Part shown: in pieces, positions 1 to 38,904 of the stretch
How the letters are laid out: each line of letters starts with the position of its first letter
Position numbering within the stretch: position 1 is the stretch's first letter
IMG/VR virus record: IMGVR_UViG_3300005323_000029
Span: 1 to 38,904 of that record
Origin: a virus
Lineage: Duplodnaviria > Caudoviricetes
DNA: 38,904 bases
Reading direction: 5' to 3' (one strand)
The notes under the pieces: generated by a model
The model's database searches: none
Told to the model about the DNA's origin: nothing
The model's input: the letters and a program-made list of their open reading frames with translations, nothing else
Made by a program: the position numbers and the translations under genes

Positions 1-123
1 AGGAATTATTTATGACACAATTTTCAATGATTAGAGATACAAGTGGATATAATAGTTTTGCCTTAGAATTTTCTCAGCAAAATTATTCAGCTATTTTAAG
101 TGTTGGTGTTGCTCAAAGTTTAA
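1..123. repeat. 123-bp terminal direct repeat, copy 1 (circularisation overlap)
   Basis: 1-123 is identical to 38782-38904 and cuts through the ORF at 12..350. Confidence 0.95.
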
Positions 124-350
124 CTATTCCTGGGAATGCAAGTAAATATGTTTGTGTATTTACGATTGAATCTGGAGCTGATGTTTGGGTTGCAAATAAT
201 GCGACGGCAGCATATCCAGCAGGAACAATGGCAGCTTCTAATTCTGTAATGAATCCGGCTGCTAGATTTGTTAAGGCGGGAGATGTTTTGAGCTTTATTG
301 CTCAAAACACTAATGCAAGCATTTCTATTGCTCTATATGCAATATCATAA
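12..350 (+). CDS. putative virion/tail-associated protein
   Basis: 112-aa beta-rich ORF with AGGA RBS; follows the tail-collar gene across the circular junction. Confidence 0.55.
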   Translation: MTQFSMIRDTSGYNSFALEFSQQNYSAILSVGVAQSLTIPGNASKYVCVFTIESGADVWVANNATAAYPAGTMAASNSVMNPAARFVKAGDVLSFIAQNTNASISIALYAIS

Positions 351-379
351 ATAAATACTGTTATTAGTATGGAGATATT

Positions 380-703
380 ATGGCTGGATTAATTGGACGT
401 TTTGGAGATTGGTTCCGTGTTTTAGTTACGGGAGCATTTTCTGCGCAATCTGCAGACAGAACATCTCCACCAATATTTGATTATTGGGTAGATGATGCAA
501 ACAATGTTTTTTATGATGATAACAATATTCCTTTCTTTGTCGAATCAGTAATTTCTTTAATTTATTGGGTTGATGATGGAGGAAATGTTTTCATAGACGA
601 TAATGGTGATCCTTTTGAAACTGGAGTGCCACCGCCTTATGATGTTTGGTTTGATGATACTGGTTCGATTTTTATTGACGATCATTATAACGTTTTTGGT
701 TAA
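380..703 (+). CDS. acidic repeat protein (3x W-x-DD-x-G/N-x-x-F-x-DD), probably tail-associated
   Basis: YWVDDANNVFYDD, YWVDDGGNVFIDD, WFDDTGSIFIDD; GGAG RBS. Confidence 0.55.
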   Translation: MAGLIGRFGDWFRVLVTGAFSAQSADRTSPPIFDYWVDDANNVFYDDNNIPFFVESVISLIYWVDDGGNVFIDDNGDPFETGVPPPYDVWFDDTGSIFIDDHYNVFG

Positions 704-731
704 AAATTTTAATTAATTAAAGAGGAAATTT

Positions 732-1796
732 ATGGCAAATTTAACTGCAACAATTATTGAATATCCTTGTGCGAATCTTGCAGCACTTAAGGCTATTGAT
801 ACTACAGGTCGAGGAAACATTCTCGCTGAAGTACAAACTTTGGGAGTATATCAATTAAATCCAACATCTGTTGCTGCTGGTGATGATAGAGATATCGTCG
901 CGCCAACTGTTGGTCCAGGTAGATGGTATCGATTAACATTAGCATCATTGATTACGACTGCTGGTGGTTTGATTGATTCTGCAAGTATTACAGCAACGCC
1001 TTCTTTTACTTCTGAAACGTTGAGTGCAACTACAAATCAATTGGTGTTGGGAACAACTAATACAACTACTGTAAATAGTATAGCTCCTGCTGCATCTAGG
1101 GTTTATTCGATTCAAGATTTAGGTGCCGCTGGTAATGTAGTTTTAGCAGAAGGAACGACTGCTAAAAACATAGCATTTGATATTACTGGATCTACTGATG
1201 CAAAAACAATGACTTTGGTTTCTTCACATACTGATGATCGTTCTATTACTTTCCCAGATGCAACTGGCACCTTAGTAACTTTAGAAAATCCACAGGCATT
1301 TACTGATGCAACAGATGCAACAAATGCAACAACTGCGGCAATAACAACTGCTGGTGGATTAGGTGTTGCTAAGAAATTATATGTAGGTACTGGAATTTAT
1401 GTTCCGACAACTGGTGGAACTGCATCAGAACTTAATTTTTATGAAAAAACCACATTAGCAACTACTTTAACTGGTATTTGGGCTGCAGATCAGGCTATTA
1501 CTTTCAGAATTGAAAGAATTGGTTCGACTGTAACTATTTCTTGGGATGGTACTGTAGCTGCTGTTAATGCTGCTGCTACTGTTACAATTAATGATGCATT
1601 TTTAGCAAGATTTAGACCAAGTGCAAATATGTATATTCCAATTGGTGTATTAGATAATAGTGTAGAAACATCTGGCTGGTGTGTATTTACAGCAGCGACA
1701 GGATTGATGGTTTTCTCTGTAGGTGCATTTGCCAATTACACTAATGCTAATAATGGTGGAATTTTAGGTGGAAGTATTTCATTTACACAAACCTAA
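732..1796 (+). CDS. putative tail fibre / receptor-binding protein
   Basis: Thr/Ala/Gly-rich; N-terminal DD..IV.P..GPGRW motif; C-terminal module paralogous to 1809..4538. Confidence 0.7.
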   Translation: MANLTATIIEYPCANLAALKAIDTTGRGNILAEVQTLGVYQLNPTSVAAGDDRDIVAPTVGPGRWYRLTLASLITTAGGLIDSASITATPSFTSETLSATTNQLVLGTTNTTTVNSIAPAASRVYSIQDLGAAGNVVLAEGTTAKNIAFDITGSTDAKTMTLVSSHTDDRSITFPDATGTLVTLENPQAFTDATDATNATTAAITTAGGLGVAKKLYVGTGIYVPTTGGTASELNFYEKTTLATTLTGIWAADQAITFRIERIGSTVTISWDGTVAAVNAAATVTINDAFLARFRPSANMYIPIGVLDNSVETSGWCVFTAATGLMVFSVGAFANYTNANNGGILGGSISFTQT

Positions 1797-1808
1797 TTGG
1801 TAAAATAA

Positions 1809-4538
1809 ATGACTGGTACAATAGAATTAGAATTTGATGGAGGGATAAAACAATATACTACAGACGAGGAAGGTTTTCACTTTGCTTTAGCTGAAAACAT
1901 AGTTAGCTTGGGCAATTCTATAAATGTAGATATTAGTAATTATCCTTTTATCAATCTTTCTACTTCGGGTCAAAATGCTCCGGCTAATTTAATTCAGGTT
2001 CAGGATAGTATAGATGCTTGGACTGATGATACCGGAGCAGTTTTTACAGACGATTCTGGAAGTGTTTTTGAACAAGCAATTGTTTCTCCTTCTTATTTAA
2101 CTTTTGTAACTGGAAGTTCTGGTTATCAGCAGGTTTATGTTGATTCTGCTGATTTAATTTATGATCCTGCAACAAACACATTAACTGCCTTTATATTTAA
2201 AGGAAATTTACAAGGAAATGCAGATACAGCGACTTTATCAGCAAATAGTGAACTTGAAGAAATAACAGAAGCAATTATTTACTGGACAGATGATTTAGGA
2301 AATGTTTTTACTGATGATGCTTTAGACCCTTTTTATGAAGGGGTGATTACAGATTGTTTCCTGTCTTTTGTTCCAATTAATTCTGGATTTCAACCTTTAT
2401 ATGTTGATTCTAGTAATTTAACTTATAATGCTGTCACTAATACTTTAACTGCAGTAAATTTTGTTGGCACTTTTATTGGAACTGCAACCAATGCTGATAA
2501 TGTTAAGATAACAGATGATACTACTACCAATGCTACAATGTATATTCCTTGGTTTACTACTAACACTGGATATTTACCAACATATGTTTCTAGTTCTAAA
2601 TTAACATTTAATCCTTTTAGTGGAACGTTAACTGCTCAAAATTTAAATCTTCCAACTACTTCTGGTCCAGATGGTCAATTAAAAGTTAATAATACAACAC
2701 AGCTTCATTTTTACGGTACGAGAAATATATTTTTAGGTCAAGGATCAGGTAATTTTACTCTGACTCCAGCTTCTGCCTTTGATAATATTGGCATTGGTTT
2801 ACAAACTTTAAGATCTTTAACTACAGGACCATATAATATTGCAATTGGCAGTGGTTCTTGTTTTGCAATAACAACTGGAAATGAAAATACTGCTATTGGC
2901 GAATCTACTTTAGCTCAATTAATTTCAGGAGTAAGAAATCTAACGTTAGGAGCGTTTGCTGGATTTAGTTATACAGGTTCAGAATCATCAAATATTTGCC
3001 TTGAAAACACAGGTGTTGTTGGTGAGAGCAATGTAATACGTATTGGAACACCTGGAACAGGAACAGGATTACAGAACAAAGCTTACATGGCTGGTATTTA
3101 TGGTGTTACGCCCAGTTCTGCAACAACACAGATTGCAATTATTAGTGATGGGCATCAATTGGGTTCAGCTGCAACTGTTCCGGCAAGTAATATAACTATT
3201 ACGGATGATGTAACTACAAATGCTTCGATGAATTTGACTTGGGTAAATGGGAATAGTGGAAATTTGCCTGTATATGTTTCTAGCACAAAACTTAATTTCA
3301 ATCCTAGTACAGGAACGTTAACTCCTCAGAATTTAAATCTTCCTTTAACTACCACTACAACTGGTTTTATAACCATAAATAATAATATAGTTTTTAGTGC
3401 TTATGGAACCGCTCCGGGATTGTCACCACAAAATCTGTTTGTGGGTTTTCTGTGTGGTAATACTACTTTAAATACTTCTACCGCTGTTGTTAATTTTGCT
3501 TTTGGTGGAGCATGTTTAAGATCACTTACAACAGGAAATAGAAATAATACTTTTGGAAGTAATGGATTAGAATTATTAACTACTGGTGCATATAATTTAG
3601 CTGCTGGATATAATCCTTTATCTTTGTTATTAACTGGAAGTTATAATACAGCTATTGCTGGATTTAGAGCTGGAGTAAATTATACTAGTAATGAATCTTC
3701 CAATGTATTGCTTGGTAGTGAGGGAGTTACCGGTGACAACAATATCATGCGGTTAGGTACTCATGGAACTGGTAATGGCCAACAAAATGCATGTTATATT
3801 GCTGGTATTTATAATACATCAGTTGGAGCAACAGCTGGTGTAGTATTGTCTGATAGTACTCATAAATTAGGTGGATTAGCTGGAGTCGCTGGAACTGTAT
3901 TTATAGGTGGTACATCTCCTAGTTTTACCGCTACACCATCAATAACTTCATTAACAACTACAGGTACTACAGAAGCAACTATAGGTGGTGCTGGAACTAT
4001 TACTACTGCTGGTGGTATATATGCAACTAAAGCAATAATTAATGGTTCGACAACAGATGCTAGTTCTATAACTACTGGAGCATTCATAACACCTGGTGGA
4101 GCTGCTGTAGGTAAGAAGCTATATGTAGGAACTGGTATATATTTACCAACGAGTGGTGGTACAGCTGCTCAATTAGATTATTATGCTAAGACAACACATT
4201 CAACGACATTGACTGGAGTTTGGGCAAGCGATCAAAACATAGCATTCTACTTACAAAGGATAGATGGTTTTGTTGATATGACTTGGCACAATGTTTATAC
4301 TACGGCAAATACTGCTGCGGTAATTACTGTCGTAGATGCTTTGCCTGTAGGATTTAGACCAGCAGCAGATGCTTACTTTACCATATGCACCATTAGTAGT
4401 GGTGCCAATCAAGTTGGTACAATGAAAATAACTTCAGCTGGAGTAATAACTATTTATAATGGAACAACGTTTGGTAATTTCTCTGGTGTTGGATTTTGCG
4501 GACCATTAGGTGGTGGAGTAACTTTTGGAACTCAATAA
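1809..4538 (+). CDS. long tail fibre / adhesin-like protein
   Basis: 909 aa, G/T/N-rich; NTAIG-type beta repeats; internal duplication; lies before the lysis cassette. Confidence 0.75.
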   Translation: MTGTIELEFDGGIKQYTTDEEGFHFALAENIVSLGNSINVDISNYPFINLSTSGQNAPANLIQVQDSIDAWTDDTGAVFTDDSGSVFEQAIVSPSYLTFVTGSSGYQQVYVDSADLIYDPATNTLTAFIFKGNLQGNADTATLSANSELEEITEAIIYWTDDLGNVFTDDALDPFYEGVITDCFLSFVPINSGFQPLYVDSSNLTYNAVTNTLTAVNFVGTFIGTATNADNVKITDDTTTNATMYIPWFTTNTGYLPTYVSSSKLTFNPFSGTLTAQNLNLPTTSGPDGQLKVNNTTQLHFYGTRNIFLGQGSGNFTLTPASAFDNIGIGLQTLRSLTTGPYNIAIGSGSCFAITTGNENTAIGESTLAQLISGVRNLTLGAFAGFSYTGSESSNICLENTGVVGESNVIRIGTPGTGTGLQNKAYMAGIYGVTPSSATTQIAIISDGHQLGSAATVPASNITITDDVTTNASMNLTWVNGNSGNLPVYVSSTKLNFNPSTGTLTPQNLNLPLTTTTTGFITINNNIVFSAYGTAPGLSPQNLFVGFLCGNTTLNTSTAVVNFAFGGACLRSLTTGNRNNTFGSNGLELLTTGAYNLAAGYNPLSLLLTGSYNTAIAGFRAGVNYTSNESSNVLLGSEGVTGDNNIMRLGTHGTGNGQQNACYIAGIYNTSVGATAGVVLSDSTHKLGGLAGVAGTVFIGGTSPSFTATPSITSLTTTGTTEATIGGAGTITTAGGIYATKAIINGSTTDASSITTGAFITPGGAAVGKKLYVGTGIYLPTSGGTAAQLDYYAKTTHSTTLTGVWASDQNIAFYLQRIDGFVDMTWHNVYTTANTAAVITVVDALPVGFRPAADAYFTICTISSGANQVGTMKITSAGVITIYNGTTFGNFSGVGFCGPLGGGVTFGTQ

Positions 4539-4550
4539 TTGGAATAATTT

Positions 4551-5009
4551 ATGGCAGAATTTGATATTGCGATAAAAAAAGTTCTAGCTTCAGAAGGTGG
4601 TTATTCTAATGATCCAGATGACCATGGCGGAGCAACTCGTTGGGGAATTTCTCAAAAATCTTTTCCTGATATAGACATTAAAAATCTAACTTTAGATGCT
4701 GCTAAACAAATTTATCATCAATGTTATTGGGAAAAAATCAGGGGTGATCAGATAGAAAATCAATTGCTTTGCGATAAAATATTTGATTTATCTGTGAATA
4801 TAGGAATTTCAAGAATTACTAAGATGGTACAAAGAATTGTAGGAACAGAACCTGATGGTATAATGGGCCCTAAGACGATACATGCTATTAATGCATATGA
4901 CCCTAAAGAATTACTAGAGAAGATTAGACAAGCTGCTAGACAGTATTATGATAGTTTACATCAGCCAAAATTTATACACGGGTGGTTATTACGTTTAGCG
5001 AGGGATTGA
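4551..5009 (+). CDS. endolysin, glycoside hydrolase family 108 with C-terminal peptidoglycan-binding motif
   Basis: EGGYSNDPDDHGGATRWGI catalytic motif; C-terminal FIHGWLLR. Confidence 0.92.
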   Translation: MAEFDIAIKKVLASEGGYSNDPDDHGGATRWGISQKSFPDIDIKNLTLDAAKQIYHQCYWEKIRGDQIENQLLCDKIFDLSVNIGISRITKMVQRIVGTEPDGIMGPKTIHAINAYDPKELLEKIRQAARQYYDSLHQPKFIHGWLLRLARD

Positions 5010-5266
5010 TGACTGATAAACAAAAACAAATAGGGTATTTAGAAGATACTCAAGGAGGAAAATCTTCTAAAAGACTTTTTGGCGCTATTTTATTAACTTT
5101 TGGTATGGTTATGACAGCAATTTTATTTTATGTATCAATAGTTAATCCTGATTCATCTTACAATACTTCTAAAGATTTGATTGAAGCATGTTTCTTTAGT
5201 GGCGCGAGTTTACTTGGCATAGGTGTCTGCGAGAACTTTTTTCATAATAGGAGTCCCAAACAATGA
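5009..5266 (+). CDS. putative holin (2 TM helices)
   Basis: Two hydrophobic segments after SSKR; ATG at 5009 overlaps the endolysin TGA (ORF track starts at 4982). Confidence 0.65.
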   Translation: MTDKQKQIGYLEDTQGGKSSKRLFGAILLTFGMVMTAILFYVSIVNPDSSYNTSKDLIEACFFSGASLLGIGVCENFFHNRSPKQ

Positions 5267-5478
5267 TTATGATATCACTAATATCTGGTTTTATTGCATT
5301 GTTAGTTGTTATATTTATTTATTTTTATGGTTTGCTCCGAGGCCGAGAAAAAGCGTTGCTTGAAACTACTCAAGATAATTTGAAAGCAGTTTATAATGTT
5401 AAACAAACAGAAACTAAACTTGCAACTGATAGTGAAGAAAAAGTAAAGGAACGACTTCAGAAATATACAAGAGATTAA
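5263..5478 (+). CDS. putative i-spanin (Rz-like)
   Basis: N-terminal TM followed by a helical soluble domain; precedes a lipoprotein. Confidence 0.65.
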   Translation: MIMISLISGFIALLVVIFIYFYGLLRGREKALLETTQDNLKAVYNVKQTETKLATDSEEKVKERLQKYTRD

Positions 5479-5479
5479 T

Positions 5480-5698
5480 ATGAAATATAAAATTATTATT
5501 TTGTTGATATTAACAATATGTTTGACTGGATGTGTTACCAATACTAAGTATGTTGATTCTTTTTGTTTGTGGGCAACTCCAATTACTCTTACAAAACATG
5601 AAGTAGCTACAATGAGTATAGAATCTTTGAGGCAAATCGATGTTTTCAATACTGTTTATGAAACTAGATGCGTAGCTAAGTACGAGGATTTAGACTGA
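5480..5698 (+). CDS. putative o-spanin lipoprotein (Rz1-like)
   Basis: Signal peptide II with LTGC lipobox, additional Cys residues, lysis-cassette position. Confidence 0.7.
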   Translation: MKYKIIILLILTICLTGCVTNTKYVDSFCLWATPITLTKHEVATMSIESLRQIDVFNTVYETRCVAKYEDLD

Positions 5699-5889
5699 TG
5701 TGGCAACAAATACATACTATATGGGTAGAGCTAGGTGCCCCGAGCATTATATCTGCGCTCAACGCAGCGTCTCTTGCATTCTTTGCCAGAAAAATCCTAA
5801 CCGCTGCTAGTAAAGAAGATGTACAACAAGAAATAGATCTTAAAATTGCACTTATCTCTTATCGTCTAGATAAGTTAGAGAAGAAGTAA
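5698..5889 (+). CDS. small hypothetical protein, possibly membrane-associated
   Basis: TGATG coupling with upstream gene; hydrophobic stretch. Confidence 0.5.
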   Translation: MWQQIHTIWVELGAPSIISALNAASLAFFARKILTAASKEDVQQEIDLKIALISYRLDKLEKK

Positions 5890-5900
5890 ATTCTTTACAT

Positions 5901-5981
5901 TGGTCTCAGGAGGCAGGACTCGAACCTGCGACGATAGAGGCAACGAGTGCCTTAGGCTCTACCAACTGATTTACTCCTGAG
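5901..5981 (-). tRNA. non-canonical tRNA-like gene (no assignable anticodon)
   Basis: Minus strand: CTCAGGAG/CTCCTGAG acceptor + A-CCA; T arm GCAGG-TTCGAGT-CCTGC; D loop AGTTGGTA; aberrant anticodon arm. Confidence 0.8.
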
Positions 5982-6168
5982 GTTTTTTCTTCCAAGTAGT
6001 TTTATTTTCTTTATTATCTTCTTTTAGATGTTCTTTGAGTAAATCTTCAAAGTTATGATATTTTTGACGAACTGGAGAATTACATTTATCACAGTTTTTA
6101 ATGATTTTCCCGGTACGAATAAAACCAGTCCCACTACATATTTTACATTTCATTTTTGGCATTGACAT
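5971..6168 (-). CDS. small Zn-ribbon protein (DnaJ-like CxxCxGxG)
   Basis: CKICSGTG...CDKC. Confidence 0.55.
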   Translation of the reverse strand: MSMPKMKCKICSGTGFIRTGKIIKNCDKCNSPVRQKYHNFEDLLKEHLKEDNKENKTTWKKKPQE

Positions 6169-6338
6169 AATTTAGTACTTTTCTTGCATTTCTTACAAAT
6201 CTTAGTTTTTCCTGCTTCATGTTGTTTTACTATGGTTTTAGCGAGAGCAAGAGGAGTTTTAGCTTTCTTTATTGCGGCAAAACGAGCTTTGGTACCGTGT
6301 TCTTTTAACTCCGACTTAATCATTGATTTCTTTTTCAT
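6150..6338 (-). CDS. small basic hypothetical protein
   Basis: Lys-rich ORF with C-terminal Cys cluster; operon context. Confidence 0.5.
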   Translation of the reverse strand: MKKKSMIKSELKEHGTKARFAAIKKAKTPLALAKTIVKQHEAGKTKICKKCKKSTKLCQCQK

Positions 6339-6349
6339 ATATTTAAATC

Positions 6350-6574
6350 CTATTCGTTATCTATCTGCCTATAATTCCAAAATATGCATCCAAATTTATC
6401 TGCATAATCCATATCTATAACAACAACTGGACATTTATTTTTAGGTACATAATTTTTATAATAACTATTAGCACAAGTTTTGCAACTAAACTTATTTTTT
6501 GCTATATCGATTAATTCTTCTTCTGTTACTAGCAAAAGAGGTCTGTTTTTTCCACTTAAATCTGTCATTTCCAT
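6350..6574 (-). CDS. hypothetical protein (CxxC...C...C)
   Basis: ORF in the leftward operon. Confidence 0.5.
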   Translation of the reverse strand: MEMTDLSGKNRPLLLVTEEELIDIAKNKFSCKTCANSYYKNYVPKNKCPVVVIDMDYADKFGCIFWNYRQIDNE

Positions 6575-6598
6575 ATTTTATGACTCACAATTTATGTT

Positions 6599-6874
6599 TT
6601 AATTTTCGTCGTCAAAGAAATCCTTGTGTTTTACCATTTTTACTTTTATGAATTCTTCATCATCTGGAGCATGCTTTTGTAATTGACATTCAAAATGAAA
6701 GATAAGAAAATTTAGTGCATCAGCTAATGCTTCTCTTTCTCCTTTGTCAGCATCAAAGTATTCAGTATCATAAGTAAAAGCAGTTTCTCTAGTTATGAAA
6801 TTATCTTCTTCTAATTCTTCTATATATACTAAGAGGAAGCCATTCTCTATTTTACGAATTTCTATTGGAGTCAT
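6599..6874 (-). CDS. hypothetical acidic protein
   Basis: Likely start MTPIEIRK in ATGA overlap with the upstream gene (ORF track start 6895). Confidence 0.55.
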   Translation of the reverse strand: MTPIEIRKIENGFLLVYIEELEEDNFITRETAFTYDTEYFDADKGEREALADALNFLIFHFECQLQKHAPDDEEFIKVKMVKHKDFFDDEN

Positions 6875-7176
6875 TTCTTTTTTTCTTCCCCACAATCATC
6901 TATTTCGTGACAAAATTGGATAGTATATATAAGGTATTTTTTATCTAATGGTATATCAACATATTCGATACATCTAATTTGTATTTCTTCTGTATTTGAC
7001 GCTGAACAATAACTATAAAATGGTGAGAAATCTTTATCAAGATCATTTACTTTAATAATTAAGTTTTTTCCCCTTGGTTTTAAAGTGATTCCAAGAAGTT
7101 CTAATTTGTTGGTTACCATTGCTATACAATCATATACGTAACAAGCGAGTAATTGTAACTTGTTATTAGGTTTCAT
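6871..7176 (-). CDS. hypothetical protein
   Basis: ATGA-coupled on both sides. Confidence 0.55.
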   Translation of the reverse strand: MKPNNKLQLLACYVYDCIAMVTNKLELLGITLKPRGKNLIIKVNDLDKDFSPFYSYCSASNTEEIQIRCIEYVDIPLDKKYLIYTIQFCHEIDDCGEEKKK

Positions 7177-7343
7177 TTTTTTTTCTTAACTTTTTTTGGT
7201 AATCCTATGGTTTTGGTAGTTGCAAAGTCATGTAATTGACTTTTACTCATTTTGAGAAGTCCTTTGTTTCTCTTGTAAAGTTTCTTAGGTTCGTGTTCAG
7301 CTATGGCCATTACCACTCTCTGAGACTTTGATTTTGCTGGCAT
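7173..7343 (-). CDS. DUF3008-like small basic protein (56 aa, not in ORF track)
   Basis: Hand translation MPAKSKSQRVVMAIAEHEPKKLYKRNKGLLKMSKSQLHDFATTKTIGLPKKVKKKK; MPAKSKxQ...MS..L..FA.TK..GLP pattern; coupled to both neighbours. Confidence 0.65.
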   Translation of the reverse strand: MPAKSKSQRVVMAIAEHEPKKLYKRNKGLLKMSKSQLHDFATTKTIGLPKKVKKKK

Positions 7344-7344
7344 A

Positions 7345-7674
7345 TTATTTGCTCCTTTTTGTTTTAGTAGCTTTATGTTCTATAAAATGCACGCCTTTGA
7401 TAGGTTTAGATTCTTTCTTAAGAGCTATTTTATGCGCAACTTTATATTTTTTACCTTTATCCATTTCCTTTAATTCAGCTTCTTCATGGCGTTCGGTTCT
7501 TTTAATTAAATGTTTAGGAAGATTAGCTCGAACTTCTATAGTTTTTATTTTACGGAATTTATTGGGTTTTGCAGCATCTTTATTCATTCCTTCCCAAACA
7601 CGTCCTTTTTTGTCACGCATTTTATTTTTTGGTTCAAGTAATACTTTTACGACCTTAACCTTCTTTGCTTTCAT
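7345..7674 (-). CDS. basic hypothetical protein (HExxE...Y..AH motif)
   Basis: Lys-rich; RHEEAE...KYKVAHKIA. Confidence 0.55.
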   Translation of the reverse strand: MKAKKVKVVKVLLEPKNKMRDKKGRVWEGMNKDAAKPNKFRKIKTIEVRANLPKHLIKRTERHEEAELKEMDKGKKYKVAHKIALKKESKPIKGVHFIEHKATKTKRSK

Positions 7675-7863
7675 TATTTTTATTCCTACCTAATATTTCT
7701 GCGACAAATTCAAGACAGTCTTCTGTGGCTTTGCTTGGATGTTGTTCATCTTTTTGGAATGCAGTCCAAACATTGTTATAAAAAACTACATATCCATTGG
7801 AAATACATATTATTTTTAGTTCCACGTTAATTTACTCTTTATTAGTAATAATATTATTTTAGG

Positions 7864-8319
7864 CTAATTTTCTTGCTTATCAAGTTTTCTTTCCAGTTTT
7901 TCAAATAGCTTTATAAAGTCATTTTTTAAAAGAATTTCTATTAAGATATCTAAACTTTTAACATCGAACCTTCTTTTAGCTTGATGCATAGCACTAGTAA
8001 CAGAATTGAATTGGACATTAAATTTTTCTGCTATCGTGTTATTTTTCAATCCTTTAATTTTCCAATATATATACTTAGCTTCTTTGTATTGCATATAGTA
8101 TGTATTATCTAGATTAGGAAATTTTAGTGTTTCTGTTATTCTATACTTACATGCTTCAGCCATTTTTTTATTCTTTTCAATTCTCCTTTTGTCTCGATAA
8201 TCTTTGTATTGTAATTCCTGTATAGTTATCTTGTACGACAATAAATTCTTAAGAATAATATCATCGTAGATTTTTGGAGTAGCGTCACATGTATGTGTTG
8301 AACTATAGTAACTATCCAT
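7864..8319 (-). CDS. putative LuxR-type HTH regulator
   Basis: EAKYIYWKIKGLKNNTIAEKFNVQFNSVTSAMHQAKRRFDVKS resembles the LuxR C-terminal HTH. Confidence 0.55.
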   Translation of the reverse strand: MDSYYSSTHTCDATPKIYDDIILKNLLSYKITIQELQYKDYRDKRRIEKNKKMAEACKYRITETLKFPNLDNTYYMQYKEAKYIYWKIKGLKNNTIAEKFNVQFNSVTSAMHQAKRRFDVKSLDILIEILLKNDFIKLFEKLERKLDKQEN

Positions 8320-8329
8320 ATTTACCTCT

Positions 8330-8767
8330 CTAGAACGGCATGTCTAAGTTGCTATCCACTATACCGTCTGTTGGCAATGATGTTTGTTGTCCTTTGCGTA
8401 TAAACTCTTGAATACAATTAGCATCTTTTTGATCTTTCTTTGAAAAGTAATGACCAATTTTACCTAGTAGTTTAATTCCATTAAGTAAAGTAACATCAAA
8501 TTTCTCTAAATCGAACCATTCTGGATGACAGACAGCGGAAAATAATTGGTGACGTTTTTTTATTGCGTTTAAATCTGATGAATCATGAAACCATTCGGTA
8601 AGTAATAATGTTCCTTCTGATTTAGCGTCAACAATAAATTCTATAATCATAGCTTCATTACCTTCTTTTTCATATCTTTTAGCTTTATTTATTTCTAATT
8701 CATAAATTCCATCATTAACTAAACTGCATATCTTGCGATGTTTGTAAGTAATAATATTATTATTCAT
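8330..8767 (-). CDS. putative ssDNA-binding protein (DUF669-like)
   Basis: DGIYEL.I..A N-terminus; SSB-like C-terminal LDMPF; same operon as the Sak4-like ATPase. Confidence 0.65.
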   Translation of the reverse strand: MNNNIITYKHRKICSLVNDGIYELEINKAKRYEKEGNEAMIIEFIVDAKSEGTLLLTEWFHDSSDLNAIKKRHQLFSAVCHPEWFDLEKFDVTLLNGIKLLGKIGHYFSKKDQKDANCIQEFIRKGQQTSLPTDGIVDSNLDMPF

Positions 8768-8857
8768 TGTTTATTCTCCTATTTTATTAATGTTTTTTTA
8801 ATTTTTAAACCAATTTATTCTAGAGATTTTTATATTCCTTCGTAAATGTTTTCATTT

Positions 8858-9529
8858 TTATTTATTTGCATGATATTTTTTACGTGCTTCGCTCATTTTC
8901 TTTTTAGTTTCTTCCGTGTGTTTTTTGCCTAACCAATTCTTGTTTCCTTTCATTATTTTACTCATCTTTTTCTTAGATTCTTCAGAATGCTTTTTACCTA
9001 ACCAAATTTTATTTCCTATGTGAGCTAAACTTAATTTCTTTCTGGTTTCTTTACTAGTAGGCTTTCTTAATTTTTGAGCTAAACTCATTTTCTTTTTAGC
9101 TTCTTCGGTATGTTTTTTACCTGTATTAATCAAACTTAATTTTTTCTTTTGTTCTTCACTTAATGGTTTTTTCTTCTTACCTTTTATAGCCAAGCTTATT
9201 TTCAACTTAGTCTCTTCAATAAGCTTCTGACCGGTATTTCCTCTATGCCTTCCCTTTTTAACCATATCTTGCATATTGTCTTTATAAGTCCCAAGCCACA
9301 AATGTTGGGGCGCGATACACTTTTTGTTATCACAACTATGACATACGCACATATCTTCAGGAATTTCTCCTTTATAGAGAAGATAAGAAAATCTATGGGA
9401 TAACCAATTTTTTCCTTTATACCTAAAAATTCCATATCCTAGTGGAAGCGTTGCTCCTTCCCACTCCCAACAACCATTTTTTTTATCAAAGTGTTTTTCA
9501 AATCTTATTTTATCTTTTTCTGTGATCAT
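8858..9529 (-). CDS. HNH homing endonuclease with NUMOD3 repeats
   Basis: CWEW...HRFSY...VCHSCDNKKCIAPQHLWLGTYKDN; repeated GKKHxEExKKKMS. Confidence 0.92.
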   Translation of the reverse strand: MITEKDKIRFEKHFDKKNGCWEWEGATLPLGYGIFRYKGKNWLSHRFSYLLYKGEIPEDMCVCHSCDNKKCIAPQHLWLGTYKDNMQDMVKKGRHRGNTGQKLIEETKLKISLAIKGKKKKPLSEEQKKKLSLINTGKKHTEEAKKKMSLAQKLRKPTSKETRKKLSLAHIGNKIWLGKKHSEESKKKMSKIMKGNKNWLGKKHTEETKKKMSEARKKYHANK

Positions 9530-9596
9530 TATATTCTATTTTATCCTATTTTTGATGTTGAAAGTTCATATTTTTCTCTTATTTAAGTTAATAATA

Positions 9597-9668
9597 TTAA
9601 AATTTAGACCAAGACCAAGACCAAGACCAAGACCCAGACCCAGACCAAAATTTAGCTGAATGGTTCAT
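9597..9668 (-). CDS. 23-aa Trp/Ser-repeat micro-peptide (not in ORF track)
   Basis: MNHSAKFWSGSGSWSWSWSWSKF; ATG lies 1 nt after the upstream TAA. Confidence 0.45.
   Translation of the reverse strand: MNHSAKFWSGSGSWSWSWSWSKF
9606..9647. repeat. hexamer tandem repeat (AGACCA/AGACCC) x7
   Basis: Seen directly; flanked by AAATTT on both sides. Confidence 0.9.
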
Positions 9669-9669
9669 G

Positions 9670-9921
9670 TTATATCTTAAGTGTTTTATTATTTTTTAAT
9701 TCTTCTACTAATAATTTCTGAGCTATGTTAATTGTAGCTTCATTTATTTTAAGTGGATGGGTTTCTTTACACTCTTGAAGTTCAGGTGTTTTTTCCGCTT
9801 TACGTAAAATATCTATAGCTTGATCTTCAGATATTTTATTCTCTGCAGCGAAGTCTCGCATTTGTTGAATGATGATCTTGATACATTCATCTTTTGTTAA
9901 TAATTGAGGGGACGTTGTCAT
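9670..9921 (-). CDS. hypothetical protein
   Basis: ORF in operon with GAG-containing RBS. Confidence 0.55.
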   Translation of the reverse strand: MTTSPQLLTKDECIKIIIQQMRDFAAENKISEDQAIDILRKAEKTPELQECKETHPLKINEATINIAQKLLVEELKNNKTLKI

Positions 9922-9962
9922 AAAATTAGTCTCTTTTGTTTAATTATTAGTATTCCTGTAAG

Positions 9963-10568
9963 TTATAAAAACTCTTTTAACATTTCTGATCGCATTGGAT
10001 GGCGTAATTTACGTAAAGCGTTGTCTTCAATTTGCCTTATTCTTTCCTTTGATACACCAATTTCTTTTCCAGTTTGTTCCAAAGTATGATCGGTATTCAT
10101 GTTAATACCAAATCGCATATGTAAAACTTTTTTTTCTATTTGAGTCAAAGTATCTAAAACTTCGTTCATTTTATTTTCTAGTTTGTTTTCTAATTTTTCC
10201 TTATCAATCTGATCTTCTAATGGTAATAAATATTGGTCGTTAGAGATATGTTCTAAATAATTTTTGATTTCAGCTTCGGAAATTAGAACTTCTCTTCTTG
10301 TTACTCCTGTACAATGTTTTTGTTGTTCGGTGAATATTTGATCGGGAGAGCATTGTAAAGCATCGCAAAATTTTAATATAACAGGTCTCCAGTCACCATT
10401 CTTCGCGCTCAAAGGGGATTGAGATAAATTTATAAATTTTGATATAGAAGTATAACAAATATCATGATCCTTACAAAATTTTGGTATGGAGTCATAACCT
10501 TTTTGTTTTAATTTAGATAGAATTAAGTTGTTTTTTACTTTGATTTCTAGTTTATATTCTTCGGTCAT
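9963..10568 (-). CDS. XRE-like HTH fused to RpoD-type sigma70 region 4
   Basis: C-terminal [51 protein letters not shown]; no region 2 seen. Confidence 0.85.
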
Positions 10569-11471
10569 TTAAGTACCACTTTTGTCGTCATAGTTTTGTA
10601 TTTCAGCTCCCAGTCCTCTTTGATCAGAGGTTTCACCAAAGAACTCTAAAGCTTCTTTACGATCTATATAGGATTTCTTTAGAATTTCTTGGAAGTTAAT
10701 GTCTGTAAAAAACTCTTCCTTTGCTTTTTTACAGATATCGATGACGTCATTGATTTTCTCACATTGGGATATCTGATCTAGATATGATTGCTTAGCAGCA
10801 TTGTCTTTGGATATATCTGGTTCTTCTCCTACATAATAGGCATCAATAATTTTAATTATTTTATCCAAATCATTTTCAATAAATTTAGTTTCAAACATAC
10901 CCATAGGACTTTTGGCTATGCTCATACCATCATTTTGGGTGAGGAATACATATTTGCCATCGATAACTTTGGAGTGAAAAACAATGGTACAAATTCCTTC
11001 TAGAGATATTTTTTCATCGACTAATTTCCCAACTGTTTTGCATTTAATCTTGCCATTTATATCAGTATCAGAATGGGCCATTAAAACTACTTTCAAGTCG
11101 TTTCTTGAGTTATTAGCTGCAGTAACTATATCCCAAATTCCTTTACCTAATCTTACAAACTTATCAAAGCCTTTTTCTGCGCTATTCCTCATGTATTCAT
11201 TTGTTAAAATTGCTTGAAAATCATCAATGATAACAGTCTTAATATCTGGTTGTTCTTTATCTATTTGTTGAATAAGTGATGCTATTTTTTGTGATCTATC
11301 TGTTGCAAATATATTCTTTCCGAACATTTTAGCCCAACCTTTGAAAGGTAATGGTTTGTTTTGTGCATTAATAATATATGTGCTTTTTGGTTCTAGATTG
11401 CGTATTGATGTAGACTTACCTGAACCACTTTCACCGATTATGAGTAATGTACTAATGGTAATATCCTCCAA
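10569..11471 (-). CDS. Sak4-like AAA ATPase (phage recombination)
   Basis: Walker A GESGSGKS; Walker B VIIDDFQ; AKSPMGMF motif; start uncertain. Confidence 0.85.
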   Translation of the reverse strand: MEDITISTLLIIGESGSGKSTSIRNLEPKSTYIINAQNKPLPFKGWAKMFGKNIFATDRSQKIASLIQQIDKEQPDIKTVIIDDFQAILTNEYMRNSAEKGFDKFVRLGKGIWDIVTAANNSRNDLKVVLMAHSDTDINGKIKCKTVGKLVDEKISLEGICTIVFHSKVIDGKYVFLTQNDGMSIAKSPMGMFETKFIENDLDKIIKIIDAYYVGEEPDISKDNAAKQSYLDQISQCEKINDVIDICKKAKEEFFTDINFQEILKKSYIDRKEALEFFGETSDQRGLGAEIQNYDDKSGT

Positions 11472-11491
11472 TTAATTGTTATTCAATATAC

Positions 11492-11818
11492 CTATCTTAA
11501 TCTTCTAGTTCTTGGTCGACTTTCCATTTCATTTAATATCTGCATATCTTCTTTATGTATTTGTAGTGCCAAAAGTAAACGAAACTTAAATTTTTCCTGC
11601 GGTGTCGAATAAGAAATCATGCAGTAATCTTGGTATCTTTTATCTTCACCAGCATTTCTGATTAGTCTCATTGCATATTTTTCTTTGAAACCATTTTCTT
11701 TAATGAATGTATCAATTTGTATATCTTGAATAGAACGTTGTTCTTCCTCAGCTTCTTTTTGTTTTTGCTCTATTGCCTTTCTAAAATCAAATATTATTCT
11801 TGGGGGATGATCTGTCAT
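11492..11818 (-). CDS. hypothetical protein
   Basis: ATG 1 nt after the Ro60 stop. Confidence 0.6.
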   Translation of the reverse strand: MTDHPPRIIFDFRKAIEQKQKEAEEEQRSIQDIQIDTFIKENGFKEKYAMRLIRNAGEDKRYQDYCMISYSTPQEKFKFRLLLALQIHKEDMQILNEMESRPRTRRLR

Positions 11819-11819
11819 A

Positions 11820-13130
11820 TTAATCTCTTCCTTCTATGTTTTTAATAAATTCCAGAACATTAGATGAAAAACCATCTATATGAGTCCATTTACCATACCC
11901 AATACCATTTTTATTAACTCCTACATTTATCATATAAGATTGTTTGAATTTAGAAGGAATGACAGTATCGCTAGATTGTTCATCAGTGATTACGATAATT
12001 CTTGAATTTTGGAAATTACTTAAATTTATAATATTAATTGCTTTTCCTAATTCTGTTCCTCCATGATGTTGACTTGTACATATACAATCTTTTAATGCAA
12101 AACCTCTTCTAGGAGCGCATTGAACTATTTGATTAGAAAATGTAAAAATTTCTATATTTGTATATATTTCTCTTGCTAATATTGCTATAGAACAAGCCGT
12201 ATCAAGACGGGTCATTTTACTTTTTGAGCTTAACTTATTTTGCATGCTTCCAGAAACATCAATTAATAAAACAGTAGACATAGAATCTTTTTGTGTATCA
12301 TTTAATAATTTTAACATTGGAGTTTCTAAAATATCTTCCCATTGAGGGACTTCATTTGCAGCAGCTATAAATCTAAATGGAAGTACTTTATCTAAGTTAA
12401 TACTGTTTAAATAATTAACTACAACGTTTTTATCAATTCCTGATTCTTGCATGTTTCGTAAATTTCTTAATGTAGCTAATGCTCCTAGTTTTTTTTCTAA
12501 CATTAAACGTTCAAAAGTTTCTTTTTTATTTTTTCCTGCTGACAATGCAACTTCCCAAGTATCTGGAGTTTTTAATTCATTATTTATTAGTTTTTTCCAT
12601 AAAGATTCTTGTTCTTGATCTTTTGGTTTTGCATGACATAAAAATAATACATCTCGTAATTTTATTTTTTCATCTCTATTATATTTTGCTAATTGATATT
12701 CATTGAATTTATTAAAAGCATGGGCAAGGCCTTGCTTTACTTTTTTAGATAATGGGCATTTCTTATCTTGCCAATAGATAGCCAAAAACTCTGTTAATTC
12801 ATCTGGACGCTTAATTATATGTGATAAAGTTCTTGCAACATATTTTTTATGTGAATTGTATCTGGCCATTTCCCTAACAATTAATAATGGAATATGACGT
12901 AAATTCATTTTGTCTCGAGCATCTCGAGCTATTTGTACAACTTTTAATGGTTCTACTTTTGGTATTAGTTTTTTTATACGATCAGAAATGCTAATTCCAT
13001 CTTCATAAAAACTATCTTCCCATAATAAACAACTCATAACACTGCGTTTTAATTGTTGTTCTGGATTAATGTGACAAGCAACTGCGCCTTCATGTGTATA
13101 AAACTTTTCAACTTTTGTATTTAATTTCAT
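11820..13130 (-). CDS. rsr: Ro60/Rsr RNA-binding protein (TROVE + vWA)
   Basis: THEGA, LLWEDSFYE, RPDELTEFLA, FNEYQLAKY, TPDTWEVALS, ATLRNLRN, LPFRF; MIDAS DVSGS and ITDEQ. Confidence 0.93.
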   Translation of the reverse strand: MKLNTKVEKFYTHEGAVACHINPEQQLKRSVMSCLLWEDSFYEDGISISDRIKKLIPKVEPLKVVQIARDARDKMNLRHIPLLIVREMARYNSHKKYVARTLSHIIKRPDELTEFLAIYWQDKKCPLSKKVKQGLAHAFNKFNEYQLAKYNRDEKIKLRDVLFLCHAKPKDQEQESLWKKLINNELKTPDTWEVALSAGKNKKETFERLMLEKKLGALATLRNLRNMQESGIDKNVVVNYLNSINLDKVLPFRFIAAANEVPQWEDILETPMLKLLNDTQKDSMSTVLLIDVSGSMQNKLSSKSKMTRLDTACSIAILAREIYTNIEIFTFSNQIVQCAPRRGFALKDCICTSQHHGGTELGKAINIINLSNFQNSRIIVITDEQSSDTVIPSKFKQSYMINVGVNKNGIGYGKWTHIDGFSSNVLEFIKNIEGRD

Positions 13131-13150
13131 AATTAACCTTTAAATTAAAT

Positions 13151-13209
13151 CTAGGAATAAATGTTATTGGTATTTTTCTAACAGGAAGTAACCAATAACT
13201 TCGCCATAG
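13151..13209 (-). ncRNA. minimal Y RNA (Ro-binding stem only)
   Basis: CTATGGCGAAGTTATTGGT-TACTTC-CTGTTAG...ACCAATAAC-ATTTATTCCTAG; GNCGAAG motif; stems covary with the adjacent long copy. Confidence 0.8.
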
Positions 13210-13218
13210 TAAAAAAAG

Positions 13219-13346
13219 TTCGGGAACAAACGATAAAAGTTTTGCGCTCTACCAACTGAGCTACCGGATGACTTTTGTCAACCAGGCTGGAATCGAACCA
13301 GCGACCTCATCATTAACAGTGAAGTAACTTTTATCTACGCCACGAA
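13219..13346 (-). ncRNA. yrlA: YrlA-type Y RNA with permuted tRNA-like domain
   Basis: GGCGTAG-ATAAAAGT/ACTTTTATC stem encloses a T arm (GCTGG-TTCGATT-CCAGC), a loop-closed acceptor-like stem, then a D arm (GCTC-AGTTGGTA-GAGC); upstream of Ro60. Confidence 0.9.
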
Positions 13347-13353
13347 AAAGGTT

Positions 13354-13382
13354 ATATTATATAACTTATATTTCATTGTCAA
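13354..13382 (-). promoter_or_regulatory. sigma70 promoter for the Y RNA-rsr-recombination operon
   Basis: TTGACA (13382-13377), 17 nt, TAATAT (13359-13354); predicted start next to the Y RNA 5' end. Confidence 0.75.
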
Positions 13383-13388
13383 CATATA

Positions 13389-13417
13389 TTGTAAATAAAT
13401 TATATTCTTGTTATATT
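13389..13417 (+). promoter_or_regulatory. divergent rightward sigma70 promoter
   Basis: TTGTAA, 17 nt, TATATT with extended -10 TG. Confidence 0.6.
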
Positions 13418-13448
13418 ATATAAATAACAACTATATAACAGAGGTTTT

Positions 13449-13691
13449 ATGAGTACAATAAAACAAGAGAAAAAGTCTTTAATTAAAGTATTAAGATTCA
13501 AATCTGGACTAAGTCAAAAAGAGCTGGCAGAGGAACTTGAAGTTTCACAAGCCACAATAAGTTATTGGGAAAATTTCGAATTGATGCCAAGCAGATTTCA
13601 TATGGAAAAGTTAGAAAAGATAGCAAGACATTATCGAGTTAATTTAACGGTTAGAAAGTTAATTAATCAATATAAAGGAGTAGAGAAATGA
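13449..13691 (+). CDS. XRE/Cro-family HTH regulator
   Basis: LRFKSGLSQKELAEELEVSQATISYWEN. Confidence 0.92.
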   Translation: MSTIKQEKKSLIKVLRFKSGLSQKELAEELEVSQATISYWENFELMPSRFHMEKLEKIARHYRVNLTVRKLINQYKGVEK

Positions 13692-14050
13692 AACCATTAG
13701 AAAAAGATTTAGATAAAACAATTGAAGAATTAAAAGATAGAATTGACAATCTTGAGAGATGGGTCATTACTATAGATAATTATCACAATCTAAAAGATGA
13801 TTCGTTAAGTTGTCAAATGGATAGGGTTTTTGACAAACTAGAAAAGTTAGAAAATAGAGTTGAGAAAATAACTGGTCCTAAAGAATGCAATCATAAATAT
13901 AGTGGTGTTGTTTATATAAATAAAGAATGCAATCACGATTGGTATTACTGTGATTGTACTTTTTGTAGTGACGAGCTAATAAGAAAGTGTTCGATATGTG
14001 AGAAAACTCAATATCAAAATGACCAAAAGGAATGGGTGGATGTGAAATGA
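13688..14050 (+). CDS. coiled-coil protein with Cys/His Zn-binding C-terminus
   Basis: Heptad-like N-terminus; KECNH repeated twice; CxxC motifs. Confidence 0.6.
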   Translation: MKPLEKDLDKTIEELKDRIDNLERWVITIDNYHNLKDDSLSCQMDRVFDKLEKLENRVEKITGPKECNHKYSGVVYINKECNHDWYYCDCTFCSDELIRKCSICEKTQYQNDQKEWVDVK

Positions 14051-14271
14051 CTAAAAAACTTTCTTGGGATAATGAAAAAGATAAGTTGTATATTATAAAA
14101 AAATATCTTCCGAATGCTATCCAATCCTTGAAGGATGAAGGAGTAATATTAGCAGATATTTGTGATGCTTTTGATGATTGGATTCCTTGGCTCATATCAA
14201 GAGTAGAACAGTTGGAAGCAGAATTAAAGTTAACAGATGATCTTGTTATGATGAAAATAGATAAAGAATAG
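14047..14271 (+). CDS. hypothetical protein
   Basis: ATGA overlap at 14047 (ORF track start 14032). Confidence 0.55.
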   Translation: MTKKLSWDNEKDKLYIIKKYLPNAIQSLKDEGVILADICDAFDDWIPWLISRVEQLEAELKLTDDLVMMKIDKE

Positions 14272-14272
14272 C

Positions 14273-14521
14273 ATGGCATCTATAGATAGAATTTATGCAA
14301 CAAAAAAGCAATACGATGAATTTCACCTATGGTGCAAGTTGAATCGTCCAAGTCTCTTGAGATACATGCTTTCTAGTAGAGATAAGTATTGGGATAACTA
14401 CGAAAAGAATGAAGAACGAGCTATTTCTAGTTTCCCTATGCGCACTGATATGTGGTTACTCAAGAATTGTCCTTTCAAATGGGTTATTAAACGAATTAAA
14501 GAACAATATAAACTAAAATGA
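14273..14521 (+). CDS. hypothetical protein
   Basis: Tightly packed operon ORF. Confidence 0.6.
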   Translation: MASIDRIYATKKQYDEFHLWCKLNRPSLLRYMLSSRDKYWDNYEKNEERAISSFPMRTDMWLLKNCPFKWVIKRIKEQYKLK

Positions 14522-14522
14522 G

Positions 14523-14774
14523 GTGATTATGAAACAATTAGCAATAATAAAAAATGTTGGATTTGGTTGTAGAGATACTAATAGGCCAATTCTATTTTTT
14601 AATACCTATATTGAGGAGGGAATGGGTGCGTTGCAAATTTTGGAAGTACCTCAAGCAATGGAAATTATAAAACAATACCAAGTTTTTGATGTTAAAGATT
14701 TGGAAGGTAAAGCGTGCTGGGTAGATGTTGAAGACGACAAAATTATTTTTAATAGTGTTTGTTTGATTAAATGA
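14523..14774 (+). CDS. hypothetical protein
   Basis: GAGGTG RBS; likely ATG at 14529. Confidence 0.6.
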   Translation: MIMKQLAIIKNVGFGCRDTNRPILFFNTYIEEGMGALQILEVPQAMEIIKQYQVFDVKDLEGKACWVDVEDDKIIFNSVCLIK

Positions 14775-14775
14775 G

Positions 14776-14964
14776 GTGTATATGAAAAAGGTAAGTATAG
14801 TTTTGATGTTGATTCTGTCTACGATGTTTCTTCATGGTTGTGCTGCTGGTTCAGCTACTGCAGGCTATGCGATGCGAGCTGGCACTGCTGATGAGCTCAA
14901 GGCTGATGCTAGAGAGTCGATAATTAAAGAGGCTGTAGCTAGATGTCAGGCTAAGTATAATTAG
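14776..14964 (+). CDS. small lipoprotein
   Basis: MKK, hydrophobic core, LHGC lipobox-like site; GAGGTG RBS, likely ATG at 14782. Confidence 0.65.
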   Translation: MYMKKVSIVLMLILSTMFLHGCAAGSATAGYAMRAGTADELKADARESIIKEAVARCQAKYN

Positions 14965-14981
14965 TTGCAAAACAGATAATT

Positions 14982-15764
14982 ATGAAAGAAGTAAAAAACA
15001 AATCTTTTGCAAATGGTTCAGTTTATTGTCTTAAGTTATCCGATGGGTTCTTAATTGAAACAACTGATACTTTTCTGCCATATTATACAAAACATTGTTA
15101 TAACAATAATAATGAATTACGCAATAATATTCTTGCTTCAAGAAAAGAAAGATGGATGATTGGAGCTAGTGTCATGTCGGGTTGTCCTGTAAGGTGCAAA
15201 TTTTGTGCAACAGGCAAAATGAAAAGATGGCGTAATTTAGATAGTGAAGAAATAATAAAACAAGTTAAATTTATTCTTGATAAAAACAATAAAATTAATC
15301 CTAGTGTAAGTAAAGAGTTTAAGATAAATTATACTCGAATGGGGGAACCATTTTTAAATATTGATAATGTAAAAGAAGCTATAAACTATATATCAGGAAT
15401 ATATCCTAATACTCATCATTATATTTCTACGATAGGATTAAAAGACTCTGATTTTTCATGGATAAAAGACAATATTACATTACAAATTAGTTTACATAGT
15501 TTGAATGAAGAACGAAGAAATAATCTAATTCCAATTAAGAATTTATTATCTATAGAAGAGTTAGGAAAGATAAGAACCAAGAGCAAATTAAAAACAACAA
15601 TAAATTTAACATTAGTTAACGAATTAGATTTTGATTTAGAGAAAATAAAGAAATATTTTGATCCTAAATATTTTTTTATTAAACTTTCACCGATAAATAA
15701 AAACGTTATTAGTGAAAGTAATTTGTTAGGATCTGGTATAATAGAATCAATTAATTTAATTTAG
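14982..15764 (+). CDS. RlmN/Cfr-family radical SAM protein, large part (lacks the C-terminal catalytic Cys segment)
   Basis: DG.LIET, GCPVRCKFCATG, RNL..EEI..QV, MGEP, ISTIG, ISLHS...RR..LIP, LSPIN. Confidence 0.9.
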   Translation: MKEVKNKSFANGSVYCLKLSDGFLIETTDTFLPYYTKHCYNNNNELRNNILASRKERWMIGASVMSGCPVRCKFCATGKMKRWRNLDSEEIIKQVKFILDKNNKINPSVSKEFKINYTRMGEPFLNIDNVKEAINYISGIYPNTHHYISTIGLKDSDFSWIKDNITLQISLHSLNEERRNNLIPIKNLLSIEELGKIRTKSKLKTTINLTLVNELDFDLEKIKKYFDPKYFFIKLSPINKNVISESNLLGSGIIESINLI

Positions 15765-15775
15765 AGGATAATAAA

Positions 15776-15892
15776 ATGTCAATTTTAGAACAATTAAAAG
15801 AAGCTGGTTATGATTGTGCGATCGCAATTGCTACGCAAGCAGAAATAAAAGCTGAAGCTGCATGTGGACAATTAGCAATTATTTTTGAATAA
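15776..15892 (+). CDS. 38-aa peptide matching the RlmN C-terminal AACGQL segment (not in ORF track)
   Basis: MSILEQLKEAGYDCAIAIATQAEIKAEAACGQLAIIFE; own GAGGA RBS 7 nt upstream. Confidence 0.85.
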   Translation: MSILEQLKEAGYDCAIAIATQAEIKAEAACGQLAIIFE

Positions 15893-15924
15893 TAGTTAAA
15901 GTTTAGTTTTTAAACATATTGTAA

Positions 15925-16092
15925 ATTGTTTTATTTAGAGTAAAATTGTAATTGGGTTGGCAATCATATACAATTTTACTCTAAAACAATAAGAATCCTT
16001 TTCCGGGGTTTAGGTACAATTACATTTATTTAGAGTAAATGTTGATTGCTCAAACCCAATGCCTGACCCCGGAAAAGGATTTTTTATTGGAG
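15925..16092 (+). promoter_or_regulatory. structured leader with nested inverted and direct repeats upstream of the replication initiator
   Basis: 17-bp IR 15934-15950/15969-15985; 16-bp IR 15994-16009/16066-16081; 15-bp direct repeat at 15930 and 16025. Confidence 0.7.
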
Positions 16093-16100
16093 TAATGGAA

Positions 16101-16898
16101 ATGTTAAAATTAGAAAAAGGAACATTCTCAGTTGTTCCTATAAAATCTATTTTTGGGATTAATCCTTATCAACAAATTATCTATGTATGGTTATGTCATT
16201 ATGCTAACGGCGAAGGTCAATGTTGGCCAAGTATAAATACTTTAGCTAAAGCATGCGGTATATCTAAAGATTCTGTCATAAAATATCTCAAAGAATTAGA
16301 AAAAAATGGTTTTATAATCAAAAACGCTAGGAACGGTGACTCTAAAGAAAATTTCTCTAATTTATATACAGTTATAATTAAAGAAGCCGCTGAAACCGGT
16401 GGGGTAGCCGCTGTGGAAGACTACCCTAGTCGCTGTGAGCGGCCACCCCTAGCCGCTGAAACCGTCAGTAACTATAACCATAATAACAAAAACCATTTAA
16501 CTACTTCTTCTTTGGATTTTCCAAAAGCAGAAAATCCAGAGGAAGAAGAAAAGTATTTAAAAATTAAAAAGCCAAAAAAAGAATCTTTGGAGATTCCTTA
16601 CCAACAGATAGCCGATCTATACAATCAAATCTTTATGGATGAGAATTTAGCTTCTATACAAAAACTAACCGAGACGAGGAAGTCACATATCCGGAAGAGA
16701 TGGCAAAATGAGTTGAAGACTATAGAGGAATGGGAAAGATATTTTTTGCGGATTAAAAAAAGTGATTTTCTTTGTGGCAGAAGAATGTGTGGTGATGGTA
16801 GGCCGTTCTTTGCTGATTTTGATTGGGTGATTAATGAATCTAATTGTATCAAGATTCTTGAAGATAAATACTCAAATGTGAGATATGAAAATGGCTAA
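16101..16898 (+). CDS. replication initiator (N-terminal HTH_36-like domain; lambda O-like role)
   Basis: CWPSINTLAKACGISKDSVIKYLKELEKNGFI...SNLY; C-terminal FLCG...ADFDWVI...N..KILE.KY; GGAG RBS favours ATG 16101 over 16059. Confidence 0.85.
   Translation: MLKLEKGTFSVVPIKSIFGINPYQQIIYVWLCHYANGEGQCWPSINTLAKACGISKDSVIKYLKELEKNGFIIKNARNGDSKENFSNLYTVIIKEAAETGGVAAVEDYPSRCERPPLAAETVSNYNHNNKNHLTTSSLDFPKAENPEEEEKYLKIKKPKKESLEIPYQQIADLYNQIFMDENLASIQKLTETRKSHIRKRWQNELKTIEEWERYFLRIKKSDFLCGRRMCGDGRPFFADFDWVINESNCIKILEDKYSNVRYENG
16385..16505. other. putative replication origin (iterons inside initiator gene)
   Basis: AGYCGCTG at 16385, 16406, 16428 and 16451, followed by an A-rich tract. Confidence 0.7.
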
Positions 16899-17583
16899 AT
16901 GTAGAAATTGCGGTGCATTCATGAAGGGTTCTGTTTGTGGATGTGGTTATGCAGCTAAAGTTGGGTCATGCGTAACGCAAGAACAGGTAAATGTTTTGTA
17001 CTGTGAAATATGCGGACAACAAGGAAGGGAGATTAAGGGGGCGCACAAAGACAAACAAGGTAAAGAAGTTCCAGGTTATCTGGATAGTGCCAAAGGTGTT
17101 AAAATATTATGTTTTGATTGTTATTATAAATACTATGCTCTAAAGGGATTTCATTATACAAATCCAGAAAAAATTGATAATGATCAAAAAGCTTATTTAA
17201 CTTCTTTGTTTTACGGACAGGAAAAACTCAAACTTTGCTGGTGTCCAATGTGTAATAGAAAAATATTCCTATCTGAAAGCTTTTGTTTTTGTGGATGGAG
17301 AATAACCAAAGAGGAAGTTATGAGCGCACCATGCCCCAAAGATACTTGGGCTAAGCACAAGCCATTTATTGATGAGTATCAGCAGTTGAAGAAAGAGGGT
17401 AAGATTAAATCAGGATATGAATATTTTAAAATAAAGGTTGGTAATACTTCTATGGGTAAAACAATAATCAAGCAGGTAGAAAATCCAATGCCGATAAATG
17501 AAGAAGAGAATAGAACAGAAGCCGAAGCGGAACGAGCAGCTATTATTGCAGAGGCTACAATGCCTGCAGAATGGAGAGAGTAG
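16885..17583 (+). CDS. multi-Zn-finger protein downstream of the initiator
   Basis: CRNC...CGCG, CEIC...CFDC, CPMC...CFCG. Confidence 0.6.
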   Translation: MKMAKCRNCGAFMKGSVCGCGYAAKVGSCVTQEQVNVLYCEICGQQGREIKGAHKDKQGKEVPGYLDSAKGVKILCFDCYYKYYALKGFHYTNPEKIDNDQKAYLTSLFYGQEKLKLCWCPMCNRKIFLSESFCFCGWRITKEEVMSAPCPKDTWAKHKPFIDEYQQLKKEGKIKSGYEYFKIKVGNTSMGKTIIKQVENPMPINEEENRTEAEAERAAIIAEATMPAEWRE

Positions 17584-18045
17584 ATGGCTAAATCTAACCC
17601 CAATGCTTTAACCCTAAAAACCTTTGCCGATACTGACAGTGGTAAGAATGTGAAGAAGGTGAATAGTGTTAAAGAAGTTTTTAGGATGGCTAAGATTAGC
17701 GAATTCCAGATTCAGAAAGACTTTTTTACGCAGATTATCCTTGACCCAAAGTTGAAGAAGTATCGAAGGTTAATCTTTGCAGTTCCGAATGGTGGAAGCA
17801 GGAATATCGTAGAAGCCTCTAGGATGAAGCAGGCTGGGGTTACTGCAGGGGTATCTGATGTCCTATGTCTTATACCGAGATCTCATTACCACGGGCTTTG
17901 TATTGAGTTTAAGAGTGGGTCTAACAGGATATCTGAGCATCAAAAGGAGTTTCGTAATGCTGTTGAGGAGCAAGGTTACAGATATGAGGTTTGTTATTCT
18001 ACAGAAGAAGCTTTGAAAATATTGGTAGCGTATCTTGGATTATAA
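17584..18045 (+). CDS. VRR-NUC domain nuclease
   Basis: FAVPNGGSR, GVTAGVSD, IEFK, SEHQKEF. Confidence 0.9.
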   Translation: MAKSNPNALTLKTFADTDSGKNVKKVNSVKEVFRMAKISEFQIQKDFFTQIILDPKLKKYRRLIFAVPNGGSRNIVEASRMKQAGVTAGVSDVLCLIPRSHYHGLCIEFKSGSNRISEHQKEFRNAVEEQGYRYEVCYSTEEALKILVAYLGL

Positions 18046-18109
18046 ATTATTGAATAAATTAATAATTTATGTTGAAAGTGTTAAATGTTGATTTTAGGTT
18101 TGTTAAATC

Positions 18110-18313
18110 TTATTCTTTAGGTTGCCAAATAATGCAGCCAAAAGTTTCTGCGTCATCTTCTGGAATGGGAATAGGAGGTATTTTTAGCCATTCAAGATAG
18201 TCTTGTTGTGCAATTTTTTGTACAATTTTTAATTGTTTTTCTTTTAATGGCTCACAATATTCTATAAATTCACGACCACTGAGACTAAATAAATAATTTA
18301 AAATTTTATTCAT
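18110..18313 (-). CDS. hypothetical protein
   Basis: GAGG RBS; last gene of the leftward operon. Confidence 0.55.
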   Translation of the reverse strand: MNKILNYLFSLSGREFIEYCEPLKEKQLKIVQKIAQQDYLEWLKIPPIPIPEDDAETFGCIIWQPKE

Positions 18314-18482
18314 TTATCGTTTCCTCTTTTAATTCTTCTTTGATTGAGTTGATTCTTTGAAGTATTTGAATCTCTGTAAGTTCTTTTATTTTCTTAAATT
18401 CTTTATTTTCCTGTTTAGTTTCAGATAATTTGAAGTCTAATTCGTTATTACATTTTTCACATTTCATTTTTTCGCATTTCAT
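18306..18482 (-). CDS. 58-aa protein, partial paralogue of 18914..19300 (not in ORF track)
   Basis: DFKLSETKQENKEFKKIKELTEIQI versus DFKLPETEQENEGLKKIKELTELRI. Confidence 0.55.
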   Translation of the reverse strand: MKCEKMKCEKCNNELDFKLSETKQENKEFKKIKELTEIQILQRINSIKEELKEETINE

Positions 18483-18620
18483 TTAAACTTCCGCATTAAG
18501 CTCTCGTAAAAATAATTTTATACCTTATGTGGTGGTTAGAGTAGCCAAAATAATTTTGTTTCATTTTCCTAGGGCGGACTTCCCGTGGGGAAAAGATAGA
18601 AATTGATTTTATCCGTGTCT

Positions 18621-18917
18621 CTAAATTGCTGAATCAATTTTTTTCTTAAAACCAGTTTTTGCTATTACTTCTTTTTGTTTTTCGGTCATTACTCTTTTTG
18701 GTCGATTTTTAAAAGCTTTACCATAAACAAAAAACGGATATAGAGGGCAATCGGTCATTCTACAGTCGATCTTGCCATCAAAAAAGCCGGATTGACAGCA
18801 GAAACATTCGGCATGGATAGCTTGCAGAGCTGAAAGTGTACCGCCTTCTGAATATTTTTTGTATTCTTTGTAGCCTTTGGCTGATCTTGTACCATCTTTT
18901 AGTAAATTGTTAGTCAT
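18621..18917 (-). CDS. small Cys-motif phage protein
   Basis: LQAIHAECFCC...DCRMTDCPLYPF. Confidence 0.6.
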   Translation of the reverse strand: MTNNLLKDGTRSAKGYKEYKKYSEGGTLSALQAIHAECFCCQSGFFDGKIDCRMTDCPLYPFFVYGKAFKNRPKRVMTEKQKEVIAKTGFKKKIDSAI

Positions 18918-19300
18918 TTTGTTTTCTCTCTATTTTTTACTTTCCATTGTTCTTCTACATGATTTCCATTTTTTACTTCCTCATTTTCTAATTTATCTTT
19001 TATGTCATTGATAATTTCAAAGATTCTAAGTTCGGTAAGTTCTTTTATTTTCTTTAATCCTTCGTTTTCCTGTTCAGTTTCAGGAAGCTTGAAGTCAAAA
19101 ATCATATTTACGTAAGTATACATGCCTTCAGACTTAGGGATTGGCTCTCTACCATCAATATAGCCTACAAAGAAATTGGTTATATATTTGAAGATGTCTG
19201 TATCATCGTTAATGATGTAATCTTCGATAGCTTTACGTACTTTACGCGTAAAGGATCTATTTTTGGTGTAAGGAAGGTCTATGTATACTTTAATCAGCAT
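18914..19300 (-). CDS. hypothetical protein
   Basis: GAGG RBS; ATGA coupling. Confidence 0.6.
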   Translation of the reverse strand: MLIKVYIDLPYTKNRSFTRKVRKAIEDYIINDDTDIFKYITNFFVGYIDGREPIPKSEGMYTYVNMIFDFKLPETEQENEGLKKIKELTELRIFEIINDIKDKLENEEVKNGNHVEEQWKVKNREKTK

Positions 19301-19532
19301 TTGTTTACCTCGATTTGTTGATGTTTTAATAGTTGTATAATTGAATTTAATTCATTGCATTGAATAGTTAATAATATAGCAAATAGTGCCATAATTATTT
19401 TCACTTCAAATTTAGTCATTGTTTATTTATCCAATTTTTCGTTAATAGATTCTAGTAACTCTACGATTTTCATTATGTCCCAAATTACTAACAAAAATCC
19501 TAAAGATACGATAAAAAGTATGAAGCTTATCA

Positions 19533-19742
19533 TTATTCTCCCCTCTCTTCTTTTTCTATTGCTCTTTCTTCTGCTTGATCAATTGCGATGTCATATTCTA
19601 GCTTCCAAAGCAATGCGTCATCAGTGCCATTGGGTTCTGATATAGGAACATATCTATCCCTATCTCTAGGTGGAGTATATCCGCATGATTTTCCTTGTGC
19701 TAAAGACAGGCGTTTAGCTAGTTTTAGTATGTCTAAGTTCAT
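19533..19742 (-). CDS. hypothetical protein
   Basis: GAGG RBS. Confidence 0.55.
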   Translation of the reverse strand: MNLDILKLAKRLSLAQGKSCGYTPPRDRDRYVPISEPNGTDDALLWKLEYDIAIDQAEERAIEKEERGE

Positions 19743-19975
19743 TGTTAACCTCTCAAGTTTCGTAAATCTTTGTGATTAGGACTGATTTTAGTTATTCTTA
19801 CAGCCATTTTATTTTTCTTATGCTTCTTAATTAAAGCCTTGATCCCTACTTCTAAGAAAGCTAAGAGTGAGAAAACCATAGTTCCTAAAAACAAACTCCA
19901 AGCAATTTGTGCCATCAACATAAGTTAACTCCTATTAGTTTTAGTAAAAAGACTGAGTACGATTGCAGCATTATT

Positions 19976-20215
19976 TCATTCAGTATCAGCATTACTACTA
20001 TTGGTAGTATAAATAATTTCATTGGGGTCTCTCCTTGTTCCTTGGTTTATCCGGTTTTGAATCTCCTCGCGATTGATTTCTATGTGTCGCGGGGCTTCAA
20101 TCCCAAACTTTACTTGAGATAGCTTGCCTTTGAAAGAAGTTATGTTTAAGACAGTGACTTTAATTTCGTTATTTATGACGATTGTTTCGCCAATATTGCG
20201 CGTAAGGATTAAAAT
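19976..20215 (-). CDS. csrA: CsrA/RsmA-family translational regulator with ATT start (not in ORF track)
   Basis: (M)LILTRNIGETIVINNEIKVTVL...QVKFGIEAPRHIEINREEIQNRI; AGGAG 7 nt upstream; no upstream in-frame ATG. Confidence 0.85.
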   Translation of the reverse strand: MLILTRNIGETIVINNEIKVTVLNITSFKGKLSQVKFGIEAPRHIEINREEIQNRINQGTRRDPNEIIYTTNSSNADTE

Positions 20216-20349
20216 GGTAGTTCTCCTATTAAGTTATTATTTAACCCATGCATAATTTCTTTTGATATTTATGCTAGAAATTATTGATGCGTATACTTTA
20301 TATTTTTTTGCTAACTTTGCTTGTATTGTTCCCTTGGCAAGTTCTTTCC

Positions 20350-20715
20350 TTAATTATAATTGATTATATCTTGATAGATAATCCAAAAAGTTGGGTCAAG
20401 TACTATGTTTTGACCCGTACAAGTCCTACCCCACCAGCAACCATAAGCTGTATCAAGAATTGGCTCGCCAAGTTTCAAAAGTTCTTTTCTTATGAAATTG
20501 TCTGTGAGCAGATACCATTCGTAAATTTCTTGGGGTTCAGATCCGGTTTTATCATCACAATCATTGTAAAGATTAAGTATCTCATCATATGAAAGTATCT
20601 CTTTTTTCAAAAGCATGTCGACTAAAGAAGTTTGACAAGCTGCGATATAACGCTTGATCTGATTATCGATAAATGTTTTTTGAGTAGGGTTTGAATTTGA
20701 ATATGTAATTGTCAT
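20350..20715 (-). CDS. hypothetical phage protein
   Basis: AGGAG RBS; IYEWY...WWGRTCTGQ...LD motif. Confidence 0.65.
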   Translation of the reverse strand: MTITYSNSNPTQKTFIDNQIKRYIAACQTSLVDMLLKKEILSYDEILNLYNDCDDKTGSEPQEIYEWYLLTDNFIRKELLKLGEPILDTAYGCWWGRTCTGQNIVLDPTFWIIYQDIINYN

Positions 20716-20740
20716 GTTTAACTCCTGTTTCTTGTTAAAA

Positions 20741-20935
20741 TTAATATGGTCTAATTTTTTCTATTATATCTTTGACGTTCTTTATAACTTGAAGAATATT
20801 CGCCAAACCCTGTAACTTTCTTGTCGCTTCTTCAACTCTTCGATCGATCTCAACTTTGACTTGTTGATGTAAGGTCATTAATTGTTGATCGTCCATTTCT
20901 TCTAATTTTGGAGAAATATTTATATTTCCTGTCAT
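20741..20935 (-). CDS. hypothetical protein
   Basis: GAGG RBS; first gene after the promoter. Confidence 0.55.
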   Translation of the reverse strand: MTGNINISPKLEEMDDQQLMTLHQQVKVEIDRRVEEATRKLQGLANILQVIKNVKDIIEKIRPY

Positions 20936-21012
20936 TTTCTTACCTCTTTTTTTGTTTAAAAACCCCTATTTTTATAGGGTTTCTCTTATCTGCTTCTGTA
21001 AGCATTAGAGAT

Positions 21013-21042
21013 AGTATAACTTATAAAATATAAGTAAGTCAA
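21013..21042 (-). promoter_or_regulatory. sigma70 promoter with palindromic operator in the spacer
   Basis: TTGACT, 18 nt, TATACT; spacer holds ACTTATA-AAA-TATAAGT. Confidence 0.65.
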
Positions 21043-21408
21043 GTGTAAATACAAATAATTTTGTTTATGCTAAATGACGTAAGTGTAAATAAAAGCTTAA
21101 GGAATAGATGGTCAATATTTGTACAGGTCAATAGGAATGGATGAAAATATAGTTTTGACATATGATTCGTATTGCTTGACAATTGGGGTTCTTTCTTTCT
21201 TTTTCTTTTCCCCTTTTCTTTTTCTTTCTTTCTTAAGCATCAAATCTTTTCTCTTTGCTTTGCTTATAGCTTTTGCTTCTAAGTTTCTATGCTTTTACAT
21301 AATGGGCTCAATAGGTAATTTTTTTACTGTTCAAAAAATGTACAGCATTTTGTGGATAACTTTAGGTCAAAAATTGACCAAAAATATTTTTTGCGCTATT
21401 TTAAAAAC

Positions 21409-21669
21409 ATGAAAAGAAAGAAAAAAACATATTTTCGCGGAAAAACTTGTGGTAAAATAAGTTCTAGTCGAGTTTTTGTAGATACAATTGCTCGAGATTT
21501 TGCAAGAGAAGAGAAAAGAAATCTTGAAAGATTGGATTCTAGCAAAATAAGAACGTGGGAAGAGCAGCTAAAATTCGATATTACTTTCGACCCAAAAAGA
21601 AATGACTGGAAAAATATCGATCAGTGGTGGAAGTATGAAAAAGAGAAAAATTACAGAGGCAAAGTATGA
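21409..21669 (+). CDS. basic hypothetical protein
   Basis: ATG 21409 (track uses GTG 21352); ATGA-coupled to the next gene. Confidence 0.5.
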   Translation: MKRKKKTYFRGKTCGKISSSRVFVDTIARDFAREEKRNLERLDSSKIRTWEEQLKFDITFDPKRNDWKNIDQWWKYEKEKNYRGKV

Positions 21670-21917
21670 AAAGATGTGACAGTTGTGACGGAAGAGGAGT
21701 AGTAAGAGGAATTGGGCATATTAGCCATAAATGCAAAGTATGTGCTGGAACAGGAAAGATTATCGACGATGAAGAAGTCGAAGAGGTAGTAGCAGAAGAT
21801 ACTTTGGCTACAGATACTGCTTCTATAAAAGCACGAGTATCTGTATCTCGTAGCGAAAAGATGAAGGAAGCGTGGGCTAAACGTAAGGCAAGAGAGTCAA
21901 GTAATGCAGAAAATTAA
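21666..21917 (+). CDS. DnaJ-like Zn-finger protein
   Basis: CDSCDGRG...CKVCAGTG. Confidence 0.65.
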   Translation: MKRCDSCDGRGVVRGIGHISHKCKVCAGTGKIIDDEEVEEVVAEDTLATDTASIKARVSVSRSEKMKEAWAKRKARESSNAEN

Positions 21918-22176
21918 CGGCATCAATTACATAGAATGTCTCGATCTCAAGGAAGGCCTCGAGGCGAGTCAAGTAATAAAAGCACTAGAGATGGCGATAA
22001 AAGATGCTCCGATATATGTGCAGTATCTGCTAGCACTCGAGATGATGGTTAAAGGGAAGTTTTATAAGGCAGAGTCTGGAGCTGATGTGGTGATATCAAA
22101 GCTTAGAGACAAGCTTTTTTCTGAAATAGAGAAGATTCAAGACAAAGATGATCAAACGCCTACACAAGCTGAGTGA
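21904..22176 (+). CDS. hypothetical protein
   Basis: Overlapping operon ORF. Confidence 0.55.
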   Translation: MQKINGINYIECLDLKEGLEASQVIKALEMAIKDAPIYVQYLLALEMMVKGKFYKAESGADVVISKLRDKLFSEIEKIQDKDDQTPTQAE

Positions 22177-22591
22177 TGAAGAAAAGTATATCTGTCAAAA
22201 GTATGTCGACAATGACCGAGACGAAGTACTTACTGCAAAAGAAGTTAACAAAGCTCTTGCAACTTTCAAGCAGATTATCGCAAAACCTAAATGTCAAACT
22301 TGGATAAGCTATCGATCATTAGAACGTGAGAAAAAGTCCAAGCTTGATTACAACTACAAGATCTACAAGCTCAAGCGAGTTATTGATGATTTTATACCTG
22401 ATGCACCAGATCAGGTTTTAGAGTGTAAGCAAGTAGCGGTAGCACTTAGTGCGATAAGTGAGAGTAACAAAATGCAGGGTCACTACAGTGCAGAAAAGAT
22501 TCTTACAGCCAATGTAAATATGGATGCTGACCTTGCTAAAGCACGTGATGTAATGCTCGCTATTATCGCAGAGGAGAAGAGAGAATATTAA
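22148..22591 (+). CDS. terS: putative terminase small subunit
   Basis: LSDEEKYICQKYV HTH-like start; ALSAISESNKMQGHY; position before TerL. Confidence 0.7.
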   Translation: MIKRLHKLSDEEKYICQKYVDNDRDEVLTAKEVNKALATFKQIIAKPKCQTWISYRSLEREKKSKLDYNYKIYKLKRVIDDFIPDAPDQVLECKQVAVALSAISESNKMQGHYSAEKILTANVNMDADLAKARDVMLAIIAEEKREY

Positions 22592-22615
22592 CCAATAAAA
22601 AAGAGGATTCAAACC

Positions 22616-23074
22616 ATGAACAAACCAAAGCTTAATATCGATGAAGAATTGCAAGAAGCAGCAGCAGAAATTGATAGCATCAAAAGCGATGATAACCTTG
22701 TAATTTACTTATCCCATCAAGGACTAACAGAACAACAAGCCATAGCAATTACTAGCGTACTAAATAATAACTTGACAAGGACTGCTAAATATCTTGAAGA
22801 TTGGGTACATAATGCGATTAGGGTCTCTGTTTGTGAGCTAGTTGATGATATATACAAAATATCTCAAGACATAAAAAACACTGTAAAAGAAGTTTACAAA
22901 TCAATACCGGATAAAGAAATAGAAAGGATAATTGATCTTACAGATAAAGCTAAAGCCAAAATGAAGGAACTTGAAATTCAAGCAGATAGTATAAAAGAAT
23001 CGATTAAAACGAAGTTAGAATTGATTTATGGAATTGCAGAAAAACCTAACTTCAATAAATTAAAAAAAGGTTGA
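22616..23074 (+). CDS. helical hypothetical protein between terS and terL
   Basis: GAGG RBS; L...GLTEQQA.AI motif plus coiled coil. Confidence 0.6.
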   Translation: MNKPKLNIDEELQEAAAEIDSIKSDDNLVIYLSHQGLTEQQAIAITSVLNNNLTRTAKYLEDWVHNAIRVSVCELVDDIYKISQDIKNTVKEVYKSIPDKEIERIIDLTDKAKAKMKELEIQADSIKESIKTKLELIYGIAEKPNFNKLKKG

Positions 23075-23078
23075 TAAT

Positions 23079-24626
23079 GTGGCGGAAATTCTCGAAGACA
23101 TGTATAGACTTAAAGGAAAATGCCTAGGGTCTCTGTTATTCTTTACTAAGACGTTCTTTAAGCTTCGAACTGGTAGGGATTTTCGGGTATCTAATCCGAT
23201 GGGTCGAGAATCTCATCATGTGCAGATTTCTAGGGAATTAACTAAAGTATTTGATGGGAAGATTTCTAATTTAAATATTAATATCTTTCCGCGCAGTGGA
23301 AAAACAGAACTGATTATTCATTTTATTGCTTGGGCAATAGCAAATTATCCGGACTCTAATTTCATTTATGCATCATACTCCCATTTTCTTGCAACTAAAG
23401 CTACGCAAACTATCCGTGAAATTATTTCGATGCCTTATTATCGCAAGCTTTTTGGTATTAGCATTAGCGATACTAGTAGTGCAAAAGATAATTTTGTTAC
23501 CACTGCAGGCGGAACTGTATTTGCTGCTGGTACTGGAGGTACTATTACTGGTTTCGGTGCTGGTATTAGGGGCATTACTGATCGTTTTGGTGGTACTTTC
23601 ATAATTGATGATAGTTTAAAGCCAGACGAAGCAACGTCAGATACGATAAGGCAGGGAGTTACAGATTGGTGGTTTAATACTGCGCAGAGTAGGCTTAACA
23701 ATGGTAACAAGACTCCGGTAATACACATAGGACAGAGGGTACACGAGCAAGATTTGCCGGCATTGTTTATAGGCATGGATAATTGGAGTCATTTAATTCT
23801 AGAGTCGCTTGATAGTGCGGGTAATGCGCTTGATCCAGATATGTATACGAGAGAGGAGCTACTTAAGATGCAGGAGCAAGAACCTTATGTATATGCAGCG
23901 CAGCATCAGCAGAACCCACAACCTAGTGGTGGTGGTATATTCAAGGAGGAATGGTTCCCATTGCTTGATGAAGAACCGAACATTTTAACGACATTCATTA
24001 CTGCAGATACTGCAGAGAGTATTAAAAGTTATGCTGATTATACGGTATTTTGCTTTTGGGGACTGTATAGGATTATTCAATTAGGTATGGAAACAGATAT
24101 GTATGGATTGCATTTAATTGATTGTAGACAAGATCGGATAGAACCGAAGGATTTACAACCTGATTTTATGGCATTTTATTTAGATTGCATGAGATATAAG
24201 ATTAAGCCTAAGATTGCAGCTATAGAGAAAAAGAGTACAGGCAGTACACTGGTATCGGTCTTAAAAGATATCCAGGGATTGCAGATAATACCAATTGAGC
24301 GTAACGCAGCATCAGGAAGTAAAGTTACAAGGTTTTTGGTAGCTCAACCATACATAGCGACAAAGAGAGTAAGTTTGCCAAGGAATGCAAACTTTACCAA
24401 AATGGTACTTGAGCATATGCGTAAGATTACGGCTAATATGAGTCATAGGCATGATGATATTGCAGACAATTTTGCAGATTCAATACAGTTAGCTTTGGTT
24501 GATAAAGTAATAGGTTTCAACTTTTATCACAAAGAGGATATGATTAAGAGAGAGGCACTAATAAAAACAATTGCGATGACGCAGCAGAAGACGCTACGAG
24601 ATCGACATAAATCGTTGTGGGGTTAA
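23079..24626 (+). CDS. terL: terminase large subunit
   Basis: PRSGKT Walker A; TGFGAG; IIDD; QRVHEQDL; QQNPQPSGG; DTA...ADYT; HDDIAD. Confidence 0.95.
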   Translation: MAEILEDMYRLKGKCLGSLLFFTKTFFKLRTGRDFRVSNPMGRESHHVQISRELTKVFDGKISNLNINIFPRSGKTELIIHFIAWAIANYPDSNFIYASYSHFLATKATQTIREIISMPYYRKLFGISISDTSSAKDNFVTTAGGTVFAAGTGGTITGFGAGIRGITDRFGGTFIIDDSLKPDEATSDTIRQGVTDWWFNTAQSRLNNGNKTPVIHIGQRVHEQDLPALFIGMDNWSHLILESLDSAGNALDPDMYTREELLKMQEQEPYVYAAQHQQNPQPSGGGIFKEEWFPLLDEEPNILTTFITADTAESIKSYADYTVFCFWGLYRIIQLGMETDMYGLHLIDCRQDRIEPKDLQPDFMAFYLDCMRYKIKPKIAAIEKKSTGSTLVSVLKDIQGLQIIPIERNAASGSKVTRFLVAQPYIATKRVSLPRNANFTKMVLEHMRKITANMSHRHDDIADNFADSIQLALVDKVIGFNFYHKEDMIKREALIKTIAMTQQKTLRDRHKSLWG

Positions 24627-24628
24627 TT

Positions 24629-26842
24629 ATGGAATTACCAGGTAAAAAGATTCAGGATCAATTAGCGCGGATTAAGAAGTCTGTAGAAAAGGCGCATTCG
24701 TATTTTGAGCATAACTACAGAAGGTTTAATGCTAATAAGAAGTTTTTATTTGTGAGTACGTTGAGTATTGCAGATGAGACCGTTTTAGACGATATAAAGC
24801 AGCCGCACATTGAGTGTAATTTACTCGAAGCATTTGTTTCTAGATTGCGTGGTGAGTTTAGCAAGCAGGAGCCTTCGATGGAAGTATCGCCAGCGGATAA
24901 TTCTAATGTTGACGATAAATTAATAGAAGTTGTAGAGGCTCATGCAAGATCGATGGAGTATGAGGCTAGGCAGAATGGTGTTGCATATGACATTTACACT
25001 GATTTATTGAGTGGTGGATGGTCGGTATTAAAGCTATGGACTGAATACCAGAATGAGAACAGTTTTGAACAATGTATAAAGTTTGGTAAGGCATATGATC
25101 CGACTTTATGCGGCTTTGATCCTTTGGCGAGAGAGTCGCACAAAGGGGATGGTAGATTTTGTTTTGAGCTATATCCTAAAACTGAAGATGATTTTAAAGC
25201 AGAATATCCGGATTTGGATTTAAAGGACATTAATTTCACACGTAAGATAGATGGATTTAATTGGCATTACAGTAATAACAAAGAAAATATATTATTGATT
25301 TGTGATTTTTATGAGAAGAAGAAGAAGAAATACAAGTTGGTAAAGATAGCTCCGACGCCAGCAATAGTTAATGCTAAGATACCGTTAGAGATGGATAATG
25401 ACAAGTACAAAGAACTAATAGAGAAGTGGCCAGATTTGGGGATATTGGAGCCACCACCGGCAATAATTGATTCTCGAAGCAGTGAGAAAGAGACGATATG
25501 CCGCTACAGGTTTATAGAAAATAAGGTTTTGGAGTATGTAGAAACTGATTTTAAGGGATTCCCATTAATTTTCGTTGGTGGAAATTCTGTAATCGTTCAG
25601 GACAATACTGATGGAAACGTTAAAGAGTATACTAGAAGTTACATACACAATGCTGTTGGTACGCAGAAACTAGCTAACGTAGCGATACAGAGTGCCGGCA
25701 ATGAACTAGAGAACATGATTCAGCATAAGTTTATCGTAGCTAAAGAATCTATACCGCCCGAATATTTATCAGCTTATACAGACTACCAGACTCCTTCTGT
25801 AATGCTCTACAATGCGTTTTTAGATAAGGAGGGTGTAGAACCTGGGACAGTAGCATTACCGCCTCCGCAAACGGTTACTAGACAGCCTATGCCGCCAGAA
25901 ATATTGAATGTGTTACAGCTATCGTTTCAGTTATTCCAGAATATATTGGGAAGTTTTGATTCAAGTTTAGGGATAAATAACAATCAATTGAGTGGAGTAG
26001 CGATTGTAGAGGGGGCAACACAGAGTAATTCGGCAGCTATGCCTTTTGTTATAGGGTATATGCAGGGATTAAATCGGATGATTGAGTTATGGATTGACTT
26101 GTTTCCTAAGTATTATTTGACGCCGAGAACGATACCGATAGTTTTGAAGAATGGTAAGAAGGATAAGGTAACTATTAATCAACCTGGTGGTATTAATTTT
26201 AAGTATGGTGAGAATGATTTAAAGATCAAGGTTGAAGCTGGGCCGAATTACGCAGTACAGAAGTCTAAGACGTTGCAATTGCTAATGGGATTAGCGCAGA
26301 GTATGCCTAAGTTTGCGGAATTTGTTAATAGTTCAGATGTATTGCCGACGATAGTTAAGTTACTTGATTTGCCGGGAGCTGAGCAGATACAAGGGCAGGT
26401 TGAGAGATTTGTATTAGAGCAGCAACGAGCTCAGCAGGCAGCACAAAATCAACCTAATCCTATGATGCTTAAATTGCAGAATGAAGCACAAAACATAGCT
26501 AGAGAGACTAAAAAGGATCAGGTAGAAGCTCAAATTGAAGCGATAAGGTTGCAGCTGCAGAGAATGGAATTAGAAAATGAGAAACTGTCTTTGGCTTTAA
26601 AGGCTAGAGAGAGTCAGGGAAACATGGCAATTGCTTTAGATAAGCATCAGAGTGAAAAAATGCGTACTGTAGCAGATATGATGCTTGCAGGAGCAGATCA
26701 ACATCATGCTCATATTATGGACCATAGTAGACATGGAGTTGAAAGAGCAGAGTTACACCATAAAGTAGCGCAAACTGTTTTAAATCATGAGCGTCACGAA
26801 GCTAAAGAGAGTCCAAGAGAGGAAGCAAAAGAACATGAATGA
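24629..26842 (+). CDS. portal protein (P22 gp1-like)
   Basis: About 740 aa after TerL; FDPLA...D.RFCF, SGVAI, GPNY, Gln-rich helical C-terminus. Confidence 0.88.
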   Translation: MELPGKKIQDQLARIKKSVEKAHSYFEHNYRRFNANKKFLFVSTLSIADETVLDDIKQPHIECNLLEAFVSRLRGEFSKQEPSMEVSPADNSNVDDKLIEVVEAHARSMEYEARQNGVAYDIYTDLLSGGWSVLKLWTEYQNENSFEQCIKFGKAYDPTLCGFDPLARESHKGDGRFCFELYPKTEDDFKAEYPDLDLKDINFTRKIDGFNWHYSNNKENILLICDFYEKKKKKYKLVKIAPTPAIVNAKIPLEMDNDKYKELIEKWPDLGILEPPPAIIDSRSSEKETICRYRFIENKVLEYVETDFKGFPLIFVGGNSVIVQDNTDGNVKEYTRSYIHNAVGTQKLANVAIQSAGNELENMIQHKFIVAKESIPPEYLSAYTDYQTPSVMLYNAFLDKEGVEPGTVALPPPQTVTRQPMPPEILNVLQLSFQLFQNILGSFDSSLGINNNQLSGVAIVEGATQSNSAAMPFVIGYMQGLNRMIELWIDLFPKYYLTPRTIPIVLKNGKKDKVTINQPGGINFKYGENDLKIKVEAGPNYAVQKSKTLQLLMGLAQSMPKFAEFVNSSDVLPTIVKLLDLPGAEQIQGQVERFVLEQQRAQQAAQNQPNPMMLKLQNEAQNIARETKKDQVEAQIEAIRLQLQRMELENEKLSLALKARESQGNMAIALDKHQSEKMRTVADMMLAGADQHHAHIMDHSRHGVERAELHHKVAQTVLNHERHEAKESPREEAKEHE

Positions 26843-27110
26843 AGAAGAGATTAGAAGTAAAATAGTAGATAATATTTTTATTGATTATTCTAATAGTAAT
26901 TCAAATTGGCCTATGCCATATATAACAGCCTATTTTTTAATAGATGATAAGTTAATGAATATATCTGTTGCTTTAAGTAAATTTTTTAATGATTTTACAG
27001 ATGAAGAAAAACAAAAAATAATTTTAATGCTGAGAGAAAGTGTTGCTTTAGAAATAAAAACTATAAATTTTAAAAAGCATTTTCTTGAGAACATTAAAGA
27101 AACAGAGTAA
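26835..27110 (+). CDS. AT-rich hypothetical protein (moron-like)
   Basis: Between portal and terminator; visibly lower GC. Confidence 0.5.
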   Translation: MNEEEIRSKIVDNIFIDYSNSNSNWPMPYITAYFLIDDKLMNISVALSKFFNDFTDEEKQKIILMLRESVALEIKTINFKKHFLENIKETE

Positions 27111-27146
27111 AGTAATACTGGTTTGTTTCATTTTTAGATACCTCTT

Positions 27147-27183
27147 AAACCCCTATCTAACTCCCTTGATAGGGGTTTTTTAT
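27147..27183 (+). terminator. intrinsic terminator
   Basis: AAACCCCTATC-N10-GATAGGGGTTT followed by a T tract. Confidence 0.8.
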
Positions 27184-27207
27184 TGCCTGTATTTTCTCAA
27201 TATTTTA

Positions 27208-27236
27208 TTGACATATCAAATCCTTAGTCTTAATAT
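27208..27236 (+). promoter_or_regulatory. sigma70 promoter for scaffold/coat
   Basis: TTGACA, 17 nt, TAATAT. Confidence 0.65.
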
Positions 27237-27360
27237 GATTCTATCGCTATTTCCAGTAATTAAAATTACTGGAAATAGAACGCAATTATGCGGTTAAAAT
27301 AGTCGCTTACTAGAGTCGCTTCTAGGGTCTACCGTGACGGGGAAATAGTCGAGAGGATAT

Positions 27361-28089
27361 ATGGCAGATATTAATGTTCCAGGTAATGCAATTTCGTCTA
27401 ATGTATCAGAATCTCCAGTTCAATCAGCGCCAGTTTCGGATGTTCCACGTGGAACACCAGAACCGAGTGTTCAGGTTCCAGAACCGGAGAAGATGTTGCC
27501 CCAGTCAAAGGTTAATGAGCTTATTGGTCGTACACGTCAAGAAGAGCGTGAACGAGCTATGCGAGAGGCTGAAAGTAAGTACAAGCCATCAAATCAACAA
27601 GTTCCGCAATCGATGGGTGGAGTACAACAGTTAAGTGAAGAGAGAATTAGACAGTTATATTCTGAAGAAGCGCAGAAACAAGCGATTAATGCTGTAAACC
27701 AGAGAGTTGGGCAAGATTTTCTATCAAAGTTAGATAAGGCCAAGGCCAAGTATGAGGATTTTGATAAGGTTACTGAAGATTTGCAGATAATGAGTTTACC
27801 TATGAATTACGTTTCGTTATTTAATGAAATGGATAATGTAGGAGACATTCTTTATGACCTTGGAAAGAATCCAGAGAAGTTAGGGCAATTGGTTCCTTTA
27901 TTTTACGATGAGAAGCTTGCTAGAAAAGCTCTAAAAAAGATGTCTGATGCTTTTAAGATTAATGAAATTGCTGCGAGTCAACCGAAAGCTAATACGCCAT
28001 TAAGTAAGATTTTATCCTCTCCAACAGGTATAGATAATGGCAAGATGACTATTCAAGATAAGCGAAATAACCCTAAGTTTCGCGCTTAA
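27361..28089 (+). CDS. scaffolding protein
   Basis: Disordered N-terminus, helical core, ILYDLGKNPE motif; directly before coat. Confidence 0.8.
   Translation: MADINVPGNAISSNVSESPVQSAPVSDVPRGTPEPSVQVPEPEKMLPQSKVNELIGRTRQEERERAMREAESKYKPSNQQVPQSMGGVQQLSEERIRQLYSEEAQKQAINAVNQRVGQDFLSKLDKAKAKYEDFDKVTEDLQIMSLPMNYVSLFNEMDNVGDILYDLGKNPEKLGQLVPLFYDEKLARKALKKMSDAFKINEIAASQPKANTPLSKILSSPTGIDNGKMTIQDKRNNPKFRA
27441..27456. promoter_or_regulatory. parS: parS site (chromosomal ParB-binding consensus)
   Basis: Perfect palindrome TGTTCCACGTGGAACA. Confidence 0.8.
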
Positions 28090-28138
28090 ATAATTAGCCA
28101 TTATCTCTAAATAATTTTTTATTTTAATTGGAGAATTT

Positions 28139-29473
28139 ATGGCTATTCCTACTAATACATTGCAGCAGGTTATAACGTATCAAGAATCTGCTCTAGCATA
28201 TCTAGAAAACTTAAACTGTTTTATTTCTACTCTTAACACTAAATTTGAAAACTTTCAGAACATGACTGCAAATTTAGGAGCTACAGTATCATTTGATTTA
28301 CCATATCGTTTTGGAACCACTAATGGTTTAGTTGCTAGTTTCCAAGGCATTACTCAAAGATTGCAGAACTTAGTTTGTGACCAATCAGCAAACGCATCTA
28401 TTTCCACTACTAACCAAGAGAGAGTCTTTACTTTAGATAAAGAAGGCTTCTTGGGTCGTATTGGTAAAGGTTTGACTGAGCAATTATCTGCATCTATTGA
28501 GGGTAATATTGCCTTAAATGCAAATTCAAGTGTTCCAGTAATGAACGTAAACACTGGTTTACCAACAGGTGCATATCATACTGAAAGTGGCCCATTCCGT
28601 TTTTATGGTGATGGTAAAACTGCAATTAATAGCTATCAATTAATTGATACAGCTATTACTAATTTCAGGGATTTTGGTGTCCCATCTGGTGAAATTAATT
28701 TCTATATTCCAAACGTTGCTGTACCAGCAATTATTGGTTCTGGTTTAGGACAATTTGTACCAAAACGTAACGAAGATATAGCGATGTCATGGGATATTGG
28801 CACATTTGATAGAACTCGTTATTTACGTTCTAACTTATTACCAGTACAAAATGCAGGTTTGGTTGGTAATGGAGCAACTACTGCAGTACAAACTTTAACT
28901 GTTGTAAGTACTAATGATCCTACTGGTCAAGCTATTACAACTATTACATGTACTTGTGATGGTTCATTGAGTGGTGCAACTGGTGTTGTGAACATGGGTG
29001 ACATGATGGAGTTTGTGGATGGTGTTGCCGGAAAACCAAACTTAAGATTCTTAACTTTCATTGGTGGATTTCCAACTGCACAACCAGTTCAAATGAGAGC
29101 TTTAACTACTGTTAATGCATCATCTACGACTGTCGTATTAAGCATTGAGCCAACTTTGACTATTAATCCAAGTCCAAGTTCAAGTGCTATTGGAATTAAT
29201 CATAACATCGTTGCTGGAATGAAGATTCTTGTAGCTCCAAGTCATCGTTGTGGATTGATTGTTGGTGGTGATGCATTTTATCTTGCAATGCCAAAACTTC
29301 CAGACGAAGTACCATTCCCAACTCATTCTGCATATGATGAATCTACTGGTGTTTCTATGCGAGTTTACTATGGATCATTGTTTGGTCAAAACCAACGTGG
29401 AGTAGTTCAGGATGCTATTTGGGCGTCAACCTTACCTCCTGAATATTGCATGAGAGTTTTATTCCCACTTTAA
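28139..29473 (+). CDS. major capsid protein (P22 coat-like)
   Basis: 444 aa; G.TVS...PYRF, DAFYLAM..L, GVSMRV motifs; GGAG RBS. Confidence 0.88.
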   Translation: MAIPTNTLQQVITYQESALAYLENLNCFISTLNTKFENFQNMTANLGATVSFDLPYRFGTTNGLVASFQGITQRLQNLVCDQSANASISTTNQERVFTLDKEGFLGRIGKGLTEQLSASIEGNIALNANSSVPVMNVNTGLPTGAYHTESGPFRFYGDGKTAINSYQLIDTAITNFRDFGVPSGEINFYIPNVAVPAIIGSGLGQFVPKRNEDIAMSWDIGTFDRTRYLRSNLLPVQNAGLVGNGATTAVQTLTVVSTNDPTGQAITTITCTCDGSLSGATGVVNMGDMMEFVDGVAGKPNLRFLTFIGGFPTAQPVQMRALTTVNASSTTVVLSIEPTLTINPSPSSSAIGINHNIVAGMKILVAPSHRCGLIVGGDAFYLAMPKLPDEVPFPTHSAYDESTGVSMRVYYGSLFGQNQRGVVQDAIWASTLPPEYCMRVLFPL

Positions 29474-29506
29474 TGATTGAATTATAACTTTTAGGAGTAC
29501 AAATTT

Positions 29507-30244
29507 ATGGCAAATTATTTACCGGTTGAGGATATATTAGTTAACATGCCTTCGACTATTCAGGGATTAAATATTAGTTATGTAGGAACAACTACATTTT
29601 CAGTTAGTGCTGGAGTATGTCGCGATTCTACTAATACTAATGAGATTAGACTTGCTGCAGCAACAACTGTAACTGGAACACACGTAGGTGTTAATGGTGT
29701 TGATGTGGCAGCAATTGTGGCATCAAATGTATATGCAGTATATGTAATTGGTGATGCTACAAACAAAGTAGCACCTGCATGTTTGATGTCGTTAAATCTT
29801 ACTACACCACAAATGCCAGTAGGATATAACTTATATCGTCGTATTGGTTATGTTGTTACTGATTCTAGTGTTCATTTCTTGAAGATATATCAAGTTGGTA
29901 ATTACAATGTAAGGCAATACCAATTTGATGGTACACAGACATTAACAGCTAGTGGCACTTCAGCTACTTTTGCAACGCTAGATGCTTCTGCTTCTGTTCC
30001 TTGGTTAGGTTATGTTCCAGTTCAGTTCAATACTTTCTTTACTCCAAATGCTGCTGGTGATGAGTGGGCATTTAGGCCAGCGGGTTCTGCTGATGCAAAT
30101 GGTATTGCATTAGGTGGACCAGTTGCTAGTAAGGAATCAGTAGATGTTTTCTGGACTTTTGTTAATGGTGGCGAAATTGATTATAAAGTTGCTGCTAGTG
30201 GAGCTGTTGGAATTTACATCGTTGGTTTTATTGATTATCTATAA
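29507..30244 (+). CDS. minor virion / decoration protein
   Basis: GL.ISY...VSAG.CRDST, YAVY, P.GY..YRRIG. Confidence 0.6.
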   Translation: MANYLPVEDILVNMPSTIQGLNISYVGTTTFSVSAGVCRDSTNTNEIRLAAATTVTGTHVGVNGVDVAAIVASNVYAVYVIGDATNKVAPACLMSLNLTTPQMPVGYNLYRRIGYVVTDSSVHFLKIYQVGNYNVRQYQFDGTQTLTASGTSATFATLDASASVPWLGYVPVQFNTFFTPNAAGDEWAFRPAGSADANGIALGGPVASKESVDVFWTFVNGGEIDYKVAASGAVGIYIVGFIDYL

Positions 30245-30253
30245 AATATATAA

Positions 30254-30284
30254 AGGGGGTGACAAAACGTCACCCCCTATTTAT
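30254..30284 (+). terminator. GC-rich hairpin, probable weak terminator
   Basis: AGGGGGTGAC-AAAAC-GTCACCCCCT; short T tail. Confidence 0.6.
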
Positions 30285-30295
30285 AGGATGATATT

Positions 30296-31000
30296 ATGCC
30301 ATATTTAGCGCAGACATTGATAAATAAATCCTGGTATCTAACTGGTATTGTAAGTAGAGAATTGCAGACAGTATCAGGAGAACAGATAAACGAAGGATTG
30401 GAATTATTGAACTTTGTTATTGCTGATAAGGCATACGATAAGGAGTTTATCCCTTATTTTACAGAATATTTATTAACTGCTGTTGTAGGACAAGAGAAGT
30501 ATTTCATACCAAATTTAGTTGAGATTGAGACATTCACTTTCAATATTAACAATGTAAGGTTTGCGTCGTATCAAGTAGGACGTAAGGAATATTTTGGTGA
30601 TCCTAGAGTAGATTCTATCGAGTCTTTACCCTTTAAATGGCATGTTGAAAGAACGGTTGGTGGTTCAAACTTATATTTGTATTTCTTACCGTCTGATACA
30701 TTTCCTTTAAAAATATGGGGTAAGTTTTCATTTGCCAATGCAACTTTAAGTACTGATTTACTTACTGTATTTGATGAGTATTACGTAAATTATTTAAAGT
30801 ATGAAACTGCAGCTTATATTGCTAATGAGTATTGCGTTCCGCTTCAGCCTCAAGTTGCAAGTGTTCTTGAAGCGATGAGAAACAAGATTAGGCAGCAAAG
30901 TCCGATGGATTTAACTTTAACTAAAAAAAGTAGATTTGGTAAGGATCAAGGAACGATGTGGGGATTAGTAAATCTCAGTCGCGGGTGGACAGTTGGTTAA
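30296..31000 (+). CDS. head-to-tail adaptor (P22 gp4-like position)
   Basis: LI..S....G...GLELLN N-terminus; Y..YLKY.TA..IA.EY C-terminus; synteny. Confidence 0.7.
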   Translation: MPYLAQTLINKSWYLTGIVSRELQTVSGEQINEGLELLNFVIADKAYDKEFIPYFTEYLLTAVVGQEKYFIPNLVEIETFTFNINNVRFASYQVGRKEYFGDPRVDSIESLPFKWHVERTVGGSNLYLYFLPSDTFPLKIWGKFSFANATLSTDLLTVFDEYYVNYLKYETAAYIANEYCVPLQPQVASVLEAMRNKIRQQSPMDLTLTKKSRFGKDQGTMWGLVNLSRGWTVG

Positions 31001-31027
31001 TAAAGGTTGGACATTAAATTATAAGTT

Positions 31028-32659
31028 ATGACTAAATTCAGTCCTACATTTCAGGAAATACCGCTAAAAATCGTTGGGGGTAATAATTTTGGAAGATACC
31101 CAAAGATTTCGGTAGAGCAGACATGGAACATGATTATTTCAGATGGATGGTTAGTTCCTTTTGCTGGACATAAGAAAAATTTGGATTTAGTTACTAGTAG
31201 TATGGGAAGAGGCTTATTTTCTAGTATTAAGAGTAATAATTTATTTGTAGTGATTGAAGATCAAATATTCAGAGTAGATGATATTGGGCGATATTTTAAT
31301 ATTGGTTTGTTAGAGACGATATCTTCTGATGTTTTTATCGATGAGAACGATAATAATCAAATTGCATTTTGCGATCAAAAGAACATTTATATTTATGATA
31401 CTGTGAGTGGAGTATTTACCAAAGCAGTAACGCCATTTACCCCTATATATATAGCGTTTCATGATGGTTATTTTATTGCAGCTGCTGCTGATACTAATCA
31501 ATGGTATTTATCAGGAATAAATGATGGATTTACTTGGTCGGCATTAGATGTTGGATTATTGCAGACAAAACCAGATAATGTTCAAGCTGTAGTTAGAATG
31601 CCCGGAATGGGAAATCAGATATTTGTGATGGGACGTACAGTAACAGAAGGATGGCAAGATGTCGGTGCGCAATTATTTCCTTATCAGAAAAATACTGGTT
31701 TTGGTCTTGATTATGGTTGTATTAGCTCTACATCAATCGCTTTTAGCGATAATTTTATTATTTGGCTTGGAGCTAATGAAAAATCTGGTCCGGTAATTAT
31801 GTATAGTTCTGGGGGACCGATTACTCAAATTTCAAATGATGGAATTAATTTTAAGTTTGCGCAATTAAAAAATCCAAAGGCATCGTATGGGTCGATGTTT
31901 AAGCAGGATGGCCATTTAATTTACATAATATCGTTTGTTGATCCTGCTGATAATTATACATTGGCATATGATTTTAATACACAAAAGTTTTTTTATCTAT
32001 CTGATGAAGAGATGAATCATCATATAGCTAAGAAAATAGTATTTTTCAATAACAGTTATTATTTTATAAGTTTCAATGATGGTAACTTATATGAATTAAA
32101 CAGTGAATATACGACATTTGATGGTCATGAAATTCCACGAATAAGAATAACAGATAATATTAGAAGTAAAGATGCTTCGCCATTTATTGCAAATAATTTA
32201 ACTTTTACTATAGAACAAGGGGAAAATTCAGAATCTAGTATACAGCAATTGTCATATCAAGTTGGAAATATAGGAAATATAGCAGTAGCTGCTAATTTCC
32301 CAACTTTGGCAACAGTTAAACAAGGATGGTTATATCAGATAACTGCTACTGTTTTTGATAATGACCCAGCTAAAACTAATACAGGACAGTCATTTGTTAC
32401 TGGTAATCAGATAGTTTGGAATGGAACTAATTGGACGATTTTACAAGATCAAGTTTCGCGTGTTGATTTATGCATATCAAATGATGGTGGTGTGAAATTT
32501 AGTAGTAATACAAGTTATGCGTTAAACAGGCAAGCATATAGAAGAAACAGAATTATATTTTGGAATTTAGGACGGTCGAACGATTTGGTTTGTCAGTTTA
32601 GATTTGGGGGGTTAGGCAGATTTGTAGCAACTGATGGTTTTGTGAGTATTTATCAATGA
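31028..32659 (+). CDS. packaged-DNA stabilisation / tail hub protein (P22 gp10-like)
   Basis: F.DGYF, PDN, TEGW, YGC, L.ISNDGG..F, IFWNLG; synteny. Confidence 0.85.
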   Translation: MTKFSPTFQEIPLKIVGGNNFGRYPKISVEQTWNMIISDGWLVPFAGHKKNLDLVTSSMGRGLFSSIKSNNLFVVIEDQIFRVDDIGRYFNIGLLETISSDVFIDENDNNQIAFCDQKNIYIYDTVSGVFTKAVTPFTPIYIAFHDGYFIAAAADTNQWYLSGINDGFTWSALDVGLLQTKPDNVQAVVRMPGMGNQIFVMGRTVTEGWQDVGAQLFPYQKNTGFGLDYGCISSTSIAFSDNFIIWLGANEKSGPVIMYSSGGPITQISNDGINFKFAQLKNPKASYGSMFKQDGHLIYIISFVDPADNYTLAYDFNTQKFFYLSDEEMNHHIAKKIVFFNNSYYFISFNDGNLYELNSEYTTFDGHEIPRIRITDNIRSKDASPFIANNLTFTIEQGENSESSIQQLSYQVGNIGNIAVAANFPTLATVKQGWLYQITATVFDNDPAKTNTGQSFVTGNQIVWNGTNWTILQDQVSRVDLCISNDGGVKFSSNTSYALNRQAYRRNRIIFWNLGRSNDLVCQFRFGGLGRFVATDGFVSIYQ

Positions 32660-32943
32660 ATATACCTAATTTCGAAGATAATAGGTTTGTAGATAAGGAT
32701 GGGCATTTAACAGATTCGTGGCGATTAATAATGCAGCAATTGTTTCAGCAATTGCAGCAGCACGTATCTCAAGAAGGATTTATATTGCCACAGCAAAATA
32801 GCGATACTATTGGGAAACTAACAACGACGAAGTCAATAGGGGCGATGATTTATAATAGTGATATGAATATGTATCAGGTCTGTGAGAGTACGGGGCCTAC
32901 AACATCAGAATTTAAGACTGTAGTAACATCTAAAAAACTTTGA
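32656..32943 (+). CDS. small tail-associated protein
   Basis: FVDKDGHLTDSW motif; ATGA overlap. Confidence 0.55.
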   Translation: MNIPNFEDNRFVDKDGHLTDSWRLIMQQLFQQLQQHVSQEGFILPQQNSDTIGKLTTTKSIGAMIYNSDMNMYQVCESTGPTTSEFKTVVTSKKL

Positions 32944-32952
32944 GGTAATTTT

Positions 32953-33663
32953 ATGACGACACCAGGACCAAATACAGGAAATCCAAATAGTCAAGTGCCA
33001 AATTGGGCAATAGCTGGAGGAATGGGAAATTTATTTGGTGGATTATTAGGCGGTGGATTATCGTTTCATAATCCTGCTGATGCTGCTAATCCGTATCTTA
33101 GCCAAATGGGGACTGGAGCATATAATGCTTTAAATCCTTATATGCAAAGTGGATTAGGAGCTTTGCCACAATTATCTCAAGCATATGGTGGATTATTAAA
33201 TGATCCCACAGCGATGATGAAAAAGATTGGTGAGACTTATCAGGCATCACCTGGTTATCAATATAATGTAGATCAGGCTACGCAAGGAGCTAATAGAGCG
33301 GCTGCTGCTGGTGGGATGGTAGGAAGTCCTGCAGAACAACAAGAGTTAGCGCAGAAAATATCAGGCATTGCATCACAGGATTATAATAATTATTTGAATC
33401 AAGGATTGGGATTATATGGTCAGGGTTTATCTGGAATGAGTAGTATGGCTGATAGGGGATTAAATGCGAGTACTAACTATGCGAAGATGTTACAGGACCA
33501 GTTATTAGAACAAGCTAAATTAGCATATGCCGGACAGGCTAATAAGAATGAATCGCAAGGTGGCATGTTTGGTGGGCTAGGTGGATTGTTAGGAGCTGGT
33601 CTAAGTTTCCTTCCTGGGGGAAGTGCTATAAGTGCTATAAGTAATATGTTTGGTGGAAAATAA
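32953..33663 (+). CDS. DNA ejection protein (P22 gp7-like)
   Basis: PY.Q.G..AL, SPGYQY, AAAGG; Gly-rich hydrophobic termini. Confidence 0.75.
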   Translation: MTTPGPNTGNPNSQVPNWAIAGGMGNLFGGLLGGGLSFHNPADAANPYLSQMGTGAYNALNPYMQSGLGALPQLSQAYGGLLNDPTAMMKKIGETYQASPGYQYNVDQATQGANRAAAAGGMVGSPAEQQELAQKISGIASQDYNNYLNQGLGLYGQGLSGMSSMADRGLNASTNYAKMLQDQLLEQAKLAYAGQANKNESQGGMFGGLGGLLGAGLSFLPGGSAISAISNMFGGK

Positions 33664-33678
33664 GAGAAGGGTGAATTT

Positions 33679-35172
33679 ATGTCAGACTTTCCAATATTAA
33701 GTTTTGCACAGGCTAATCCTTGGATTGAGGGGATTAAAGCTGGGCAGGATATGTATCAGAATTTGATAAATAATTTATATGCTCATCCTATGGCACAGCA
33801 GACGTTGCAGCAGGCAATATATAAGACTCAAGAAGAGGCACCTAAGGCTAAGTATGCAGAACCTAGAACATTAGCAGATCTTGCTAAGACTCAAGCAGAA
33901 ACTCCTCACATACAAGCTCAAACGCAAGAATTATTAAAAGGTGCAATTCCATTAGAACAGGCACAAGCAAGTCATTATGGTGTTGAGGATAAATATACAC
34001 CTTTAAAATATGCGATTGAAGCTACAAATGCGACTAGACAAAACTCCAGATTTGGAGATGCGTATCAGTTTTCTAGGACATTGCAAGCATTGCCTGCAGA
34101 ACAAAGAGCTGCATATATTTCAGAACATCCAGATGATTATCAAAATTTATTATCTACTTTAGGAAATAAAGCCTTACAACAACAGCAGGCATCGCAACAA
34201 ACTTTATTAAACAATATGGTCAATAAATATTATCCTGGAATGATGGAAGGAGGAAATTCCCCTTCATTACAAGATACGATGACTAATCAAGGTCCTGTTG
34301 TTGGTACTGCTGCTGGACTTCCTATGGATCAGGCTCAATTGAATAAGTTTAACCAGGTTTCTCCTACATTGGGCAATGTTCAGCAAATGACTCAACCTCC
34401 GTCAATGGCAGAACAAGGCTGGAGACAAGCTTTAGCATTGAATGCTGGTCATGAAGTTCCAGCATTACAAATTCCGCAACCGATTCAGCAACAAAATGCT
34501 CCAGAGCAGCAACAACCTCAACCGCAAGATTTTTCTAATTCTCCGGAACAAGCAGAACAAACTAAATTGGCATTTCAATTAGCAGCGGATAGAAAGCTTG
34601 TCGGTGCACAGCAAAGCAGAAGAGCTGATGCTGCAATTACATTAGAGAAATGGTTGAGTGATAACAGAGCTGAATATGCTCCAATGATTGAGAATGCTTC
34701 CAAATTTGCTGGCTTATTAGGAAAAGGTCAATCGTTATCTGATGCTATTTCGCAAACAAGTCCCAAAGCATATACAGATTACATAAAGTTTAAAACTCAA
34801 TTTGTTCCTAACATTGCAAATCAAATGAGAATGCAAGAATCGATGGGGGCTACAGATCAACAAACTAAGATTTTAGATAATATGTATCAAGCTGGTTTGA
34901 ATATAGATCAAAATCCCGAAGGAGCGAAGAGATTAATAAACGATTCTATTAAGATGTCATTAGCTATCGGTGATTCTTCTATACAAGCAGCTGAACCTTT
35001 GCATAAAGATATACGTAGAAAGATGTTTAAAGTTGATAAAATGGAAGGTAATTATACAGATTTTGAAGATAAAGTTAAGGTTCAAGATCCGACAGGTAAA
35101 ACTCATGAGATTTTAAGAAGTAGGTTGAACGATGCCTTTAAAAAATATCCTGATCTAAAATTGGTGAAATGA
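33679..35172 (+). CDS. putative ejection protein (gp20-like position)
   Basis: Gln/Ala-rich, no Cys seen; synteny. Confidence 0.6.
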   Translation: MSDFPILSFAQANPWIEGIKAGQDMYQNLINNLYAHPMAQQTLQQAIYKTQEEAPKAKYAEPRTLADLAKTQAETPHIQAQTQELLKGAIPLEQAQASHYGVEDKYTPLKYAIEATNATRQNSRFGDAYQFSRTLQALPAEQRAAYISEHPDDYQNLLSTLGNKALQQQQASQQTLLNNMVNKYYPGMMEGGNSPSLQDTMTNQGPVVGTAAGLPMDQAQLNKFNQVSPTLGNVQQMTQPPSMAEQGWRQALALNAGHEVPALQIPQPIQQQNAPEQQQPQPQDFSNSPEQAEQTKLAFQLAADRKLVGAQQSRRADAAITLEKWLSDNRAEYAPMIENASKFAGLLGKGQSLSDAISQTSPKAYTDYIKFKTQFVPNIANQMRMQESMGATDQQTKILDNMYQAGLNIDQNPEGAKRLINDSIKMSLAIGDSSIQAAEPLHKDIRRKMFKVDKMEGNYTDFEDKVKVQDPTGKTHEILRSRLNDAFKKYPDLKLVK

Positions 35173-35173
35173 T

Positions 35174-36418
35174 ATGGCAGAAAAATCACAATATGATTTA
35201 TCTGAATTTAACGAAGAAAAGAAAGCTGATGATTATGATCTTTCTGAATTTTCAGGTCAAATGCCAGATAATATTCAGCAAAATATGCCACAAGGAAACT
35301 ATTGGAAAAATCCTGTTACTAGAACTTTAGCTGATGTAACAGCTGGTGGGGCAGCTCTTGCTTCTGATACTTTAAATATTCCTTATGGAATAGTTTCTAC
35401 TATTGCTGCTCATCCAACTTTAAGGCATATGGCAGAAAGAGCGGGATTTACAGGTGCAGAAAATCTCACTCCAGAAATGGCAGAGAAAGTTCCACATGTT
35501 CCAGATATTAATTGGCTTTCTAAAGTTGGCGTTCCTAATCCAAATATTTTAGATCAAATAATTTCTAAGGGGACTCAATATGCTCCTGAAATATATGCTG
35601 GAGGAAAAGGACTTTTATCTTTAGGTAATTTAGCCCTCAAAGGAGCTGAACATTTAATTTCTCCTGCTTCAAAAATAGCAAAATTAGGAGAACAATTATC
35701 TCCTGAAAAAATAGCTCAAATAGAAAATACATATAATTTACCATTTAAACAAATAAGTGAAAAAGTTGGTAAAGAGACAATATTTTCTAATCCAAAAGAT
35801 AGCGCATATTTAAAGTTTATTGAGGAACATCCAAATGTTGGAAAAGCGATGGGAGATATTCATGAAAATTTTATGGAAAATCCTATCTATGATAATGCTC
35901 ATTCATTAAAAAAGGCTCTTGGTGATGAAGCTAGAGGATATGCTAGATTAGAATTGAAACAGGGCAATTTATTAGAAGCACAAAAAATAGAAAGAAACAT
36001 GTATAAAAAAGCTTTTGATGCTATAAATAAAGATAGATTGGAATTTTTAGAAAAAAAAGATTCAAAACTTCTAGATATGGCTAAACAAGCAGATAAGGAA
36101 TGGGCACAAAATGTTGATCCTTGGCGTCAATCAGCTTTAACGTATCGAGATTTAGAAGCTGCTGAATCTTCTCCTCAACAATTTTTGAAAAGATTTTCAA
36201 AAATGCAAGGTAAAAGCAAATCTATTTCTACGAATAGACCTGATGCACTTTCTCCTGTTCCAAATGAAATAATTCCAACATTAGGTGAAATTTCCAAAAT
36301 GATTAAAAGAAAAAAAGCAATGACAGGATTAGGTATGACAGCCGTAGGGACTGGTGCTTTATATGGTGCAGGAAGAGGGATTAAAGATCTTTATAATTTA
36401 TTTTCATCAAAAGATTAA
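35174..36418 (+). CDS. putative ejection protein (gp16-like position)
   Basis: Helical, no Cys seen; Gly/Ala hydrophobic C-terminus; synteny. Confidence 0.6.
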   Translation: MAEKSQYDLSEFNEEKKADDYDLSEFSGQMPDNIQQNMPQGNYWKNPVTRTLADVTAGGAALASDTLNIPYGIVSTIAAHPTLRHMAERAGFTGAENLTPEMAEKVPHVPDINWLSKVGVPNPNILDQIISKGTQYAPEIYAGGKGLLSLGNLALKGAEHLISPASKIAKLGEQLSPEKIAQIENTYNLPFKQISEKVGKETIFSNPKDSAYLKFIEEHPNVGKAMGDIHENFMENPIYDNAHSLKKALGDEARGYARLELKQGNLLEAQKIERNMYKKAFDAINKDRLEFLEKKDSKLLDMAKQADKEWAQNVDPWRQSALTYRDLEAAESSPQQFLKRFSKMQGKSKSISTNRPDALSPVPNEIIPTLGEISKMIKRKKAMTGLGMTAVGTGALYGAGRGIKDLYNLFSSKD

Positions 36419-36430
36419 GAGGTTTAAATT

Positions 36431-38782
36431 ATGGCTTTATCAAATCAATATGTAATAGCATCGGGATTGCAAGAGTTATTTGTAGATAAGCTTACAGGAT
36501 TGCCATTAGTGCATGGTGTTGTAACTTTCTATCAAGATGATGCTAGAACTATCATGCAGCCAATTTATGAATTGACTGGTTCGGCACCAAACTATACTTA
36601 TACTCCGCTACCAAACCCTTTAACTTTAAGTTCTGTTGGTACAATTCAAGATGCGTTGGGTAATGATATAGTTCCTTATTATAAGGTTTATGATGCTAAT
36701 GGAAATATTTTGCCATTATATTATATAACTGTTTATAGTCAGTTAGCAGTTTTACAATTTACTCGGGAAGGATGGCCGAATATTGTAGCTAAAGTTACTC
36801 CGCAAATTCTCGAACAAGAAAACTATATACCGAATGGTCAGTTTCTTGTTCACAGTACAACAGATGATGGTAAAACTGCAGATTTAGGATTAATTACTGT
36901 AGACAATACAGAAGTTTCGCAGGGAGGATGGTGGTATTATCGAGGAACATCAAGTACTGCTACTGATTATGTAAATTTTGGACTTTTTGGTGGAGCTATT
37001 ACAAATCCTACGGGTAATCCTCTTAATTTTGCTCGTATAAAATGTAATATTGTTAATCCAAGTGATACGTTTAAATATTTTGGTATAACATTTAATGATG
37101 TAAATAAGTTTACTACTAGTGATGTATCTACTCCTGTAATTTTTACATTTGCATTTTATGCTAGGTCAAATACTGGATCATCGATAAGCATACCTGTTGT
37201 TGTCGATCAATATTATGGTGTTGGTGGTTCTACTGAAGTTATTACGCCACAAGGTGCTTCGTTGGTAATAACCACTTCATGGCAATTATTTAAGGTAAAT
37301 GTAGATTTTGGTTATAACGTAGGTAAGACCATTGGTTCTGGTAACAGTGTAAGTTTATTATTATCTTTACCACCAACAGCTATTTTTGATATAAGCACAA
37401 CAGATTGGATGATGTTTCAAGGGGCAAATATTGCTGTAACGCAATATCCTTATACTACAAATTTAGCTATGCAAACACAGGCTTTAGTTCCTGCAATTCC
37501 AGATCAGTATGGTAATGATTTATATCTTCCTTTAATGTTAACTCCAGATGGTTTAGCTTACGATCATACAGTAGTTGGTAAAGTTATGCCTTGTGTTAAT
37601 GCAACTCCAGGTATTGGAGAGTTGTTATGTGATGGAGCCACTTATAAATATTATCATTATTCTACTGATAAAATTCCTTATAGTCGATTAGGTAAAGTTT
37701 TATTTAATAATAGTACGAGTATTCCTCAATTTGGTACTGGGTCGGAGTTTGTTACTTGTTTTACATTAACTCCCGGAACTGATATTAGTATTTCTCAAAA
37801 TAATCCAGGAACTGCTACTGCTATTACTAATGGTTCTCCAAGCCCGGCATTGGTTATTACACCACAAGTTACTGGACTAACAACCAATGTGTATGCTGGT
37901 TATAATGGGATAAGTGCGGTTCAAATTATTAATATTCTTCCTGGAGCGAGTGCATTTGCTCCGTCAGCAGGAACAACTGGATGGTCTGCTCCAGTTGTTT
38001 CCAGACCGGGAACGTCTACTATTCAAGAAGTAATACAATTTACTGTAGGAGCTGTAGGTTCGTCTTTAGCTAGTAAATATATAAGTTATGCAAATACTTC
38101 TGTTCATTTTTGTTTATGGTTTAAAGTAAATGGTATTGGGACACAACCTGCTTTAGGAATTGGATATACATATATTGACGTTGATATTTTATCGACACAT
38201 ACAGTTGCTCAAGTTGCAAGGATAGTTGGACAGGCGGCGTCAGGATTTAAGGTTCAGAGAGTTACTTTCCCTGCTGCAACTTCAATTTCTGCTGGGAGTT
38301 ATTTCAACTTATATACTCAAGCTGGAAATCATTGGGTATTTTACTATACGGTAAATGGTGTAGGAACACTTCCTGTTGTTCCTGGAGCTGAAATAGTTGC
38401 AATTCCGATATTATCATCTTATACCGCAACTGATGTAGCTAATTTGACACGTCTTCATATAAATAAATCATGTTATGCAACGCCTGATTTGAGAGGTGAT
38501 TTTATAAGAATTTGGGATAATGGTAAGCATGATGATTTATATGCAAGCACTAATAGATTTTCTTGGTTAAACGGACCCGCTGGAGATGCTATAGGTTCAT
38601 TTGAGAATTTTATGGTTGAATCTCATACTCATGGAGTTAATTATTTTGCTTCTCAATTAAGTTTAGCTGGAGGATCTAATGCAGGATGTTGGAATGGTGC
38701 AGGTAGTAATGTAACTACAGCCTATGGTGGTTATGAAACGCGTCCGATCAACTTTAATGTAAATGCAATAATCAAATATTGA
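36431..38782 (+). CDS. tail fibre protein with interrupted tail-collar domain
   Basis: N-terminal head-binding-like D..TG.PL..G.V.FY...NPL.L...G; G.LLCDG...YSRL; PDLRG.FIR.WD.G; SHTH; ETRP.N......IIKY. Confidence 0.85.
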   Translation: MALSNQYVIASGLQELFVDKLTGLPLVHGVVTFYQDDARTIMQPIYELTGSAPNYTYTPLPNPLTLSSVGTIQDALGNDIVPYYKVYDANGNILPLYYITVYSQLAVLQFTREGWPNIVAKVTPQILEQENYIPNGQFLVHSTTDDGKTADLGLITVDNTEVSQGGWWYYRGTSSTATDYVNFGLFGGAITNPTGNPLNFARIKCNIVNPSDTFKYFGITFNDVNKFTTSDVSTPVIFTFAFYARSNTGSSISIPVVVDQYYGVGGSTEVITPQGASLVITTSWQLFKVNVDFGYNVGKTIGSGNSVSLLLSLPPTAIFDISTTDWMMFQGANIAVTQYPYTTNLAMQTQALVPAIPDQYGNDLYLPLMLTPDGLAYDHTVVGKVMPCVNATPGIGELLCDGATYKYYHYSTDKIPYSRLGKVLFNNSTSIPQFGTGSEFVTCFTLTPGTDISISQNNPGTATAITNGSPSPALVITPQVTGLTTNVYAGYNGISAVQIINILPGASAFAPSAGTTGWSAPVVSRPGTSTIQEVIQFTVGAVGSSLASKYISYANTSVHFCLWFKVNGIGTQPALGIGYTYIDVDILSTHTVAQVARIVGQAASGFKVQRVTFPAATSISAGSYFNLYTQAGNHWVFYYTVNGVGTLPVVPGAEIVAIPILSSYTATDVANLTRLHINKSCYATPDLRGDFIRIWDNGKHDDLYASTNRFSWLNGPAGDAIGSFENFMVESHTHGVNYFASQLSLAGGSNAGCWNGAGSNVTTAYGGYETRPINFNVNAIIKY

Positions 38783-38904
38783 GGAATTATTTATGACACA
38801 ATTTTCAATGATTAGAGATACAAGTGGATATAATAGTTTTGCCTTAGAATTTTCTCAGCAAAATTATTCAGCTATTTTAAGTGTTGGTGTTGCTCAAAGT
38901 TTAA
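38782..38904. repeat. 123-bp terminal direct repeat, copy 2
   Basis: Identical to 1-123. Confidence 0.95.

What the first reader, a model, noticed from the sequence alone, without database searches (positions are those of the whole stretch)
14982..15892. Split RlmN/Cfr-like radical SAM enzyme with the catalytic Cys on a separate 38-aa peptide and no resolving Cys: candidate peptide-RNA cross-linking system
Seen: the 260-aa ORF carries the RlmN core motifs in order (IET, C68xxxC72xxC75, RNL..EI..QV, MGEP, ISLH, LSPIN) but stops before the terminal segment. Eleven nt later a separate ORF in another frame, with its own GAGGA RBS, encodes ILEQLKEAGYDCAIAIATQAEIKAEAACGQLA, which matches the RlmN C-terminus. 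The residue 7 upstream of the first cluster Cys is Gly61 (IGASVMSGC versus E. coli LCVSSQVGC). Established: RlmN methylates Cys355 in ACGQL, forms a covalent Cys-CH2-adenosine adduct with RNA, and needs Cys118 to release it; C118 mutants stay cross-linked to RNA. Inference: loss of the resolving Cys together with detachment of the Cys355 segment makes sense if the peptide is a consumable co-substrate left attached to an adenosine in tRNA, rRNA or a phage RNA while the large subunit turns over. Alternatives: a heterodimeric methylase using another Cys (peptide C14, large-subunit C16 or C39), or a peptide-modifying enzyme.
Basis: partly seen in the sequence, partly recalled or inferred. Interest (0 to 1): 0.93.

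Follow-up and report, generated by a model that had tools for sequence, protein, structure and literature searches.

The report
Two-piece phage RlmN-like radical enzyme
This phage and many others encode a relative of the RNA-methylating enzyme RlmN as two separate genes, with the predicted methyl-carrying cysteine on a 38-residue peptide and RlmN's second catalytic cysteine missing; it likely works as a two-part enzyme that probably methylates a small NAD-pathway nucleotide instead of staying stuck to RNA.

Summary
The split is not an error: contigs from two other runs bridge the junction unchanged. Of 102 distinct close homologues none is fused, all have Gly at the C118 position, and a separate ACGQ-peptide gene was found for 101, in any frame and up to 5.7 kb away. 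The RNA cross-link idea is only weakly supported. C118 is also missing in a large single-chain bacterial clade that keeps the C355 tail and forms one clade with the split family (93/93 bootstraps), so C118 loss does not depend on the split. It travels with a new active-site Arg (R119). The RNA-binding N-terminal domain and the ribose-binding Arg344 equivalent are gone. Relatives often sit among NAD-salvage genes (21/64 groups), but this phage has no NAPRTase/NAMPT gene, and C118-keeping phage relatives show the same link (13/54). Best reading (0.4): a reusable two-subunit enzyme that methylates a small nucleotide without a resolving Cys. A consumed, cross-linked peptide stays open (about 0.3, RNA about 0.1). 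Co-folding was unavailable. Nine literature searches found no description. This scan has reported the same family before on other DNA.

The parts
14982..15764 (+). Core subunit, 260 aa, RlmN/Cfr-type radical SAM partial barrel without the N-terminal HhH2 RNA-binding domain and without the last helix, strand and catalytic loop
   Evidence: TIGR00048 77 bits, cut-off 290; pLDDT 92.9; top ten Foldseek hits all RlmN/Cfr, best TMq 0.68
15162..15164 (+). Gly61, at the position of the resolving Cys118 of RlmN (Cys105 of Cfr)
   Evidence: invariant in 131 aligned sequences
15183..15206 (+). CxxxCxxC [4Fe-4S] motif, C68/C72/C75
   Evidence: an intein interrupts this motif in L021 and a like-sized relative P0122 carries intein domains
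15336..15338 (+). Arg119 (TRMGEP), replacing Gly177 of RlmN; invariant, shared with single-chain C118-less relatives
   Evidence: (76 of 77)
15764..15768 (+). Shine-Dalgarno-like GAGGA of the peptide gene, overlapping the core's stop codon
   Evidence: sequence; duplex energy -5.8 against +0.4 for the core gene
15776..15892 (+). 38-aa peptide subunit: equivalent of the last helix, strand beta7 and the ACGQL loop of RlmN
   Evidence: (11 invariant positions in 49 sequences)
15824..15826 (+). Peptide Ala17 (invariant) at the position of RlmN Arg344 / Cfr Arg327, which in Cfr binds the target ribose
15863..15865 (+). Peptide Cys30, equivalent of RlmN Cys355 / Cfr Cys338 (predicted methyl carrier)

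Best explanation
The two ORFs are the two halves of an RlmN-derived radical SAM enzyme that lacks the resolving cysteine; they likely assemble into a reusable heterodimer that probably adds a SAM-derived methyl to a small nucleotide of NAD salvage instead of to ribosomal or transfer RNA. Inferred steps: (1) the peptide docks as the last helix, strand and loop of the barrel; (2) SAM no. 1 methylates peptide Cys30; (3) the 5'-deoxyadenosyl radical from SAM no. 2 turns the methyl into a Cys-S-CH2 radical; (4) this adds to an aromatic ring of a small anionic substrate held by the new cationic site (R119, K114, K234); (5) the adduct loses its proton without a Cys base, which is easy if the ring is a pyridinium (NAD, NMN or NaMN; general chemistry, recalled), or via another residue; the C-S bond breaks and the Cys radical is re-reduced through the cluster. 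A separate peptide would let a damaged or stuck tail be replaced cheaply. Shown: split, motifs, fold, residue changes, phylogeny and gene neighbours. Not shown: binding, substrate, product or turnover.
For: Split is universal in the close family: 0 of 102 fused, peptide found for 101. C118-less proteins are one clade in 93 of 93 bootstraps, and its single-chain SNCGQ branch holds in 90 of 93. That branch sits in a conserved small-molecule operon: isochorismatase-family hydrolase 39/80 loci, TrxR-fold flavoprotein 63/80, the latter with CxxC in only 3 of 54; the hydrolase is fused to the enzyme in P0196 and P0270. That looks like a turning-over enzyme with an electron donor, not a suicide protein (inference). 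The peptide is tethered to the core in circular permutant P0142 and is single-copy in 36/37 records. RNA-binding features are lost; the peptide's median net charge is -5. NAD neighbours: 21 of 64 groups; a NAPRTase/NAMPT-family gene in 22 of 37 records, within 3 kb of the core in 9 of 21 against 0.85 expected. The genes lie inside bacterial NAD operons: L111 pncA, pncB, nudix, core, rSAM2, MTase, peptide, nadE, NAD kinase, nadD-like, cinA, nrtR, and L135 nrtR, nicotinamidase-like, NAPRTase, core, peptide. An orphan peptide lies directly between NMNAT-Nudix and NAMPT in L185. Five cellular hosts also hold an RlmN-length paralogue.
Against: No substrate or product was measured. The window's own complete phage has no NAPRTase/NAMPT gene, and 43 of 64 groups show no NAD gene nearby. 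The NAD link is not specific to C118 loss: 13 of 54 groups of the single-chain phage clade that keeps C118 have it, and 0 of 27 groups of the single-chain C118-less clade do. The uniform-position null is lenient because accessory genes cluster. In RlmN/Cfr, loss of this Cys traps the cross-link, and no replacement base was identified. The tandem peptide of D479 and the stronger peptide SD fit a consumed peptide. The C118-keeping phage clade also lacks the N-terminal domain, so that loss does not single out this family.
Confidence: 0.4

Rival explanations
1. The peptide is a consumable co-substrate that ends covalently joined (Cys-S-CH2-) to a small adenine or pyridine nucleotide such as NAD, ADP-ribose or an immune signal, or serves as a sacrificial C1/sulfur donor, while the core turns over by exchanging peptides.
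For: C118/C105 loss traps the adduct in RlmN/Cfr. The split is kept in 102 of 102. Tandem peptide in D479. Peptide SD stronger in 33 vs 17 of 57 groups, p 0.009. Orphan peptide genes without a detected core in G036 and L185. NAD neighbours.
Against: Single-chain C118-less clade and tethered permutant P0142 would be single-use. One copy in 36/37 records. The peptide supplies a barrel strand, which argues for a stable subunit (inference).
Confidence: 0.2
2. One reading: the peptide is left cross-linked to an adenosine in tRNA, rRNA or a phage RNA.
For: Mechanistic precedent of C118A/C105A mutants. A Ro60 gene and a YrlA-like RNA lie 1.6 kb upstream in this genome.
Against: N-terminal RNA-binding domain absent, Arg344/327 replaced by an invariant Ala, acidic peptide. 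Ro60 is next to the enzyme in no other locus held, and 0 of 9 Ro60 loci carry the enzyme. C118 loss does not depend on the split.
Confidence: 0.1
3. Heterodimeric nucleic-acid methylase making free m2A/m8A (or a DNA base) with a non-cysteine base.
For: Fold and motifs are RlmN/Cfr. Several sources auto-annotate homologues as RlmN.
Against: Far below family cut-offs (77 vs 290 bits). No conserved second Cys. Substrate-contact residues changed. Hosts keep an RlmN-length paralogue.
Confidence: 0.13
4. Peptide- or protein-modifying system: the Cys-methyl radical acts on a partner protein, e.g. the ~100-aa protein with a Cys/Gly/Ser tail that comes with a second radical SAM gene between core and peptide.
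For: rSAM3 lies near the core in 18 of 64 groups and rSAM2 / MTase-like genes in 10 and 11. rSAM3 is fused to the permuted enzyme in P0142 and in frame with the peptide in L158.
Against: This window and many other groups have neither cassette. The two cassettes replace each other, so neither is required.
Confidence: 0.12
5. Sequencing error or decaying pseudogene.
For: Only the look of a frameshifted C-terminus in one sequence.
Against: Junction confirmed in two other runs. 0 of 102 homologues fused; spacers in all three frames (32/10/10 of 52) and up to 5.7 kb with genes between. 11 invariant peptide residues.
Confidence: 0.01

Closest known systems
RlmN (23S rRNA A2503 / tRNA A37 C2-methyl synthase; TIGR00048; PDB 3RF9, 3RFA, 4PL1, 5HR6, 5HR7, 6FZ6)
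   Same: Fold (Foldseek E 1e-11, TMq 0.68), CxxxCxxC, MGEP, SLH, E105 equivalent (E26) and the ACGQL methyl-carrier loop.
   Different: Two genes; C118 is Gly; G177 is Arg; R344 is Ala; no N-terminal HhH2 domain; 77 bits against a 290 cut-off.
Cfr (23S rRNA A2503 C8-methyl synthase; NF000424, TIGR04432; PDB 9P0P)
   Same: Same scaffold and C338-equivalent Cys.
   Different: 55 bits against a 530 cut-off; C105, R327 and the RNA-binding domain absent. Nothing here indicates a resistance gene.
RlmN C118A / Cfr C105A laboratory mutants
   Same: No resolving Cys; these mutants stay cross-linked to RNA (PDB titles).
   Different: Here the loss is natural, clade-wide and accompanied by a rebuilt active site.
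Phage NAD reconstitution pathways NARP1/NARP2/NARP3 (bioRxiv 10.1101/2024.02.11.579819; PMC13464706)
   Same: The split genes are often next to or inside NMNAT-Nudix/NAMPT operons.
   Different: Neither main text contains 'radical' or 'RlmN'. The enzyme is not a described NARP component, and this phage has no NAPRTase/NAMPT gene.
GrcA/YfiD glycyl-radical spare part; THI4/THI5 suicide enzymes (recalled, not tested)
   Different: Unrelated folds and chemistry; analogy only.

Membership tests
Radical SAM superfamily | CxxxCxxC motif and partial TIM barrel | tested here: met
   PF04055 42 bits over cut-off 29.5; model and fold search
RlmN/Cfr (class A radical SAM methyl synthases) | Methyl-carrier Cys in the CGQL motif | tested here: met
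   Present, but on a separate 38-aa gene product
RlmN/Cfr (class A radical SAM methyl synthases) | Resolving Cys (C118/C105) | tested here: not met
   Gly in 102 of 102 close homologues with a readable motif; no other conserved non-cluster Cys
RlmN/Cfr (class A radical SAM methyl synthases) | N-terminal HhH2 RNA-binding domain | tested here: not met
   Profile position 4 aligns with Cfr residue 66; domain described
RlmN/Cfr (class A radical SAM methyl synthases) | Single polypeptide | tested here: not met
   0 of 102 fused
RlmN (TIGR00048) or Cfr (NF000424) | Score above curated cut-off | tested here: not met
   77.5 vs 290; 54.8 vs 530
RlmN/Cfr (class A radical SAM methyl synthases) | Methylates adenosine C2/C8 in RNA using two SAM | not testable with these tools
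   Needs biochemistry
Split-enzyme heterodimer | Core and peptide bind | not tested
NARP1/2/3 NAD reconstitution | Nampt+Nmnat, Adps+Namat or NadR+PnuC genes | tested here: not met
   No PF04095 gene in this genome (NadR/PnuC not searched); the enzyme is a frequent neighbour elsewhere, not one of these enzymes
Radical SAM RiPP system | Precursor with leader and variable or repeated core | tested here: inconclusive
   Peptide is conserved over its whole length and homologous to the enzyme's own tail; one tandem case in 37 records

The most novel reading that the evidence does not exclude
A radical SAM 'ligase': the core uses a free, consumable 38-aa peptide as its radical carrier and leaves it covalently bridged (Cys-S-CH2-) to a nucleotide, either an NAD/ADP-ribose-type metabolite or immune signal or an adenosine in RNA. 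That would make the trapped intermediate of the C118A mutant the natural end product.
Probability: 0.3. Interest if true: 0.92.

Novelty: new variant of a known kind. Interest (0 to 1): 0.74.

Why it matters
RlmN/Cfr chemistry is described as needing two cysteines on one chain and acting on RNA adenosine. Here a widespread natural family (2120 protein clusters; crAss-like, jumbo and small phages and some bacterial chromosomes) keeps one cysteine, on a separately made 38-residue chain. A second, single-chain branch without C118 sits in a conserved hydrolase-flavoprotein operon. Either outcome is new enzymology: C118-independent methylene transfer to a non-RNA substrate, possibly an unknown NAD-pathway reaction relevant to phage counter-defence, or a peptide-nucleotide ligation. 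A synthetic peptide also makes the RlmN mechanism testable in trans (labelled, pre-methylated or analogue Cys). Many of these genes are auto-annotated as RlmN, which is probably wrong.

Tried and rejected
Complex prediction of core plus peptide was not available (queue full; nothing folded), so binding has no verdict here. The wide VIA-align search was busy and was not repeated. No RNA holder was listed for this DNA, so expression is unexamined. Indel or pseudogene: rejected. Ribosomal frameshift or readthrough making one chain: rejected as a family rule, because spacers fall in all three frames, about half the cores have 0.9-5.7 kb and whole genes before the peptide, and in G001 the peptide lies upstream. 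Peptide C14, core C16 or C39 as substitute resolving Cys: not conserved. The flavoprotein of the single-chain operon as a resolving dithiol: CxxC in only 3 of 54. Ro60/Y RNA as a conserved partner: not found in other loci. Twin hairpin after the peptide as a conserved element: no sequence match elsewhere, and z below -3 in only 13 of 46 downstream regions. Neighbourhood controls with Ro60 and Tpt1 returned only 9 and 2 loci: too few for a proper background. Context of the tail-less clade A6: none found in viral contigs, and among 301 genomes of one phylum the only match was the known split core of G038. The careful tree did not finish (one search is the quick tree; one search has no supports). 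Whether P0177/P0199 are ancestral single chains or re-fusions is unresolved (20-27 of 93 bootstraps). The peptide profile alone finds no significant PDB, Pfam, NCBIfam or PHROG match. The ESM Atlas gave only unnamed radical SAM clusters.

Full report
OBSERVATION. The window is a complete 38.9-kb phage record with direct terminal repeats. It holds a 260-aa ORF at 14982-15764 and, after 11 nt and a GAGGA, a 38-aa ORF in another frame at 15776-15892. The core is a radical SAM protein. Its best families are RlmN and Cfr, far below their cut-offs (77 vs 290 and 55 vs 530 bits). Its AlphaFold model (pLDDT 92.9) has RlmN/Cfr structures as its top ten Foldseek hits. Gly61 aligns with RlmN residue 118, and peptide Cys30 with Cys355. 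Contigs from two other runs bridge the junction without a difference (contigs only).

THE SPLIT IS A FAMILY TRAIT. The protein search gave 2120 clusters; 119 of the best 120 are 257-285 aa and the other has an N-terminal extension. From 151 loci I took 110 distinct enzymes (53 groups at 85% identity). 102 have Gly at the C118 position and none of these carries the CGQ tail. Five are single-chain with both cysteines, one is single-chain with Thr, and two were fragments or frameshifted and are left out. A separate peptide gene lies within 400 nt in 51 of the 102 (the window included), 0.9-5.7 kb downstream in 46, and was found by profile for four more. The last, L132, ends 724 nt after the stop. 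Spacers fall in all three frames (32/10/10 of 52). Between core and peptide there can be a second radical SAM gene plus a methyltransferase-like gene, a Cys/Gly/Ser-tailed 100-aa protein plus another radical SAM gene, or an endonuclease-like gene. Conversely, 46 of 49 distinct peptide-anchored loci hold a core. The peptide has 11 invariant positions among 49 sequences; Cys14 is not one. Cultured carriers include crAss-like OQ198717, Moorella phage MTATph1, Vibrio phage D479 and Pectobacterium phage Arno162.

WHAT ELSE CHANGED. In Cfr the N-terminal HhH2 domain binds RNA, Cys105 removes the proton that lets the cross-link break, and Arg327 binds the target ribose (bioRxiv 10.64898/2026.02.27.707579: passages and the active-site section read; PMC4689488: passages). 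The core lacks that domain. The Arg is an invariant Ala17 in the peptide, and RlmN Gly177 is an invariant Arg119. The peptide's median net charge is -5. This reads as a rebuilt, more cationic internal site and a poorer RNA surface (inference; no coordinates were available to check).

C118 LOSS DOES NOT DEPEND ON THE SPLIT. A profile search of 50% representatives found single-chain relatives with Ile, Leu, Met, Thr or Asn at 118, Arg at 177 and an intact CGQ tail. All C118-less proteins form one clade (SH-aLRT 98 in the quick tree; 93 of 93 FastTree bootstraps on 60 chosen rows), and the single-chain SNCGQ branch holds in 90 of 93. In the best 80 of 580 metagenome loci of that branch, 0 of 77 readable enzymes have Cys118, 76 have the Arg and 73 have the tail. 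63 of 80 loci carry a TrxR-fold flavoprotein and 39 an isochorismatase-family hydrolase. The flavoprotein has CxxC in 3 of 54, and the hydrolase is fused to the enzyme in two proteins. If cross-linking were the end product, these 300-aa enzymes would each work once; suicide enzymes exist (THI4/THI5, recalled), so this lowers but does not remove that reading. P0142 (46 members) carries the peptide at its N-terminus, then the core, then a second radical SAM domain, and groups with the split family in 73 of 93 bootstraps; it has Asp at 118 and may have changed function. The near single-chain relative P0177 folds as a complete RlmN-like protein, with the peptide-equivalent region as helix, strand, helix. 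Whether it is ancestral or re-fused is unresolved.

IS THE PEPTIDE CONSUMED? For: D479 encodes two tandem copies in one ORF. The peptide's Shine-Dalgarno is stronger than the core's in 33, weaker in 17 and tied in 7 of 57 groups (p 0.009; heuristic start choice). Peptide genes without a detected core occur in G036 (complete) and G037/L185 (29% complete). Against: one copy in 36 of 37 records, whole-length conservation, and the tethered forms above. I put consumption at about 0.3.

SUBSTRATE. NAD-salvage genes lie within the fetched flank in 21 of 64 split-family groups with a locus of at least 8 kb, 15 of them within 1.5 kb. The queries came from some of these loci; their identities were checked by Pfam/NCBIfam. 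Across whole records, 22 of 37 large phage contigs carry a NAPRTase/NAMPT-family gene (this family also covers NARP1 Namat). For scale, NARP1 and NARP2 together occur in 5.4% of sequenced phages (bioRxiv 10.1101/2024.02.11.579819, passages), but my set is biased to large genomes. In 21 of these 22 (G037 dropped, no core found) the gene is within 3 kb of the core in 9, against 0.85 expected from uniform placement. The genes sit inside bacterial NAD operons in L111/L123 and behind nrtR in L135, and five cellular hosts also hold an RlmN-length paralogue, judged by length and score only. Against: this phage has no such gene, 43 of 64 groups show none nearby, the C118-keeping phage clade shows the same link in 13 of 54 groups, and the single-chain C118-less clade in 0 of 27. 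So NAD context points away from rRNA/tRNA for phage RlmN-like enzymes in general. It does not explain the C118 loss, and it could partly reflect shared accessory islands. A pyridinium substrate would give an adduct acidic enough to need no Cys base (general radical chemistry, recalled): this is the reason for my best guess and is untested.

LITERATURE. Nine searches found no description of a split or C118-less RlmN-like family. Most hits were seen as listings with abstract starts only. The two NARP papers read by passage contain neither 'radical' nor 'RlmN' in their main text. The library lacks most subscription papers, and I read no supplements; phylogenetic surveys of RlmN/Cfr that I could not see may list these clades. 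Earlier notes of this scan report the same family in other genomes. They are not independent evidence; one prompted the test of single-chain relatives.

VERDICT. A real, widespread and apparently undescribed two-gene variant of the RlmN/Cfr scaffold. It works like RlmN up to the Cys-methyl radical (inferred) but fails membership on the resolving Cys, the RNA-binding domain and single-chain structure. Best reading 0.40: reusable heterodimer methylating a small NAD-pathway nucleotide. Consumed peptide on a metabolite 0.20; on RNA 0.10; nucleic-acid methylase 0.13; protein modifier 0.12; artefact 0.01. Interest 0.74: surprising to a radical SAM specialist and directly testable with a synthetic peptide, but substrate and outcome are unknown.

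Noticed in passing
window 11820-13130 (-) and 13211-13332 (-): Ro60/TROVE gene with a YrlA-like tRNA-shaped RNA directly upstream (Rfam RF02553, 42 bits, E 3e-6, below the gathering score of 69). Not found next to the split enzyme in other loci held.
   Followed up: partly
window 15893-16095 (+): Two long hairpins right after the peptide gene (-70 kcal/mol, z -8.6), including a perfect 17-bp stem; no sequence match in other loci. It precedes a replication-initiator-like gene.
   Followed up: partly
L232-L311 (metagenome loci): Conserved three-gene operon: isochorismatase-family hydrolase, TrxR-fold flavoprotein without CxxC, single-chain RlmN-like enzyme lacking C118. No paper found. Worth its own study.
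   Followed up: partly
L312-L391, L146-L148, L150, L151: Single-chain phage RlmN-like clade that keeps both cysteines but lacks the N-terminal domain; next to NAD-salvage genes in 13 of 54 groups.
   Followed up: partly
proteins P0202, P0186 and others of alignment A6: Clade with Gly at 118 that ends right after the last strand, so lacks the CGQ cysteine altogether; no genomic context obtained.
   Followed up: partly
protein P0142: Circular permutant: peptide-like segment, core, then a second radical SAM domain in one 695-aa chain; 46 cluster members.
   Followed up: partly
L005:4794-5995, L085:6793-7998, L124:6784-8010 and others: About 100-aa proteins ending in a DPCG...SxC-type tail, paired with a radical SAM gene between core and peptide; precursor-like, no Pfam or NCBIfam match for the two tested.
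   Followed up: no
L021:2759-4561: Intein-like insertion right after the cluster motif of the core (intein domains in the similar P0122).
   Followed up: no
L015:7943-8785: A second, single-chain RlmN-like gene with C118 about 3 kb downstream of a split pair in the same phage.
   Followed up: no
window 5905-5980 (-): Weak tRNA-like match (Rfam 31 bits) not called by ARAGORN.
   Followed up: no
window 18322-18440 and 18981-19099: 119-nt direct repeat, 75% identical, 659 nt apart.
   Followed up: no
window 9963-10568 (-): HTH plus sigma-70 region 4 protein, strongly RpoD-like at its C-terminus.
   Followed up: no
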